A stretch of 64,000 nt of DNA from Escherichia phage OES_C-1, in the sequence record PQ553088. One strand, 5' to 3'. Within the stretch, counting starts at the first letter, position 1. Each line of letters opens with the position of its first letter. This document shows positions 1 to 64,000 of the stretch, piece after piece. The translations under genes and the position numbers were made by a program. The notes beneath the pieces were generated by a model. The model did no database searches and had not been told where the DNA came from. It saw only the letters and a list, made by a program, of their open reading frames with translations.

Positions 1-813
1 CTTGTTGCTATATTAACTAGTGGAAAGGTTAATTTTCCTCCTGAAGTGGTATCTTGGTTAAGGGGAGCAGGAACTTCAGTTTTTCCATCAGATTCCGTAT
101 TGTCAAGATTTGACGTATCATATGCTGCTTTTTATACTTCTTCTAAAAGAGCTATTGCATTAGAGCATGTTAAACTAAGTAATAGAAAAAGCACAGATGA
201 TTATCAAACTATTTTAGATGTTGTATTTGATAGTTTAGAAGACGTCGGAGCTACGGGATTTCCTAAAAGAACATACGAAAGCGTTGAGCAATTTATGTCT
301 GCGGTTGGAGGAACTAATAATGAAATTGCGCGATTGCCAACTTCAGCTGCTATAAGTAAACTTTCTGACTACAATTTAATTCCTGGTGATGTTCTTTATC
401 TTAAAGCACAACTATATGCTGATGCTGATTTACTTGATCTTGGAACTACAAATATATCCATTCGTTTTTATGATGCATCAAATGGATATATTTCTTCAAC
501 ACAGGCTGAGTTTACTGGACAAGCTGGATCTTGGGAATTAAAGGAAGATTATGTAGTTGTTCCTGAAAATGCAGTCGGATTTACTATATATGCGCAGAGA
601 ACTGCTCAAGCTGGTCAAGGCGGAATGAGGAATTTAAGCTTTTCTGAAGTATCAAGAAATGGCGGCATTTCAAAACCTGCCGAATTTGGCGTCAACGGTA
701 TTCGTGTTAATTATGTCTGTGAATCGGCTTCACCTCCAGATATAATGGTACTTCCTACACAAGCCTCTTCTAAAACTGGCAAAGTGTTTGGACAGGAATT
801 TAGAGAAGTTTAA
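1..813 (+). CDS. 35: long tail fibre hinge protein gp35, C-terminal part (5' end outside window)
   Basis: Frame 1 is open from nt 1 to the stop at 811-813; the track starts at GTG 46 only because there is no upstream stop. Sits immediately upstream of gp36/gp37 in conserved T-even order. Confidence 0.55.
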   Translation, partial: LVAILTSGKVNFPPEVVSWLRGAGTSVFPSDSVLSRFDVSYAAFYTSSKRAIALEHVKLSNRKSTDDYQTILDVVFDSLEDVGATGFPKRTYESVEQFMSAVGGTNNEIARLPTSAAISKLSDYNLIPGDVLYLKAQLYADADLLDLGTTNISIRFYDASNGYISSTQAEFTGQAGSWELKEDYVVVPENAVGFTIYAQRTAQAGQGGMRNLSFSEVSRNGGISKPAEFGVNGIRVNYVCESASPPDIMVLPTQASSKTGKVFGQEFREV

Positions 814-818
814 ACTGA

Positions 819-842
819 GGGAGCCTTCGGGTTCCCTTTTTC
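819..842 (+). terminator. UUCG-tetraloop hairpin plus T-run after gene 35
   Basis: gggagcc-ttcg-ggttccc stem-loop followed by tttttcttt. Confidence 0.55.
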
Positions 843-845
843 TTT

Positions 846-853
846 ATAAATAA
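846..853 (+). promoter_or_regulatory. T4-type late promoter box TATAAATA upstream of gene 36
   Basis: Exact tataaata about 22 nt upstream of the gene 36 ATG at 876. Confidence 0.5.
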
Positions 854-875
854 TATTAAAATAAAGGGGCATATA

Positions 876-1526
876 ATGGCTGATTTAAAAGTAGGTTCAA
901 CTGTGGGTGGATCTGTCATTTGGCATCAAGGAAATTTTCCATTGAATTCAGCCGGTGACGATGTACTCTACAAATCATTTAAAATATATTCAGAATATAA
1001 TAAACCGCAGGCAGCTGATAACGATTTCGTTTCTAAAGCTAATGGTGGTACTTACGCCGGTCCAATTACTATTAATTACGGGGTAAATAGTTATCTTCAA
1101 TTAAGTAATAATGAAACCCCTATCCGAATTCGTTCTGGTGGCGGCACTGGTAATACTCTTGTAGTTGGTGGCTCTTCTGGCGGTATTAGTTTTAGACCTG
1201 CAGGTAGTGAAATCACTACTGGACAAATTACTATTACGCCAGAAGGTTTGACAACATTTACCAGGGCTGTAAAGGCTCCATCTGTAACTGTTACATCTAC
1301 TCCTTCCGCAGCATCAGATGCTACTCGTAAAGATTATGTTGATGGAGCAATAAATACTGTTACAGCAAATGCAAACTCTAGAGTGTTACGATCTGGTGAC
1401 ACTATGACAGGTAATTTAACAGCACCAAACCTTTTTTCACAGAATCCTGCATCTCAACCTTCACACGTTCCACGATTTGACCAAATCGTAATTAAGGATT
1501 CTGTTCAAGATTTCGGCTATTATTAA
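876..1526 (+). CDS. 36: long tail fibre protein gp36
   Basis: 216-aa ORF starting MADLKVGST, Gly/Ser/Thr-rich fibre-like composition, immediately upstream of gp37. Confidence 0.8.
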
Positions 1527-1534
1527 GAGGACTT

Positions 1535-4500
1535 ATGGCTACTTTAAAACAAATACAATTTAAAAGAAGCAAAACTGCAGGTCAACTTCCTGCTGCTTCA
1601 GTATTAGCCGAAGGTGAATTGGCTATAAACTTAAAAGATAAAACAATTTTCACAAAAGATGACTCAGGCAATGTTATAGAATTAGGTTTAAAATATGGAG
1701 GAACAATTGATGGTTCTTTAACTGTTAATGGAAATATAATTGGAAATTTAACAGGTAACGCTGCAACTGCAACGAAATTAAAAACAGCACGAAAAATTAA
1801 TGGTATATCTTTTGATGGGTCAAAGGACATTACCTTAACTCCATCTGACATAAATGTCAATAGCACAACATTTATAAAAAATAATGGCGAATTACCTACT
1901 GATGCTAATTTAGATACGTATGGGCCCATTGAAGAATATCTTGGTGTTTGGTCGAAATCTACTTCAACAAATGCGCAACCAGCAAATAAATTCCCAGAAG
2001 AAAATGCCGTAGGTGTACTAGAAGTGTTTGTGGCCGGCCAATTTGCTGGCACTCAGCGTTATACTGTAAGATCTGGTAACGTCTATATTCGTTCCTTATC
2101 TGCTAAATGGAATGGCGTCGATGGTCCATGGGGTGTGTGGCGTAATGTTCAAGCGTCAACTCGTCCACTTTCACAAACGATTGACCTTGATAGTTTGGGA
2201 GAATTAGAACATTGTGGCTTATGGCGAAACAGTTCAAGCGCAATCGCATCGTTTGACCGTCATTATCCAGAAGAAGGAACAGCCGCACAAGGATTTTTGG
2301 AAATTTTTGAGGGTGGTTTATACGCAAGAACTCAACGTTATACAACTAGATTTGGTGTTGTTTATACTCGCTGTCTTGCTGCTGCATGGGATGCATCTGC
2401 GCCTAAATGGGGACCGTGGCAACAAGTCGGTAATGTCACACCGGCGACTTTCTATGACGGAGACCTGAATGATTTTAAAGCTCCTGGGTTATATAACATT
2501 TTAGGCACTGACGCAGTTACTAACCGTCCAGTTGCAGAAGGCGTTCCGGTTGAGATGACCGCATTGCTTGAGGTTAAACAACGTGCTTCCGGTGGCGCTA
2601 TTTTCCAACGTTTCACTACCGCAGGAACGGGATCTACTACTCGCGGACGTATTTTTGAGCGTGCATATACTAATGGTGTTTGGGGTACATGGAACGAAGT
2701 ATACACATCTTATTCTCTACCAATTACTTTGGGTATGGGTGGTATTAAATCTAACTTAGCAGAGTTAGACTGGCAAACATTTGATTTTGTTCCTGGTAGT
2801 ATGTTTAGCGTTCCTTTGAACAAAATAAAGAACATGCCAGCAAATATGGATTGGGGGACGATTGATGGAAACTTGGTTATGTTTTCTGTCGGTCCTAGCG
2901 AACATACTAGCACAGGGCGTACTGTTCAGGTTTGGCGTGGTACTGTATCCCAGACAAACTATCGTTATTTTGTCGTTCGTGTATTCGGTAATTCAGGAAA
3001 TAGAACTTGCACAGTTCGTCGCGTTGTTCTTGAAGATGGTCGCCACAAATGGACAGCGCAGCAAGATTTTAATGGCGCAGTTAACTTCGGTGCTCCTACC
3101 AATTTTAACTCTACTGTTAACCTTAATAACACTACCACTTTTAAAACAGAAGTTAAATTTCGCTCATCTAATGCATTCCGTATGTATGGCGGAAAATTTG
3201 GTACAATTTTCCGTAATGATGGAGAGAGTCTTTATATTCTTTCTACCGACGAAGATGACCAAGATGGAAACTTTAATACAAATAGACCTTTCCGTTATGA
3301 ATTAAGAACTGGCGATGTTACTTTAGGTGGTGCTAGTGGTGCTAACGTTTTAAAATTAGAACGTGATTCTCTCACCGCATTTTTTGGTGGTGATATTAAC
3401 ATGAAAGGCTTGATGACTTTTGACGCCGGACGTTTAGGATCACGAGATTATTTTAAATTTAACCATTGGGGTGATAGTAATAATGCTCGTGATAACATCA
3501 TCCAGTTAGAAGATAGTCAAGGCGCTCATTTTTCCACTGAACGTACTTTAGCGACAGGTGCAATTAAAACTCGTTTCTTTGGCGAAACATTCACTGATGG
3601 TACATTATACCTAAATCAGATGAATAATAGCTCTGAACGATTCTCTATTAATAATTGGGGAAATTCAGAAGTTGGTCGCGCGGCAGTGATGGAAGTCAGT
3701 GATTCCAAAGGTTATCACTTCTATACGGAACGCAGGACAGATAACAGTTTGAATTTTGATGTTGCTGGCGCTTTTACCGTGCATGGATCTAGCGGGATCA
3801 CTATCAAAAACTCTGCTGGCGCTCGCCACATCTGGTTTAAAGATGATAGCGAATCGGAAAAGGCTGTTATCTGGGCTACAGATGAGGGTATTTTACATAT
3901 ACGAAATAATTATGGGGGTTCATTTAGTCATCACTTCCAGGGTGCAATGATTCTAGCGGGAGAGCGTGTTCCATATAATGGTGAATACGCTCTTATCCGT
4001 GGTAATATTTCAGGTGGTGCATGGGTAGACTGGCGAGAGCGTCCGGCTGGATTGTTGGTAGACTGTCAGGACTCACGAAATCAAGCATATAACATTTGGA
4101 AAGCTACTCATTGGGGCGAACAGCACCTTGCGGCGATGGGTGTTCATGCTGGCGGTGGTAATCCTCATGTTGTATTGCATGTGGGTGGGAATGATTATGC
4201 ATTTGCATCTAACGGTGATTTTACTGCTGGTGCTGCTGTATATTGTAACGACGTTTATACTCGTTCTGACCGTCGTCTGAAAATTAATGTTGAAGACTAC
4301 GAAGAGAATGCGGTGGATAAGGTAAATAAACTCAAAGTTAAAACCTATGATAAAGTTAAATCTCTTTCTGACCGCGAAGTTATCGGCCATGAGATTGGTA
4401 TTATCGCACAGGATTTGCAAGAAGTATTACAGGAAGCTGTTAGCACTTCTAGTGTCGGATCTCAGGATAACCCAGAAGAAATTTTAACAATTTCAAACTC

Positions 4501-4618
4501 TGCTGTGAACGCGCTTTTAATTAAGGCCATTCAGGAAATGAGTGAAGAAATTAAAGAATTGAAAACGCCTCTCTTTACTAAAATTGCTCGCAAAATTAGT
4601 AAATATTTTAAATTCTAA
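1535..4618 (+). CDS. 37: large distal long tail fibre subunit gp37
   Basis: 1027-aa ORF with repeated fibre motifs and His-rich HxH segments near the C-terminus, followed by a coiled, Lys/Glu-rich C-terminal tail resembling an intramolecular chaperone domain. Confidence 0.9.
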
Positions 4619-4624
4619 CAACAA

Positions 4625-4639
4625 GGGGGAAATGCCCCC
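4625..4639 (+). terminator. GC hairpin after gene 37 (weak terminator-like)
   Basis: ggggg-aaatg-ccccc then ttt; T-run is short. Confidence 0.3.
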
Positions 4640-4654
4640 TTTGGAGTATAAATT

Positions 4655-5437
4655 ATGGCAGTAGTTGGAGTTCCTGGCTGGATTGGAAGTTCAGCCGTAA
4701 ATGAAACGGGTCAGCGCTGGATGAGTCAAGCAGCTGGTCAATTAAGATTGGGTGTTCCTTGCTGGATGAGTCAATTTGCAGGTCGCTCAAGAGAAATTAT
4801 TCATACACTTGGAGCAGACCATAACTTCAATGGTCAATGGTTCCGAGATAGATGTTTTGAGGCAGGTAGTACACCTATAGTGTTTAATATCACTGGAGAT
4901 TTAGTATCATATTCTAAAGATGTTCCTTTATTCTTCATGTATGGAGATACACCAAATGAATATGTTCAGTTAAATATACATGGCGTAACGATGTATGGTC
5001 GTGGAGGTAATGGCGGTAGCAATAGTCCTGGCTCAGCTGGAGGTCATTGTATTCAAAACGATATTGGTGGGAGACTAAGAATTAATAATGGCGGAGCTAT
5101 TGCTGGCGGTGGCGGTGGCGGTGGCGGCGGATATTATTCTCCTTTTTCACAAATGAGATTGACCTTTGGCGGTGGTGGCGGTCGTCCGTTTGGCGCGCCG
5201 GGCGGATCTATTGATATGCAATCAGGAGCAACTGCTGGTACTATTTCTGCACCAGGCTCAGGGTCTGTGAACGGTATCTATAGCGGCGGGTCTGGTGGTG
5301 AAGTTGGCTCCGCAGGAGGTAGATGTAATATTCGTGGTCAAGGATATGAATACGATGGCGGTGCTGCTGGTTATGCCGTCATAGGGTCTACACCGACATG
5401 GCAAAACGTTGGAGCAATATATGGTCCAAGAGTATAA
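4655..5437 (+). CDS. 38: tail-fibre tip adhesin gp38, T2-type with glycine-rich motifs
   Basis: 260-aa ORF starting [12 protein letters not shown] with multiple poly-Gly blocks ([24 protein letters not shown]) separating short variable segments; unlike the 183-aa T4 gp38 chaperone. Confidence 0.85.
5105..5131 (+). repeat. (GGY)9 triplet repeat encoding poly-glycine inside gene 38
   Basis: ggcggtggcggtggcggtggcggcgga read directly. Confidence 0.7.
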
Positions 5438-5442
5438 TTTGA

Positions 5443-5450
5443 ATAAATAT
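5443..5450 (+). promoter_or_regulatory. possible late promoter variant (AATAAATA) upstream of t
   Basis: One mismatch to TATAAATA, about 18 nt upstream of the ATG with AAAGGAGGG RBS in between. Confidence 0.25.
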
Positions 5451-5467
5451 CCTTAAAAGGAGGGTCT

Positions 5468-6124
5468 ATGGCAGCACCTAGAATATCATTTTCGCCCTCT
5501 GATATTCTGTTGGGTGTTCTAGATCGCTTGTTCAAAGATAACGCTACCGGGAATGTTCTTGCTTCCCGGGTAGCTGTCGTAATTCTTTTATTTATGATGG
5601 CGATTGTTTGGTATAGGGGAGATAGTTTCTTTGAGTACTATAAGCAATCAAAGTATGAAACATACAGTGAAATTATTGAAAAGGAAAGAAATGCACGCTT
5701 TGAATCTGTCGCCCTGGAACAACTCCAGATAGTTCATATATCATCTGAGGCAGACTTTAGTGCGGTGTATTCTTTCCGCCCTAAAAACTTAAACTATTTT
5801 GTTGATATTATAGCATATGAAGGAAAATTACCTTCAACAATAAGCGAAAAATCACTTGGAGGATATCCTGTTGATAAAACTATGGATGAATATACAGTTC
5901 ATTTAAATGGACGTCATTATTATTCCGACTCAAAATTTGCTTTTTTGCCAACTAAAAAGCCTACTCCCGAAATAAATTACATGTACAGTTGTCCATATTT
6001 TAATTTGGATAATATCTATGCTGGAACAATAACCATGTACTGGTATAGAAATGATCATATAAGTAATGACCGCCTTGAATCAATATGTGCTCAGGCGGCC
6101 AGAATATTAGGAAGGGCTAAATAA
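5468..6124 (+). CDS. t: holin t
   Basis: 218-aa ORF starting MAAPRISFSPSDILLGVLDRLFKD with one N-proximal TM segment and a large C-terminal domain; position after gene 38. Confidence 0.9.
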   Translation: MAAPRISFSPSDILLGVLDRLFKDNATGNVLASRVAVVILLFMMAIVWYRGDSFFEYYKQSKYETYSEIIEKERNARFESVALEQLQIVHISSEADFSAVYSFRPKNLNYFVDIIAYEGKLPSTISEKSLGGYPVDKTMDEYTVHLNGRHYYSDSKFAFLPTKKPTPEINYMYSCPYFNLDNIYAGTITMYWYRNDHISNDRLESICAQAARILGRAK

Positions 6125-6397
6125 TTATTTGTTCGTATACATCTCTAGATATCGATATACACCCTCAAAACCCTCGTTGAATTCGTCGATGAGGGTTTTC
6201 TTATCTTCTTGAGTTAATTCAGAAACAATTTTACGGAATGAATTCTGATTTAACTTTCTACCTTCATGCGTTACTCCAATCTCATTCAGAAATGCAATAA
6301 AATTAGCACGATTCTCAACAATATCTTCTCTGGAAAATTTAATCAAAATAGACGCAACAGTAATAATTTCACGAACTGTATCAATGTTTTTATTCAT
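6125..6397 (-). CDS. asiA: anti-sigma70 factor AsiA
   Basis: 90-aa ORF starting MNKNIDTVREIITVASILIKFSRED; convergent with t as in T4. Confidence 0.9.
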   Translation of the reverse strand: MNKNIDTVREIITVASILIKFSREDIVENRANFIAFLNEIGVTHEGRKLNQNSFRKIVSELTQEDKKTLIDEFNEGFEGVYRYLEMYTNK

Positions 6398-6429
6398 TAA
6401 CTATACCACTCAATTAGTTGACTTTATTA

Positions 6430-6458
6430 TAATATCATCAGACACTTGATTTGTAAAC
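6430..6458 (-). promoter_or_regulatory. T4-type early promoter for asiA
   Basis: Minus strand reads GTTTAC, 18 nt, TATTAT upstream of the asiA start. Confidence 0.45.
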
Positions 6459-6558
6459 TGGTCTGTGTTATTTTCTTCAAAAATTTTTTCTACGAATTCC
6501 TTGAACGACTCACGTTCCTGAGCTACATTATGCTCGATTACCTTTTCAAGATTATGAC

Positions 6559-6837
6559 TCATTCGAAATAATCTTCAATTTCGTAATCATGGACGTAAAA
6601 CATTATAGTTTTTAATACATCATCAATACTTTTTCCTGGAGCTGGAATTACGTAAAAATAACCCGCCTTTGAGTTATCTTTATAAGTTCCAACCAAGAAA
6701 TCATTATTCTTAAGATGTAGTTCTTCAACTAATTCATTGACAATTGAGTGGTATAAATTTGGTAGAAACTTATATAGCTTTTCTAGAATATCAATTTTGA
6801 TTGTGTATTGAACCACAGATTGAGAATCAATAATCAT
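6559..6837 (-). CDS. arn: anti-restriction nuclease Arn (McrBC inhibitor)
   Basis: 92-aa acidic ORF in the asiA-motA interval; size and position as T4 arn. Confidence 0.6.
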   Translation of the reverse strand: MIIDSQSVVQYTIKIDILEKLYKFLPNLYHSIVNELVEELHLKNNDFLVGTYKDNSKAGYFYVIPAPGKSIDDVLKTIMFYVHDYEIEDYFE

Positions 6838-6920
6838 AGACCTTCCCCTTATGTTTCTGTTTGCGATTAGATTCTTTAAACGCTTTCTTCTTATCCTTAT
6901 GAACAGAAGCTTTATTAAAA

Positions 6921-7139
6921 TTATGTTTTGCGACTAAATTGTTCATAGTGCTGAATTACCTCTCTTAAACATTTGCATGTGAATGAAAACTTTTTAGCTA
7001 CACCACATTCAAATATATGTTCTCTTAAATCACGCGTGTCAGTATATCCCATCTCAACGATAAAATGCCGTATTAGATTTTTATCTTTATCATTGAGAGA
7101 ATTAAAATAATCGGATTTTGAATTAATTTCCCTGGCCAA
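6921..7139 (-). CDS. hypothetical protein (arn.x-like)
   Basis: 72-aa ORF co-oriented and tightly packed in the arn-motA cluster. Confidence 0.5.
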   Translation of the reverse strand: MAREINSKSDYFNSLNDKDKNLIRHFIVEMGYTDTRDLREHIFECGVAKKFSFTCKCLREVIQHYEQFSRKT

Positions 7140-7419
7140 ATTGAATCACCTTCAGTTGACGTTTTAGCTCTTTTATCATTTCTTCGTTCATCGCAATATA
7201 AAGATCACGTAAAGCAGGTTTTAGCATTCCATTTATTGGGGAACTAAATGGACATACATAATCTTTTCCTACGAGCTTTTTAGTGAATTCCATATTACAG
7301 AACTGAAATGCCGGCTCATTGGCATAAATTCCCCATTTGGTTGACATCATTTTATTGGCATATTCCAATGCTTGAATTTGATTAGTAATTCCATCAATTT
7401 GAAACTTTTTAATATTCAT
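7123..7419 (-). CDS. hypothetical protein
   Basis: 98-aa ORF; start overlaps the upstream stop. Confidence 0.5.
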   Translation of the reverse strand: MNIKKFQIDGITNQIQALEYANKMMSTKWGIYANEPAFQFCNMEFTKKLVGKDYVCPFSSPINGMLKPALRDLYIAMNEEMIKELKRQLKVIQFGQGN

Positions 7420-7886
7420 TAGTAAAGGTCCTCAGAGTAAAGTTCTTTTTCACTACCACCACGTTCAATACGCACTTGTCCAGCGTAAGTTGCAATAATC
7501 ATTGCTTCTTCACGTGTCCAGTAATTGCTATACTGGTCAATAAATCCTTGGTCTTCACCACAAACATGGTCTGATACAAGTTTATCACTTACCTGGTCAA
7601 GAACTTCAGCCATATCTTTAGAATAATGACGAGCACCAGGAATAACCAGAGTCCCACCATCTTTTAACTTAAAGCGGTTGGCTGCACACACAATTCGACG
7701 TTGATATTTTTCATTATTGTTCCAATGAGCTACTTGCCAACAGATTTCAGGAACCTCTTCTAAAACATCCTCTTCCGTATATTCGGTGTAGTCGCCATAG
7801 GCCTGTAATTTAGCTGCTAGACTTTCTGGAGTTTCACGTAATAAAGCCAGGTCTAATAATTCAAGACGCTCTTTGAAGGTTTTCAT
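7419..7886 (-). CDS. hypothetical acidic protein
   Basis: 155-aa ORF; ATGA overlap with the upstream small ORF. Confidence 0.5.
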
Positions 7887-8038
7887 TTGGTTTCCTCAAC
7901 ACTTTTAATTTTTATAGCTTGTTTAGAACTTTCAAAGCATTGACAATATACTCTTACCGCATCAAACTGGTTGGCCGCTTTAAGATGGACTACACCTTCG
8001 CCGTTATAAAATTCTACGACAATTTTAAATGTTTTCAT
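7883..8038 (-). CDS. small hypothetical protein (51 aa, below track cutoff)
   Basis: Hand-translated [51 protein letters not shown]; ATGA overlaps at both ends with neighbouring ORFs. Confidence 0.35.
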
Positions 8039-8364
8039 TTAAACCATCCTTTAATACGTTGCCATAAAGTTTTCTGTTGAGCTTTGTTAACACCAATTGA
8101 ACGAATAACTGGTTGAGATTCCTGAAATTCTTTATAATCAGCAAGGTAAATTTCGTAAGCTGCATCCGTAAATGAACTTATCGCTGCCATAAAATTATTG
8201 CGAATACCTACTGGAGCATCTTTACTTTCACGAATAATCATGTATTTACTAGTCTTAATCTTTACGATAGTTCCAAGATAAGCTCCATGGTACCAGATGT
8301 CCCAACCCTCTTGAGTAGGTTCTACACAACGACGAAGTTCATTGACAATTTCTAACTTGTTCAT
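8035..8364 (-). CDS. hypothetical protein
   Basis: 109-aa ORF directly upstream of motA. Confidence 0.5.
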   Translation of the reverse strand: MNKLEIVNELRRCVEPTQEGWDIWYHGAYLGTIVKIKTSKYMIIRESKDAPVGIRNNFMAAISSFTDAAYEIYLADYKEFQESQPVIRSIGVNKAQQKTLWQRIKGWFK

Positions 8365-8374
8365 TATTTATTCC

Positions 8375-9010
8375 TCACAGTTCAGATGCTACAGTGATTA
8401 CAGCTTCAATGTTTTCTGCCGAGCGTTTAATGTCAAGATACACATTACCGTTTTTAGCGATTTTACATGACATTCCGATATCAGTAAATTTCTGAATATG
8501 ATGTTCCATCATTTTGTATCCAAAAATTCGCATATTTCCATTGTTATTAATTTCAAAATTACGAATTCCGTGAGTGCGTTTTTCTAAAATAGCAAGATAG
8601 TTACTGCGGTAAGTTTCAACCTTTTTAAGAACAAATCCATTTTCATCTAAAAGTTTTAGCATAAGGTCTTTATCTTCTTCCATATCAGAAGTAATTTCGC
8701 GAGCTTTACGAGTTGCTCGTTTTTTCAGCAGTTCCGGAGCGTTTTCCTGTGCGTATAAAGTTGCTGCATTTGAAATAATATCCTGAGCTTCACCAGTAAT
8801 GATTAATCCATCACCAGATTTCTCCACCAGGCCTTTTTTAATCAATACCCCAATATTACTATTAACTACTGCGTTACCTAAATCTGGATGCACCTCACGA
8901 ACTTCTGCGGCTGTAATGAAATCTTTCTTAGCAATGGTAATTAAAATCGCAGCAGTTTTTTCATTCAGAACATCGTTAGAAGCTTTGATGATGTAAGTTA
9001 CTTTAGACAT
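8375..9010 (-). CDS. motA: middle-transcription activator MotA
   Basis: 211-aa ORF starting MSKVTYIIKASNDVLNEKTAAILITIAKKDF; size and position as T4 MotA. Confidence 0.9.
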   Translation of the reverse strand: MSKVTYIIKASNDVLNEKTAAILITIAKKDFITAAEVREVHPDLGNAVVNSNIGVLIKKGLVEKSGDGLIITGEAQDIISNAATLYAQENAPELLKKRATRKAREITSDMEEDKDLMLKLLDENGFVLKKVETYRSNYLAILEKRTHGIRNFEINNNGNMRIFGYKMMEHHIQKFTDIGMSCKIAKNGNVYLDIKRSAENIEAVITVASEL

Positions 9011-9045
9011 TTTAATCTCCGTTTCAGTTCATTTATTTGATAGAT

Positions 9046-9076
9046 CTATAGTATCATGTTTAAAGCAGAAGTAAAC
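9046..9076 (-). promoter_or_regulatory. T4-type early promoter for motA
   Basis: Minus strand reads GTTTAC, 17-18 nt, TACTAT, then a leader with GGAG RBS. Confidence 0.45.
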
Positions 9077-9115
9077 ACTTTTTTGCACTCTTTTTCAAGA
9101 GCTCTAATAAAGTAC

Positions 9116-9343
9116 TTACTTAATGTTCAGATTACGAACTTCGATTTCGTCTTCATGGGCAAAATCAAACTGTTTGAATTCTGTGTCACCTTTAAATTTA
9201 AAAATCATTGTGAAGAAAGTCAGAACACCAGGTTTTTCTTCACGAACTCCACAGATATCATATTCAATACCATCTACAACCAGTTTGTTAGCAGTCAGAG
9301 CATTTTTAGCTTTAACGATTTCGTTTTCGATTTTAAATTTCAT
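9116..9343 (-). CDS. hypothetical protein
   Basis: 75-aa ORF with its own early promoter and a leader almost identical to the motA leader. Confidence 0.5.
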   Translation of the reverse strand: MKFKIENEIVKAKNALTANKLVVDGIEYDICGVREEKPGVLTFFTMIFKFKGDTEFKQFDFAHEDEIEVRNLNIK

Positions 9344-9391
9344 TTTTGTATCTCCGGGTTGTTTGTTTCAGTTCATTTATTTGATAGTTGT

Positions 9392-9421
9392 ATAGTACCA
9401 CAGTATGCTTTGGTTGTAAAC
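9392..9421 (-). promoter_or_regulatory. T4-type early promoter
   Basis: Minus strand reads GTTTAC, about 17 nt, GGTACTATA. Confidence 0.45.
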
Positions 9422-9452
9422 CGTTTTGTGAAAAAATTTTTGAAATAAAAAA

Positions 9453-9472
9453 GGGAGAGCCGAGGCTCTCCC
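9453..9472 (-). terminator. GC-rich hairpin plus T-run (minus strand) after the gene 52 operon
   Basis: gggagagcc/ggctctccc stem; minus strand continues TTTTTTATTT. Confidence 0.5.
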
Positions 9473-9477
9473 TAAAA

Positions 9478-9627
9478 TTACTGCATGACTGTGATAACTG
9501 TCATGATAACACGTTGAATTCCGAACGCAAGAAGACCTCCTGCTACGGCAGGAACAACACCTAAACCCGCCAGTAAAATGCCACCAGATACTAATGCAGC
9601 GCTTGTGATACCAATGAATGGACTCAT
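9478..9627 (-). CDS. small hydrophobic membrane peptide (49 aa, below track cutoff)
   Basis: Hand-translated MSPFIGITSAALVSGGILLAGLGVVPAVAGG...; ATGA overlap with the gene 52 stop. Confidence 0.35.
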   Translation of the reverse strand: MSPFIGITSAALVSGGILLAGLGVVPAVAGGLLAFGIQRVIMTVITVMQ

Positions 9628-10952
9628 TTGATTTCCTCTAAATCTTTGGTGTATTCTGTAACTACATCAGTAGTTTTCCAATATTCGTTTTCTTCTTTTT
9701 TGGCTTTAGCTTCTTCAGCAAGTTTCTTTGCTTCGTCGGAAGTCATATGAAAAATGTTCATTCCAACTAGTTTATCAACATAAGAAGAATACATATCAAT
9801 TTTAGAAAGTTCTTCGGTCAGTTCTTTGCGAGTTTTACCTTGTACAACAATTTCACCTGAAATTACTTTCTTAATGAAATGTGCCTTGGCAAAAGCTAAA
9901 CGAAATGCTGATTCAGTTTCTTTGATTTTGTTATCAATTCGTTTTTGGACATAAGTTTTACGAACTTCAACGAAGTCTTTGATTAAATCAACTACATTAT
10001 CGTAAACTTGCAGCTTTCCTTTCTCATTAATGACGGTAATATTCTGGGAACGACGCTCAATCAACCCGAAGTCTTTCATAATTTTTGCATGGCGTTCTTC
10101 TTCATTATCGCTCAAAGAGTATTCTTTTCGGAATTTAACTTTGAAGCCAAAGCCATGCTCACCACAAGCATCATCCCATGTAATGAAGCCTTTATCTTCA
10201 AGCGGGTCTAAGATTTTACTCACATAAGTTTCACGATCATACTTATATGGAATCTCAGTGATATGCATTTGAGTTCGTGAAGTAAACTTATATGTTCCAC
10301 GAATTTCATATTGCCCATCAATTTCAACGACTTCACCACGAAATTCTGGGAATTCTACCTTCGGTTTAGTTACTTTCTTTCCTTGAAGAGCTTGCAGTAC
10401 AGCTTTCTTGACAGAAGAAACACTATGAGGAAGAATGTAAGTTGCATAACCAGTTGCAATACCGGAAACGCCATTAAGAAGAACAGTAGGAATAATAGGC
10501 AAATAGAAAGCAGGCGGAATGTGTTCTTTATCTTGATGTACTGGAGCATATTCAGTATCTTTATATACGTTATAGAAATTTTTACTTACACGAGCAAAAA
10601 TATAACGACTTGCTGCTGCCTTTTGGACAGTACGAGAACCAAAGTTTCCTTGACCGTCTAACAGAGGAAAGTTATTATTCCAAGTGTTAGCCATCAAAGC
10701 ACCTGCGTCTTGCGCAGAGTTTTCACCATGATGATATCCAAGGTCCGCTACACCGCCTGCGATAGAAGCGAGTTTGTGAAACTTATCTTTATTTCCTCGT
10801 GCCAAATCAAGAGCTCGAGCAATAACAAATCGTTGAACTGGCTTAAATCCGTCAATCATATTTGGAATGGCACGATTTTCAACCGTGTACATAGCATAAG
10901 CCAATGCTTCATTATCAATGATACTTTTTAAATCACGATTATTCAGTTGCAT
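9624..10952 (-). CDS. 52: DNA topoisomerase II medium subunit gp52 (GyrA-like)
   Basis: 442-aa ORF; size and position as T4 gp52. Confidence 0.85.
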   Translation of the reverse strand: MQLNNRDLKSIIDNEALAYAMYTVENRAIPNMIDGFKPVQRFVIARALDLARGNKDKFHKLASIAGGVADLGYHHGENSAQDAGALMANTWNNNFPLLDGQGNFGSRTVQKAAASRYIFARVSKNFYNVYKDTEYAPVHQDKEHIPPAFYLPIIPTVLLNGVSGIATGYATYILPHSVSSVKKAVLQALQGKKVTKPKVEFPEFRGEVVEIDGQYEIRGTYKFTSRTQMHITEIPYKYDRETYVSKILDPLEDKGFITWDDACGEHGFGFKVKFRKEYSLSDNEEERHAKIMKDFGLIERRSQNITVINEKGKLQVYDNVVDLIKDFVEVRKTYVQKRIDNKIKETESAFRLAFAKAHFIKKVISGEIVVQGKTRKELTEELSKIDMYSSYVDKLVGMNIFHMTSDEAKKLAEEAKAKKEENEYWKTTDVVTEYTKDLEEIK

Positions 10953-11089
10953 AAATTTACCATACTAGTGAATGTAGTGCCATAATAACATCAGAAATGA
11001 AAAGCACGACTTGAATTAATCCGAACATTATTCCGTAATATAATGCTATCAATAAAATAGCAAGGGCTAATGAATAGCCCAAGATTTTC

Positions 11090-11248
11090 TTAATCATTAG
11101 TAGATAACAACACAAATGTTAAATATGCACACATACCCTGAGCTAAAGCTTGCGAAAACACACTGCTGGCATCAATACAGATAGTTAAAACACATGCTAC
11201 TATCCAACAAATAAATGAAATAACTCCTAATAATTTTGCGATATTCAT
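11090..11248 (-). CDS. ac: small inner-membrane protein, ac-like (acriflavine sensitivity)
   Basis: Hand-translated 52-aa hydrophobic ORF MNIAKLLGVISFICWIVACVLTICIDASSVF... with GAGGAAAAT RBS, between 52 and stp as in T4. Confidence 0.45.
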   Translation of the reverse strand: MNIAKLLGVISFICWIVACVLTICIDASSVFSQALAQGMCAYLTFVLLSTND

Positions 11249-11255
11249 ATTTTCC

Positions 11256-11336
11256 TCACTGGCGTCCGAAGACGCCTTTAGTTTTAAGATTATTACGATA
11301 GAACTGCATCACGTGTTCGTTGTGGAAATTACTCAT
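11256..11336 (-). CDS. stp: Stp peptide (26 aa; in T4 the activator of the host PrrC anticodon nuclease)
   Basis: Hand-translated [26 protein letters not shown]; its ATG overlaps the ndd stop (TAATG); position between ndd and ac as in T4. Confidence 0.6.
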
Positions 11337-11794
11337 TAATATGCCTGCAAAACAAATTTAAAGTTATCAGCCAACATACGATTCATTTCTTCAAGCGTTT
11401 GATACTCAGAATGATGATTACGAGTAAACGCTAAAGCTAACTGACCTTTTCCAAATCCCGTCGTCAGAGGTTTCATCTTAGAAGCAGGTAGATAAAATAC
11501 CGTGTATGGAACATTGTTATTTGCAATAGTACGCGCAAGCTGAGATCGACGCTGGCGAATATGACTTAGAACTGCACTGAATCCTTGCTTAGAACGCTGA
11601 TTACCTACATAAAATCGTGCAGATACACATGGATTACTAAATGGACGACCATCTAATTTACTTACTAAAAAATAAAATCCAGGTTTAGATAAAATATCTT
11701 TATGCGGAGTTCCCAAAAACCACTCACCACCCTTGATTGTACCAATAACAGTTGCGCCTGCGTTATTCAGATCAGTAACAGTCATGTATTTCAT
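11336..11794 (-). CDS. ndd: nucleoid disruption protein Ndd
   Basis: Track ORF trimmed to the internal ATG at 11794 ([18 protein letters not shown]...), which has a GAGGAAA RBS; 152 aa. Confidence 0.8.
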
Positions 11795-11854
11795 ATTAAT
11801 TTCCTCTAAATTATTTTCTACTCCAAGGCCGCATGAATACACACGGCCGATAAA

Positions 11855-12070
11855 TTAATCGTCGCAGGCGACGCTCAACTCCCAGAACTCTTCTACAGTA
11901 TAAGTTTCAGTATCATTTTCAATACAGAAACGTTCATTACTGTTATTTACTAAAGTAGCGTTAACTGTCATTTTCTCGCTAGTGCTCTTAAGAGGTGAAA
12001 TACGAATTAACTGATCACCGTTATCTAAACAAAAAATTTCACCAACTTTTACATCTTTAAAACTTTTCAT
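11855..12070 (-). CDS. hypothetical protein (ndd.x-like)
   Basis: 71-aa ORF. Confidence 0.5.
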   Translation of the reverse strand: MKSFKDVKVGEIFCLDNGDQLIRISPLKSTSEKMTVNATLVNNSNERFCIENDTETYTVEEFWELSVACDD

Positions 12071-12185
12071 AATTCACCTCAAGGAGTATAAAATCCAAAT
12101 GCAGTTGTTGACCATCCCATCCAATATGGGATATTTGCGCCAATGTAAAATACAAGAATATAAAACCAAATGCTTAGTAAATTCA

Positions 12186-12404
12186 TTATTTTACACCATT
12201 CCAAATTGTTTCAACCACAGATTTCAAACCATTTTGGTGAATATCCATTCCGACAACTGCCATCAAATAAATTCCAACTACAACTGAACCCAAGGCGAAA
12301 ATCAGCATGAAAATGAATAAAGCTGGAAAAATATTATCGAAAAACCATTCAATAAATGTAAAAGCACGGCGTTTACGCTTCATATTTTCCTCACATAAAT
12401 CCAA
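12186..12404 (-). CDS. hypothetical membrane protein
   Basis: 72-aa ORF with a long hydrophobic stretch FIFMLIFALGSVVVGIYLMAVVGM. Confidence 0.45.
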   Translation of the reverse strand: MDLCEENMKRKRRAFTFIEWFFDNIFPALFIFMLIFALGSVVVGIYLMAVVGMDIHQNGLKSVVETIWNGVK

Positions 12405-12504
12405 AGTAAGCGTTTAATACATCAATCATTAAAACGATTGGGAATATACTTAAAACTACTAGTATTATAACTACATTCCATATAGCTTTAACAATCTTTT
12501 TCAT
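12391..12504 (-). CDS. small hydrophobic peptide (37 aa)
   Basis: Internal ATG of track ORF 12391..12600 with strong GGAGGAACAGAAA RBS; the longer N-terminal extension would run through the promoter. Confidence 0.35.
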   Translation of the reverse strand: MKKIVKAIWNVVIILVVLSIFPIVLMIDVLNAYFGFM

Positions 12505-12532
12505 TTTCTGTTCCTCCGTAGCTGATAGTTGT

Positions 12533-12562
12533 ATAGTACCACAGAGGAACAGTCTTGTAAAC
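12533..12562 (-). promoter_or_regulatory. T4-type early promoter
   Basis: Minus strand reads GTTTAC, about 17 nt, GGTACTATA. Confidence 0.45.
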
Positions 12563-12746
12563 AACTTTTTAAAAATATTCGTAATAAATGTGAATACCAA
12601 TCACTACTGCCGAAACTTGCGCAACCCACCACGCACACGCAATAAGTACAGAATTCAAAATTTTCATAATAACCTCATCACAAAAGTAAATGTTAAACAA
12701 ATTACTGGAATACTAATTAACCAAACAAAACACCACCATAATGAAC

Positions 12747-13010
12747 TCATAGTTCAATCTCAATGATTTCAAGATTATTTTCTTTAATAGCTTTCTTTAA
12801 ATCATCGTAAATAAGAACTTCCCAAGAATTGTTTAAATCACCATTCAACAAACGCTCTTGTTGCAATTTATCAGTAAGATATGGTTGGTCTGATTCATAT
12901 TTAGACAATCCCAATGAAATAAATGATGTTGCATCGTCAATTTCAGAATATTGTACATGAACAAATTCACCTGTGATTTTATGTTTAACATAAAAGAATT
13001 TAAATTTCAT
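12747..13010 (-). CDS. hypothetical protein
   Basis: 87-aa ORF preceded by early promoter and GAGGAACAAAA RBS. Confidence 0.5.
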   Translation of the reverse strand: MKFKFFYVKHKITGEFVHVQYSEIDDATSFISLGLSKYESDQPYLTDKLQQERLLNGDLNNSWEVLIYDDLKKAIKENNLEIIEIEL

Positions 13011-13037
13011 TTTTGTTCCTCTGTAGTTGATAGTTGT

Positions 13038-13067
13038 ATAGTACCACGGTCCTTGTAGTATGTAAAC
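13038..13067 (-). promoter_or_regulatory. T4-type early promoter
   Basis: Minus strand reads GTTTAC, about 17 nt, GGTACTATA. Confidence 0.45.
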
Positions 13068-13083
13068 TAGTTTATGAAATTTT

Positions 13084-13641
13084 TTAGATGGAAAGATACC
13101 ATCCGTTGTAGTTGCTTTTTCGCACTACCTTACGAAGGTCTTCTCTATCACCAATGAACTTCGGAGTGTACTGGATGACACCTGGATGAATTTCTTTAGT
13201 GTTGAATATAATTATACAGTCAGCGACTTGATGATTTAGAATGGGCCCTAGATTTATTCCAGAACCGTATGGATACTCTCCGCTGCATCCGGTTGTTACC
13301 GAAATCCAACGTGAGTCAGTTTGATGTGTTTTGACTTCTACACGAAGCCCGCAGTATTTTGGATGCGCCAGTACATCCCACGCATATGTATACGGGTCAT
13401 TAACATCCTCTTGGCCTTTGTTAACATACCCGCTTAGCCAATCTGCTACAAAAAATTCTGCGTACACAGCGATACGACATCTTTCAATAACTTCTGCTTT
13501 ATCCTGATTAGGATTTTGTTTTAAAGAGTATCTTGCTGTATCAGCAATTTTGACCTTCATTTCACTAGTCAAGTCATTGTTCGATAGGGTAAATGTCGGA
13601 ATCTGAAATAGTCTCTGTAAACCTGGATTCGTTTTCTGCAT
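13084..13641 (-). CDS. denB: endonuclease IV DenB
   Basis: 185-aa ORF between the ndd cluster and rIIB; size and position as T4 denB. Confidence 0.75.
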   Translation of the reverse strand: MQKTNPGLQRLFQIPTFTLSNNDLTSEMKVKIADTARYSLKQNPNQDKAEVIERCRIAVYAEFFVADWLSGYVNKGQEDVNDPYTYAWDVLAHPKYCGLRVEVKTHQTDSRWISVTTGCSGEYPYGSGINLGPILNHQVADCIIIFNTKEIHPGVIQYTPKFIGDREDLRKVVRKSNYNGWYLSI

Positions 13642-13708
13642 TTAGACTTTCCTTTTATGTCTGAATCACTGGTATTCATATAATAAATCATAATTTCTCT
13701 TAAAACAA

Positions 13709-13724
13709 AAGGGCCGAAGCCCTT
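13709..13724 (-). terminator. C(UUCG)G tetraloop hairpin
   Basis: aagggc-cgaa-gccctt (UUCG loop on the minus-strand RNA) flanked by A/T runs. Confidence 0.5.
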
Positions 13725-13727
13725 ATT

Positions 13728-13922
13728 TTATTTGAATTGTGCAATTCTTTTCTCTAGACATTCAGCATAAGATTTCATTGAGATAAACTGCGAAAGTAAC
13801 AGTTCTTGCTCAACTGCATTAACTGTTAGAAACTTTGCGCTTTCTAAAAATTTGCTCAGTGCATTAATTTTGAGCATTAATTGATCGTATTCTTCTTTTA
13901 CTCGTGCTTGATAACCTAACAT
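13728..13922 (-). CDS. hypothetical protein
   Basis: 64-aa ORF between rIIB and denB, bracketed by two UUCG hairpins. Confidence 0.45.
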   Translation of the reverse strand: MLGYQARVKEEYDQLMLKINALSKFLESAKFLTVNAVEQELLLSQFISMKSYAECLEKRIAQFK

Positions 13923-13936
13923 AATTTTCCTCAGTT

Positions 13937-13952
13937 AAGGGCCGAAGCCCTT
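13937..13952 (-). terminator. C(UUCG)G tetraloop hairpin after rIIB
   Basis: aagggc-cgaa-gccctt overlapping the rIIB stop. Confidence 0.5.
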
Positions 13953-14889
13953 ATTTAAATTGTTCAGTAACGTCTTCAACTACTTCGTATTGGCAGGTAC
14001 GCATTTTAGCGTCGTTGTAATCAATCGGAATTGATACTACATCACGCGGATGCACTTTAACTTTTACAACTCGACTGGTTGAACTACCAAAGTGACGAAT
14101 ATAAGATTTAGAACACACATGCAGACCACGAGAACAAGTTTGTGTATCATCGTCATTCACACGAGTACGCGGCATTTTAACTACTTTACCAGGACTGTTA
14201 TCAAAGGTGTTTGAGTGACAGTCAAAGTAGTTGTCACGAACTACTTTCCAAGCATAGAAGTAACCATCTTCTGTAATTTCAATATCGTTTGCTACCAAGA
14301 AATCAAAGAGTCGAGATACCGCTTTTTGGCTTGGGTTTTCCAACAGATTTTCCAAGAACGGAAAATAGAATTCAAAGTTTTCGCCTTTTTCCATCGAGTC
14401 AAGAATACGATCAACCAAACCAGATCGCAATTCAATATTTTGATAGAACAAGCTTCCACCTTCAATTCGAACATCGCCGGAAATATATTTTTCAACAGCG
14501 CGACGAACATTAATTTTTTGTGCCGCTTCTTCCAACTTATCCGCTACAAGCAGATTAAGAATTTCCTGGAAGTTTGAATGAGTATTAGGAGTTGCGTTAT
14601 AAGTTACACCATCAACAGTAATTGAAATGAATTTTTTAGATGCATTCCAAATAATGTCAGATTTAGCAATTGGAGCAATAACTACATCACTCTTAACTTC
14701 AACTGCAATGTCACCGCTAATGGTAACTTTGGAACGCTCAACTTCTTCAGCATTTTTCAAAACACGACGGATTGTGTCAACCGATACACCTTGCCAATCA
14801 GCCAATTCCTGTTGGGTATAATTACCACTTGAATACAGTTTAACAATTTCAGCTTGTTCGTTTTTGGTCAGGCATTTAATATTGTACAT
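13951..14889 (-). CDS. rIIB: rIIB (rapid lysis / Rex exclusion protection)
   Basis: 312-aa ORF starting MYNIKCLTKNEQAEIVKLY; size and position as T4 rIIB. Confidence 0.9.
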   Translation of the reverse strand: MYNIKCLTKNEQAEIVKLYSSGNYTQQELADWQGVSVDTIRRVLKNAEEVERSKVTISGDIAVEVKSDVVIAPIAKSDIIWNASKKFISITVDGVTYNATPNTHSNFQEILNLLVADKLEEAAQKINVRRAVEKYISGDVRIEGGSLFYQNIELRSGLVDRILDSMEKGENFEFYFPFLENLLENPSQKAVSRLFDFLVANDIEITEDGYFYAWKVVRDNYFDCHSNTFDNSPGKVVKMPRTRVNDDDTQTCSRGLHVCSKSYIRHFGSSTSRVVKVKVHPRDVVSIPIDYNDAKMRTCQYEVVEDVTEQFK

Positions 14890-14900
14890 AATTTTCCTTA

Positions 14901-17078
14901 TTAGGCCGCAAGGGCCTTCATAGTTTTAGCGATTTGGGAAACTTCATCATCACTTAAAGAGTTGCGATAACCGATGAAGTCGGAAACAATACGGAATTTC
15001 TTGGTAAACTCAGCAACCATTTTATCACTGTTTTTTGAAGCATTATTTGATAATACATCAAAAAGATTAGTTACTGTCCAGATGTCATGACCGATGGTAT
15101 CTTTTCCACCGTTGAAATATACACCCTGTAATGAACTAACCATATTAGCGAGTCGTGTATATTCTTCAGAAACTTCATCTACACTGAAGTACTTCATCAT
15201 AAAATCTAGTTCAGGATACTTGATAATTTTATCAATATATCGTTTAGCTGAACTTGAATAACCTACATACTTATCATAATCTACATCATCAAAAGCATCT
15301 ACATATAAATCACGCAAAGTTTCAAAAATACATTGGCACTGACCAAGTTCTTTTACCTTTTTCTGCAAAAGCGGACGAATAACATAAAATTCATTAATGC
15401 CAATAAGATTAGCCATACGAATCAAAATATTCGTAGATGGATGACAAAGCGATGTAGTACCATCCATAGAGAAAATATCAGAACGATGCATGTATGCTAC
15501 ATAACCAGTAATTTCATCTGCTTCTGACGTAAGTGTAAATAGTTCCTCTTTTTCCCAGCGACCGTCTTTAATTTCAAACTTAAATGCAGTAGCAGTTTTA
15601 GGACGAGGAGCTGTACTTTTTACTGCCTTCGGAATATAACTTTTAACTAAAGCTTCAATTTCTGACAGATAATGAATGTTAACTTCATCACTTTCAAACA
15701 TTGCGATAATATCAGGAAGCAAATCAATCTGCGATTCTACTTCCGGATTAATAAACAGAAGACGCTCATTGTGATGAATATTCAAAGTGTTATTAAATTC
15801 ACTATCATCTAATGCACGTGCTAATCCACGGACAATATTAACACGATTTTTAATATTATCAATGACGATATTAATTTTTGTTGTGTTAATACCAAACAGA
15901 CGATAACTTGATGCAACGGCTGAAGTTTCATGACTTTGCTTAATGCGCTTCAGTCGAGGGTCAAGATTTACTTCATACACAACTCCTGCATTGCATAACT
16001 TACTATCAGGTTCAAACATGCTTTGCATCTTCTTATATGACAGATTTTTAGTCGTAAATTTGACTGAATTACTAATCATATAATCTCGAGCAGAATACCC
16101 CATCTTCATCAATTCACGATATGTATGACGGGGAGATGTGGATTCTTTAAATCGTTTTACATCTTCATTAAATGCTTTCTCACTGAGTTCTTTAACTCGT
16201 TCAATAATATTTTTACGAGTACGATCATCCAGTGAAAGAGCCTCGCGAGATGGAGCAATATCAAGTGAACCCATTGGAAACTTAATATAATTCACTTCAT
16301 TGCGGATGCTTAACCAGTTACGGTCTCTAATAACACCATCAATAGGATAAACAATACCACCATAGATAGCATACAATCCACCACGATCTGGCCAGTATCT
16401 TTCTGGATTTACGCCGTAATAATCATCAAAATCCGGAAAATAATCAATTTCGCGGTCAAGACCATTAATAATAGCCAAATCTTTGAATGGTCGCATGATA
16501 TAGGAAACTTCATAAGCAAAGTTTCTAAAGTCTTTTTCTTCAACCGGAACTACGATTTCAATGCCAGTTTTATCGTTTGGACCCATTTCTTTTACGAATG
16601 TAGGTTTAATCTGCGGACCGTCACCATCCATGTAAGCTACATAACCACGAATTTCACCTTTATGGTACGAAGTAATACTAAATGTATCAGTATAACTAAA
16701 CGGAGATTTAGAACCTAAACCAAATCCGCCAATGAAATCGTTGGATTCAGCCTTAGATGAACTGAAGTATGAATTATATAACCCAGGAGAATTATCATCA
16801 CCCTGAATATCAAAATCGCTCATACCCGGACCAAAATCTCGACAAACAAATCGCGGATCTAATCGTCCTGGAACTTGAATGATAAATTTTTCAGGATTTC
16901 CATTGAGAGCATGGGCGTCAATCATGTTGGTAATTAATTCACGGACTACTGCACGAATCTTGTTTGTATACAAATCAGATGACAGAATTTTAAATACTTT
17001 AGGAGATGCTGTGATGCTAAATGCTTTTGATTTAGAACCATTGCCAAGAATTGTTTCTTTTTCAGTGGTGATAATCAT
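14901..17078 (-). CDS. rIIA: rIIA
   Basis: 725-aa ORF immediately upstream of rIIB; size as T4 rIIA. Confidence 0.9.
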
Positions 17079-17088
17079 AATTTCCTCA

Positions 17089-17292
17089 TTAATTCATATT
17101 ACGCTTAATAACTTCAGCAACTTCTAGTAATTCATCTTTAGTTGCAGTGTCGGATTGAATTTTATCTCTAATATCTTTAAAGCGGTTTTTAAATTCTTCG
17201 GCTTCTCCCATATCGAAAAAGCGTTGAATGATTCTATATTCTCGATGAACTGCTTTATCAAAAAGTTCTAAATTTACTTTATATGATTTCAT
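17089..17292 (-). CDS. hypothetical protein rIIA.1-like
   Basis: 67-aa ORF between gene 39 and rIIA. Confidence 0.5.
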
Positions 17293-17317
17293 TTCAATAT
17301 CCTCATTTGCCCAATTA

Positions 17318-17348
17318 ATTATACCACATCCTTGTGGTAAAGTAAACT
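17318..17348 (-). promoter_or_regulatory. T4-type early promoter for the rIIA.1-rIIA-rIIB operon
   Basis: Minus strand reads GTTTAC, 18 nt, TATAAT; the -35 overlaps the gene 39 stop. Confidence 0.5.
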
Positions 17349-19164
17349 ACTGGCTCATCCATTCTTTACGAAGGTCAGCATTATCTCCCATGAGCATTTC
17401 AAAAAGCTCTTTCCAGTTCTCAGGAAGTTTAACAACATCATATACTGGATTTTGAATCATCTCACGATATTCAGATTTTTCCAAAGAGCCAAGTCCTTTA
17501 ATATAACGGATGCTATGTTTAGGTAGAGCATCTTTGGCGCTCTCATATTCAGCGACTGTATAAAACCATTCTTGTTTTTTACCGACCTGTGCGATGATTA
17601 CAGGAGTTTTGACAAAGCGAATTCGTCCTTGCTCAAACAGTTCTGGCCAATTACTAAAAAATCCAAGCAGAGAAGGATAAATGCTTCCTAGACCATCATG
17701 GTCAGCATCAGTCATAATAGCAATATTATGATAATTCAAGTTTTCAGCTTTTTCACCGAGAACTAATCCAGTGATTGCGCAAATATCAAACAGTTCTTTG
17801 TTTTTAAGCATGTCAGCATATGACATGCCCCAACTGTTGAGAACTTTACCGCGCAATGGATAACCACCGTGAAGTTCTTTATCACGAACATCAATAAGAT
17901 ATCCGATAGCCGAATCACCCTCAGTCAAGAAAAGAGTAGTGTCAGCATCTTTACCACAAAGATTCGCTTTAATATGTTTATGAACCTTAGCTTTAGAGGC
18001 CTTTTTAGCTGCTTTAGTTTCAGCTGCTTTTTCTGCTGCCAATTTACGAGCCAAGGCAGCTTCAATAATTGGCATTAAAATTGCTTCATTATTTAAAATA
18101 GCACGTGAAATCTTTTTAGCATCAAGCTGAATATGACTACGAATTTCACCAAATGGAGAAGTCAAACGCTCTTTAGTTTGAGAATCAAATCGCATGTTTT
18201 TCATATCACGAACAAACATAACGATAGTCAAACATTCTTTAACACGTGCTTTAGTTACATCAATTTTGAATTTACGTTTGATTTGTGGAATAAGGTCTTC
18301 ACAAATATCATCCATAACACAGTCAATGTGATGGCCACCATTCTTAGTATGAATGTTATTGACGTACGTCAATTGACGAAAACCATCCGGTGAACGACCA
18401 ACCGCAATAGAACAGTTTTCTTGTTCTTGAACGATGGCGTGTTCATCATATTGGCGTGCATATTTCTTAAAATTACCCTGAACCTTTTTACCATTAAAGG
18501 TAAATTGAATATCAGGATAAACTACTGCAAGTGTCTGGAGACGATCTAGCGTAATGTCAAGATAAACTTGAGATAGCTCATTGGTTTCAAATGACATAAA
18601 ATCAGGAATGAAAGTAACACGAGTTCCTTTCCATTTTCCTGGAATAGTTTCCCATGATTTATTTTCCATGCCATTTGAACAACGAACTACAATATTATTT
18701 TGACCATCACCAGTTTCACCGACAAACATCACAGAAAAAATGTTTGTCAAACTAGAACCAACACCATTCATACCGCCAGTGACGCGTTCTTTATCATCAC
18801 CAAAGTTACCACCTGCTTTTGGAATAGTCCATGCAGCAACAGGACCAGGAATTTCTTCACCAGTAGGTGTTTTAACCATCGCCTGTGGAATACCGCGACC
18901 GTTATCTTCAACTGTTACTTGATTGTTTTTAATAGTAACATTAATTTTATTTGCGAATTTAAACTTAGTACGAATACCTTCATCTACTGAGTTATCGATA
19001 ATTTCATCAATAAGCTTAACAAGACCAGGTACATACTGAACACTTTCCCATTTACCAAACAGAAAGCGCTCATGCATTTCATTAGCGGAAGAGCCAATGT
19101 ACATGCCGCTACGCTTTTTGATATGTTCAATATCGCTCAGAATTTTAATTTCATTCTTAATCAT
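17347..19164 (-). CDS. 39: DNA topoisomerase II large subunit, single fused gene (gp39 ATPase plus gp60-equivalent C-terminus)
   Basis: 605 aa from the ATG at 19164 (track begins one codon earlier at GTG); GyrB-like ATPase motifs; one continuous ORF reaching rIIA.1 with no interruption. Confidence 0.9.
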   Translation of the reverse strand: MIKNEIKILSDIEHIKKRSGMYIGSSANEMHERFLFGKWESVQYVPGLVKLIDEIIDNSVDEGIRTKFKFANKINVTIKNNQVTVEDNGRGIPQAMVKTPTGEEIPGPVAAWTIPKAGGNFGDDKERVTGGMNGVGSSLTNIFSVMFVGETGDGQNNIVVRCSNGMENKSWETIPGKWKGTRVTFIPDFMSFETNELSQVYLDITLDRLQTLAVVYPDIQFTFNGKKVQGNFKKYARQYDEHAIVQEQENCSIAVGRSPDGFRQLTYVNNIHTKNGGHHIDCVMDDICEDLIPQIKRKFKIDVTKARVKECLTIVMFVRDMKNMRFDSQTKERLTSPFGEIRSHIQLDAKKISRAILNNEAILMPIIEAALARKLAAEKAAETKAAKKASKAKVHKHIKANLCGKDADTTLFLTEGDSAIGYLIDVRDKELHGGYPLRGKVLNSWGMSYADMLKNKELFDICAITGLVLGEKAENLNYHNIAIMTDADHDGLGSIYPSLLGFFSNWPELFEQGRIRFVKTPVIIAQVGKKQEWFYTVAEYESAKDALPKHSIRYIKGLGSLEKSEYREMIQNPVYDVVKLPENWKELFEMLMGDNADLRKEWMSQ

Positions 19165-19191
19165 CACTTATCCTCGTTTGGTTTCGGGAAT

Positions 19192-19217
19192 ATTATACTC
19201 CAATAATCATAAAGCTA
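19192..19217 (-). promoter_or_regulatory. candidate MotA-dependent middle promoter for gene 39
   Basis: Minus strand reads TAGCTTTA (MotA-box-like), 12 nt, TATAAT. Confidence 0.35.
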
Positions 19218-19233
19218 AAGGCCCGAAGGCCTT
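19218..19233 (-). terminator. C(UUCG)G tetraloop hairpin
   Basis: aaggcc-cgaa-ggcctt immediately after the stop of ORF 19234..19503. Confidence 0.5.
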
Positions 19234-19503
19234 TTATTTAAAACGAATAGTTGAATCCTTAAAGAACAGCCCAGAACATACTGTTCCTTCTACTTTCTGC
19301 CCAGTAGGTCCAATAGCACGAAATCCAGTATGTTGGAAATCATTTTCAGAACAACCGAACCAGTTATATCCAGTGATTTCAATATTAGTAAAACCGCTTG
19401 AAGACAAAACTTTGGTTGCATTATCAGCATCAGTACATCCTACTAAAGACACTGCTAATACTAATGCCGCGATAGAACGATTAATATATTTCATAATTTT
19501 CAC
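19234..19503 (-). CDS. putative lipoprotein (39.1-like)
   Basis: 89-aa ORF with signal peptide and lipobox LVGC near the N-terminus. Confidence 0.5.
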   Translation of the reverse strand: MKIMKYINRSIAALVLAVSLVGCTDADNATKVLSSSGFTNIEITGYNWFGCSENDFQHTGFRAIGPTGQKVEGTVCSGLFFKDSTIRFK

Positions 19504-19871
19504 TTAAATTTAATGGCTTGAAGAAGACTAATAATTCTCAAACGGCTTCTTTCATCTTTAACCGTAAATGAAAGAGGGTCGCCAGATTTCATAGTGATGG
19601 TGCATTCAAAATCAAAATCTTCTGTAACTTCTTCGAATAGGTCAAATTCTTCATCATAAATTAGAACATTACTCTGAAAACTGTGAAGAATTTTTCCATC
19701 ATTTCCAGATGCTGTACTAATCATTGTAACATTATTACCTTTCATATCTTCAACGATAAATTCGCTTGTAGATATTACATTACTAATAGAACCATTCCTA
19801 TAAATAGCAGAAAATAGATATTTCTTTTCTTCACCTTCGCGAATGCGATATTTCTTACCGATTTTAAACAT
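19500..19871 (-). CDS. hypothetical protein (39.2-like)
   Basis: 123-aa ORF. Confidence 0.5.
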   Translation of the reverse strand: MFKIGKKYRIREGEEKKYLFSAIYRNGSISNVISTSEFIVEDMKGNNVTMISTASGNDGKILHSFQSNVLIYDEEFDLFEEVTEDFDFECTITMKSGDPLSFTVKDERSRLRIISLLQAIKFK

Positions 19872-19873
19872 AA

Positions 19874-20050
19874 TTATCCTTTAAGTAAGTCGTAAAATCC
19901 ACCATTCACATGCTTAGGAGCAGAAGGCCGACGAGTAGACAAACGATGACATTTAGGGCAAACATCATTTTCTCGTTCAGAAATCTTTTTAATTTTTTCA
20001 TATTCATGCCCACAATCTTCGGATTGGCATTTATAATCATACATTGGCAT
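19874..20050 (-). CDS. small zinc-ribbon protein (58 aa, below track cutoff)
   Basis: Hand-translated MPMYDYKCQSEDCGHEYEKIKKISERENDVCPKCHRL...; CxxC...CxxC pattern. Confidence 0.35.
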   Translation of the reverse strand: MPMYDYKCQSEDCGHEYEKIKKISERENDVCPKCHRLSTRRPSAPKHVNGGFYDLLKG

Positions 20051-20052
20051 AA

Positions 20053-20472
20053 TTATTCCTTAAAATGTGCTTTCAACATCTGATACAAGGACCATGCCTG
20101 TTCATTATTTTCAATAGTAACTTTCATTACCGGGAATTCTGTGAAATCTTTTATTTGTTCTTGCTCTTCCTGCTCTTGTTCTTCAGCTGCCTGGTATGGA
20201 TTTTCCACTTCATCAAAGAACCCGGCTTCGTCAGTAGAAAGCCAGATAAAGTTTTCGTCAAGGATATCGCCATGTTTTGCATATCCAATTGTGCCAGTAG
20301 ATAACATAATTTTAGTAGGACGCCCAAGATAATCAGCATCTAAAATTTTAAAAGGTTCCATACCTAAACGTCGTGCATAGATTCTGTTATCAGTATGGTC
20401 TTTAATAAAATTTTCTTGAGCTTGTTTATTTTTAAATTGATACCATTTATTAACTTCAAATCTAATAGCCAT
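20053..20472 (-). CDS. goF: goF-like protein
   Basis: 139-aa ORF with acidic [10 protein letters not shown] repeat; size and position match T4 goF. Confidence 0.4.
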
Positions 20473-20687
20473 TAATAAATTTCCTTCCAGTAAGTTGTGC
20501 CATCTTCAGTAATTTCACGAAATACACCGTAAATTGGTTGTTTATCACCAACCTTTTCATACACATAAACCGAAGTCAAGTGAGTAAACTTGCTAGTATG
20601 TTCTTTTTGAACCACTACCAAATCTGGATCAAATAATACATCTTCAAATTCGTCATTAGTGCAGTTCTGAACAATTTTACGTTTCAT
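20472..20687 (-). CDS. cef: cef-like protein
   Basis: 71-aa ORF; size and position match T4 cef. Confidence 0.4.
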
Positions 20688-20786
20688 TACAATTTCCTCA
20701 TTAATTGAACATTGGAGTGATGCGTTTCAGAAGAGTAGCAGCACCTTTGGCAAATTTTCCATTTTATTCTCCAAGTTGTTTTCTGT

Positions 20787-20828
20787 ATCAGTAGTTGATA
20801 TTGATATAGTACCATAATCAACTACTGA
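20787..20828. repeat. perfect 12-bp inverted repeat flanking an 18-bp promoter-like core
   Basis: tcagtagttgat ... atcaactactga, read directly, in the cef-motB intergenic region. Confidence 0.6.
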
Positions 20829-20859
20829 TGTATATAGTTTTATGAAAAAATTTTAAACT

Positions 20860-21348
20860 TTATGCATAGAGAGCTTTGCTATAATGTTTAATCCAACTTT
20901 CAGGAATGACTTTGTATGTTCCTAAAAATACCGCGTTGTACAACTTAACACCATCTTCTACCCACTGATCGGTAATGTATGCGCACATAGCACGAGTATA
21001 AACAGCCGCACCATCATCTTTGATAAATTTAAATTCATGGGGAGCAATGAACTTAATAGCCTGACCGAGTTTCCACTTAAAGTCTACACCTACATGCGAA
21101 GTATCAATCGTTTCAATTCCTTTAGCAGGAACAGCTTTCAAAAACGCAGATTCAAGAAATTTCGCACGAACATAGCCAAACTGAGGTTTAGACTTTCCAT
21201 CTTTAGGAATGATACGCACTTTTACTTCAGAATCTTCATCTTTAACGCCATGTTTAAGCTGAATGCTTACAATTTCAACTAATTTTCCTGCTGCTTTAGA
21301 ACGGGATTTATCAGATACACGAGCAATTTCACCAATATTAATAATCAT
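20860..21348 (-). CDS. motB: MotB
   Basis: 162-aa ORF at the T4 motB position with two following ORFs before dexA. Confidence 0.55.
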   Translation of the reverse strand: MIINIGEIARVSDKSRSKAAGKLVEIVSIQLKHGVKDEDSEVKVRIIPKDGKSKPQFGYVRAKFLESAFLKAVPAKGIETIDTSHVGVDFKWKLGQAIKFIAPHEFKFIKDDGAAVYTRAMCAYITDQWVEDGVKLYNAVFLGTYKVIPESWIKHYSKALYA

Positions 21349-21391
21349 AGTTATCTCTCACTTGTTAAAAAGATTTTATACTCCACAGGAC

Positions 21392-21422
21392 CATTATACT
21401 CTGGTCCCAAGAGTTTGTAAAC
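21392..21422 (-). promoter_or_regulatory. T4-type early promoter for motB
   Basis: Minus strand reads GTTTAC, about 17 nt, GTATAAT; the -10 sits inside a 6-bp inverted repeat ggacca/tggtcc. Confidence 0.45.
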
Positions 21423-21424
21423 TA

Positions 21425-21964
21425 TTACTTCAAAATAGCTACCACCGCACTACGAGGTACTACACTAAAATCACCTGCATGAACAACGTTCAGAAGTTCA
21501 ACACCATCTTCAATCCACTGGTCTGTTACCCAGCCACAGACCGAAATAAATGGGGTCTTGATAGCTACAGCACGAGTTAGAAGGTCAGTAGGATCGCATT
21601 CTTGGAAGAGGATGAACTCTGCTTCAAAGACTATAGTTTTAATTACTTCATCATTATCTAAGCGTTGTGCTCGAATCACGTAAGCTTTATTCTTATCATG
21701 CCAATTACTTTTTGAAAAACTTTTAACCACAAACTCGCCTTCACCAAAAACATTAGTCAATGCTTTATAACCCAAATTTAGTTCAGTAGTTTTAATTTCA
21801 GTTTCAACCAGTTTGTAGGTTTTGCCGATTTCAATAGCGGTAGTCATAGCAGGTTCCTTAATTTCCAGTGGTTTAACAGGGCATACATAAGTACTTACAA
21901 CGTCAAAATCAATCAGTTTAGCTACCGGATTTGGTGTGTATTCAGGATTATAATTAAATTTCAT
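21425..21964 (-). CDS. hypothetical protein (motB.1-like)
   Basis: 179-aa ORF. Confidence 0.5.
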   Translation of the reverse strand: MKFNYNPEYTPNPVAKLIDFDVVSTYVCPVKPLEIKEPAMTTAIEIGKTYKLVETEIKTTELNLGYKALTNVFGEGEFVVKSFSKSNWHDKNKAYVIRAQRLDNDEVIKTIVFEAEFILFQECDPTDLLTRAVAIKTPFISVCGWVTDQWIEDGVELLNVVHAGDFSVVPRSAVVAILK

Positions 21965-21966
21965 AT

Positions 21967-22467
21967 TTATCTCATTTCAATAAAATCTACGAGTTCAGCA
22001 TGCGATTTGCGGAACATTACTTGGTGCCTGCCAATGATAACTTGATCATCTGGAACTTCGTATACAGCGAGATAAAATCCTTTAGAAGATAATTCTTCGC
22101 GTTCTTCTCGTGTGAACCATCTCATCATATCATATTCGCTAGCGAAAGCAAAATGATAAAGAGCTATAAACCATCCTGGAATATGATATTCTACTCCAAC
22201 ATAATCTTTCTTGAACTTAGTATTAATTACTATATTAGCGTTTTTAACTAATAGTTTATCTTCGTGTGGTAAAGGAATTCTTTTATTATCATCACTATGA
22301 TGCATAAAATTAGGTCTATCATAACCTACGTGTAATAACCACTCTTCGCTCCATGAATCTATTATACTCCTGTACGGCGTTATTTGAACACAAAGATTTC
22401 GACGTATTGTTATAGCATCTTCATAATTAAGAATACTAAAAGATGATTCAACACGATAAATTTTCAT
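21967..22467 (-). CDS. hypothetical protein (motB.2-like)
   Basis: Track ORF 21967..22506 trimmed to the internal ATG at 22467, which has a GAGGATAATAAA RBS and lies downstream of the promoter. Confidence 0.45.
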   Translation of the reverse strand: MKIYRVESSFSILNYEDAITIRRNLCVQITPYRSIIDSWSEEWLLHVGYDRPNFMHHSDDNKRIPLPHEDKLLVKNANIVINTKFKKDYVGVEYHIPGWFIALYHFAFASEYDMMRWFTREEREELSSKGFYLAVYEVPDDQVIIGRHQVMFRKSHAELVDFIEMR

Positions 22468-22493
22468 TTTATTATCCTCAGTAGCTATGGTGT

Positions 22494-22524
22494 TATAATA
22501 CCACAACTAACCGAGGAAGTAAAC
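22494..22524 (-). promoter_or_regulatory. T4-type early promoter
   Basis: Minus strand reads GTTTAC, about 18 nt, GGTATTATAA. Confidence 0.45.
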
Positions 22525-22530
22525 AACTTT

Positions 22531-23214
22531 TTATCGTTTTGTTGGAAGAGACAGAGGATCGCACTCTTCCTCTGACGGAGCATCTTCAAGACCCATAGCA
22601 TATCGCAAAGCATACTTCATCATCAGGATGTCTTTCGCACAGTCATGAATAGAATCATGTGCAACGAATCCATCTAAAGTTCCCTTTGGAAGAGGACACG
22701 TGGTCATATCACGAACAAGCAGAAGTGCTTCAATTCTGGTACGAATATCACGTTGATTCCAGAATTTACATGGTTCTAACTTAAATGTATCAAGCTCATT
22801 CTCAGATACACCATTGAGACGCTGAATATCGCGAATGAGATCGACTAAAATTGGAAAATCAAATGACATTCCACGGCACCAGCCTTGAGATTTCCAAGGA
22901 TCGATGTTATGTGCATTGATGTAATCATTAAATTTTACAATACCATCGATAGTGCTTACATCTTCATCTGATGGTGCAATATTTTTTCGAGCTTCAGGAG
23001 ACTGATTTTTCCACCATTCGATGGTGCTTTTAGTAAAAAGACGATGTCCTTTTTGGCTTTTTAAATCAAACTTGATTTTAATGCCGCGTGAAACTAATTC
23101 ATCAAACGTTTCAACTACTTCTGGGTTAGGGTCAAAGGCAATAACAGCCAAATCAATAACAGCTGCCTTTTCACCACTTCCCATTGTTTCAAAATCTATA
23201 ATAAAATCAAACAT
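22531..23214 (-). CDS. dexA: exonuclease A (DEDD-type 3'-5' exonuclease)
   Basis: 227-aa ORF starting MFDFIIDFETMG (Exo I motif). Confidence 0.85.
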   Translation of the reverse strand: MFDFIIDFETMGSGEKAAVIDLAVIAFDPNPEVVETFDELVSRGIKIKFDLKSQKGHRLFTKSTIEWWKNQSPEARKNIAPSDEDVSTIDGIVKFNDYINAHNIDPWKSQGWCRGMSFDFPILVDLIRDIQRLNGVSENELDTFKLEPCKFWNQRDIRTRIEALLLVRDMTTCPLPKGTLDGFVAHDSIHDCAKDILMMKYALRYAMGLEDAPSEEECDPLSLPTKR

Positions 23215-23489
23215 TAAATTTTCCTCGCTAAATCGCGAATTTGACCTACAGTATAATCTTGGATATAAACTTTATTAATGGGCTCATCAATAAATTTTGC
23301 CATAGATTCAATATCTTTTTGTATCTCTTCAAGACTGTATACTATCTTTGAAGCTTTTTCGCGAATAGTAACATTATCAGGTCCTGGATTTTCCTCAATG
23401 ACAGCTTTAACATTTGTCATAAGAGATTTAAATTGGTGTAAACTTAATTCAATCATTAATAACCGCCTTATAAAGATGGCTAATTTCAC
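23214..23489 (-). CDS. hypothetical protein (dexA.1-like)
   Basis: 91-aa ORF. Confidence 0.5.
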   Translation of the reverse strand: MKLAIFIRRLLMIELSLHQFKSLMTNVKAVIEENPGPDNVTIREKASKIVYSLEEIQKDIESMAKFIDEPINKVYIQDYTVGQIRDLARKI

Positions 23490-23709
23490 CTAAAACATAA
23501 TCACTAATTGTAACAGTTTTCACTTCGCCACAAAAGAATTCTAACGCAATCAAATCTCGTTCGATTTCTTCCAATTGAAGCATTAACTTGCCTGATTCAA
23601 TTTTCACGTTTTTGCGATTTTTACTATAAGCTATTTCATAAATTTCGCTCACTTTATCTTGAAGTAGATAAAACTGGTCTTTAGTTATTTCCACGAATAG
23701 CTTCCTCAA
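23449..23709 (-). CDS. hypothetical protein (dexA.2-like)
   Basis: 86-aa ORF; start uncertain. Confidence 0.45.
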   Translation of the reverse strand: MRKLFVEITKDQFYLLQDKVSEIYEIAYSKNRKNVKIESGKLMLQLEEIERDLIALEFFCGEVKTVTISDYVLGEISHLYKAVIND

Positions 23710-23715
23710 ATTTAA

Positions 23716-25035
23716 TCATACATAAAACACATCATAACGACCACGTGTTACACCAACATAAAGAAGCTGCTGAGCTAGTTCAGCATCTGCATAATGAATG
23801 CAAGGTGTATAAATGAAAGCACGATCTACAGACATGCCCTGAGCTTTATGGAATGTTGATGCAGGAAGTGCTTTCACTTTACTAAACTGTGATTTAGCAT
23901 CCCAAAAATCACTCCACGGAGCTTTTCCGCCTTTATTCCAATTTTTATAAGTTTCTGCCGTTTTACCTAAAAATAAGTTAAACTTATACAGCTCTTCATC
24001 AGATGAAATTATTTTAATCTTTTCACGATAATATTCATCATCGCCGTAAGTTTCTACTGTTAAATCCCAATGACGAATTAGATATTCTCCAGGAACACCA
24101 CGAGCTTTAACAAATGTTGATGTATATTCTGCTTCTATAATACGAACTAACTGTCCGTTATTAAAAATAATTTCTGACACAGGCTTTCCATCAATTTTAT
24201 ATGTTTTAATTAACGGTTCCTGCATTACAATAATTTCACCGACAATAAAATCTTTATCAGTTTCAAAAATCTTTTTACGAATAATGCTATTTAACTTATC
24301 AACAGATTTATTCGTAAATGCCATTACACGATTTTCAAACAAATCATCTAGCGATTTTACGATTGAAAAATAATTTACCATAAAATCGCGTAAAGCGGTA
24401 TCACCAGTAAATCCACGTACTCCATGCCCGTCAACAATTTTATCATAAATCCACTTACCGTTGCGAACATCAGTAGCTACATCAATAATAGGAGCATTAC
24501 TGCGTTTAACTTCAGTGAGTTCACATTGATAAAAATCTTTGTGCGTAAAGAATGGACTGATATAAGCAGTGTTTTCTCCTGGGTCAACAGGTCTAATTTG
24601 CTTATTATCGCCTATTCCAATTATAGTACACCAAGGTGGAATAGTTGAAAGCAGAATTTTAAATAGCTTTCTATCATACATTGATACTTCGTCGCAGATT
24701 AATACTCTGCATTTAGCCAAATCTGGTACTTCTTTTTGCTCAAAAAGAACGTTTTCTTCGTATGTTACAGGGTTAATTTTAAGAATACTGTGAATAGTAC
24801 TCGCTTCTTTCCCTGATAGTTTTGAAAGAATCTTTTTAGCTGCATGTGTAGGAGCTGCTAAAATAATGCCAGTTTCGCCTGTAGATATTAAAGCTTCAAT
24901 GATGAACTTAGTAAGAGTAGTCTTACCAGTACCGGCAGGTCCATTAATAGTTACATGATGTTTCTTTTCTTTAATAGCCCTCATAACAATGTTAAAGGCA
25001 TTTTTCTGGCCTTCGGTCAAATCATCAAATGTCAT
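23716..25035 (-). CDS. dda: Dda DNA helicase (SF1B)
   Basis: 439-aa ORF with Walker A GPAGTGKTT and helicase motifs. Confidence 0.9.
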   Translation of the reverse strand: MTFDDLTEGQKNAFNIVMRAIKEKKHHVTINGPAGTGKTTLTKFIIEALISTGETGIILAAPTHAAKKILSKLSGKEASTIHSILKINPVTYEENVLFEQKEVPDLAKCRVLICDEVSMYDRKLFKILLSTIPPWCTIIGIGDNKQIRPVDPGENTAYISPFFTHKDFYQCELTEVKRSNAPIIDVATDVRNGKWIYDKIVDGHGVRGFTGDTALRDFMVNYFSIVKSLDDLFENRVMAFTNKSVDKLNSIIRKKIFETDKDFIVGEIIVMQEPLIKTYKIDGKPVSEIIFNNGQLVRIIEAEYTSTFVKARGVPGEYLIRHWDLTVETYGDDEYYREKIKIISSDEELYKFNLFLGKTAETYKNWNKGGKAPWSDFWDAKSQFSKVKALPASTFHKAQGMSVDRAFIYTPCIHYADAELAQQLLYVGVTRGRYDVFYV

Positions 25036-25343
25036 CGTAAATTCCCTGCAATTGGTATACTAACAATACGCCCAGTATCTAGAATTCGTTGATATAATCT
25101 TTGTGTATCTACATCAGGCTTAACATGTTTAACTTCTATTTTATTAAACCAAAATTTACGTGGAGTCTCAACTAATCTTGGAATTCCTTTACCTAAAGCT
25201 AGTCGATACTGCTCTTTAAGAGTGGTAAATACTTTATCAGCAATCTTCCATTCAAAAAATACAGCAGGACGATGTTCATCAAGCGGAACTGGCGCCGTAA
25301 ATCCGTCTTTGTCTCGGTAAACTATCGCATATACATAAACCAT
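25032..25343 (-). CDS. hypothetical protein (dda.1-like)
   Basis: 103-aa ORF. Confidence 0.5.
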   Translation of the reverse strand: MVYVYAIVYRDKDGFTAPVPLDEHRPAVFFEWKIADKVFTTLKEQYRLALGKGIPRLVETPRKFWFNKIEVKHVKPDVDTQRLYQRILDTGRIVSIPIAGNLR

Positions 25344-25344
25344 A

Positions 25345-26091
25345 TTATCCTCGGATAAGTTTAAAAATTGAACAATTTAGCGGGTATCCTCTTTTCAGTT
25401 TAAGTTTATCAATAAAAGACAAATTTTGATACCGCTCTACACCTTGAATAATTTTATCACACATATCATATTGCATTTCTGCTTCTGACAGCTTTTTCAC
25501 AATTTTCCAATCCGAGCCTTTAAGAAGAACGTTCAATTTAACAACTTCAGCGCCTTCTGCTATGCGAGAACCATCAATACGTGCTTTAAGTGCTATAATC
25601 CTTAGCTTAATGTCAGAGGTCTGTTTTGATTTAGAAAGCTGAGAAATGTGTTCAATTCGGTTTTCACGTTTTTTCTGTATAGCTTTAATTTGATTATAAG
25701 TCTTTTTGATTTTAGCCCATTTCTTTTCATCTAAATTTAGTTTATGAACTTTTTTCGCAGATGAACGACCAATTCGCAAAGCAAATAAATCACGCTTTTC
25801 AATCAACTCTTCTAAAGTATAATCAGAACGAAATGTATTATACTTTTTCTTTACTGCAATAACATTCCCTTTAATGTATCCAACGTTATTATCAAAACGT
25901 TCTAATGATAATTTCTCTCCTTCAATACGATTATCAAAAGGTTCTCCCGAGTAAGCACAAACTTTTTGATCTAAAATGTTCTTAATGTAATTGAAGTCTA
26001 AGTTAAAATCTTTAGAACGTCTTTTTGCAGATGCCTGAGTATGCTCTAGACGACGTTTAATTTTACGAATTTGGTTATTAGACAGCTTCAT
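25345..26091 (-). CDS. srd: Srd-like protein (postulated sigma-70 mimic)
   Basis: 248-aa highly basic ORF between dda.1 and modA as in T4. Confidence 0.5.
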   Translation of the reverse strand: MKLSNNQIRKIKRRLEHTQASAKRRSKDFNLDFNYIKNILDQKVCAYSGEPFDNRIEGEKLSLERFDNNVGYIKGNVIAVKKKYNTFRSDYTLEELIEKRDLFALRIGRSSAKKVHKLNLDEKKWAKIKKTYNQIKAIQKKRENRIEHISQLSKSKQTSDIKLRIIALKARIDGSRIAEGAEVVKLNVLLKGSDWKIVKKLSEAEMQYDMCDKIIQGVERYQNLSFIDKLKLKRGYPLNCSIFKLIRG

Positions 26092-26125
26092 ATTTTTCTC
26101 ACATCTTACGGACGGTTAACTACTT

Positions 26126-26157
26126 ATACTATAACATTTTTACTTCAGCTTGTAAAC
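26126..26157 (-). promoter_or_regulatory. T4-type early promoter for srd
   Basis: Minus strand reads GTTTAC, about 17 nt, TATAGTATAA. Confidence 0.4.
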
Positions 26158-26213
26158 AACTTTATGAAAAATGCTTTAAAACTTTCATGGTATAATGAAT
26201 CTAAGTCCTTCCA

Positions 26214-26816
26214 TTATAGATTAAATCCTTCAAAGTCAAGAGTATAGATAGTGTACGTTGAATACTTTTTATACTCATATCTATCTGCAATTCTAAATAC
26301 ACTTCCAGCTGGTATCATTACTTCTTGTTCATCTGAAACTAATTCCATATTACGATAGCGATGGCTATCTGGAAACTTAAAACTTGGACTATATTCTTTA
26401 CAACGTAGAGCTTTTATAGCATACTCCTGGAAATTAAACACCATAGGAGCTTTGAATTCAAAAATAACTTGTGTGTTGTATTCTAATCCAGAAGCAAAAT
26501 GTAGAGCTATATTTTTATCATATGAAGCTGATACTACTTTATCAAATGTAATAATATCAATTCCTTGATTTAACACCTGTTTAGTCTCAACTGGAACACC
26601 TCTCCAAAGAGGTTTATCGTTTGGAACCAAACGAGATTTGACTATTTCATTTAACCAAGAATGATCGTCTGGTTTATTAGTAATACAATGAATTAAAAGT
26701 TCAATTTCAGATAAATTAAATCCTTCAGAAAGTAATTCTTCACGAATAGAAGCACGCACCGATGCATCCATTGATTTGATTTTAAAATCTTTTAATTGCA
26801 TTGCTGAATATTTCAT
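26214..26816 (-). CDS. modA: ADP-ribosyltransferase ModA
   Basis: 200-aa ORF; size and order match T4 modA-modB; paralogous in size to the next ORF. Confidence 0.65.
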   Translation of the reverse strand: MKYSAMQLKDFKIKSMDASVRASIREELLSEGFNLSEIELLIHCITNKPDDHSWLNEIVKSRLVPNDKPLWRGVPVETKQVLNQGIDIITFDKVVSASYDKNIALHFASGLEYNTQVIFEFKAPMVFNFQEYAIKALRCKEYSPSFKFPDSHRYRNMELVSDEQEVMIPAGSVFRIADRYEYKKYSTYTIYTLDFEGFNL

Positions 26817-27436
26817 TCAACTACCTCAATATCATACACTTTAAATGTTCCAAATGAATCGTGTAATTTTTCTTTTGAAATAGAAGTTATTTTATACTTT
26901 CCAATTGGAATCATCCATTCTTGTTCACGTACAATCATCATTAAGTTATCAGTACGTTCTGAATCTAATCCATCAGTATCTTCATATGTATACTTAAACT
27001 CAGTATTAGGAGAAGAAAGTATAATATCGCTGATATGGTCAGAATAATTAAAAGCTTTATCAGTTTTTAAGCGAAATATTATTTCAGTGAAATACTCAAC
27101 ATAAGAAAAACCACACGCGGTGTGCAAACTAGTAGTAAATGAATCTACCCTGTTCGTTGAAAACACTTCTCCGACTTGTAAATCTTTAATGAGCTCTTTT
27201 GTCGATTTTGATATACCACGATATAGCTGATAAGGCGATTTAGTTAAATGCTTTTTAACGATTTTATTCAACTGCCGATGAAGAGCTTCATTCTTTTTGG
27301 CTTCCATACACTGCCAAAGAACTGACTGTTCAAAGTCAGTAAATTTTTCACAGACCTTTTTGTACATATCATATTGAAAATCAACACTTTCAGCTTTTAT
27401 AGATAACTGTTCAACATCTGCAAGATTAATAATCAT
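26813..27436 (-). CDS. modB: ADP-ribosyltransferase ModB
   Basis: 207 aa from the internal ATG at 27436, which has a GGAGG RBS. Confidence 0.65.
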   Translation of the reverse strand: MIINLADVEQLSIKAESVDFQYDMYKKVCEKFTDFEQSVLWQCMEAKKNEALHRQLNKIVKKHLTKSPYQLYRGISKSTKELIKDLQVGEVFSTNRVDSFTTSLHTACGFSYVEYFTEIIFRLKTDKAFNYSDHISDIILSSPNTEFKYTYEDTDGLDSERTDNLMMIVREQEWMIPIGKYKITSISKEKLHDSFGTFKVYDIEVVE

Positions 27437-27461
27437 GATAGCCTCCATATACTTCAGAAGC

Positions 27462-27492
27462 TATCATATCATTGTTAGGAAGGAAAGTAAAC
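27462..27492 (-). promoter_or_regulatory. T4-type early promoter for modB-modA
   Basis: Minus strand reads GTTTAC, 17 nt, TATGAT, then GGAGG RBS. Confidence 0.45.
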
Positions 27493-27503
27493 AACTTTTT
27501 GAA

Positions 27504-27686
27504 TTATTTTGCCCAGGGAGCCCAAGGCGGAGGGTCAAGATGGTATGAAGCTAGTTCTTCTAGAAGAGCATCTGGGGCTTCAATTCCATAATTCTGTAAT
27601 ACTATACGGTACTCTTTCTTATAATCACTAGAATCATTCTGGTTATTCGTAGAATGATTATCTTCTAACATCTCAAATAAATCCAT
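27504..27686 (-). CDS. hypothetical protein
   Basis: 60-aa ORF. Confidence 0.4.
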   Translation of the reverse strand: MDLFEMLEDNHSTNNQNDSSDYKKEYRIVLQNYGIEAPDALLEELASYHLDPPPWAPWAK

Positions 27687-27694
27687 ATTAATTC

Positions 27695-28165
27695 CTAGCG
27701 ATAAAAACCAAATTGACGATTAGCTTCAATAATCTTTCTTTCTTCTTCGGACATTCTCCAGCGTAGTCCAACATCAAAATGAGCCCAGACCATCTTAACA
27801 AATGCATTTATATCTTTAATATCTTCAATAATGAATGTTTTACTTTTCGAAGGTTGACTCGCTAATTTAACTTTATCGTCTTCAAACAGGTCAAAAAGAC
27901 CATATTCATGAGCTCTTTTATAGCCTTTAATAGTTAAAGCTTCAGAAGAAGAAAACGGTGAATCAGTATTCTGCAAAATATCTTCAGTATGCTTTATAAT
28001 TAGAATAACATTTTCTGGATATTTTCTTTCTTTTATATCTTTAATTAAAAGATCCGGATTTTCTGCTAAAGGAATAATTAATGAGCACTTTTTATCAAGC
28101 GTATTTACTGATTTACCTTCTTTAGACATAAATTCTATTGAATAATGTTTTGCTACTTCAATCAT
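27695..28165 (-). CDS. hypothetical protein
   Basis: 156-aa ORF. Confidence 0.5.
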
Positions 28166-28322
28166 GTGATTTCCTCTTGCCTACTAATGGGCCGTCAGGA
28201 ATTTTGTTTTCCTGGATATATTTCTCATTTTCTTCCATCATTTTACTACCGATTTTAAGAAGCAAATCCATTGCTTCATTTGCTTTAGCTTTAGCCTCTT
28301 CTAACGTCATATCTCTGTTCAT
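28158..28322 (-). CDS. small hypothetical protein (54 aa, below track cutoff)
   Basis: Hand-translated [27 protein letters not shown]...; overlaps the downstream ATG. Confidence 0.3.
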
Positions 28323-28522
28323 GATTTATCCCCATAGATGTCTCTCATCAATTTAAGCGCTGAGCGTTCTAATTTCTTTTCTTTCTCGGCACTAATCATT
28401 GATTTCATCCATTCTTCTGATTCGTTCTGCATTTCTTTATTTGCTTGTTCAACCCAACCATCGTCAATGTACATTGAGTTTGGTCTATTGAACCATTCAA
28501 ACATTTTCTTCAGAACTTTCAT
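28319..28522 (-). CDS. hypothetical protein
   Basis: 67-aa ORF. Confidence 0.45.
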
Positions 28523-28994
28523 TTATTTTACCTAAAACAACAGTAGGAGCATCGTCAAATTTATGAATTTTTAGCAAATTTGGATTTAAATTATTCCATA
28601 AAGAGGTAATAAAATATGATAGCGCATTTTCTTCCGTAATTATAAATTTATTTCCCTTATCTATTTTCCAGTCATATATTGAATCATATGAATATAATGG
28701 CAACGGTTTATTGTTATAATATGCTTCAGCAACATCAATATAGTTAGATTTAGTAAATGCCTGAATTGACATAAATGGAGAATTTCGTACAGTTTCAATA
28801 ATTCCGATCTTTTTAAGTTTTATTTCAACATCTTCTGGAACTGGCATTGAAATAAAATCTTCTACTAGATACATGCTATTATCATATCTTTTATCAATCA
28901 TTACTGCTACGGTAATTGGAACGTCTTTAGCAAACGACATACTATTACTGCTAATATACATTTCAAACAAAATCGCTTCCATAATTTTCCTCAA
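28497..28994 (-). CDS. hypothetical protein
   Basis: 165-aa ORF. Confidence 0.5.
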
Positions 28995-29329
28995 TCACAA
29001 GATGTAGATGAACAACTAGAATCACAAGAACTTCCACACGAATCGCCCGTCCATACATGAACAGGAACATTAGTGTCATATGAATCAGAACTAGACTGTG
29101 TATTCTGCGTATTAGATGATGTAGGTGTTGACCAACGCCAAGGATTTTTATAATATTCCTGGGCTTCTTCATAAGTCATAGTAACTGCTTCTACTGTTCC
29201 ATCTCCCATATAAACATATTCAACTACAGTTAAAGGAAGGTAGTCATTTGAAATAGGAACTACACCTTCTCCGGGAGTTGTAGAGAAAAAATCCGTAAAG
29301 AAACTTTTAAACCAATTAAAGATAAACAT
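28991..29329 (-). CDS. hypothetical protein with Cys/Ser-rich C-terminal tail
   Basis: 112-aa ORF ending ...[20 protein letters not shown] (four SSC-type repeats). Confidence 0.5.
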
Positions 29330-29535
29330 TACAAAAAGCCTCTTTTGAATTCGACTTGCTTCTCGCCATAATCATATCGAATCTCTGCGTTAAATTCGAC
29401 AGAACCATCTGCGTACATCATAAATGAATGCACAACAACTTCTGTAGACCATGGTTGTAGTTCATATTTCTTCATTACATGCCGTGAAATGATAATATCT
29501 AAATCTTCATTTGGTTTAATCCAACGATTTAACAT
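29329..29535 (-). CDS. hypothetical protein
   Basis: 68-aa ORF with its own early promoter. Confidence 0.45.
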   Translation of the reverse strand: MLNRWIKPNEDLDIIISRHVMKKYELQPWSTEVVVHSFMMYADGSVEFNAEIRYDYGEKQVEFKRGFL

Positions 29536-29561
29536 AGTGCTCTCCTCTATAAGATAATTCT

Positions 29562-29591
29562 ATTATACCATACTCATTTTGGAAAGTAAAC
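29562..29591 (-). promoter_or_regulatory. T4-type early promoter
   Basis: Minus strand reads GTTTAC, about 17 nt, GTATAAT. Confidence 0.45.
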
Positions 29592-29605
29592 CAGTAAAAT
29601 GAAAA

Positions 29606-29627
29606 AAGGACTCCCGAAGGAGTCCTT
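29606..29627 (-). terminator. C(UUCG)G tetraloop terminator after soc
   Basis: ggactcc-cgaa-ggagtcc; minus-strand T-run follows. Confidence 0.55.
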
Positions 29628-29631
29628 GAAT

Positions 29632-29877
29632 TTATTCACCAGTTACTTTCCACAAATCTTCGTTCGCAGTAATCCATTCAGTACGTTGATTTTCTTCATA
29701 TACTGTAGAATATGCTGCTTTTTCTGAAGGGAATATCTGATAATGAGCTCCAGAAATTTTGTGAACGTCAGAATAAAGAGGGAAAGCTACAGAAATTTCC
29801 TTTCCTTCAATTTTCTTATTTCCATCTAATTTCTGCTCAAATGTTTTGATATTAACATAACCGCGAGTACTAGCCAT
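29632..29877 (-). CDS. soc: small outer capsid protein Soc
   Basis: 81-aa ORF starting MASTRGYVNIKTFEQKLDGNKKIEGKEISVAFPLY. Confidence 0.85.
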   Translation of the reverse strand: MASTRGYVNIKTFEQKLDGNKKIEGKEISVAFPLYSDVHKISGAHYQIFPSEKAAYSTVYEENQRTEWITANEDLWKVTGE

Positions 29878-29893
29878 GTAATTCTCCTTTTAT

Positions 29894-30103
29894 TTAAATT
29901 ACATGATTATTTATAATAAATTCTTGCGGAACGTTAAAATACCCAATTTTAGTTAATATAACAACATCACCGTTAATAATTACCGGAGAATAATCGGCTG
30001 GAGCATTAAACTTCCAATGGGCTCTAATATTATATCCATCAGAACCAAATGCTCGACTAGCCGGTCTCCCGGCTTTTTGCCATGCATAAAAATCAAATTT
30101 CAT
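29894..30103 (-). CDS. hypothetical protein
   Basis: 69-aa ORF. Confidence 0.45.
   Translation of the reverse strand: MKFDFYAWQKAGRPASRAFGSDGYNIRAHWKFNAPADYSPVIINGDVVILTKIGYFNVPQEFIINNHVI
29908..29915 (-). promoter_or_regulatory. late promoter TATAAATA (minus strand) for soc
   Basis: Plus-strand tatttata about 30 nt upstream of the soc ATG. Confidence 0.45.
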
Positions 30104-30300
30104 TTTGAATGCTCTATAATTAATTTTAAGGCTTCTTCATGCACCTTACCTAATTGTATATGTCCAGTTTTAATTGTGTAAGCTTTGTGGAGCTGATTAG
30201 ATAGGAGCTCGTATGTGAGCTCCTTGTCATAATTTTTAAATAGCTGGTCAATACGTTTCTTGTGGGCTTTCTTAAGTTGACGTTTATTTAAACGAGCCAT
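30100..30300 (-). CDS. hypothetical protein
   Basis: 66-aa basic ORF. Confidence 0.45.
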   Translation of the reverse strand: MARLNKRQLKKAHKKRIDQLFKNYDKELTYELLSNQLHKAYTIKTGHIQLGKVHEEALKLIIEHSK

Positions 30301-30818
30301 TAATAACCTCGGTCTTGACGAGCGAAGTTTTCAGCATTTTTCAGATAATAAAGTTTAAAGATTTCTTCAGCCGTAAGACCGAGACCTTGGAACATGTTCA
30401 GAACGAAATGAAGAATATCAATCATTTCGAATTTAATTTCCAACTGGTCTTGTGGAGACAAATCAGTAATCAGAGTTTCACGTCGTTCACCATGTTGAGC
30501 TTTCCAAGGCTTCCATACAGCAGATGCATCTTTTTCACCATTGCTCATACCACCAAGAGAAGTCAATAGTTCGCGGAATTCATCATCAATATAATCTTTC
30601 TGATTACGCAGCCAATCAACAACTTCACCCGCAGTAGCCAAATCATCAGGATGACGGTTATATTCAGGTTTATCTTTAGCTAAACGAACCTGTAGAGATT
30701 TCTGCATATCAAGCATAACCTGCAGCGGGTCTTTTTCATCACCGAGAATATCCCAGTATTCATTTTGAGCTTTATCAGCGCCTTCGATCAGTTGACTACA
30801 TTCGTTAAAGTAAGCCAT
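30300..30818 (-). CDS. 56: dCTP pyrophosphatase gp56 (MazG-like)
   Basis: 172 aa from the internal ATG at 30818 (MAYFNECSQLIEG...), which has an AAAGGAA RBS. Confidence 0.75.
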   Translation of the reverse strand: MAYFNECSQLIEGADKAQNEYWDILGDEKDPLQVMLDMQKSLQVRLAKDKPEYNRHPDDLATAGEVVDWLRNQKDYIDDEFRELLTSLGGMSNGEKDASAVWKPWKAQHGERRETLITDLSPQDQLEIKFEMIDILHFVLNMFQGLGLTAEEIFKLYYLKNAENFARQDRGY

Positions 30819-30878
30819 TATTTTTCCTTTCAATTCATTAATAAGTTAAATAATTATATCATTTGAGTATGTAAGCAA

Positions 30879-32218
<1,340 letters not shown>

Positions 32219-32242
32219 TATATTATCCTCAACAGTTTATTT

Positions 32243-32273
32243 TATAATACCACAACAAGCTGAGAAAGTAAAC
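32243..32273 (-). promoter_or_regulatory. T4-type early promoter for the nuclease-like ORF and dam
   Basis: Minus strand reads GTTTAC, 18 nt, TATTAT. Confidence 0.45.
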
Positions 32274-32321
32274 AAATTTTGTAAAATTTGCGATAAATAT
32301 TAATTTAAAGGAGGACGACGC

Positions 32322-32522
32322 ATGGTACAAAAATTAATGGCACTTGTAGATGCCATAAAAGGTAATAAAAAACGTATAGCTTTTACTATTTCTGCTATGA
32401 TAGGAATTTTACTTTGGAATTTTGTTTTATCGCCAGTTGCTATTGCTCACGGTGTTAGTATTCCAGTAATTACTCTTGATACATTCGTAGATTTAGCATT
32501 TGCTTTAGTTGGGTTAATTTAA
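32322..32522 (+). CDS. small membrane protein, plus strand inside the minus-strand block
   Basis: 66-aa ORF with two hydrophobic segments and AAAGGAGG RBS 8 nt upstream; divergent from the 186-aa ORF and convergent with gene 61. Confidence 0.35.
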   Translation: MVQKLMALVDAIKGNKKRIAFTISAMIGILLWNFVLSPVAIAHGVSIPVITLDTFVDLAFALVGLI

Positions 32523-33547
32523 ATCTTAGCATATTTAGATAGCCGCATTTTAGCCATCAGCCCTTGGGCAATATTATTTTTCATATATTCCATAATTTGT
32601 TCAGGGGTTGCACCTTCCTTTCTAATCATATCATTAACATCTTTTGATTTCCAGGGAGATTTATCCCAAAACATAACCCTTTCTCCTGCATCAACTAATT
32701 TAGTCATTCGTTTAATAGTATCAGGGTGACGAGGTTCATTATCTAAAACCCATACACGTCTATCTTTAAATGGAACAATTTCTAGGTCTAATTGACCACC
32801 TGTAATAGCTATACCATTTTCAATAAAAAGTGAATCTATAGGTCCTTCTAGAACATATACATCACCATCTTTAACTCGTTCAACTCCATAGATTTTTGTT
32901 GCCTCAGGATAAGCTTTGATGGTGATATATTTTTGAGGAGCATCTTTCTTTAATGCACGTCCTTGAAAAGACTCAGCTTTTCCGTTAGCATTATAAATTG
33001 GAATAACAAGACGAGGCTCAGGTGTTTCCTTTTTATATGTTCCTGGAGCTATACTATTAACTAATTTAGGCCATTCAGTTGTAAACCAAAGATATTTCCA
33101 TTTATCCTTTGGAATACAACGAGCTTTTACATATTTTATAATTGGATGGTCTTCCGCCAATTTATCTAATCTGATGCATGACGGAAGAGATTTAATTATT
33201 TTCTTCTCGGGTTGTTTAGGAAGTTCTTTAGGTTTTTCTACTGGACGACTTTTACCTTTTTCTTTTCTTATTTCAAAGATATACTCACGATATAAATCAG
33301 GTTCAAACTCCTTTAAATATATTCCGATTGGTGCATGATAGTTACAGTTATAACAATGAATATTTCCTTCATTATTATCACCGTAATACCATCCACGGGC
33401 TTTATTTTGGTCGGTTTTTGAATCTCCACAAACAGGGCATCTAAACCGTAATTTAAAAGTTGAACTATTATTTACTTGTGTGAATTTAGGTAAATGAGCT
33501 AGCGCACGATATGCAAACTCATTATCAATCCAAGGTATTGATGACAT
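32519..33547 (-). CDS. 61: DNA primase gp61
   Basis: 342-aa ORF with N-terminal zinc-binding CPVCGDSK...CYNC and a Toprim-like core. Confidence 0.9.
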   Translation of the reverse strand: MSSIPWIDNEFAYRALAHLPKFTQVNNSSTFKLRFRCPVCGDSKTDQNKARGWYYGDNNEGNIHCYNCNYHAPIGIYLKEFEPDLYREYIFEIRKEKGKSRPVEKPKELPKQPEKKIIKSLPSCIRLDKLAEDHPIIKYVKARCIPKDKWKYLWFTTEWPKLVNSIAPGTYKKETPEPRLVIPIYNANGKAESFQGRALKKDAPQKYITIKAYPEATKIYGVERVKDGDVYVLEGPIDSLFIENGIAITGGQLDLEIVPFKDRRVWVLDNEPRHPDTIKRMTKLVDAGERVMFWDKSPWKSKDVNDMIRKEGATPEQIMEYMKNNIAQGLMAKMRLSKYAKI

Positions 33548-33549
33548 TT

Positions 33550-33714
33550 TTACTCTTCTTTTTCTTTAGATTCCTCTTTTTTCTTTTTAGGAATCTGTTC
33601 AGGACCTTTATTTACTACAGCGCCTGACGTTGTTCCAGTAGAGATATTTTCAGGATTACCGCCTGAATCTCCAGCGACCATATCTTCTTTGATAAATTCT
33701 TTATATGTTTTCAT
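33550..33714 (-). CDS. small hypothetical protein (54 aa, below track cutoff)
   Basis: Hand-translated MKTYKEFIKEDMVAGDSGGNPEN...KKKKEESKEKEE. Confidence 0.3.
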   Translation of the reverse strand: MKTYKEFIKEDMVAGDSGGNPENISTGTTSGAVVNKGPEQIPKKKKEESKEKEE

Positions 33715-33715
33715 A

Positions 33716-34072
33716 TTAACCTCTATTCATAAAAGCATTAAAAATTTGGTCATCAATTGATGGAATAGCAACCCTTTCTGCGTCATTTAGCAAATCATTA
33801 ATTTCATCAGATAGCATAACACATGTACCTTTATTTCCTGTAATTGTTACTGCACAATTACGAACATTTTCTTTATCGAATTTTAGGTTAATATTTTCGT
33901 AGTGAAAATCCTTTAATGCCGAATATATTTTTAAAATGAAATTGTCTTTTACTACAATAAACCCAACCTCGCTATTAAAACGTGGTTCATGGAAACTGTA
34001 ATAAACCTTTTCATCTATGAAATCGTATGAAATTTTTTCCATTTTTAAATATGAAAATTCAGAACTATACAT
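33716..34072 (-). CDS. hypothetical protein
   Basis: 118-aa ORF with GAGG RBS. Confidence 0.5.
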   Translation of the reverse strand: MYSSEFSYLKMEKISYDFIDEKVYYSFHEPRFNSEVGFIVVKDNFILKIYSALKDFHYENINLKFDKENVRNCAVTITGNKGTCVMLSDEINDLLNDAERVAIPSIDDQIFNAFMNRG

Positions 34073-34084
34073 ACTAACCTCTAA

Positions 34085-34378
34085 TTACTCACCTACCACT
34101 TCAGCGATGATATTTTTATTATTGAAGTTTTTATCACAATACAGAACGTAATTATACTGCATTACACCACCAGACTTAAGCTGTTTTTGTACTTCAGCTT
34201 TCATTTCAGGACGATCACGCTCAACGATATTCATAATATCTGCTTCAATCTGAGTTTCAACCTCAGTTTGATCTGCAGTCATAGACCATTCGCACAAATC
34301 TTTATCATAACCTGCCATAGCAGGCTGAGCAGCACAAGAAGCTAAAGCAAAAATTGTAGCAAAAACAAATTTTTTCAT
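34085..34378 (-). CDS. sp: Spackle-like periplasmic protein
   Basis: 97-aa ORF with signal peptide MKKFVFATIFALASCAAQPAMA; size and position as T4 sp. Confidence 0.55.
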   Translation of the reverse strand: MKKFVFATIFALASCAAQPAMAGYDKDLCEWSMTADQTEVETQIEADIMNIVERDRPEMKAEVQKQLKSGGVMQYNYVLYCDKNFNNKNIIAEVVGE

Positions 34379-34404
34379 GATAATCTCCTCAGTAGTTTAT
34401 GTTT

Positions 34405-34436
34405 ATATAGTATCTCAATTTCCAACAAAAGTAAAC
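34405..34436 (-). promoter_or_regulatory. T4-type early promoter for sp
   Basis: Minus strand reads GTTTAC, 17 nt, TACTAT. Confidence 0.45.
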
Positions 34437-34438
34437 AG

Positions 34439-34696
34439 TTATTTTAAAACTTCTGCATAATCACATGTTACAAACTGTTTCTCTAACTTGACGATTTTAC
34501 GAAAGTATCTTTTGCATTGACGAATCTGTCGCTTCGTAGGGCGCACAGCAAACTTAATAAATTCCACTCGACCAAATGGAGGACTTTCTTCTGCTGGAAT
34601 ATCTAACACCAATTCCCACGTATCCGCAATAAGTGCTTTGAATTGTGTATTTTTCCTGATGTTATACGGAGTAGGTTTAAATAAAACCGTATGCAT
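34439..34696 (-). CDS. hypothetical protein (61.4-like)
   Basis: 85 aa from the internal ATG at 34696, which sits one nucleotide after the dmd stop. Confidence 0.4.
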   Translation of the reverse strand: MHTVLFKPTPYNIRKNTQFKALIADTWELVLDIPAEESPPFGRVEFIKFAVRPTKRQIRQCKRYFRKIVKLEKQFVTCDYAEVLK

Positions 34697-34697
34697 A

Positions 34698-34889
34698 TTA
34701 CCCTCGCCAATCAGATTCAAAAACTTTTTTATCATTAACAAATGCTTTAACTAAAGCTTTATTAACTTCAGCAAGTTGTGAAGTGACCCATAGAATTTGA
34801 TCTTTATCAGACACATCCATAGTGATTTCTTTGGTAAACATATTACCATTTTCAAACCAGCCAATAAAAACAATCTTTGCTAATTCCAT
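34698..34889 (-). CDS. dmd: Dmd-like protein (in T4, antitoxin against host RnlA/LsoA)
   Basis: 63-aa ORF immediately downstream of gene 41 with its own early promoter; size and position as T4 dmd. Confidence 0.5.
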   Translation of the reverse strand: MELAKIVFIGWFENGNMFTKEITMDVSDKDQILWVTSQLAEVNKALVKAFVNDKKVFESDWRG

Positions 34890-34919
34890 AACAATCTCCC
34901 CATTTAACCAACAAGACTA

Positions 34920-34948
34920 CTATACCATAGTCTTGTCAGCTTGTAAAC
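34920..34948 (-). promoter_or_regulatory. T4-type early promoter for dmd
   Basis: Minus strand reads GTTTAC, 17 nt, GTATAGT; the -10 sits inside an 8-bp inverted repeat caagacta/tagtcttg. Confidence 0.45.
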
Positions 34949-36375
34949 TAAAATTTTAATTCATTTGCTAAAGCATCTAACTGAGCTCGAGTGGATTCGT
35001 TTCTTTGATAGCGGTTCTGTTCAGCCTGAATCTGCTGTGAACCTGCTACTTCGTTCACTTCAGTTGGAGTAGAATCTTGTTCAATTTCTACCCATTTCTG
35101 ATTTCCTTTTTGAACACCCATCAAAAACTTATTCCATTTATTCTTATCACCATATCGTGATTTGATTTGCTTAATGAGTTGCTGTTCAGCAGCTGCTAAC
35201 TCTTCAGTTTCAATGACCGCAAGCATAAAATCGGCTGTTGCTGGAAGACCGGCAGATTCTGCAATATCGCTCATGTTAACATCAGAAGAATCCCAAGCTT
35301 GTTTACCAACCTGTGCTGCAGTCCAAAGAACAGTTTCGGTTTCAACAGCCAGAGCACGCAATTCCTCTGCGATAGCTTTAACAGTTGTGTAACTATTTTC
35401 TGAGTAAACTCTGATGCGGCAAGATTTACAAATACCTAGATAGTCGACAATAATGATCGTTGGAACAAAATTCTTCTTGAGCTTCAATTCGTTCAAAAGA
35501 GAACGAAATGTATTAGCGTCTGCTCCACCAGTAGGATACTGTTTAACGATTAAACGGCCGAGAGTAGATTTCTCACGCCATTTTTCCATTTTTCCTTTAT
35601 ACTCAGCGTAAGAAATATGCCCGTCATCAATGTCATCAAGAGAAACATCGAGCATATTAGCGTCAATACGTTTAGCACAGACTTCTTCTGCCATTTCCAT
35701 GGAAATGTAAAGAACATTATGACCGAGCTGCAAATAATCTGCTGCCAATGAACACAGACCTAATGACTTACCGACGTTAACACCAGCCATTAAAACGTTC
35801 AGTGTTCCAGTCTCAGCTCCGCCTTTAGTAATTTTATTTAGAATTTTGAGTTTAAATGGAACCTTACGAGCTTTATTCATATAAGATAGCCAACGTGCTT
35901 CGTAGTCATCCATCCAATCATGGCCAACATAGCTATCAAATGAAATTGATAATGCTTGGCGCATGATGTCAGGAATAGCACCAACATCCGGCATTTTCTT
36001 ATTTCGTTTTTCCGGAGGAAGCTCAGCATTAGTTTGAATTTCAATTATTTTAGATGTGGCGTTAAACATCGCCCTTTGCTGAACATATTTTTCTGTTTCT
36101 TTTACTAACCAGCTGTGGTCTTCTGGAGAATCGGCTAGTTTAGAAATAAGTGTTTTTACACCAGAATATTCTGTTTCAGTAAATGAACTATTTTCTAATG
36201 CAACATTTAATGCATTAATAGATGGAACGCTATGGTACTCATTAACATGAGATTTAATTAATTTGAATGTATTTTTAGCTGGACCACTTTCAAAATATTC
36301 TGAATCCATATATGGCCAAACTTTTGAAAAATAAGCTTGATCAAATATGAGATGAGAAAGAATAATTTCTACCAC
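34948..36375 (-). CDS. 41: replicative DNA helicase gp41 (DnaB-like)
   Basis: 475-aa ORF with Walker A GVNVGKSLGL and RecA-like core. Confidence 0.9.
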   Translation of the reverse strand: MVEIILSHLIFDQAYFSKVWPYMDSEYFESGPAKNTFKLIKSHVNEYHSVPSINALNVALENSSFTETEYSGVKTLISKLADSPEDHSWLVKETEKYVQQRAMFNATSKIIEIQTNAELPPEKRNKKMPDVGAIPDIMRQALSISFDSYVGHDWMDDYEARWLSYMNKARKVPFKLKILNKITKGGAETGTLNVLMAGVNVGKSLGLCSLAADYLQLGHNVLYISMEMAEEVCAKRIDANMLDVSLDDIDDGHISYAEYKGKMEKWREKSTLGRLIVKQYPTGGADANTFRSLLNELKLKKNFVPTIIIVDYLGICKSCRIRVYSENSYTTVKAIAEELRALAVETETVLWTAAQVGKQAWDSSDVNMSDIAESAGLPATADFMLAVIETEELAAAEQQLIKQIKSRYGDKNKWNKFLMGVQKGNQKWVEIEQDSTPTEVNEVAGSQQIQAEQNRYQRNESTRAQLDALANELKF

Positions 36376-36384
36376 ACTTACTCC

Positions 36385-36729
36385 TTAAAAGAATTTAAAT
36401 TTTTTCTTTGACCTTTTATTAAATGCATCTTGTAGTTGCATTGTAATACATTTTTCTACATGAGGAGCTAACTCAGCTTTTCTTTCTTGGTCAAGAACAG
36501 CAAAGTCCATTACGACTTTTCCATCAACCCAATCTAATTTTGTCACATACACAATGTGTGTAGAACCATCTTCTAGTTTAATGACAATCTCCTGGATAAC
36601 ATTTTCCATGGCAGATTTAATTATCTTAAGAGATTCATTAAAAAGACGTTCTTTTCTTTCTTCTTCCCCCTCCGAAGAGGGGGATTCGTCGATAATTTCT
36701 AGATCTAAATCTAAATCATCTTTATTCAT
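36385..36729 (-). CDS. 40: gp40-like protein
   Basis: Start placed at the ATG at 36729 (114 aa), which overlaps the uvsX stop; the track's 36747 start (120 aa) is the alternative. Confidence 0.45.
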   Translation of the reverse strand: MNKDDLDLDLEIIDESPSSEGEEERKERLFNESLKIIKSAMENVIQEIVIKLEDGSTHIVYVTKLDWVDGKVVMDFAVLDQERKAELAPHVEKCITMQLQDAFNKRSKKKFKFF

Positions 36730-37903
36730 TAAATTCTTCCATATCACTTAACTTATCTAGGTCAGTTTCTAAATCAGCTGCTGATTTACTTTTACTTTCT
36801 GGAGATTTAAATTTTTCAACCTTTGAGTTAATTAATTCATCAACTTCAGCTTCAACAATTTCATTACTATCAATAGCACCTAATTGATAAGCACGTTTAA
36901 TAGCATCTCGGAATGGTTGATGCTTAAATAAAGGACCCCAGAATGTAGTGCAATTGGTATCTTTTGCACGCCAAGATTTTTCTTCGCGAATCATCTCGCC
37001 AGTTTCTTCGTCAAGAAATTCACGAGCATACCAGCCATTTTTAGGTTTTACTACAAATCCTAATTCAAGAGCCATATCTAACAATCCAGAATAAGGATCG
37101 ATACCACCGTCAAATTTAACATCAATAAAGAATTTACTTTTTTCTTTGACGGTGCGAGATTTTTCTACATTTAGAACAAATTGATACCCCTGAAGATCAG
37201 AACCATCTTTAATCTGACGCTTACCGATAATGAATACAGTATCAGCCGAATACATTACGCCTGTACCACCTGTCATCACGGTTTTACTAAACATTTCAAT
37301 TGTTTCAATTGTATGGTTAACCGCAACGCATGGAATGTTTTTAATACTAAAATAAGGAGTAACAATACGGAATAATGACTTCAGTGATTTAGCACGAGTC
37401 ATATCTGCCACAGATTTTTCATTCAAGGCATCTTCCGTTTCTTTCTTAGAAGCCATATTACCGATTGAGTCGATGAATACAATAACTTTTTCACCGCGCT
37501 CAATAGCTTCAAGCTGATTCACCATATCAATTTTCAGTTGTTCAACTGACTGAATTGGCGTATGAATTACTCGTTCCGGGTCAACTCCCATGGATCGCAA
37601 ATAAGCTGGAGTAATACCAAATTCGCTATCATAGAATAAACAAACTGCGTCAGGATATTTGTTCAAATACGCCGCAACCATAGTCAAAGACATATTTGAT
37701 TTAAAGTGTTTAGAAGGACCTGCGAAAATAGTTAAACCGGACTGCATTCCACCATCAATCGCACCGGAAATAGCGATATTAAGCATTGGAATTTTTGTAC
37801 GGATTACATCCTTTTCATTAAAGAATTTAGATGTAGTCAGTTCAGCAGTCATTTTAGAAGTGGAAGCTTTAATCAAACGGGATTTTAAATCTGCAATAGA
37901 CAT
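36722..37903 (-). CDS. uvsX: UvsX recombinase (RecA-like)
   Basis: 393-aa ORF with Walker A GPSKHFKS and RecA-fold motifs. Confidence 0.9.
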   Translation of the reverse strand: MSIADLKSRLIKASTSKMTAELTTSKFFNEKDVIRTKIPMLNIAISGAIDGGMQSGLTIFAGPSKHFKSNMSLTMVAAYLNKYPDAVCLFYDSEFGITPAYLRSMGVDPERVIHTPIQSVEQLKIDMVNQLEAIERGEKVIVFIDSIGNMASKKETEDALNEKSVADMTRAKSLKSLFRIVTPYFSIKNIPCVAVNHTIETIEMFSKTVMTGGTGVMYSADTVFIIGKRQIKDGSDLQGYQFVLNVEKSRTVKEKSKFFIDVKFDGGIDPYSGLLDMALELGFVVKPKNGWYAREFLDEETGEMIREEKSWRAKDTNCTTFWGPLFKHQPFRDAIKRAYQLGAIDSNEIVEAEVDELINSKVEKFKSPESKSKSAADLETDLDKLSDMEEFNE

Positions 37904-37980
37904 TCATTTTTTCCATAGGCATCATTATATTTTCCTCACCGGTTAAAGATAGGGTAATTATAACACAATAAATTTAGGCA

Positions 37981-38823
37981 TTAATCAACTGCTATTGGAT
38001 GAATAGCATTAAACTTATGAAACGCTTCTGATTTTTCTTTGCGCGAAACACACATGCGAAGAACCTTTAATGGCTCGTCTTCTTCACCCAACGATTTTCG
38101 TTTTTCAATATTAGAAGTTTTCCAACGAGCTTGCTCTGGAAATTCTCTATTGATTTGCTCAAGCGCTCTATTATGTTTAGAATTACTACGAATTGAACTA
38201 CACCCGCCAGGAGCTTGTGATTTTCCAGATACAACCAAATATTTGAACAAGGCCAAATGCGGATAACCTTGATTAATTAAATTGAGAAATGCATACATAT
38301 CTTCGCATAAATCAATTTTTCCATACCCAATTTGTTCTGTCGTAAGTTTTCCAAGGTCATACCAGGTATTCGTGAATCCATATGAATTTTCACGATAATT
38401 ACCCCAAGATGAAGTAATTTTAAAAATTGGTAGACGAGCATGACCGTGATAATACCCGCAATCCATTGCATCCTCAACGTATTGAATTAATTCATAGAAT
38501 TGCTCACGAGTCAATTGATTGACTTTATCTACACGCCGTTTATCGTCTCTCTTTCGTATTGAACTCATACGAATAGTAGTATCATCATCGATCATCCAAA
38601 TTCGTTGACCTGCATACATATCAGTAATTGCTTTACGAGTTCCAGCAATTCCATTGACATCATCAGGAATAGTTATAATTTTAGCTCTAGACCCGTAAGC
38701 GTCATGATAAGCTTTTTCTTCATGTTCACGTACTACAATATGTGGTTCATAATCAGATGGAAACATATCAAGGGCAGAAACTGCCCTTACGCGTTGATAG
38801 CTTGGAATTACGAATTGAATCAT
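37981..38823 (-). CDS. putative glycosyltransferase at the beta-gt locus (possibly a T2/T6-type beta-glucosyl-HMC-alpha-glucosyltransferase)
   Basis: 280-aa ORF between uvsX and gene 42 with N-terminal beta-strand FVIPSY and an acidic IDDD motif. Confidence 0.45.
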   Translation of the reverse strand: MIQFVIPSYQRVRAVSALDMFPSDYEPHIVVREHEEKAYHDAYGSRAKIITIPDDVNGIAGTRKAITDMYAGQRIWMIDDDTTIRMSSIRKRDDKRRVDKVNQLTREQFYELIQYVEDAMDCGYYHGHARLPIFKITSSWGNYRENSYGFTNTWYDLGKLTTEQIGYGKIDLCEDMYAFLNLINQGYPHLALFKYLVVSGKSQAPGGCSSIRSNSKHNRALEQINREFPEQARWKTSNIEKRKSLGEEDEPLKVLRMCVSRKEKSEAFHKFNAIHPIAVD

Positions 38824-39461
38824 TTAAGTGCCTTACATTTGTCAAAATGGTATCTTGTCATATTTGGCCCACGTCCTTTTAGTCCGCAATGCGGACATAT
38901 TTTTTCTATCAAATTATGAGGTTTTCCTTTACGATTTTTAGACATCGTTTCTTTAATTATTTTAGCTTTTTCTGCGCCAAAAATTTCTTCATAAGTTTTA
39001 CCAGAATTTTCCTTTGCTCGATTTATAATTCCATATGCCTGTTCATTTTTACCATACATTGGATTACCTTCGCCTTTCATTCTTTTAGAATGATCAGGAC
39101 GCTTGATTCCACGAAAGGCATTTCCACATTTATATCTTTCTTCTGGAGATAGTTTCTTACCGTACATTCCATTTAATTTACCTGGAAAACTTCCTCCCCA
39201 CGCTTCATTCTTTAAATTATATGAATCCGGGCAATTGGCAGCATCTAAACAAGTTAAAATAATTTCTTCAACTTGTCTAAACATCGGTCCTTCATATAAT
39301 ATTTCTTTATTAAAGGATTTTATTCCATATTTCTTTTTAGCATGTTGCCAAACTACACCCGAACCATCATAATTCGGGTTGTGACCATCGTGACTTCCTA
39401 TATACCACTTTTTAGTTTTAGGATGTTTATACTTATAAACATGTGGCACATTTACTTCCAT
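38820..39461 (-). CDS. GIY-YIG homing endonuclease, Seg-like, free-standing
   Basis: 213-aa ORF with VYKYKHPKTKKWYIGSH (GIY-YIG) and repeated NPMYGK-type motifs; ends overlap both neighbours. Confidence 0.7.
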   Translation of the reverse strand: MEVNVPHVYKYKHPKTKKWYIGSHDGHNPNYDGSGVVWQHAKKKYGIKSFNKEILYEGPMFRQVEEIILTCLDAANCPDSYNLKNEAWGGSFPGKLNGMYGKKLSPEERYKCGNAFRGIKRPDHSKRMKGEGNPMYGKNEQAYGIINRAKENSGKTYEEIFGAEKAKIIKETMSKNRKGKPHNLIEKICPHCGLKGRGPNMTRYHFDKCKALK

Positions 39462-40192
39462 TTTCCAGTATAATCCTTTTTAGCAATATGAGTTTCACCG
39501 GTGTTCCACCAATGGTCAACTAAATAAAACTGATTTTCGTAAACATGAAGACTTCCAACGTTCCATATAATAGAACCTGCTTTATATTGCCGCGATGGGT
39601 CGCCTGCATTCAAATCAGATACTAATTTATCTAGTACGTATTTTTGCCATGCATAATCATTACGATAGCCTGCCCAGCAATCATTACTTCTCATGTTAAC
39701 CACTGCATTGACTTTCTTATCACGAATCAGGTACTGTACTGTATTCGTACACATGAAATCTGACATACCATCTTTGTTGTAGTCAAACTGCATGGATGGA
39801 CGAGTATAAATCATGATACCACGTCGAGAATCAGGATTTTGACCAAGTTCAGCTAAACACATGTCATACTGAGCATAGTTATCTTCTGACCAGATGGCCC
39901 AACCATAATTCGAGTTAATTTCGCCTTTAGAAGATGCTACCTGCTGCCAAATCTTTGGTGTTTCACCTGGAATATCTTTAACAAACAAGCTCTTAGATTT
40001 ATACCATTTAAGTTCACGCTGAATGTATTCATCATTAAGAGCGCCAAAAATAAATGGTTCATCTGCTACAAATGATGCGCCAATAATTTCAATAGTTTTA
40101 ACACCAGTTTTATCAACTACGAAATCTTTTTCCTTTAATGCAGTTCCCAAATAAAAACGGATTTCTTCAACTGTCATAGAGTCACTAATCAT
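39452..40192 (-). CDS. 42: dCMP hydroxymethylase gp42
   Basis: 246-aa ORF; size and position as T4 gp42. Confidence 0.85.
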   Translation of the reverse strand: MISDSMTVEEIRFYLGTALKEKDFVVDKTGVKTIEIIGASFVADEPFIFGALNDEYIQRELKWYKSKSLFVKDIPGETPKIWQQVASSKGEINSNYGWAIWSEDNYAQYDMCLAELGQNPDSRRGIMIYTRPSMQFDYNKDGMSDFMCTNTVQYLIRDKKVNAVVNMRSNDCWAGYRNDYAWQKYVLDKLVSDLNAGDPSRQYKAGSIIWNVGSLHVYENQFYLVDHWWNTGETHIAKKDYTGKWK

Positions 40193-40199
40193 TTAAACC

Positions 40200-40349
40200 T
40201 CAATTGATACATTCATATTTAACTTGTAACAGTAATAAACCCCAACCTAAAATAATAGTTGGAATCATAAGAGGAACCGTTACACTATAGTATATACTTA
40301 TTATAATCATCAAGATTAAAAGCAATGCTGTTATAATTTTGCTTTTCAT
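40200..40349 (-). CDS. small membrane peptide (49 aa, below track cutoff)
   Basis: Hand-translated MKSKIITALLLILMIIISIYYSVTVPLMIPTIILGWGLLLL...; ATG overlaps the imm stop. Confidence 0.35.
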   Translation of the reverse strand: MKSKIITALLLILMIIISIYYSVTVPLMIPTIILGWGLLLLQVKYECIN

Positions 40350-40597
40350 TCCTTCTCTCTGATGATAATTACCTGATTTGGCTGCGCAGACTTTTTAGTT
40401 TCACCTGCAATTGACCAAATAAATGTAATAAACCAACCAATAATTGACCAGTTAAACAGCAAAGATGTGAAAAAGATTCCTACTGTCGATTTTGACCCAC
40501 GCATTAAGGCAATGAACCAAGGAAGCATGTATATAATAATAGCCAACACACCTGAAACTAAAACCATAAAAATTGAACCTGCTACTAAAGTTTCCAT
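40346..40597 (-). CDS. imm: superinfection immunity protein Imm
   Basis: 83-aa two-TM ORF starting METLVAGSIFMVLVSGVLAIIIYMLPWFIALMRGSK. Confidence 0.8.
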   Translation of the reverse strand: METLVAGSIFMVLVSGVLAIIIYMLPWFIALMRGSKSTVGIFFTSLLFNWSIIGWFITFIWSIAGETKKSAQPNQVIIIREKE

Positions 40598-40604
40598 GTT
40601 TTCC

Positions 40605-40985
40605 TCACTTAGTCAAATTTTTTACGCATGAATTATAAGAATTTACTACATACTCCATCGGAGCATTTTTACCAGTACGCCATTGATAATTATTAGCCCA
40701 ATTAGCCCAAAGTTCGGCACAGTAACTTTCAATTTTTTCTTCACGTGTAATTACATCCGAATTACGATATGCTTGAGCAGATTCATCTGGACGAATAGCT
40801 TCGTCAAAATTCGCCTGCATTTGTTCGACTGTTTGCTTTGGAGCTTCTTTATAACACTTGACATTAGGATTATAAAATTTGCTTGAACAGTTTACAATTT
40901 TTCCTGCATCAGACTGATTTACTACCGGTCCTTGAGCTACACAACCAGTAAGACCTAATGCAATAACCAAAATAGCGATTTTCAT
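40605..40985 (-). CDS. putative lipoprotein
   Basis: 126-aa ORF with signal peptide and lipobox LTGC. Confidence 0.5.
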   Translation of the reverse strand: MKIAILVIALGLTGCVAQGPVVNQSDAGKIVNCSSKFYNPNVKCYKEAPKQTVEQMQANFDEAIRPDESAQAYRNSDVITREEKIESYCAELWANWANNYQWRTGKNAPMEYVVNSYNSCVKNLTK

Positions 40986-40995
40986 AATAATTTCC

Positions 40996-41232
40996 TCAAA
41001 TGCAAGTAGTAATTACTCCAGTAGTGCTTATGCAGGTATTACCCATTTGCACACCTAAAGATCCATTTGTATTCACATGAAGATTATCATCAATTTTAAC
41101 TGATATTTTACCATTAGTGTGAATAACAGTGCTAGATTCAATCACAGGTTGAGTATCATTTTCAACACTAACAAATGGAACTGCTGCTAATGCAACTAAA
41201 CAAACTGCTAAGCATCCCATAACAATTTTCAT
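40996..41232 (-). CDS. putative secreted protein
   Basis: 78 aa from the internal ATG at 41232 (GGAGAA RBS); N-terminal signal peptide MKIVMGCLAVCLVALAAVPFVSV. Confidence 0.45.
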   Translation of the reverse strand: MKIVMGCLAVCLVALAAVPFVSVENDTQPVIESSTVIHTNGKISVKIDDNLHVNTNGSLGVQMGNTCISTTGVITTCI

Positions 41233-41265
41233 TTTATTCTCCAAATCCGTATTAGTTGATAGTTG

Positions 41266-41296
41266 TATAGTACCATGGAAGAACAGTCTTGTAAAC
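41266..41296 (-). promoter_or_regulatory. T4-type early promoter
   Basis: Minus strand reads GTTTAC, about 17 nt, GGTACTATA. Confidence 0.45.
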
Positions 41297-41380
41297 AGTT
41301 TTGTGAAAATTTTTTAGGGAATTCTAAAGGTCCAGAATCATCTGTTTTTCATAAGTATAGATTTATATTACTTGTATGAA

Positions 41381-41400
41381 AAAGGGACCCGGAGGTCCCT
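41381..41400 (-). terminator. GC hairpin terminator after gene 43
   Basis: agggacc-cgga-ggtccct with a minus-strand T-run. Confidence 0.5.
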
Positions 41401-41412
41401 AGATTTATTCTA

Positions 41413-44109
41413 TCAGCCAAACAGGAAGTCTAACGAAGCTTTTTCTTCATAGTCCATGCCAGCCGATTCACACATACCCGCAAGCGGTTTAACAAACGAT
41501 TTTTGGAACAAAGTTGAGTAGTCAATCCAAGACAGTACGTCAGAACGAATTTCTTTTGGAAGTTCTGTACCCGACGGCCAAGCAATGCATTTGTCACCAA
41601 ATGGATTTCCTTCACGCAATGGAAGAACCATTACTTTATTTCCATCCAAAATTGGAGCTACACCTAAACCGCTAACAGCTCGACGATAAGTTAGCACACC
41701 ACGAATATGGAACGGACATTTAAATCCTGGCCAACCTTTATCATCATATTTCGCTATATCGTTCGCAGTTTTTACTTCAGCAATAACTTTATAGTCAAGT
41801 TGACGATATTCTTTCTCGAAGTTCTTGTAATATTCTTGGACAGACTCTTCACCTTCCTGAAGAATACGACGAATACTTTCTTCGAGAGCTTCTTGGACCG
41901 CTTTAGGCGTTGAACTCTGCTGAGTTTCCATACCCATGATTTTTAGATGTGGTTCAGCAAAACGCTTATCTTCCATATCATAAACGTTCAGAGCATAACG
42001 CTTTTTCGCTTTCCAAAATCCACCAACGCCCTTTGAACCAAGTGGAGGGCAAGAAATAGCTTCACGGTCCATATGCATCAGATGCTCGCGGTTATTCATA
42101 TAATCACATAACTCACGATATGCAACATCAATCATAGGTTCCATCTTTTTCTTACCGAACTGATTCATGAATTCAACTAAATCGTTCTGCTCTTTGAATC
42201 GGTCAAGACCAACTTTTTCAATAACTTTATCTACACAAACATATACCGAATCAGTATCACCTGCTGCAATGAAATCTTCGCCATTAGTTCCGCATACTTT
42301 ATTCAGATATTCATTAATTTTACGAGCAATCCACTGAATACCAACTTGGCCGAAAATTGTGATAGCAGTAGCATTTCGCAAATCATAGTAACGGAAATGA
42401 ATATTACCAAGAGCACCATAAAGACTGTTAATAAGAATTTTACGGTTCAGCTGATTTGTATTAGCAAGTGTAGCTGCTTTTTCACATTCTTCAATCAAAC
42501 TATTGAGAACAGATTCAGTATAATTCGATAGTTCATTTAAGAAATCATCACTGAACTTAACATATCGTTCAACTTCAGGTTTAGTTGAACAAGACCCTGC
42601 GCCTTTCATAATAATCTTTTTAATAGCTTCGGCATTCATTTCTTCAGCGAACATTTTCTTTTTCCAGTCTTTACGCTGGAAAAATACTTTAGCGATTTCC
42701 TTTGGAATGATACCTTCTTGATGCTTATCATACATCCATCCATTCGGAGAACAAGAATATTCATCACTCGGTTTAGGAGCTGTTCCTGCGATATATTCAT
42801 GAATTGGATGAACTTTAAATTGTCCACGAATAGTTTCAGGACTAATGTTAACCTGACGAATAATGCTAGGATATAGAGACGTCAAGTCAAAACTCATAAT
42901 ATATCGACGAGCAATTGGTTTAGGTTCAAACACAAATGCACCCGGAAAACTCTGTTTAACGTGCGAACCTTGTTGAGGAATAACCTTATGTTCACCTTTC
43001 AATGAGTTAAAAATAATAGCATCCCAAGTTTTAATAGGACTCATTACACCGGAAAAAGGCATTTTAGCATAATAAGACATACTTAAAACTAGATCGATAA
43101 ACCCGCGAATTTTATCAATTGCTTGAACTGATTCTACGTCAATGATGTTATAACTAATGTATCGTTGATGATTAGTCTCACGAAGTTTATTAATAGGACC
43201 ATCATATGGTAATTTACCTTTTTTGGTTTCATGTTGAGCAACTGATTCCAAAGAGAATGATGGCAAATTAGTAAATGCGAATTTCTTGTACAAATCTAAA
43301 TAATCAAGAATAGATACGCCATCAATAGAATAAATTTCTTTGCTACCGTACATATTTTGAATTAGTTTAGATTTTACTCGACCGATTGGAGAGAAGCGTT
43401 TCATACTACGTTCACCGAGAACCATTTTAACACGATTCATGATATACGGAACGTCAAATCCCTCAATATTCCAACCGGTAAAAATAGCAGGTCGTTTCTG
43501 TTCCCAGAGATTAATATATTCCATGAGCATATCACGCTCATTATCAAATGGCATATAAATTACTCGGTCAAGAATTTCTTGAGGAACTTCATCACCACCT
43601 TCACAGTCAAGTTTAGCAGCTAACTTTGCATCCCATTTTGATACTGAACCGTACATTGAATTCAACAAATCAAAGACGTAAAAACGGTCGTCAATTGAAT
43701 CATAATGAGTGATAGCATCAATTTCATATTCCGCTTTCATTGGGTCAGGAAATTTATCACCAGTAACCTCAATGTCACAGTTAGCTACACGAACAAATTT
43801 TCGGTCATAAACAATTTCTGAACCATATGTATCACTGATATAAGCGAGTTTAAAATCGTTCATACCAAGAGCTTCGAGACCGATGTCTTCCATTCGTTTC
43901 ATCCAATCTCGGGCATCTTTCATTGATGGAAATTTTTGAGGAGCGCAATTTTTACCGTAAATGTCTTTGTACTTTGACTCTTCCTTACAATGCCTAAACA
44001 TAGTCGGAAGATATTCTACTTCGCGAGTACGTTCCTTTCCATTTTCATCAATATAACGTTCAACAATGTTATTTCCGACTGTTTCGATAGAGATATAAAA
44101 TTCTTTCAT
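41413..44109 (-). CDS. 43: DNA polymerase gp43 (family B)
   Basis: 898-aa ORF with exonuclease and polymerase motifs (DTDS, YGG-type region). Confidence 0.95.
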   Translation of the reverse strand: MKEFYISIETVGNNIVERYIDENGKERTREVEYLPTMFRHCKEESKYKDIYGKNCAPQKFPSMKDARDWMKRMEDIGLEALGMNDFKLAYISDTYGSEIVYDRKFVRVANCDIEVTGDKFPDPMKAEYEIDAITHYDSIDDRFYVFDLLNSMYGSVSKWDAKLAAKLDCEGGDEVPQEILDRVIYMPFDNERDMLMEYINLWEQKRPAIFTGWNIEGFDVPYIMNRVKMVLGERSMKRFSPIGRVKSKLIQNMYGSKEIYSIDGVSILDYLDLYKKFAFTNLPSFSLESVAQHETKKGKLPYDGPINKLRETNHQRYISYNIIDVESVQAIDKIRGFIDLVLSMSYYAKMPFSGVMSPIKTWDAIIFNSLKGEHKVIPQQGSHVKQSFPGAFVFEPKPIARRYIMSFDLTSLYPSIIRQVNISPETIRGQFKVHPIHEYIAGTAPKPSDEYSCSPNGWMYDKHQEGIIPKEIAKVFFQRKDWKKKMFAEEMNAEAIKKIIMKGAGSCSTKPEVERYVKFSDDFLNELSNYTESVLNSLIEECEKAATLANTNQLNRKILINSLYGALGNIHFRYYDLRNATAITIFGQVGIQWIARKINEYLNKVCGTNGEDFIAAGDTDSVYVCVDKVIEKVGLDRFKEQNDLVEFMNQFGKKKMEPMIDVAYRELCDYMNNREHLMHMDREAISCPPLGSKGVGGFWKAKKRYALNVYDMEDKRFAEPHLKIMGMETQQSSTPKAVQEALEESIRRILQEGEESVQEYYKNFEKEYRQLDYKVIAEVKTANDIAKYDDKGWPGFKCPFHIRGVLTYRRAVSGLGVAPILDGNKVMVLPLREGNPFGDKCIAWPSGTELPKEIRSDVLSWIDYSTLFQKSFVKPLAGMCESAGMDYEEKASLDFLFG

Positions 44110-44167
44110 AGATATTCCTTAGTTTATAGCCCGAGTTATTAGGCTCTTGATATATTATACTCCAAAT

Positions 44168-44185
44168 AAGGGGCCGAAGCCCCTT
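44168..44185 (-). terminator. C(UUCG)G tetraloop hairpin between regA and 43
   Basis: aaggggc-cgaa-gcccctt, 3 nt after the regA stop. Confidence 0.5.
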
Positions 44186-44187
44186 GC

Positions 44188-44556
44188 TTAATTACCAATC
44201 GTATATTTAGGAACGAGTTTCCATTCATGTTTTTGTTTAAAAGAAATAACTCGGAAGTTATTAGTTAAATCTTTCATAAAAGTTCTTTGTCCAGGAACGA
44301 TTTCAATCAGTCCCCAATCTTCTAACAGCCATGCAATCGAATCACGACGAACTTCATCTTCTTCTGTCATTTCAACTTGACGGCCATCCATACGAAGCAT
44401 TTCTTTAAAATGAACGATATAGTATAGTCCTTTTTTCTGAAGAATATGACAGGACTGATACAGAACTTTATCTTTATTATTAGCAATTCCCATACGAGTC
44501 AAAGTTTCTTTTACTTTCAGAAAATCTTCAGGTTTTTTAAGAGTAATTTCAATCAT
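44188..44556 (-). CDS. regA: translational repressor RegA
   Basis: 122-aa ORF; size and position as T4 regA. Confidence 0.8.
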   Translation of the reverse strand: MIEITLKKPEDFLKVKETLTRMGIANNKDKVLYQSCHILQKKGLYYIVHFKEMLRMDGRQVEMTEEDEVRRDSIAWLLEDWGLIEIVPGQRTFMKDLTNNFRVISFKQKHEWKLVPKYTIGN

Positions 44557-44557
44557 T

Positions 44558-45121
44558 TTACCATTCCAATGCTAGTTTTTTGAGTTGTTTCTGTTCTTTT
44601 ACGTTCTTAGTCACTTCTTTCAAAAAATCATCCGTGACTAATCCTTTAAGTTCTTTTAATACTAAAGGTAGTTTTCCATTTTTAGTAAGAATTGATTTAT
44701 AGTTAATTGCATCATTTGTATTAACTTGATACCGTTTAGCAAGTAACTTAATAATCAATACTTCGGTAGAATCTTCAACCAGTTTTGCCCATTTACCATA
44801 TCTTTTACCACGAGGAACTGCAGCCATTAGATAATTAAAATGGGCTTCATCACTTAAGCCTGATCCAATTAAATTCATAGCATATACAGCTGGCATGCAC
44901 TCTGGAAATTGTGATAATGCATTTTCAACCATGAATTTTGAATAATCTTTTTGAGCAATAGAGCATTTAGTTTTATTATTAATAGCTCCAATTATTTCAA
45001 AAAACTCATTTTCAGCTTTTTCTTTAAAAGAATCAGCAGCGGATTGGACAGCTGTCCAATCTTTTGAATACCAAGCAACTTGATGCTCGTTTAATTGAAT
45101 ATCATCTTCAAATAAGCTCAT
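44558..45121 (-). CDS. 62: clamp-loader small subunit gp62
   Basis: 187 aa from the internal ATG at 45121, which sits one nucleotide after the gene 44 stop. Confidence 0.8.
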
Positions 45122-45122
45122 A

Positions 45123-46082
45123 TCACTTCCACTGCATTTCACATGCCAATTGAATGAAAAGATATGCTAAATGTAATTCAGTATTAGCCGCAATTCCATG
45201 ATACTGGTTATTTTCACCAACAATTTCATACATACGAATAATACTTTGCGGAGTTACGCGTGTATAGATTTCTTCGGCAAGTTTACCTACGAACCACGAA
45301 TAATCAGCTGCATATTTTGGTGCTAAAGCTCTGAGCTGTTTAACATCTTTATTTTTGAGAGACTCAAGAACATCATCAATAGCACCACGATCGTTAGTAA
45401 CCAGTGATAAAATACCAGCATCCAAAACACCTTTAGATGAATAACTATCGAGCTCGCCAATAGTTTTACGAAAATCAGGAAAATTCTTTTTAACCAAAGC
45501 TGCTACAACTTTCATATCAGCTATAGCAATTCCTTCACGCTTACAGATTTCAGTCAATCGACGAATCATCTGCTTCATCATTTCAATTTTATCTTCATCG
45601 GTCGGTTGACCGAACGTAATAACTCGGCAGCGTGACTGAAGAGGTTTAATAATACCATCAATATTGTTAGCAGTAATAATAATACTACAGTTTGAACTAT
45701 AAGCTTCCATAAAGGAACGAAGATGTCGCTGAGACTCTGCTAATCCTGAACGGTCAAATTCATCAATAACGATTACTTTTTGACGACCATCAAATGAAGC
45801 TGCACTAGCAAAATTAGTCAAAGGACCACGAACGAAATCAATTTTACAATCTGACCCATTCACAAACATCATATCAGCATTTACATCATGACACAATGCT
45901 TTTGCTACGGTTGTTTTACCTGTTCCTGGAGAAGGAGAATGAAGAATAATATGTGGAATCTTACCTTTACTTGTAATAGATTTAAAGGTTTCTTTATCAA
46001 AGGCGGGAAGAATACATTCATCGATAGTAGATGGACGATATTTCTGTTCAAGAATGTGTTCTTTTTCATTTACAGTAATCAT
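45123..46082 (-). CDS. 44: clamp-loader large subunit gp44 (AAA+)
   Basis: 319 aa from the internal ATG at 46082 (GAGGAAA RBS); Walker A GTGKTT. Confidence 0.9.
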
Positions 46083-46114
46083 AATTTCCTCATTCAAGTT
46101 TTAGTGTAAATTAT

Positions 46115-46132
46115 AAAGGGCCGAAGCCCTTT
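46115..46132 (-). terminator. C(UUCG)G tetraloop hairpin between 45 and 44
   Basis: aaagggc-cgaa-gcccttt. Confidence 0.5.
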
Positions 46133-46133
46133 A

Positions 46134-46820
46134 TTAAAAATCATGGGTAGAATCAGCTTCAAGAGCTACTACATAATTCGCATGTTCACCTTCAAATTTA
46201 GCAGCGCCTTGTTTACCTTTTGCCCAGAGAAGAAGTTTATAATTTCCTGGTTGCATTTTCATATTTGCCATATTGATAATGAAATTAAATGTATTTTCAC
46301 CATCATAATCACCAAGAGTCAAAGAATATTTAACACGGGTCAAAGCAGAATCTTCTACTTTATTAAAACCGTTAATTACGATTTTACCTTCTTTTACTGT
46401 GATAGCAATTGTATCAATTTGCAGACCGCGAGATACACGCAATAGCTGTTGAAGGTCTTCAGCTTTAATTTCAGTAACAACAGATGCTACCGGGAATGGA
46501 ATTGGTTTATTAGGAGCAACTACTGTACTCGGATCGGCTGCTGGCCAAAAAATTGTTGAACGAGCATCAGCAATTTTAATATTACCATCTTCTGACTGGG
46601 AAATTTCTGCATCGTCATTAACTAGAGACAGAATACCGAGAAAACCGTTCAAATCGTAAATCGCTACATCAAAATCAATAGTGTCAGAAATATTTGCTTC
46701 TGCATAAGTTGTACCATTAACCGCGCGAGTCATAATAAATTGACCAGATTTAAGCATAATACCAGAGTTAATAGTAGCGAAATTTTTAAGCAGAGCAGTA
46801 GTATCTTTAGACAGTTTCAT
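46134..46820 (-). CDS. 45: sliding clamp gp45
   Basis: 228-aa ORF; size and position as T4 gp45. Confidence 0.9.
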   Translation of the reverse strand: MKLSKDTTALLKNFATINSGIMLKSGQFIMTRAVNGTTYAEANISDTIDFDVAIYDLNGFLGILSLVNDDAEISQSEDGNIKIADARSTIFWPAADPSTVVAPNKPIPFPVASVVTEIKAEDLQQLLRVSRGLQIDTIAITVKEGKIVINGFNKVEDSALTRVKYSLTLGDYDGENTFNFIINMANMKMQPGNYKLLLWAKGKQGAAKFEGEHANYVVALEADSTHDF

Positions 46821-46849
46821 GTAATTTCCTTCAATTCAAATGAGATTTA

Positions 46850-46875
46850 ATTTTATAACTAATTTAATAAAGCAA
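46850..46875 (-). promoter_or_regulatory. candidate MotA-dependent middle promoter for gene 45
   Basis: Minus strand reads TTGCTTTA (MotA box), 12 nt, TATAAA. Confidence 0.4.
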
Positions 46876-47265
46876 TTAACGATTAAAATCAGCAGCAATT
46901 GTTTCAGCAACAATTTGAGCAGCAACAATTAGACGTTCATCTGCATTACCACAATAATCGTCTTCAAGGCGTTCACCACATGAAGTCATAATAAATTTAG
47001 CACCAGCATTTAGAGATTCTGTCGTATGTTTGCGCATTAGTTCAATCCATTTATTACTTACTTCACGATCGATAGCTTCATAATACGCATGACGAGCAGG
47101 TGCAGATTTAATTTTGTTCTGAATAACTTCCATTGCGTTATCAGAAAGAGACAAAACCCATGCTCGACGAATTTTATTTTGGTTTTGTGGATTTGAATCA
47201 GAACGCACGTGTTTTGGCTGAATATCTTTTACATCAACAGTATAATTCACAGTAATTTTAGTCAT
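46876..47265 (-). CDS. rpbA: RNA polymerase-binding protein RpbA
   Basis: 129-aa ORF directly upstream of gene 45; size and position as T4 rpbA. Confidence 0.75.
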
Positions 47266-47274
47266 AATACACCT

Positions 47275-47463
47275 TTAGTCATAATAATCAGTAACAGTCC
47301 AAGCTTCATTTCTGTTGGACATTATTTTCGTATATTCTGATTTAAATGCATTCTTAAGCATAGATTCAGTAACTATATGCTCTTCATTAGAAAAATTATT
47401 TCTCAGAATATATCGTTTTATTTCAGGAATAGTTAATAGATGCTGTCCAGTTGAATATTCCAT
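47275..47463 (-). CDS. hypothetical protein 45.2-like
   Basis: 62-aa ORF. Confidence 0.5.
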   Translation of the reverse strand: MEYSTGQHLLTIPEIKRYILRNNFSNEEHIVTESMLKNAFKSEYTKIMSNRNEAWTVTDYYD

Positions 47464-47518
47464 GTTTTTCCTCCATAGAGATTATACTCTAATAAATTAA
47501 AGCATAATCTCTTATAAA

Positions 47519-49201
47519 TTAAACCATTACAGTAAACCGACCAACTTTCTTCATTTGAAGATGCTGACCATATGCTTGCGGATCATGGTCTCTATGCGAA
47601 ATAACAAAAACATTAGTATTTTTTAAACTATCTAAAATAGTTGAAATAGCTTTTACACCTTCAACATCAGTTGCTGAATCAAAAACTTCATCGAGAATTA
47701 GTGTGTTTATTTTAACACCTGAAACTTTTTCAGCAATATCACGCCAAGTAAATAAAAGAGCAATATCAATTCGTGCTTTTTCACCTTGACTAAATGAAGC
47801 ATAACTAAAATCTTCACGACCACGGGATTTAATTGTCTCATTAAATTCTTCATCTAATGTAAACACATAATCCGCTTCCATTATTTTAAGATAATGGTTA
47901 ATTTGCTTATTAAATAATGGAATGTACTTTTTAATAATAGCACCTTTAATACCAGAATCTTTGAGCATATCAGTCAAAATTCCTCTATGGTATTTTTCCA
48001 TTACTAAATTAGTTTTTGTCTTAACAATTTTATCAAGTTCTTCTTGAAGCAGTGCTATTTCATCAGCATGGTCAATAAACTCAGATGATGCTTTTTCTAT
48101 AGCCGCTTTAACTTTTTTAGCTTTATCTACCGTCGTGATTAAGGATTGCTTTTTATTGCGAATATCATTTGCCAATGACTGTTGGGTTTTAATATTATCT
48201 CGGTATTCGTCAACAAGAACTTTTAAATTATCACGATGTGCTGAAAGCTGTTCAAACGAATGCGTGCATTCAGAAACTTTATCTTTAATTTTAGAAACAA
48301 CTTTATCACCGGAACTTAATTGTGACAAACAGGTTGGACATAATCCACCTTCGTGATACATATTAATGACTTTATTATATGAGTCAATTTTTGATTTAAT
48401 TAAAAATGCTTCTTGACCGATTTTATTAAATGCATCAGTCGGGTCTTCATCTAAAACAATATTAACTAATCTTTCATTAGCTTCTTCTATTTCCGATTTT
48501 AGCGTTCTAGCTTCCTTTGCCAAATCGTCATACATATTCTGCAGACGAGTAAGGTTGTCACCAGACAATTTTTTCTGGCGTTCAACATTATCGTTATATA
48601 TTTTAATTTGTTGGATAATACTATCTTTTTTAACATCAAGCACTTGGTTTTGTGAATTTAATTCACGTATTAGTGCTTTATTAAGCTTATCCATTTCAGC
48701 TAATGTTCCTACTTCGAGCAGGTCTTCGACAAGTTTTCTTCGCGCAGGGGTCGACAAACCCATGAAAGGGGTATACCCTGCTGTACCAAGGACAACAATC
48801 TGCTTGAAACTGGCGTATGACATTCCGATAAGCTGTTCAAATTCTGCTTGGAAATCTTTACTGCTGGCAGATTCATTAAGACGTGTACCGTTAACGGTGA
48901 TTTCGAAAACGTTTGGTTTTTGTCCTCTTTTGATATAGTACTTTTTCTCGTCATATTCCATCCACAGTTCAACTAAAAGTTCTTTCTTATTTGTACTGTT
49001 TATTAATTGGCCTTTCTTTACATCACGAAATGGCTTGCCAAAAAGCCCAAATGTGATGGCTTCTAACATAGTAGACTTACCACCGCCATTTCGTCCAGTA
49101 ATAAGAGTTTTTTGAACCTTATCTAATTGAATGTCAATAGGATTTCCACCTACTGACATTATGTTTTGATACCTAACTCGGTTTAGTTTAAAATTCTTCA
49201 C
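47519..49201 (-). CDS. 46: recombination nuclease subunit gp46 (Rad50/SbcC-like ATPase)
   Basis: 560-aa ORF with Walker A GRNGGGKST, long coiled-coil middle and C-terminal signature region. Confidence 0.9.
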   Translation of the reverse strand: MKNFKLNRVRYQNIMSVGGNPIDIQLDKVQKTLITGRNGGGKSTMLEAITFGLFGKPFRDVKKGQLINSTNKKELLVELWMEYDEKKYYIKRGQKPNVFEITVNGTRLNESASSKDFQAEFEQLIGMSYASFKQIVVLGTAGYTPFMGLSTPARRKLVEDLLEVGTLAEMDKLNKALIRELNSQNQVLDVKKDSIIQQIKIYNDNVERQKKLSGDNLTRLQNMYDDLAKEARTLKSEIEEANERLVNIVLDEDPTDAFNKIGQEAFLIKSKIDSYNKVINMYHEGGLCPTCLSQLSSGDKVVSKIKDKVSECTHSFEQLSAHRDNLKVLVDEYRDNIKTQQSLANDIRNKKQSLITTVDKAKKVKAAIEKASSEFIDHADEIALLQEELDKIVKTKTNLVMEKYHRGILTDMLKDSGIKGAIIKKYIPLFNKQINHYLKIMEADYVFTLDEEFNETIKSRGREDFSYASFSQGEKARIDIALLFTWRDIAEKVSGVKINTLILDEVFDSATDVEGVKAISTILDSLKNTNVFVISHRDHDPQAYGQHLQMKKVGRFTVMV

Positions 49202-49461
49202 AAAAGATTCCTTTTAATGTATCTTTTAGACCATTCTATCATATCATCATAATCTAAAAAGTATTCATCAAATTCAGCCATGCAAACAACGCCTTGTGCT
49301 GTTTTTGATGTAATATAAATTATTCCAACATATCTAGAATCTTCTTCGGTATAATCAATGTTTGCTATGAATTCATCATTAATGTCAAATGTCGAAAACT
49401 TCACAGTATGCATCCTTAATACAAGATACGGCCATATCTCGCAATGATTTAGGTGTGTCAT
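49198..49461 (-). CDS. hypothetical protein (46.1-like)
   Basis: 87-aa ORF. Confidence 0.45.
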   Translation of the reverse strand: MTHLNHCEIWPYLVLRMHTVKFSTFDINDEFIANIDYTEEDSRYVGIIYITSKTAQGVVCMAEFDEYFLDYDDMIEWSKRYIKRNLL

Positions 49462-49648
49462 TATCTAAAATGTTGAAGTTAAAAGATACAGCCCAGTCAG
49501 TGCAGACCGTGACCTTTTTAATACAATTATCTTCAACCTCTAGCGGTTCAAACCAATATTCAATAATTTCTTTATGCCCAATATCATCTTTTACTTCGCA
49601 TTCAAAATGCTGACTCATCATAACATTTTTAAATTCATCAAAAGTCAT
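49385..49648 (-). CDS. hypothetical protein (46.2-like)
   Basis: 87-aa ORF overlapping its neighbour; start uncertain. Confidence 0.4.
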   Translation of the reverse strand: MTFDEFKNVMMSQHFECEVKDDIGHKEIIEYWFEPLEVEDNCIKKVTVCTDWAVSFNFNILDNDTPKSLRDMAVSCIKDAYCEVFDI

Positions 49649-50664
49649 TGTGTTGCCTCTACATATAACTGATTTGCATATTGAATAAGTGCTTCACGGT
49701 CAGAATCAGTGATGTCTGGAATTGCATTAATGTATTCTTCCATCAACGTCTGAAGAGATTGAACTTCAACTTCTTCACTGTCATCTGACTCGACAGAGTT
49801 ATCAATTTTTGACACAACTCGTAATGAATGCACAACTTTTTCTAGTTCAGATTCGAACTTCGTTAGATTTTTGTCTACTTCAGTTACTATAACACGTACT
49901 GATAGATTTGTAAAATCTTTATAGTCAATTTTTCCTTTAAATGGATAATGAATTCTACGATGCCAGGTAGTGTTGTTTGGAATAAATTCCATTCGTTCTG
50001 TTTCTGTATCAAACATCCAGAACCCACGAGGGTCATTCTCGTCACCGGCAGTTAGTGTCCATGGTGTCCCAATATATCTGACGTTAGCAGCCTCAGAGAT
50101 AGTATGGAAGTGACCAGACCACACCTCTTTATAAGTCTTAAGGAAATCAGGTTCAAGACCATGAGATTTCATTCCTTTATAAAAATAAAATCCATTCAGT
50201 TCCCAGTGACCAACACAAAAAGAAGCAGATGAAGTTTTGATATGCTCAAGAATTTCACCAGTATTTTCTTCACACATCCAAGGAATTAAATCAATTAAAC
50301 ATCCGTCAAAATCTACTGTAGTAGGCTTATCATATACTTTAACATTAGGATATTTAGCCAAAAGCTCAGTAGAGGCATTTGGATGCATTACATTTTTATA
50401 GTGGAGATCGTGATTTCCTACAATAGTATGTAATGTGATTCCAGCACCATCAAGCATTTGAACTATTTCACGGGCAAACTCCATAGTTTTATGCGTGATT
50501 GCTTTTCGCACATCAAAAATATCACCATATTGAATCCATACAGTAATTCCATTTTTCTTAGAATATTCTATCGCTTGCTTAATTCCATCAATTTGAATAC
50601 CGCGAATCCACTCATCATCAGCTTTAACGCCTAAATGCCAATCACCTAAATTTAAAATTTTCAT
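49645..50664 (-). CDS. 47: recombination nuclease subunit gp47 (Mre11/SbcD-like phosphoesterase)
   Basis: 339-aa ORF with calcineurin-like motifs (GDWH, GNHD). Confidence 0.9.
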   Translation of the reverse strand: MKILNLGDWHLGVKADDEWIRGIQIDGIKQAIEYSKKNGITVWIQYGDIFDVRKAITHKTMEFAREIVQMLDGAGITLHTIVGNHDLHYKNVMHPNASTELLAKYPNVKVYDKPTTVDFDGCLIDLIPWMCEENTGEILEHIKTSSASFCVGHWELNGFYFYKGMKSHGLEPDFLKTYKEVWSGHFHTISEAANVRYIGTPWTLTAGDENDPRGFWMFDTETERMEFIPNNTTWHRRIHYPFKGKIDYKDFTNLSVRVIVTEVDKNLTKFESELEKVVHSLRVVSKIDNSVESDDSEEVEVQSLQTLMEEYINAIPDITDSDREALIQYANQLYVEATQ

Positions 50665-50824
50665 ATATCAAGAACCGTCATTGAAATGCAAAATAAAATT
50701 ATTGAAATAAACCCATCTGGCGTGCTAAAGAACCCAATCCAACATGCTCTAGTGAATAGATAAAATGCAAGAAAAAGTATCACATATCCAAGAAATATCA
50801 TTATATCAAACTCCGTATAAAGCT

Positions 50825-50842
50825 AAAGGGCCGAAGCCCTTT
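50825..50842 (-). terminator. C(UUCG)G tetraloop terminator after alpha-gt
   Basis: aaagggc-cgaa-gcccttt overlapping the stop. Confidence 0.5.
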
Positions 50843-52043
50843 ATTTTGTAATAATGTCAAACTGTTCTTTAAAGCAGAAGCTTGAATCTTGATGCTGATA
50901 CAAAAATTCATATGCTTTTTCTCGCTCACGGTCATAAAGAGCTCGGTCAGATGACAATTCTTTAATACGTTCAAATGTTGATTCCATGTCATTTTCATCA
51001 AACCAAATGATACCGCTATCATGCGAGGTCAAAGGAGTATTATCAACACGGAATTTTAAATTTTCGCCAGTAGATTTCCAAAATACCGGAATTGTTCCAC
51101 ATGCACCAAGCTCGAGATGAGTATATTCTAAAGAACGTTGTAGATATTTTTTGTCCAACTTACTCAGCTGATAACCAAATCCGGATTTACTCATGCGTTC
51201 AAGCATTTCGCTATTTACATAACGGTCAAGAATTTGCGTTGGCAAATTAGGAGCAATTTTAATTTGGTCTACTTGATGAAGACGATAATACTCGTATGGA
51301 ATTCCTTTTTCTTTAATAGGAATGAACGCTGGAGAACGTTCCAGACCTTCCATAATAGTACTTAGTCCTGCAGGTTTAAGATGCTTTTCATGAAAATCAA
51401 ACATCTGATAAAAACCTTTCCATGTAGTCGTACGACCAATCCAACGGTTGATATTCATGTTAATTTCAGAAACATCTTTCCAGTAGGTTGACCGAACCTT
51501 CGCAATATCCATAGGAGGCTGAAAGTTATATACGGTCGGCGCTTCTTCAATATCATCAAACAGAGAAACTGTTTCTGGATACCATTCTTTCATCAGAACT
51601 TTATTAAAATCACCATTATCAGAATGGCTAAAAATAACATCAGCTCGACGAACAGTTTCTTCTAATCCCAAATTTCGACGCAAAGAAAGAGAAGAATGGT
51701 CATGTTGATAAACTACAACACGAACAGAAGGTTTAATGTTATCAATAATTTTTTTATAGTTATTAATAGTGTCTTCTTCAACCGAAGTAGCAGGAACTGA
51801 ATTAATAATTAGAATATCACAATCATTTACCAGCTTAAGTGTTTTATCATATTCTTTTGCCAATAAAACCGGAATTGAAAATGATTTATAATCATGCGCG
51901 CAATTACGAGTAAATGATTTATCTTTAGCATAAACCAAAGTTACTTCATGACCATTTTTAATAAACCAATCACGCTGCTCAAGAGAAAATTTAGTTACAC
52001 CACAACCTTCAAGACCTCGAGCCATAAAAATACATACTTTCAT
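50841..52043 (-). CDS. agt: alpha-glucosyltransferase (hmC DNA glucosylation)
   Basis: 400-aa ORF starting MKVCIFMARGLEGCGVTKFSLEQRDWFIKNGHEV. Confidence 0.85.
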   Translation of the reverse strand: MKVCIFMARGLEGCGVTKFSLEQRDWFIKNGHEVTLVYAKDKSFTRNCAHDYKSFSIPVLLAKEYDKTLKLVNDCDILIINSVPATSVEEDTINNYKKIIDNIKPSVRVVVYQHDHSSLSLRRNLGLEETVRRADVIFSHSDNGDFNKVLMKEWYPETVSLFDDIEEAPTVYNFQPPMDIAKVRSTYWKDVSEINMNINRWIGRTTTWKGFYQMFDFHEKHLKPAGLSTIMEGLERSPAFIPIKEKGIPYEYYRLHQVDQIKIAPNLPTQILDRYVNSEMLERMSKSGFGYQLSKLDKKYLQRSLEYTHLELGACGTIPVFWKSTGENLKFRVDNTPLTSHDSGIIWFDENDMESTFERIKELSSDRALYDREREKAYEFLYQHQDSSFCFKEQFDIITK

Positions 52044-52093
52044 TTAATATCCTCTTTGTTTTGGTTTATTTTACCAAAAATTTATAAAGCAAT

Positions 52094-52113
52094 ATAGGAG
52101 CCGAAGCTCCTAT
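52094..52113 (-). terminator. UUCG-loop hairpin upstream of alpha-gt
   Basis: ataggagc-cgaa-gctcctat. Confidence 0.4.
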
Positions 52114-52283
52114 CCACATAATACGCCATACAGAGGCTCGTTAGAACTTTTAAATTTTATGCGCTTATATTTTATAGTTCCTTCTGCTTTAGCTTTATCA
52201 TGAGACTCTTTAAAGCGTCTCATCATTTCCTCTTTAGAGGAACGAATTTTATTATAATCTATTTCAGAAGTCTGGGTGTTCAT
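52110..52283 (-). CDS. small hypothetical protein (57 aa, below track cutoff)
   Basis: Hand-translated MNTQTSEIDYNKIRSSKEEMMRRFKESHDKAKAEG... Confidence 0.3.
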   Translation of the reverse strand: MNTQTSEIDYNKIRSSKEEMMRRFKESHDKAKAEGTIKYKRIKFKSSNEPLYGVLCG

Positions 52284-52286
52284 CTT

Positions 52287-52493
52287 TCACAGTTGCCACC
52301 ATTTTTTGACTTGATAAGAATCAACCCACACTTTCATATTAGGGTCTGCTCTTACAATAGGAGGATTAACTTCTTTAATTGAACTATCATGGTATTCTTT
52401 TTCAGAAATTTTCACACAAAGATGACCATTCAGAGATTCAGTAAATCCTGCATTAATTTTAAGACGCTTGAATTTTACGTGTGTAAGCATCAA
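52287..52493 (-). CDS. hypothetical protein
   Basis: 68-aa ORF. Confidence 0.45.
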   Translation of the reverse strand: MMLTHVKFKRLKINAGFTESLNGHLCVKISEKEYHDSSIKEVNPPIVRADPNMKVWVDSYQVKKWWQL

Positions 52494-52776
52494 TCATATC
52501 CTCAATCTGCGATCTAGTAGTCTTCCAAAGAATACTAATGAGTTCATCGTTATATGGCTGTTTTAGAATATCCCGACTTTTCTTGATAGCATATTCGTAT
52601 TGAGCAAAATTATTATTTTCAGCTGCGATCTGAGCGTGCTTATAAAGACGATTCAGTTCGCGTTTGTTTTTAGACAATAACTTATTTGCTTTTCTTTCTG
52701 CTTCAAGACGGTTCTTTTCTTCAATAGAAGAAATAAGCTTTTCCACTTCATCATTAATTTCGGGTTTATCAGTCAT
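52459..52776 (-). CDS. hypothetical protein
   Basis: 105-aa ORF. Confidence 0.45.
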   Translation of the reverse strand: MTDKPEINDEVEKLISSIEEKNRLEAERKANKLLSKNKRELNRLYKHAQIAAENNNFAQYEYAIKKSRDILKQPYNDELISILWKTTRSQIEDMIDAYTRKIQAS

Positions 52777-52777
52777 A

Positions 52778-52996
52778 TTATTTCTCTAATATAAAATAAA
52801 AATCATCATCTGTTAAATGATACCGATAGTTTAATTCTACACCATTAGATTTAAAAGCGGTATCATACGGATTTTCTGGGTCAATATCAATGTCAAGAGC
52901 TAAAACTTCCCTGAGATACATTTTAAGTAAATAGGGAATAGCTTCAACTTCAGGTATTTCTTCCAAGAATCCGGAGAGGTTAATCGTTAGCCTCAT
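52778..52996 (-). CDS. hypothetical protein
   Basis: 72-aa ORF. Confidence 0.45.
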
Positions 52997-53537
52997 ATAA
53001 AAAATCCAAACTAGGAGAATCGTCTACAACACTTTTCTTTTCAGCCCCCGGTGTTCTATAGGTTGATTCTTCGTAATGCGTCATTTTATCGTAGATGTCT
53101 TGAATAAAAGTTTCATCTACTAACGCAACCATATCGTCGTCACGACTGTCATAGACATTGTGAACGAAGTAACTATATTTCTTTGCAACTTCCTTACGTT
53201 CTTTTTTAATACGTTGGACGAATGCATTAAAACAAGCTTGAGTTATATACGCATGTGGGTTTTTATATTTCGTTTCATCAAAATTGTGAAGCCCCTTAAT
53301 AGAAGCTTCTATACCATCTGCAATCATTTCTTGTTTCCAAGACTGGGTGTATCCTGAAAAGTTGAAACGTTTAGATAAGCCTTCTGCAATAAGCATAATG
53401 GCTAATCCGATAGTATCATTCTGACGAACTACTTTATTTGGGTCTTTATTATTTGCTAATTCTGTTTTCCAATCAATAATAGCTTGTAAAAGCTCTTTAT
53501 TGTTTACGTAATTATATTTAGGCTTAGTTTCTGACAT
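52980..53537 (-). CDS. 55: late-transcription sigma factor gp55
   Basis: 185 aa from the ATG at 53537 ([24 protein letters not shown]), which has a GAGGTGAAAA RBS. Confidence 0.85.
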
Positions 53538-53615
53538 TTTCACCTCTTAGCTCAATTCATAGATCTATTATATCATAATATTTGAAGATCTATCTTAAAG
53601 CATAGAGGATATCAG

Positions 53616-53885
53616 TTATCTAAGTAAGCAGTATGCTTGGAATACTTTCTCCATCATCTTTTTAAATTCATGAATATCTATATAATGATCATTAATATCA
53701 GCACGATATAAAAAGTCTAAAAACTTTTTATGGGTGTTAGAATATTTACTGCCATTTAATTCAGAAACATGGCTTTCCCAATATCCAACACCAGTCTTAT
53801 TTGGGAAAAATGAAATTTTCATGTATTGGTCAACATAGAAAATACCAAAATTTTCAATAGCAATAGAAATATTAATTAATTTCAT
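53616..53885 (-). CDS. hypothetical protein
   Basis: 89-aa ORF. Confidence 0.45.
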   Translation of the reverse strand: MKLINISIAIENFGIFYVDQYMKISFFPNKTGVGYWESHVSELNGSKYSNTHKKFLDFLYRADINDHYIDIHEFKKMMEKVFQAYCLLR

Positions 53886-54097
53886 GCATTCATCAACTTA
53901 GCCGCTTCAAGAGCTGCATCTAGTGAATCAAATTGGTCAACATATTCAATCAGTTTGCCGTAATTAGCATATAACCACCATTGGCTAAATTCATACTCAA
54001 GGATGAACCCATTTCCTTCAATTTGAGTTAAACCACTGCCGTTTGTATTTACTTCATATCCGGCAAGACGTAAATCGTTAATAAGAGCTTCGTTCAT
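53882..54097 (-). CDS. hypothetical protein
   Basis: 71-aa ORF. Confidence 0.45.
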   Translation of the reverse strand: MNEALINDLRLAGYEVNTNGSGLTQIEGNGFILEYEFSQWWLYANYGKLIEYVDQFDSLDAALEAAKLMNA

Positions 54098-54099
54098 AA

Positions 54100-54426
54100 T
54101 TATGCCTTAGTAATTTTCAGGTCAGCAAATTTTTTCTTGCGTTGATTTTTCATACGACGAATAGTTTTATCGGAAATTTCATGTTTTTGATAAGCTTTAG
54201 ATTCTACACCAAAAGCTTTAACATCAAATTCTGACAAGATATATTGAACTAACAATTCACGGACAGTATTGCGTCCAATTTTCTGATCATTCTGTTTCAT
54301 CGTCTGATGAAGCTCTTTTTCCCATTTATCCAAAATTTGAGGAGTTACAATATCGCCTTTTTCTAGCAGAGAAACTACTTTATCATATGCGTAAGAATTG
54401 ATGGCGTTTTTAATTTGAATAGTCAT
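54100..54426 (-). CDS. hypothetical protein
   Basis: 108-aa ORF. Confidence 0.5.
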   Translation of the reverse strand: MTIQIKNAINSYAYDKVVSLLEKGDIVTPQILDKWEKELHQTMKQNDQKIGRNTVRELLVQYILSEFDVKAFGVESKAYQKHEISDKTIRRMKNQRKKKFADLKITKA

Positions 54427-54464
54427 ACATTATCCTCAATTGCATTAAAATTTATTATCCAAAA

Positions 54465-54480
54465 AAGGGCCGAAGCCCTT
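54465..54480 (-). terminator. C(UUCG)G tetraloop terminator
   Basis: aagggc-cgaa-gccctt with a minus-strand TTTTTT run. Confidence 0.55.
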
Positions 54481-54679
54481 AGCTAAACTGTTTGGCACCC
54501 TTCCAGCCTTCGTACATCATTGCGACTGACAATGACAAAGCTCCTTCACATGCTGCATACTTATTATTCCAGAACCAATTTAGAAAAACTTCATCCTCAA
54601 TACCATTGTATTTCATGTTCTGGAAAAATTTGGCGCGTTCTTCAGCAATTCGCTGCGATAATTTAGATTCAGGATTCAT
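54479..54679 (-). CDS. hypothetical protein
   Basis: 66-aa ORF. Confidence 0.45.
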   Translation of the reverse strand: MNPESKLSQRIAEERAKFFQNMKYNGIEDEVFLNWFWNNKYAACEGALSLSVAMMYEGWKGAKQFS

Positions 54680-54811
54680 TTAAATTTCCCAATTACCATT
54701 TTCATCAATAAATTTAATCCAGTCATTTACTGACCACTTAGTTGTATCGCCTTTTGGAGTAGCATTTAAAGTATATAGCCCTTGCTTAAAAAGCATTCGT
54801 TTGATATTCAT
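54680..54811 (-). CDS. small hypothetical protein (43 aa)
   Basis: Internal ATG of track ORF 54680..54895 with a GAGGAAAA RBS. Confidence 0.3.
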   Translation of the reverse strand: MNIKRMLFKQGLYTLNATPKGDTTKWSVNDWIKFIDENGNWEI

Positions 54812-54818
54812 ATTTTCC

Positions 54819-55112
54819 TCAGCTGTAACGATAGCACTCGTTTGATTTACGTTTAGCAACTCGTTGAGAAATATTATAATCAAAATCATCGTCAATGTAA
54901 ACTGATTTTTTCAACTTTCTTACTTCACCACGTAATTGACGATTCAATTCATTCTTAACCTCTGAATCAACACCTCGCATACGTCGCCATTTATCTGAGC
55001 GAAAAATGTTTTCAACCATATCTTTATGACTTACACCATCAGGAGCTTTACGCTTTCCGAAATAGTCATAATCACGCACTTTTAAGTCTTTACGACGATA
55101 CGTTTTACCCAT
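54819..55112 (-). CDS. hypothetical basic protein
   Basis: 97 aa from the internal ATG at 55112, which has an AAGGAAAT RBS. Confidence 0.45.
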   Translation of the reverse strand: MGKTYRRKDLKVRDYDYFGKRKAPDGVSHKDMVENIFRSDKWRRMRGVDSEVKNELNRQLRGEVRKLKKSVYIDDDFDYNISQRVAKRKSNECYRYS

Positions 55113-55287
55113 GGAGTTTAATTTCCTTAGCAACTGAACTAAATGCAGCACGATCGCAAATCATGCGTTTATGTAACTTGAGTATAATATAGCAAACTTC
55201 AAAACTATTTACATGAGTAACACGAACAGCATTACCATTAATGAGATAATACTGTCCCTTTTTAATTTCTTTATCAACCATAACCAT
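55105..55287 (-). CDS. hypothetical protein
   Basis: 60-aa ORF with its own early promoter. Confidence 0.45.
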   Translation of the reverse strand: MVMVDKEIKKGQYYLINGNAVRVTHVNSFEVCYIILKLHKRMICDRAAFSSVAKEIKLHG

Positions 55288-55315
55288 ATCAATTCCTCAA
55301 AGGCAATTCATATGT

Positions 55316-55347
55316 TAATAATACCACAGTTTGAGCTCGTTGTAAAC
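55316..55347 (-). promoter_or_regulatory. T4-type early promoter
   Basis: Minus strand reads GTTTAC, about 17 nt, GGTATTATTA. Confidence 0.45.
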
Positions 55348-55438
55348 AACTTTGTGAAAATTATTTTAGGGAATGATAAGAAGGGAACGATAGCTTTAAT
55401 ATACAGAATGTGAGAAAGAAGGACCCAGAGGGCCCGTC

Positions 55439-55762
55439 TTAGTCTTCTATGATATCTCTATCATATCCAAGTGAAATGAGAGTTTCTTTGAAATGTTTAA
55501 TGTTCTTTTGTCTAGAATCATTAATGAAAATGACTGGATAACGAATGTTAAGAGATGTGAATCCAGCGCGTTTAGCAAGAGATACAATCAGTGGACGATC
55601 ATACTCAATCTTACCGTTATTTGTAAGAACTTTATAGAAAGTAAAAGGAGCATTGAGCTCCTTTAGAAGTTTTGTAACTGATTGACATCCAGGACAACGA
55701 CCTACTTCATCTGGAATTCCATAGACTTCAATCTTATTCTTTAAGTTCGAGTTTTGTTCCAC
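55439..55762 (-). CDS. nrdH: glutaredoxin-like protein (NrdH-like)
   Basis: CPGC redox motif (KIEVYGIPDEVGRCPGCQSV) in a thioredoxin-fold context; start tentatively placed at GTG 55762 because the upstream extension overlaps the next ORF. Confidence 0.4.
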   Translation of the reverse strand: MEQNSNLKNKIEVYGIPDEVGRCPGCQSVTKLLKELNAPFTFYKVLTNNGKIEYDRPLIVSLAKRAGFTSLNIRYPVIFINDSRQKNIKHFKETLISLGYDRDIIED

Positions 55763-56045
55763 GAGAAATAATTCCTTGATAAGCCCAGTATGGCGGGTTA
55801 ACAGAATCATCGCCAGAATTTTCTTCAGGAAAATAAACCTGGATAACAAATCCAGATGCATCAAAGGTAAAATAAACCGTAGGTAATTCACCTAACAATT
55901 CAGCGCGGTTATTAATTTCTTCGAGTTCTCGTTCTCGTCCAGCCCAAAAACTAGGATTTAGACTACATTCATAGAAATAATAGTCATTACCGAACATATC
56001 AAAACCATTCCAACTCTCTACCACATACCGCTCAAAACTAATCAT
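55734..56045 (-). CDS. hypothetical protein
   Basis: 103-aa ORF. Confidence 0.45.
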   Translation of the reverse strand: MISFERYVVESWNGFDMFGNDYYFYECSLNPSFWAGRERELEEINNRAELLGELPTVYFTFDASGFVIQVYFPEENSGDDSVNPPYWAYQGIISRGTKLELKE

Positions 56046-56047
56046 AA

Positions 56048-56263
56048 TTAAGCCTTTTTATCAAGAACAGCATTCAGTTTGTTAGTAATTTTATCCAGGC
56101 GCTCATTGAACTCGCTAGAAGACAGTCCTTTTTCTGGAGAAATTAAGCTAATCACGAAAAATATAGCAATAAAAGGAATAAGAAAAATAGCTCCAACTGC
56201 CATAAACAAAAAGAACGTTACAGTTGTAAGAAAATCAGCTAAACCTTTACGAAATTTATACAT
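56048..56263 (-). CDS. hypothetical membrane protein
   Basis: 71-aa ORF with hydrophobic core LTTVTFFLFMAVGAIFLIPFIAIFFVISLI. Confidence 0.45.
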   Translation of the reverse strand: MYKFRKGLADFLTTVTFFLFMAVGAIFLIPFIAIFFVISLISPEKGLSSSEFNERLDKITNKLNAVLDKKA

Positions 56264-56378
56264 ATTTTACCCTTAATTGATTAACCAAGCATTGATAAGT
56301 ACTAAACTATACTGCGAATAAAATTCTGGACCAAAATGAAAAACCATATCATTTATAGTATCAATAATATAATTCAGT

Positions 56379-56849
56379 TTAATCATGTTTCCACACCCCA
56401 TCGGTATTTGACCAAAGTCGCTGATTATCTGAACCTCGCCACAGCTTTTTGGTCGGAAGATTTTTCTCATACTTCCCATCAATAATAACATCAACATATT
56501 TAAGCATTTCTAGTTGTTTAATATCTTCAAACTTATATCCTGTCCACAACCAAATGCTTTTATTCGGATAAAGATTTTTTACTGTTTGAACAATGCAATG
56601 AACAACATCTCGGTTATCAGGATAAAGAGGGTCTCCTCCAGTTATAGTTAATCCTTCTATATAATCATTATTCAAACATTCAATTAATTGTTCTAGCGTT
56701 TCACCAGTGAATGGAACGCCATTTCTAGCATTCCATGTTGATTTATTATAACACCCTTCACATTTATGCAAACACCCCGTAACGAAAAGAACGACCCTGC
56801 ATCCAGGGCCATTCACAAAATCACAGGGATAAAATCTATCGTAATTCAT
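56379..56849 (-). CDS. nrdG: anaerobic ribonucleotide reductase activating protein NrdG (radical SAM)
   Basis: 156-aa ORF with CxxxCxxC motif (GCLHKCEGCYN). Confidence 0.9.
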   Translation of the reverse strand: MNYDRFYPCDFVNGPGCRVVLFVTGCLHKCEGCYNKSTWNARNGVPFTGETLEQLIECLNNDYIEGLTITGGDPLYPDNRDVVHCIVQTVKNLYPNKSIWLWTGYKFEDIKQLEMLKYVDVIIDGKYEKNLPTKKLWRGSDNQRLWSNTDGVWKHD

Positions 56850-58663
56850 TGGTGTTTAACCCTATGCATGATTTCTTTATTTTTGCCAAGATTAAATCCG
56901 CGCTCGTTCGGATTTCCCAAATAACCGCAAGTTCTTCTTATTGTGTTCATCTTTTTAGGATCAGTTTCTCCACAAACAGAACAAACAAATCCGTTTTCAG
57001 TAGGAGTCATTTCATGGGTACTTCCGCATGTAAAACATTTATCTACCGGCATGTTAACACCAAAATAATCTAAATGTTGTGCAGCATAATCCCATACAGC
57101 CTCAAGACCTTTTAGGTTATTTTTCATATCAGGAAGTTCAACATAAGAAATGTGACCGCCTGTCGCAATGAAATGATATGGGGCTTCGCGAGAAATCTTT
57201 TCAAACGGAGTAATATTTTCTTCTACTGAAACGTGGAAACTGTTAGTGTACCAGCCTTTATCAGTAACATCCTTTACACTTCCATATTTTTCGGTATCAA
57301 GTTTACAGAAGCGATAGCACAGGTTTTCAGCAGGAGTAGAATATAAGCTAAAAGCAAAACCGGTTCTTTCAGTCCACTGCTTAAGATGAGTATTCATTTT
57401 AGTTAAAATTTCTTGTCCAATATCACGACCGACAAGAATATTCAATTCGTGAATACCAATGTATCCTAAGGACACTGAACTTCTACCGTTTTTAAATAAC
57501 TCAATTATATCGTCATCAGGTTTAAGACGAACCCCGAATGCACCTTCTTGGTAAAGAATAGGAGCAACAGTCGCTTTAACTCCTTTTAAGGAACTGATTC
57601 TACACATCAAAGCTTCAAAACATAAATCCATTCGTTCATTGAACAATTCGGCAAATTTCTGTTCATTGAACTGTGTTCCAATATAAGAATCTAACGCAAT
57701 ACGAGGAAGATTCAGTGTTACAACACCAAGATTATTACGTCCATCAAGAATTTCATTACCAGTCGAATCTTTCCACGCGCTCAAGAAACTGCGGCAACCC
57801 ATTGGAGAAACAGGAATAGATGAGCCGGTGATAGCTTTATTGTTCTTAGCTGAAATAATATCAGGATACATCCTTTTGCTTGCACACTCTAGAGCAAGCT
57901 GCTTAATATCATAGTTCGGATCGTCTTTATAAAGATTAACACCTTCTTCAACGAACATAACAAGCTTAGGGAAAATAGGAGTTATCCCATCACGACCGAG
58001 ACCTTTAATACGATTTTTCAGAATTGCTTTCTGAATCATTCGTTCAGTCCAGTCAGTTCCCGTACCAAATGTAATTGTTACAAAAGGAGTCTGTCCGTTT
58101 GAACTAAAGAGAGTATTTACTTCATATTCATAAGCTTGGAATGCATCGTATACATCTTTTTCTGTTTTAGATTGAGCATAATTTAACGCATCAGCGATTT
58201 GCCATTTTTCTGCATCCTCAATATGTTTTGCATAGGTGCGTTTAACATAAGGAGAAAGTACTTTATCTACATTAGCAAAAGTCGTTCCGCCATATTGATG
58301 GGAAGCAACTTGCGCAGTAATTTGTGCCATAATTGCAGTAGCAACGCCAATTGATTTAGGAGTTTCAATCTGCGCATTACCAAGCTTAAATCCGTTCTCA
58401 AGCATTCCTTTTAAATCTACTAAACAACAATTAGTAAAAGGCAATGATATACTGTAATCTAAATCATGAAAATGAATTAATCCGACGTTATGAGCATTTA
58501 CAATATGGCTTGGAAGAATACTACAAGCGATATGTTTAGAAACAATACCAGCCATTAAATCTCTTTTTGTTGGAAAGACACGAGAATCTTTGTTGGCATT
58601 TTCGGTATTTAATTCTTTATCTTTATTTGAAATAAAATTTAAAACATCTTTCTCTAAAGACAT
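56846..58663 (-). CDS. nrdD: anaerobic ribonucleoside-triphosphate reductase NrdD, uninterrupted
   Basis: 605-aa continuous ORF with C-terminal zinc ribbon (CFTCGS...CSVCGE) and glycyl-radical motif RRTCGYLG. Confidence 0.9.
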   Translation of the reverse strand: MSLEKDVLNFISNKDKELNTENANKDSRVFPTKRDLMAGIVSKHIACSILPSHIVNAHNVGLIHFHDLDYSISLPFTNCCLVDLKGMLENGFKLGNAQIETPKSIGVATAIMAQITAQVASHQYGGTTFANVDKVLSPYVKRTYAKHIEDAEKWQIADALNYAQSKTEKDVYDAFQAYEYEVNTLFSSNGQTPFVTITFGTGTDWTERMIQKAILKNRIKGLGRDGITPIFPKLVMFVEEGVNLYKDDPNYDIKQLALECASKRMYPDIISAKNNKAITGSSIPVSPMGCRSFLSAWKDSTGNEILDGRNNLGVVTLNLPRIALDSYIGTQFNEQKFAELFNERMDLCFEALMCRISSLKGVKATVAPILYQEGAFGVRLKPDDDIIELFKNGRSSVSLGYIGIHELNILVGRDIGQEILTKMNTHLKQWTERTGFAFSLYSTPAENLCYRFCKLDTEKYGSVKDVTDKGWYTNSFHVSVEENITPFEKISREAPYHFIATGGHISYVELPDMKNNLKGLEAVWDYAAQHLDYFGVNMPVDKCFTCGSTHEMTPTENGFVCSVCGETDPKKMNTIRRTCGYLGNPNERGFNLGKNKEIMHRVKHQ

Positions 58664-59475
58664 AATTCTAATTTATCCTTTTGAAATTCTTCGTCTAAAT
58701 ATGGGTTCCAACCCATTTTAAACCTTTTGATGAAATTATCAATTCTAAATTTCGGTAAGTTTAAATCCGCAAAAATAGATGATTTACTTTTAAAATCTGG
58801 ACCTAAATAATCATATAAAATTTCTGCGTATTTTAACCATAATATACAAGTACCAGATTTAATTGCTCTCGGAGTTTTCCAAGGTTTTACACCATACATC
58901 GGATTTCCACTTCCTTTATGCCTGATAGAAGATGAAATTCCAATTTTAATTTTAGCTTCCTTTGTGTGCGAAAATCCATGATGTGGATTTTCTTTCCAGT
59001 ATTTTTTAGAAGCTTCTGATATTTTCTTTCTGGCTAAATTAGTATGATGCTTTCCATAAAATCCATGATTTTTACCTTTATTACGATTTCTTTTAATCAT
59101 GGTTATTGATTGCTTTTCTCTAGTTTCTTTAGAAGGAGAAATACCATACGTTGTAAATTGACCGTCAGCATATGCTAAATTGAAATACTCTTTATTCCAT
59201 ATATCTTTTTCTATATTCTTTTGAAATTCAGCTTCAATGCTAGTTATTTGTTCATCTCCGACTAATTGAAAATATAATATTTCAACTTTCGGCGTTTCTT
59301 TCAACAGGGCTTTTTGAAATTCGGAAGATGACGAAGACGAATAATAAAATTTACCATTTTTATCAATAATATTCGTTCCGTCAAAAGTGCAATTGGTTTT
59401 ACTTCCAATATAATAATATGGCGGGGTTTTAGCATTAATTCTACTAATAAATGATAGTTTATATACTACATTCAT
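58654..59475 (-). CDS. GIY-YIG homing endonuclease, Seg-like, free-standing between 49 and nrdD
   Basis: 273-aa ORF with VVYKLSFISRINAKTPPYYYIGSK (GIY-YIG) and a GSGNPMYG motif. Confidence 0.65.
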   Translation of the reverse strand: MNVVYKLSFISRINAKTPPYYYIGSKTNCTFDGTNIIDKNGKFYYSSSSSSEFQKALLKETPKVEILYFQLVGDEQITSIEAEFQKNIEKDIWNKEYFNLAYADGQFTTYGISPSKETREKQSITMIKRNRNKGKNHGFYGKHHTNLARKKISEASKKYWKENPHHGFSHTKEAKIKIGISSSIRHKGSGNPMYGVKPWKTPRAIKSGTCILWLKYAEILYDYLGPDFKSKSSIFADLNLPKFRIDNFIKRFKMGWNPYLDEEFQKDKLELCL

Positions 59476-59945
59476 TTTAAACTCTTTCTAAGCTGCTTCT
59501 TAAATGAAGCTATTAATTGTGTTTTAGTGTCAGATTCATTATATTCAAATCCTCTTTGAAGCATCTCGGCCATCATTTCCTCTTTTCCTAAACGAGAAAA
59601 TTCCTTTGATTTATCTCCAACAAAGTTAGGGTGAATATTATTTTGGGTGTAATCGGATTTTAAATAAGTAAGTAAATTTTCTAACCATTCAAGATAATCA
59701 ACACCTTGTCCCTTTAAGCCAGAACGATTAAATTTATGCTTCATTTGACCTTCTGCGGCATTGCATAGATTACAAAGCAATCCACGTACCTTTCCTGCTT
59801 TTGGTCCATTTAATTCATGGTCATGATCAAGATGATTAGCTTGAACATCAGGATTTAGTTCTCGTTGGCAAATTAAACATTTACCGTTTTGTGCATCATA
59901 AAATTTCTGTTTTTCTTCTTTATATAATTTGCCAGTCAATAACAT
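59472..59945 (-). CDS. 49: endonuclease VII gp49 (Holliday junction resolvase)
   Basis: 157-aa ORF with Cys cluster CLICQ...HLDHDH...CNLCN. Confidence 0.85.
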   Translation of the reverse strand: MLLTGKLYKEEKQKFYDAQNGKCLICQRELNPDVQANHLDHDHELNGPKAGKVRGLLCNLCNAAEGQMKHKFNRSGLKGQGVDYLEWLENLLTYLKSDYTQNNIHPNFVGDKSKEFSRLGKEEMMAEMLQRGFEYNESDTKTQLIASFKKQLRKSLK

Positions 59946-59951
59946 AATAAA

Positions 59952-59976
59952 ACCCTTACCTTAAATAGATAAGGGT
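59952..59976 (-). terminator. hairpin plus T-run upstream of gene 49
   Basis: acccttA ... Taagggt stem with a minus-strand T-rich tail. Confidence 0.4.
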
Positions 59977-59987
59977 ATTTATTATTT

Positions 59988-60164
59988 TTAAGTATTGTAA
60001 AACATTCGATGCAATCGTTTATACTGTCGAATCATCTTTTTAGTAGGACGAGAATAGGTTCCTACGCAAGTGGTCATATGAGGGTCCGTAGAATGTCCTT
60101 TAATAAAAAGTTTCCAAACCTTACCGCCATTTAACTTTTCAGTATAAACCAATTCGGTTTTCAT
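59988..60164 (-). CDS. small protein sharing its C-terminal 14 residues with Pin (58 aa, below track cutoff)
   Basis: Hand-translated MKTELVYTEKLNGGKVWKLFIKGHSTDPHMTTCVGTYSRPTKKMIRQYKRLHRMFYNT. Confidence 0.35.
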   Translation of the reverse strand: MKTELVYTEKLNGGKVWKLFIKGHSTDPHMTTCVGTYSRPTKKMIRQYKRLHRMFYNT

Positions 60165-60200
60165 TAAAATGTCCTGTCAGAAAAAGAATTTTGAGTTTTT

Positions 60201-60686
60201 TCAAGTATTATAAAACATTTGATGCAATCGCTTATATTGCCGAATCTTTTGGTCAGAAAAAGAAATTTGAGTTTCAAGCCATTCAATGTACTCTGCGGCA
60301 GCTTGCATCAGGTTACCTTCATAGCCATCGTTATTTTCTTGCGCAGCTAATTTAGCTAATGCGTATGAAATACGTTCACCTTGAAAAGAGGCTTCAGGCT
60401 TCTGAACATCTTGGCTAGTTCTCTCTACAACTTCTTCAATTTCGCCATTTTCGACTGATTCAGTATTCCACAAGCACCAATACGTAATTGGCTTATCGTA
60501 GATGTTAATAATCTTTCCGTCGGAAAGTTCAATTTCAATAATTCCAGTATCAGGTTCTATATCATCTTCACATTCTTTTGCAAGTTCACGAACTTTAAAG
60601 ACAGTACCTGCACTAAGTTCCGGCCAGTAATTACACAGCCCTATATCAACACGATTAATTCTAAACCACTTATCTACTGTAATCAT
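60201..60686 (-). CDS. pin: Pin-like protein (in T4, inhibitor of host Lon protease)
   Basis: 161 aa from the internal ATG at 60686, which has a GGAG RBS. Confidence 0.45.
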   Translation of the reverse strand: MITVDKWFRINRVDIGLCNYWPELSAGTVFKVRELAKECEDDIEPDTGIIEIELSDGKIINIYDKPITYWCLWNTESVENGEIEEVVERTSQDVQKPEASFQGERISYALAKLAAQENNDGYEGNLMQAAAEYIEWLETQISFSDQKIRQYKRLHQMFYNT

Positions 60687-60808
60687 GTCCCATCTCCATA
60701 TCAATTAAGTCATTTATCGTTGGTTCATTATATACTGTTTCTTCATCAGTGTAAACCGGTTCTTCCGGCTCTGGCTCTACAGTTTCCCATCTAGCCGCCC
60801 ACCAAGGT

Positions 60809-60979
60809 TTAACCCCGAAGCTTATTAAGTTCTTCATAATCAATCCAGGATTCTAATCCTGATGGCAAATCAGATTCAATTTCCCAAAGAAGCTCTTCAA
60901 TTTTCTGAAGACGATCTAGTTCTTCGGCTGGAATAGTAACCATTGACGGAACTCGTGATACATTAATATCGTAAATCAT
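60809..60979 (-). CDS. small acidic hypothetical protein (56 aa, below track cutoff)
   Basis: Hand-translated MIYDINVSRVPSMVTIPAEELDRLQKIEELLWEIESD... Confidence 0.3.
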   Translation of the reverse strand: MIYDINVSRVPSMVTIPAEELDRLQKIEELLWEIESDLPSGLESWIDYEELNKLRG

Positions 60980-60981
60980 AT

Positions 60982-61197
60982 TTACCCCAATTTAACCATA
61001 CAATCGCCGTATTTCCACTTAGAAATAGACTTTTCACCATTAGAATAATAAACTTCGAGTTTAGCACGATTATTTTTAATTTGAATAACCTTGGCTGTCA
61101 TCAAAGTTCCATACCCATAATAAACTGCAACTTCATCACCTACATATACCGCGCTTCCGCGGTAATCATGAATATAGTCAGTTCCTTCGAGCATCAT
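60982..61197 (-). CDS. hypothetical protein
   Basis: 71-aa ORF. Confidence 0.45.
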   Translation of the reverse strand: MMLEGTDYIHDYRGSAVYVGDEVAVYYGYGTLMTAKVIQIKNNRAKLEVYYSNGEKSISKWKYGDCMVKLG

Positions 61198-61457
61198 TTA
61201 AAATATTCTCGCAGTTGGTCAAATCCACCAATATGACTTCCATCAGGAGCAAATACCTGGGGCATTGTCAAGCCGATTTGAGTATCACGACCTAGTTTAG
61301 TCAGAAGCTCAGCAATTTTCTCATCATCAAAAACACCTTTTTCCGGCATAATGTTGATAAATTCAAACGGCTGTTTCTTCACGGTCAAAAGACGTTTTGC
61401 ATTATCGCAATACACACATTTATGAATGTTGCTATCATAACCATATACTTTAAACAT
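61194..61457 (-). CDS. nrdC: thioredoxin/glutaredoxin NrdC
   Basis: 87-aa ORF with CVYC active site (MFKVYGYDSNIHKCVYCDNAKRLL). Confidence 0.8.
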   Translation of the reverse strand: MFKVYGYDSNIHKCVYCDNAKRLLTVKKQPFEFINIMPEKGVFDDEKIAELLTKLGRDTQIGLTMPQVFAPDGSHIGGFDQLREYFK

Positions 61458-61458
61458 A

Positions 61459-61701
61459 TTATTCCTTAATTCCTAGTACTTGTTTAAAAGTCTCGTCGTA
61501 ATCAAGACTTTGGCCCGTTTGTTCTTTATGTTTGTATATAATATCACTTACTTCTGATAGCATATTTTTATATGAACGAGTTAAAGCAGATTTAAGCACG
61601 CTGTATCTATCAGGAAATTTACCATGTTCATTATAATAAGCTATTGCTAATTCACGGACTGCCTTTTCAGCAGTCTCCATATATTCTTTACGCTTGGTCA
61701 T
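61459..61701 (-). CDS. hypothetical protein (nrdC.1-like)
   Basis: 80-aa ORF. Confidence 0.5.
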
Positions 61702-61703
61702 TT

Positions 61704-62093
61704 TTAATCCAAAATATTATTAGGCATTGGTTGAACACTCACAAGTTCTTTAAAGAACTCAGTAGAGTCAGGCAATTTAACCATTTCCGGAGCATGCTTA
61801 CTGAATTTATGTTTACATTGACGGCATTTATATTCAAGCTCTGGTTTACGCCAGTTAATCAATTGAACTTGTTCAGTACCGCATTCAGGGCAATTAGGAA
61901 CGTTTTTAGAAGCTCTTTCACGTCGTTCAACCATAGCCATAATAGCATCCCATGCTGGAGGTTTAAAATCTAAATCGTCGCAGCCGTGAATCTTTCCACG
62001 CATTTCCATATCATCTTCCTCACCAGCCATAATAATTTTAATTAAACTGGAATTACTTGAAGCTGCAATGTCTTCTAATAAACGCTTTTTCAT
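61704..62093 (-). CDS. hypothetical zinc-ribbon protein
   Basis: 129-aa ORF with CPECG...CRQC. Confidence 0.5.
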
Positions 62094-63016
62094 TTCAATA
62101 CCTCAATAGCATTACGTAAACCATTTGCTTTGGCGGTTAAAGCCTTAAGAACTTTAGTATGCTCTTCAATCTGTTTTTCAACTTCAATCAAACGGGCACT
62201 GAGATATTCGCGTTCTTCTTTCATAGTATCATTTCCATGATTGGATTTTGGTGTAGGTTTAAATTCGCTAGGGTCCTTTAATTTAATAACAAATTTAGTT
62301 TCAAACAGCGAAAGACCATAATTCGTATTATCATCAAAGGATTTGACTACATCCATATCAGATAATAACACGCGTAAATTATAAGCCAAAGAACTAATAG
62401 TTTCATTGTGTTTATTAGCTTCGCGTGGTTTCATATACGGAAGATTTTTATATATCTCGTGCGGAGCGCAAACGATAATTGACAATTCAAATTGTCCATT
62501 CTGGGACGATGGAGTGAATTTAGCCGTAACCCAGTCTTTTACATTCACATTAATAGTACGGTTATCACCATGACAAAACAGTCTACGAGAATGCTTAAAA
62601 AGCATATTCACGTTATTATTGAATTCGTGTGAAAATTCACTAGCAAATTTTTCTTTACTATCTTTAGAAAACCATTCTTCTAAATAAGTTCTTTTCACGT
62701 CGTTAATAATATTAAATGTAACAACACTAGCATTTGATACATTAGTCTCAATGTAGCTTGGATACATAAATTTTTTAACATTATTAACAGCTATCACAGA
62801 AGATAGTAATCGGGAACGTTTGAACCACTCGAGCAAAGAACCAAGAGAATGTGAATACGCATTTTGTGTATCTTTACAAATATGGTTTTCCCATCCAATA
62901 TAGTCTAAAAAATCACGAAGAATATTATTGATTACTGCTCTGTGTCCTATCTGATAATTACGATGTTTAGTAATAAGACTGTCAAAATAATCAATATAAT
63001 GTTTACGAGTTTTCAT
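62090..63016 (-). CDS. hypothetical protein
   Basis: 308-aa ORF ending in a coiled-coil-like tail. Confidence 0.5.
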   Translation of the reverse strand: MKTRKHYIDYFDSLITKHRNYQIGHRAVINNILRDFLDYIGWENHICKDTQNAYSHSLGSLLEWFKRSRLLSSVIAVNNVKKFMYPSYIETNVSNASVVTFNIINDVKRTYLEEWFSKDSKEKFASEFSHEFNNNVNMLFKHSRRLFCHGDNRTINVNVKDWVTAKFTPSSQNGQFELSIIVCAPHEIYKNLPYMKPREANKHNETISSLAYNLRVLLSDMDVVKSFDDNTNYGLSLFETKFVIKLKDPSEFKPTPKSNHGNDTMKEEREYLSARLIEVEKQIEEHTKVLKALTAKANGLRNAIEVLK

Positions 63017-63068
63017 GTTCTTCTCACTTGGTTAATGATTTATACTCCGAGCCATCCTTGGCTTTAAA

Positions 63069-64000
63069 TTACTTAATTAACTGTAAAGCTTGTTCAAGAC
63101 GATCCAGGCGATTAACAGATTCTTCCCAAATCCTTTTAGCCTGCTCATATTCTTTCTGTGCTTTATTAGAAATTTCTAGAACTTCTTTATAAGCTTTTTC
63201 TAGTGCAATAACTTCTGGACGAATTTCTACCGGTTCAAGTGAATCATCAAGACATTCCATTAGTTCCTCAAGGGTAGTTTCTTCTTTAGGAGTATTCACA
63301 ATTTCATCACATTTTTGTTGGTAAATTTCTTTATCAGTCGGTGAGTACGCGCACTTTACTTCACGGAGACTAACTACAATTTTATATCCTTCCCAACCGC
63401 ACATATTCTTAAAAGGATAAGTATGAATATTTTCTACCGTTTCCATACAAAGTAATGCAGTCTCTAATTGACGAGTTATATCACTAGCAATTGAGAAAAA
63501 TTTATTAATGTTCTTTTGATTAGCTTCTGGTGTAAAAAATCCATAATTCACAAAAATAGCTGCTTTATTTTTATCAAGTTCATATTCTTTTATGATAATC
63601 ATGTCAGAAGCCCAAGGATGAATTTGACGATAATCACCATAGCATAATTTAGAAGCTGATTTTAGAATTTGCTTTTTGAAAAGTCTGAAATTACTAATCC
63701 AACGACGAGTAAAAATATTCTCAGGGTCTTCTTTATTATTAAGATGATAAGAATTAACATCACCGAACCAATTATATCCTACTACATCTTTGGTTCGTTT
63801 AATTTCTTTCCCAAAATTACCAAGAATATCCTGATTAACTAAATATGAAAGAAGACGAGAACCTTTAAAGGTTTCCTTAATATCACCTTTATCTTCGCGA
63901 CTAGAAATTTTATGAACTTCATGAATAAATTTGCTGGAAGAAACAATGCTTACATCAATATTATTGAGCCATTGATTGATAATGGAAATAACATTATTCT
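63069..64000 (-). CDS. hypothetical protein, 5' end outside window
   Basis: The frame of track ORF 63069..63602 stays open with no stop from 63603 to the window edge (133 codons), so the gene almost certainly starts beyond nt 64000. Confidence 0.5.
   Translation of the reverse strand, partial: NNVISIINQWLNNIDVSIVSSSKFIHEVHKISSREDKGDIKETFKGSRLLSYLVNQDILGNFGKEIKRTKDVVGYNWFGDVNSYHLNNKEDPENIFTRRWISNFRLFKKQILKSASKLCYGDYRQIHPWASDMIIIKEYELDKNKAAIFVNYGFFTPEANQKNINKFFSIASDITRQLETALLCMETVENIHTYPFKNMCGWEGYKIVVSLREVKCAYSPTDKEIYQQKCDEIVNTPKEETTLEELMECLDDSLEPVEIRPEVIALEKAYKEVLEISNKAQKEYEQAKRIWEESVNRLDRLEQALQLIK

Follow-up and report, generated by a model that had tools for sequence, protein, structure and literature searches.

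A T2/T6-type glucosyltransferase locus in Escherichia phage OES_C-1 with a free-standing GIY-YIG endonuclease gene that appears tied to gene 42

Between gene 42 and uvsX, the slot that holds the beta-glucosyltransferase gene (beta-gt) in T4, Escherichia phage OES_C-1 has two other open reading frames (ORFs), and the locus therefore raises two questions: what the glycosyltransferase encoded there does, and which gene the endonuclease beside it is tied to. The locus was analyzed in a stretch of 64,000 nucleotides (the window; record PQ553088), to which Escherichia phages OES_C-2 and OES_C-3, of the genus Tequatrovirus, are 100% identical. All of the genes concerned lie on the minus strand, in the order gene 42, a 213-amino-acid (aa) ORF, a 280-aa ORF and uvsX. 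Gene 42 (39452..40192) encodes dCMP hydroxymethylase, an enzyme of thymidylate-synthase fold (Pfam Thymidylat_synt, E=6.8e-15) that is 93% identical to gp42 of T2, T4 and T6, and uvsX (36722..37903; Pfam T4_UVSX_C, E=4.7e-39) forms the conserved downstream flank. The 280-aa ORF (37981..38823) and the 213-aa ORF (38820..39461) were both present at exactly the positions given in the initial annotation, and their matches to PHROG 842 (E=1.3e-87) and to PHROG 314, ‘homing endonuclease’ (E=1.8e-31), respectively, show that neither is a chance ORF. The 213-aa ORF had also been described as overlapping both neighbors. This holds for the 280-aa ORF, the start of which it overlaps by 4 nt (ATGA). The overlap with the gene 42 stop codon is 10 nt when the listed start is used; translation may instead begin at an in-frame GTG (39449), which fits the N-termini of homologues, and if this is the true start, then the overlap with gene 42 disappears.

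The 280-aa protein is the beta-glucosyl-HMC-alpha-glucosyltransferase (ba-gt, or TAGT) of T2/T6 type, an identity that had been suggested from the sequence and is borne out here. It is 97% identical over its full length to the proteins of T2 (AP018813) and T6 (MH550421), with nine substitutions relative to the T2 counterpart, and its residues 3-207 match Pfam PF20691 (TAGT) with 44.5 bits against a gathering threshold of 27.5. Structure prediction by AlphaFold from the single sequence was unusable (pLDDT 41.7); an alignment of 113 sequences was used instead and yielded a model with a pLDDT of 94.8, the top structural matches of which are GT-A/GT2 glycosyltransferases. The Rossmann-like N-terminus noticed earlier is visible in this high-confidence model as a beta-alpha-beta unit, and the IDDD motif lies within WMIDDDTTI (residues 76-84), which contains the DxD motif of the GT-A fold (D79-D81). 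D80 is invariant among the 113 homologues, and D79 and D81 are at least 90% conserved. A PDB search with the single sequence gave no match, and a PDB search with the family profile gave only a non-significant GT2 match (9jma, E=0.11).

The resemblance to the T2/T6 enzyme extends to its length of 280 aa, its slot between gene 42 and uvsX, the ATGA overlap of its start with the upstream gene, its GT-A fold with a DxD motif and the presence of a partner alpha-glucosyltransferase (alpha-gt) in the genome. The one substantive difference is that the upstream gene is the endonuclease gene in the window and gene 42 in T2 and T6. The T4 beta-gt protein (PF09198) shares the syntenic slot and likewise acts on hmC DNA, but it has no sequence similarity to ba-gt, adopts a GT-B rather than a GT-A fold (PMC13216743) and uses free hmC as its acceptor, whereas ba-gt uses alpha-glucosyl-hmC. 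A tblastn search with T4 beta-gt matched nothing in the 64-kb window, in agreement with the earlier claim that the glycosyltransferase is not that of T4.

The partner enzyme is encoded about 12 kb away (50844..52043, minus strand), where a tblastn search with T4 alpha-gt found 91.5% identity over all 400 aa. With UDP-glucose as donor, ba-gt would extend hmC that alpha-gt has already alpha-glucosylated, which places alpha-gt in the same modification pathway. By analogy with the T2/T6 enzyme, ba-gt is expected to attach a glucose to alpha-glucosyl-hmC through a beta-1,6 bond, giving gentiobiosyl-hmC, and the combined alpha-gt and TAGT genotype leads to the prediction that the phage DNA holds a T2/T6-like mixture of alpha-glucosyl-hmC and gentiobiosyl-hmC. 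Gentiobiosyl-hmC has been detected by mass spectrometry in Tequatroviruses with both genes (PMC13390438).

The beta-gt locus does, as claimed, contain a different glycosyltransferase, but this is not an unusual replacement: ba-gt was found in approximately 472 phage records and T4-type beta-gt in 29. Most phages thus have ba-gt at this locus, with T4 as the exception, and the TAGT of T2 and T6 is described in the published literature (PMC13216743, PMC13390438, PMC2993671). A short Jiaodavirus ORF located downstream of ba-gt, a ‘putative glucosyl-transferase’ of 73 aa, was considered as a remnant of beta-gt and rejected, as it has no similarity to the beta-gt of T4 or CC31.

Judged by its sequence, the 213-aa protein is an intact, free-standing, seg-like GIY-YIG homing endonuclease of predicted activity. 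Its N-terminal part is a GIY-YIG-like domain (aa 7-89), the motifs NGMYGK and NPMYGK are both of NUMOD3 type, and a CCHC zinc finger lies at the C-terminus. The motifs VYKY and WYIGSH, cited when the ORF was first described as a GIY-YIG endonuclease, are present; among 31 homologues VYKY, WYIGS, E65 and YN82 are conserved, and the zinc-finger residues C189, C192, H205 and C209 are invariant. The family profile matches the catalytic domain of I-TevI (1LN0, E=0.0033) over aa 7-89; in this alignment the region of I-TevI R27 lies opposite a gap or insertion, and a conserved K44 lies nearby in the 213-aa protein. The match to TIGR01453 (E=1.5e-5) falls under the cut-off of that model. The Pfam thresholds for GIY-YIG and NUMOD3 are likewise unmet by the 213-aa protein alone, which scores 18.1 bits for NUMOD3, just under the cut-off of 20.4 bits; among the 31 homologues, 12 match PF19835, six match PF01541 and 20 match NUMOD3. 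Together with the PHROG 314 match, these results agree with the class originally assigned to the ORF. A single-sequence PDB search returned only a spurious ABC-transporter match, and the T4 late-promoter consensus TATAAATA had no match near the locus, nor is the motif enriched in the window.

In its organization the gene resembles the T4 seg genes (segA-segG): it is free-standing, encodes a protein in the range of 210-220 aa with an N-terminal GIY-YIG-type domain, is inserted between conserved genes in the same orientation as its neighbors, and has a start that overlaps the upstream gene. Its protein is orthologous to no T4 Seg protein. The closest are SegC (35% identity, aa 7-138) and SegA (37% identity, aa 22-123), neither of which matches the C-terminal half, where the zinc finger (CPHC...H..C) lies, and no T4 seg gene occupies the site between gene 42 and ba-gt (PMC2988022, Table 1). 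In public records the gene is mostly annotated as a ‘hypothetical protein’ or mislabeled SegD or segE (LR746311, MZ502379). These two labels were rejected, given that among the T4 proteins SegC and SegA come closest, with 35-37% identity in the N-terminal domain only, and that the position differs: segD of T4 lies between genes 23 and 24, and segE between inh and uvsW (PMC2988022, Table 1). Literature searches found no paper that names or characterizes the endonuclease.

The endonuclease gene is polymorphic in presence. Relative to T2 it forms a clean insertion of 632 bp in the window, and it was found in approximately 77 of the 491 Tequatrovirus records. It is the subject of a presence/absence indel of about 625 bp in Jiaodavirus, where the order is again gene 42, seg, ba-gt, and of a 668-bp indel in an uncultured T4-like clade, between contig L020 and contigs L021 and L023. 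In contigs in which no TAGT homologue was detected downstream, orthologues (58-62% identity) immediately follow gene 42, and the lineage is always found beside this gene. Every stage of a homing cycle was seen: empty sites (T2, T4 and T6, which are presumably sensitive), an occupied site (the window), empty sites with a carrier-type gene 42 tract (ERS-1, L021 and L023), and degenerate copies, which include a frameshifted copy in Shinka, C-terminal remnants in vB_KpnM_GF and contigs L072-74, and two-piece matches in REP3 and BCH953P2.

The association with gene 42 is also visible in the flanking sequence. The within-genus comparison consisted of five carrier and six non-carrier loci plus database-wide counts, because few Tequatrovirus contigs are present in IMG/VR. 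Across approximately 4.6 kb, 35 of the 36 fixed differences between carriers and non-carriers fall in the 3'-terminal 232 nt of gene 42 (39461-39691, minus strand), and none falls in ba-gt or uvsX. Divergence between the groups is 20.6% in this tract and 4.2-4.7% in the flanks, while diversity within the carriers is 1.7% in the endonuclease gene, 2.8% in the tract and 4.4-5.2% in the flanks. The carrier allele of the tract occurs at 95% identity or more in 86 of the 491 records. Its distal edge lies at codons 168-176 (39665..39691, minus strand), which read RSNDCWAGY in the window and RSNDVVFGF in non-carriers, and a second dense allele-specific patch at codons 219-221 (39530..39539, minus strand) reads ENQ in carriers and SRH in non-carriers.

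The tract begins at the same catalytic-motif codons (MRSND-CWAGY in carriers, MRSND-VVFGF in non-carriers) in Tequatrovirus, Jiaodavirus and the uncultured T4-like clade, the gene 42 sequences of which diverge by up to 40%, and in the uncultured clade the near-identity of carriers and non-carriers begins exactly at this boundary. In an association count uncorrected for phylogeny, xWAGY was found at 12 of 12 carrier loci, 4 of 4 remnant loci and 21 of 72 non-carrier loci; its presence at those 21 endonuclease-free loci means that the motif cannot serve as a marker of the endonuclease. The tract itself is mosaic, with a T2-like middle part, and in ERS-1, which has a carrier-type tract and no endonuclease gene, the type switches only in the last 40 nt or so. 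These observations add a new point, namely that the endonuclease appears to be tied to gene 42 and not to the glucosyltransferase, and the interval 39462..39691 (minus strand) is read here as a putative co-conversion tract and immune allele.

The explanation favored here is that a selfish gene has entered a standard T2/T6-type locus (gene 42, ba-gt, uvsX) at the junction of its first two genes, and a probability of roughly 0.7 is assigned to this account as a whole, including homing by way of gene 42. The process would be intronless homing, with a cleavage site inferred, from linkage patterns only, to lie near gene 42 codons 167-176. During a mixed infection, a relative that lacks the endonuclease gene would have its gene 42 cut by the enzyme, most probably at or beside these codons, which span the catalytic motif MRSND-VVFG(F/Y)-RNDY some 205-230 bp upstream of the insertion point; the distal edge of the tract is thus the candidate recognition or cleavage position in endonuclease-free genomes. 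The break would be repaired from the endonuclease-carrying genome, and the last 230 bp or so of gene 42 (the CWAGY/ENQ allele) would be copied in together with the endonuclease gene. The carrier would itself be immune, its own copy of gene 42 having a different sequence at the site. A divergent, linked tract in a flanking essential gene is what is expected of cleavage at a distant site with co-conversion, as for SegF and SegG; Seg enzymes cut hundreds of base pairs from their own genes, and the interval is obligatorily co-converted (PMC2988022).

The same co-conversion argues against an active endonuclease with its target elsewhere, whether at codons 219-221 (the alternative candidate, approximately 70-80 bp from the insertion point), at the junction of gene 42 and ba-gt or at some other place in gene 42, with the shared boundary being merely the nearest stretch capable of crossover. 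The codons for MRSND and RNDYAWQ are the most conserved nucleotides of the region and hence natural crossover points between diverged genomes, so that the boundary could mark feasible recombination and not a cut; the patch at 39530-39539 is equally allele-specific, and the mosaic tract and the late type switch in ERS-1 would also fit. Set against this are the recurrence of the boundary in three clades despite their divergence in gene 42 and its exact coincidence with the onset of near-identity in the uncultured clade, and a target elsewhere is considered unlikely. It is somewhat less probable still that the 213-aa ORF is an inactive, decaying or domesticated relic that is inherited vertically, the gene 42 tract being left over from an old transfer. 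The unmet Pfam thresholds, the lack of a clear aligned equivalent of I-TevI R27, the degenerate copies in other phages and the failure to detect a promoter of its own for the endonuclease gene would all suit a relic. Nevertheless, 73 of approximately 78 copies are full length and at least 99% identical, homologues with as little as about 30% identity retain the CCHC finger and the residues of the catalytic domain, and presence is polymorphic in three clades; the low diversity of the endonuclease gene compared with its flanks in the same genomes fits recent spread into diverse backgrounds.

The initial annotation had proposed that the endonuclease may mobilize the glucosyltransferase locus, i.e., that it homes into the ba-gt cassette, or is coupled to it in function, and acts as the vehicle that moves ba-gt between phages. 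The gene does directly adjoin ba-gt, with translational coupling through the ATGA overlap; ba-gt is its neighbor in 77 of approximately 78 carrier records, and the Jiaodavirus order is the same. In T4, which has beta-gt, a different GIY-YIG gene, segA, lies on the other side of the glucosyltransferase gene, and in a cross with a T4-type phage, repair that starts in gene 42 would find its next homology only in uvsX and could not avoid copying ba-gt. However, the absence of fixed differences in ba-gt is accompanied by a divergence between carriers and non-carriers (4.7%) that is no higher than that within the two groups (5.2% and 4.4%), no part of the linked tract lies on the ba-gt side of the insertion, orthologues follow gene 42 where no TAGT homologue was detected downstream, and approximately 395 of some 472 ba-gt records lack the endonuclease. 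The proposal is not supported by these results and is now regarded as very improbable. Under homing by way of gene 42, repair would necessarily drag ba-gt along only when the recipient is of T4 type, with beta-gt.

The presumed target also invites comparison with I-TevI and I-BmoI, which cut at active-site codons. The 213-aa protein shares with them a GIY-YIG catalytic domain and a modular DNA-binding part of NUMOD3 motifs and a zinc finger, and its presumed target, the catalytic-motif codons of an enzyme of thymidylate-synthase fold, is of the same kind. Those endonucleases are intron-encoded and target thymidylate synthase genes, whereas the present one is free-standing and its presumed target is the dCMP hydroxymethylase gene; I-TevI cuts 23-25 nt from its insertion site, as opposed to the presumed 200 bp or so here. 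A broader proposition is put forward tentatively, with its chances judged to be a little short of even: that one free-standing GIY-YIG lineage has followed the dCMP hydroxymethylase gene in no fewer than three T4-like clades of genus level by targeting the catalytic RSND...RNDY codons, with immunity conferred by a coordinated five-codon swap beside the active site (VVFG[F/Y] to xWAGY). It would parallel, in free-standing form, the attack of I-TevI and I-BmoI on thymidylate synthase, and each homing event would alter a portion of an essential enzyme and, in T4-type crosses, replace beta-gt and segA by ba-gt.

Overall the locus is an ordinary one, to which the endonuclease makes a modestly interesting addition. 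The glucosyltransferase half is useful for annotation and already published; through the predicted gentiobiosyl-hmC DNA, the alpha-gt and TAGT genotype indicates the likely behavior of the phage towards glucose-directed defenses (GmrSD/BrxU, Brig1). The endonuclease half contributes a new seg-like homing endonuclease with a specific target prediction in gene 42. If that prediction is true, the list of T-even marker-exclusion elements would come to include one directed at a gene of hmC synthesis, and there would be an explanation for the sharp dimorphism of 3' gene 42 alleles across hundreds of Tequatrovirus and Jiaodavirus genomes. It would also provide a natural example of a homing endonuclease that exchanges residues next to the active site of an enzyme.

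The phage is a Tequatrovirus, and the 2 kb around the locus matches Escherichia phages OES_C-2 and OES_C-3 at 100% identity and dozens of further T-even-type phages at 96-97%. Genes on the minus strand follow the order 43 - imm.1 - imm - 42.1 - 42 - [213 aa] - [280 aa] - uvsX - 40 - 41. Both ORFs described in the initial annotation were confirmed, the 280-aa ORF at 37981..38823 (-) and the 213-aa ORF at 38820..39461 (-). The latter overlaps both neighbours, by ATGA at the start of the 280-aa ORF and by 10 nt at the gene 42 end; an alternative in-frame GTG start at 39449 removes the gene 42 overlap and is a better fit to the homologue N-termini. Between imm.1 and gene 43, an 82-aa ORF (40996-41244, minus strand) encodes a hydrophobic, signal-like N-terminus. 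Its T2 counterpart, of matching size and position, is mis-annotated as 'tail tape measure protein', and no gene is listed there in T4 or T6, which adds to the minor indel-type differences that separate T-even phages. A small substitution cluster at gene 42 codons 13-17 (40142-40156; I-R-F-Y-L-G-T-A-L, versus I-R-L-H-L-G-L-A-L in T2, T4, T6 and Shinka, with a third version in vB_SsoM_113) bears no relation to endonuclease status.

The proposal that the 280-aa protein is the T2/T6-type glucosyltransferase was borne out. Along its full length it shares 97% identity with its T2 and T6 counterparts at this position; it matches PHROG 842 ('beta-glucosyl-HMC-alpha-glucosyltransferase', 1.3e-87) and passes Pfam TAGT (PF20691; 44.5 bits, cut-off 27.5 bits), while T4 beta-gt found no match anywhere within the window. 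Among 1.84 billion representatives searched with a profile, 2282 relatives were found; in an alignment of 113 of them, R11, D80, D175, G186 and G207 are invariant and D79 and D81 are at least 90% conserved. A single-sequence structural model was useless, and an AlphaFold2 model from the 113-relative alignment (mean pLDDT 94.8) was used instead. Identity and fold show that this is the known T2/T6 enzyme (ba-gt). As a T4-type alpha-gt is also present (50844..52043, 91.5% identity), the phage genotype is alpha-gt plus TAGT. In T2, T6 and recently analysed Tequatroviruses this combination yields alpha-glucosyl-hmC plus gentiobiosyl-hmC, and it has already been published that TAGT occupies the T4 beta-gt position, that it has a GT-A fold and that T4 is the exception (PMC13216743, PMC13390438, PMC2993671). 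Record counts agree with this: at an identity of at least 90% the 280-aa protein occurs in 472 phage records (203 more at 60-80%) and T4-type beta-gt in 29. The glucosyltransferase half of the finding is correct and already known, and to call the locus unusual overstated what is the majority state.

The T6 record MH550421 carries an in-frame TAG at ba-gt codon 10 (3924-3980 of the locus, at the ggt start; TAT TAG CGT, versus TAT CAA CGC in the window), and its deposited CDS hence starts at M20 and encodes 261 aa. T6 nonetheless has more gentiobiosyl-hmC than any other phage; the TAG could have arisen by mutation in this strain or by sequencing error, or could indicate that the enzyme can do without its N-terminal strand. 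In the IMG/VR contigs L013-L017 (roughly 4235-6140), a TAGT homologue (63-65%) and a T4-type beta-gt homologue (49-50%) stand in tandem between gene 42 and uvsX, and each state, that of T4 and that of T2/T6, may have arisen when an ancestor with both genes lost one; the tandem case of CC31 was noted earlier (PMC2993671). In Klebsiella phage ValerieMcCarty03 (L006, 4489-4710), the annotation 'putative glucosyl-transferase' on a cysteine-rich 73-aa ORF that separates ba-gt from uvsX looks unfounded, as comparison with T4 and CC31 beta-gt detected no similarity.

Taken alone, the 213-aa protein reached neither the Pfam GIY-YIG nor the NUMOD3 threshold, and its match to TIGR01453 ('group I intron endonuclease', 1.5e-5) was weak and below cut-off. 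Its identification as a GIY-YIG endonuclease nevertheless held, through PHROG 314 ('homing endonuclease', 1.8e-31) and through its family: 69 homologues were found, and a profile of 31 of them, down to ~30% identity, matched the I-TevI catalytic domain (1LN0; E=0.0033, residues 7-89). Conserved in the 31-homologue alignment are a GIY-like VYK, YIG, a Y-x-GSG motif, E65, Y81-N82 and two NUMOD3-like G-x-x-N-x-M-x-GK motifs, together with an invariant C-terminal finger (C189-x2-C192...H205-x3-C209); no counterpart of I-TevI R27 was evident in the profile alignment to 1LN0. Pfam matches among these homologues were to PF19835 (SegE_GIY-YIG; 12/31), PF01541 (6/31) and NUMOD3 (20/31). Family membership and domain layout show a seg-like GIY-YIG endonuclease. 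It is not orthologous to any T4 Seg, because the closest T4 proteins, SegC (35%, aa 7-138) and SegA (37%, aa 22-123), are only this similar, and over partial lengths. The labels 'SegD' and 'segE' on two records are misnomers; most records read 'hypothetical protein', and a literature search for a name or characterisation found no paper.

In T2, gene 42 and ba-gt overlap by ATGA, and relative to T2 the window carries a clean 632-bp insertion at this junction that recreates the ATGA coupling to ba-gt. At a protein identity of at least 95%, the endonuclease gene occurs in ~77 phage records, every one at the same site, compared with 491 records that include this part of gene 42. Jiaodavirus Klebsiella phages are also polymorphic: in carriers the locus reads 42 - seg - ba-gt - uvsX, the encoded endonuclease being 70% identical, and in non-carriers gene 42 overlaps ba-gt. 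So too is an uncultured T4-like clade with a gene 42 only ~61% identical to that of the window, in which a 668-bp indel containing the endonuclease gene separates L020 from L021 and L023. Precise indels are thus seen in three clades, and the gene behaves like a mobile element.

Some copies are broken. In phage Shinka (MZ502379, L002), the run of six A before the zinc-finger codons (38899-38904 in the window) has become seven (about 2700 of its locus), and the resulting +1 frameshift removes the zinc finger; in REP3 and BCH953P2 the endonuclease matches in two pieces. These breaks could reflect sequencing error, decay or slippage-prone switching. Only the last ~30 endonuclease codons remain 3' of gene 42 in vB_KpnM_GF and L072-L074. 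In vB_KpnM_GF (Klebsiella phage, MK421971, L007; 2990-3100), a deletion fuses these zinc-finger codons to a gene 42 that breaks off after ...IIWNA (about codon 212), which leaves the essential dCMP hydroxymethylase short. This junction may be an assembly artefact of a 'partial genome' record; a genuine junction could have come from imprecise repair.

It had also been suggested that the endonuclease mobilises the glucosyltransferase locus. Five carrier and six non-carrier Tequatrovirus loci, all with ba-gt, were aligned over ~4.6 kb. Of 36 fixed differences between the groups, 35 fell in the 3'-terminal 232 nt of gene 42 (39461-39691; whole gene 39452..40192, minus strand), and none in ba-gt or uvsX. 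Between-group divergence was 20.6% in this tract; for the gene 42 5' part and ba-gt it was 4.2% and 4.7%, flank values that equal those within groups. Among phages already possessing ba-gt, no link between endonuclease and glucosyltransferase is seen and, with the tract lying in gene 42, the suggested role is not supported. Carriers varied least in the endonuclease gene and the tract (diversity 1.7% and 2.8%, versus 4.4-5.2% in the flanks), as expected if the two had recently spread into varied backgrounds.

Carrier gp42 reads N-M-R-S-N-D-C-W-A-G-Y-R-N-D-Y and V-Y-E-N-Q, versus M-R-S-N-D-V-V-F-G-F-R-N-D-Y and V-Y-S-R-H in T2, T4 and T6, and R168 and S169 are synonymously recoded (AGA AGT versus CGC TCA in non-carriers). 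The two densest patches of the tract are nearer the Jiaodavirus carrier allele than T2 (79-80% versus 70-76%), which suggests a diverged donor for the tract, acquired along with the endonuclease. Within Jiaodavirus, identity between carriers and non-carriers is 98-99% as far as gene 42 nt ~500, and divergence sets in at the MRSND codons (non-carriers VVFGY with ERH or SRH; carriers CWAGY with QNQ). The uncultured clade shows the inverted pattern at the same boundary, with near-identity from the MRSND codons to the stop and ~6-10% difference upstream. Across all loci, xWAGY occurs in 12/12 carriers, 4/4 remnants and 21/72 non-carriers (Fisher 3e-6, kinship ignored). Endonuclease orthologues (58-62% identity) also lie directly 3' of gene 42 in contigs without a detected TAGT homologue downstream. 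The linkage runs to one side only, into the 3' tract of gene 42, and its boundary recurs across the three clades; it is gene 42 that the endonuclease goes with, rather than the glucosyltransferase.

A homing mechanism can be proposed in which the endonuclease would cleave relatives that lack it within gene 42, at codons 167-176 or beside them, a site ~205-230 bp away from the endonuclease gene. Repair templated by the carrier genome would then co-convert the interval and copy in the endonuclease gene, the carrier gene 42 allele being immune. T4 Seg enzymes are known to cleave at a distance and to co-convert the interval obligatorily, which is the basis of T2 marker exclusion (PMC2988022). The homing cycle predicts an empty state with a carrier tract, and one record shows it, that of Escherichia phage ERS-1 (PP337211, L088, flagged UNVERIFIED; 2500-2760): it has the carrier-type tract (CWAGY, ENQ) without the endonuclease gene, and its gene 42 changes to T2-type ~40 nt upstream of the stop, in a record with apparent indel errors. 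The presumed target codons encode the RSND...RNDY catalytic motif of a thymidylate-synthase-fold enzyme, in which D179 is presumably the cytosine-specificity residue. I-TevI and I-BmoI target thymidylate synthase, and the 213-aa endonuclease resembles them in its presumed thymidylate-synthase-fold gene target. The tract boundary alone does not prove the cut position, since the most conserved codons are the easiest crossover points.

T4-type genomes have a presumed sensitive gene 42 allele and are non-homologous to the window from the 42/glucosyltransferase junction downstream to uvsX. For these reasons, homing into such a genome, which is plausible, would necessarily exchange beta-gt and segA for the endonuclease gene and ba-gt, and transfer of ba-gt would be a by-product rather than the element's target. 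T4 segA, which is also GIY-YIG, lies on the other side of the glucosyltransferase, between uvsX and beta-gt (4571-5236 of the T4 locus), and cuts uvsX (PMC2988022); at its position the window (36722-37980 compared) has a 77-nt spacer only. With segA beside uvsX and the 213-aa gene beside 42, each glucosyltransferase cassette is flanked by a different homing endonuclease, and each endonuclease is directed at the conserved gene next to it, gene 42 being the putative target here. The locus is an ordinary one that holds one uncharacterised member of a well-known selfish-gene class, and the analysis yields a concrete, testable target prediction for that endonuclease.
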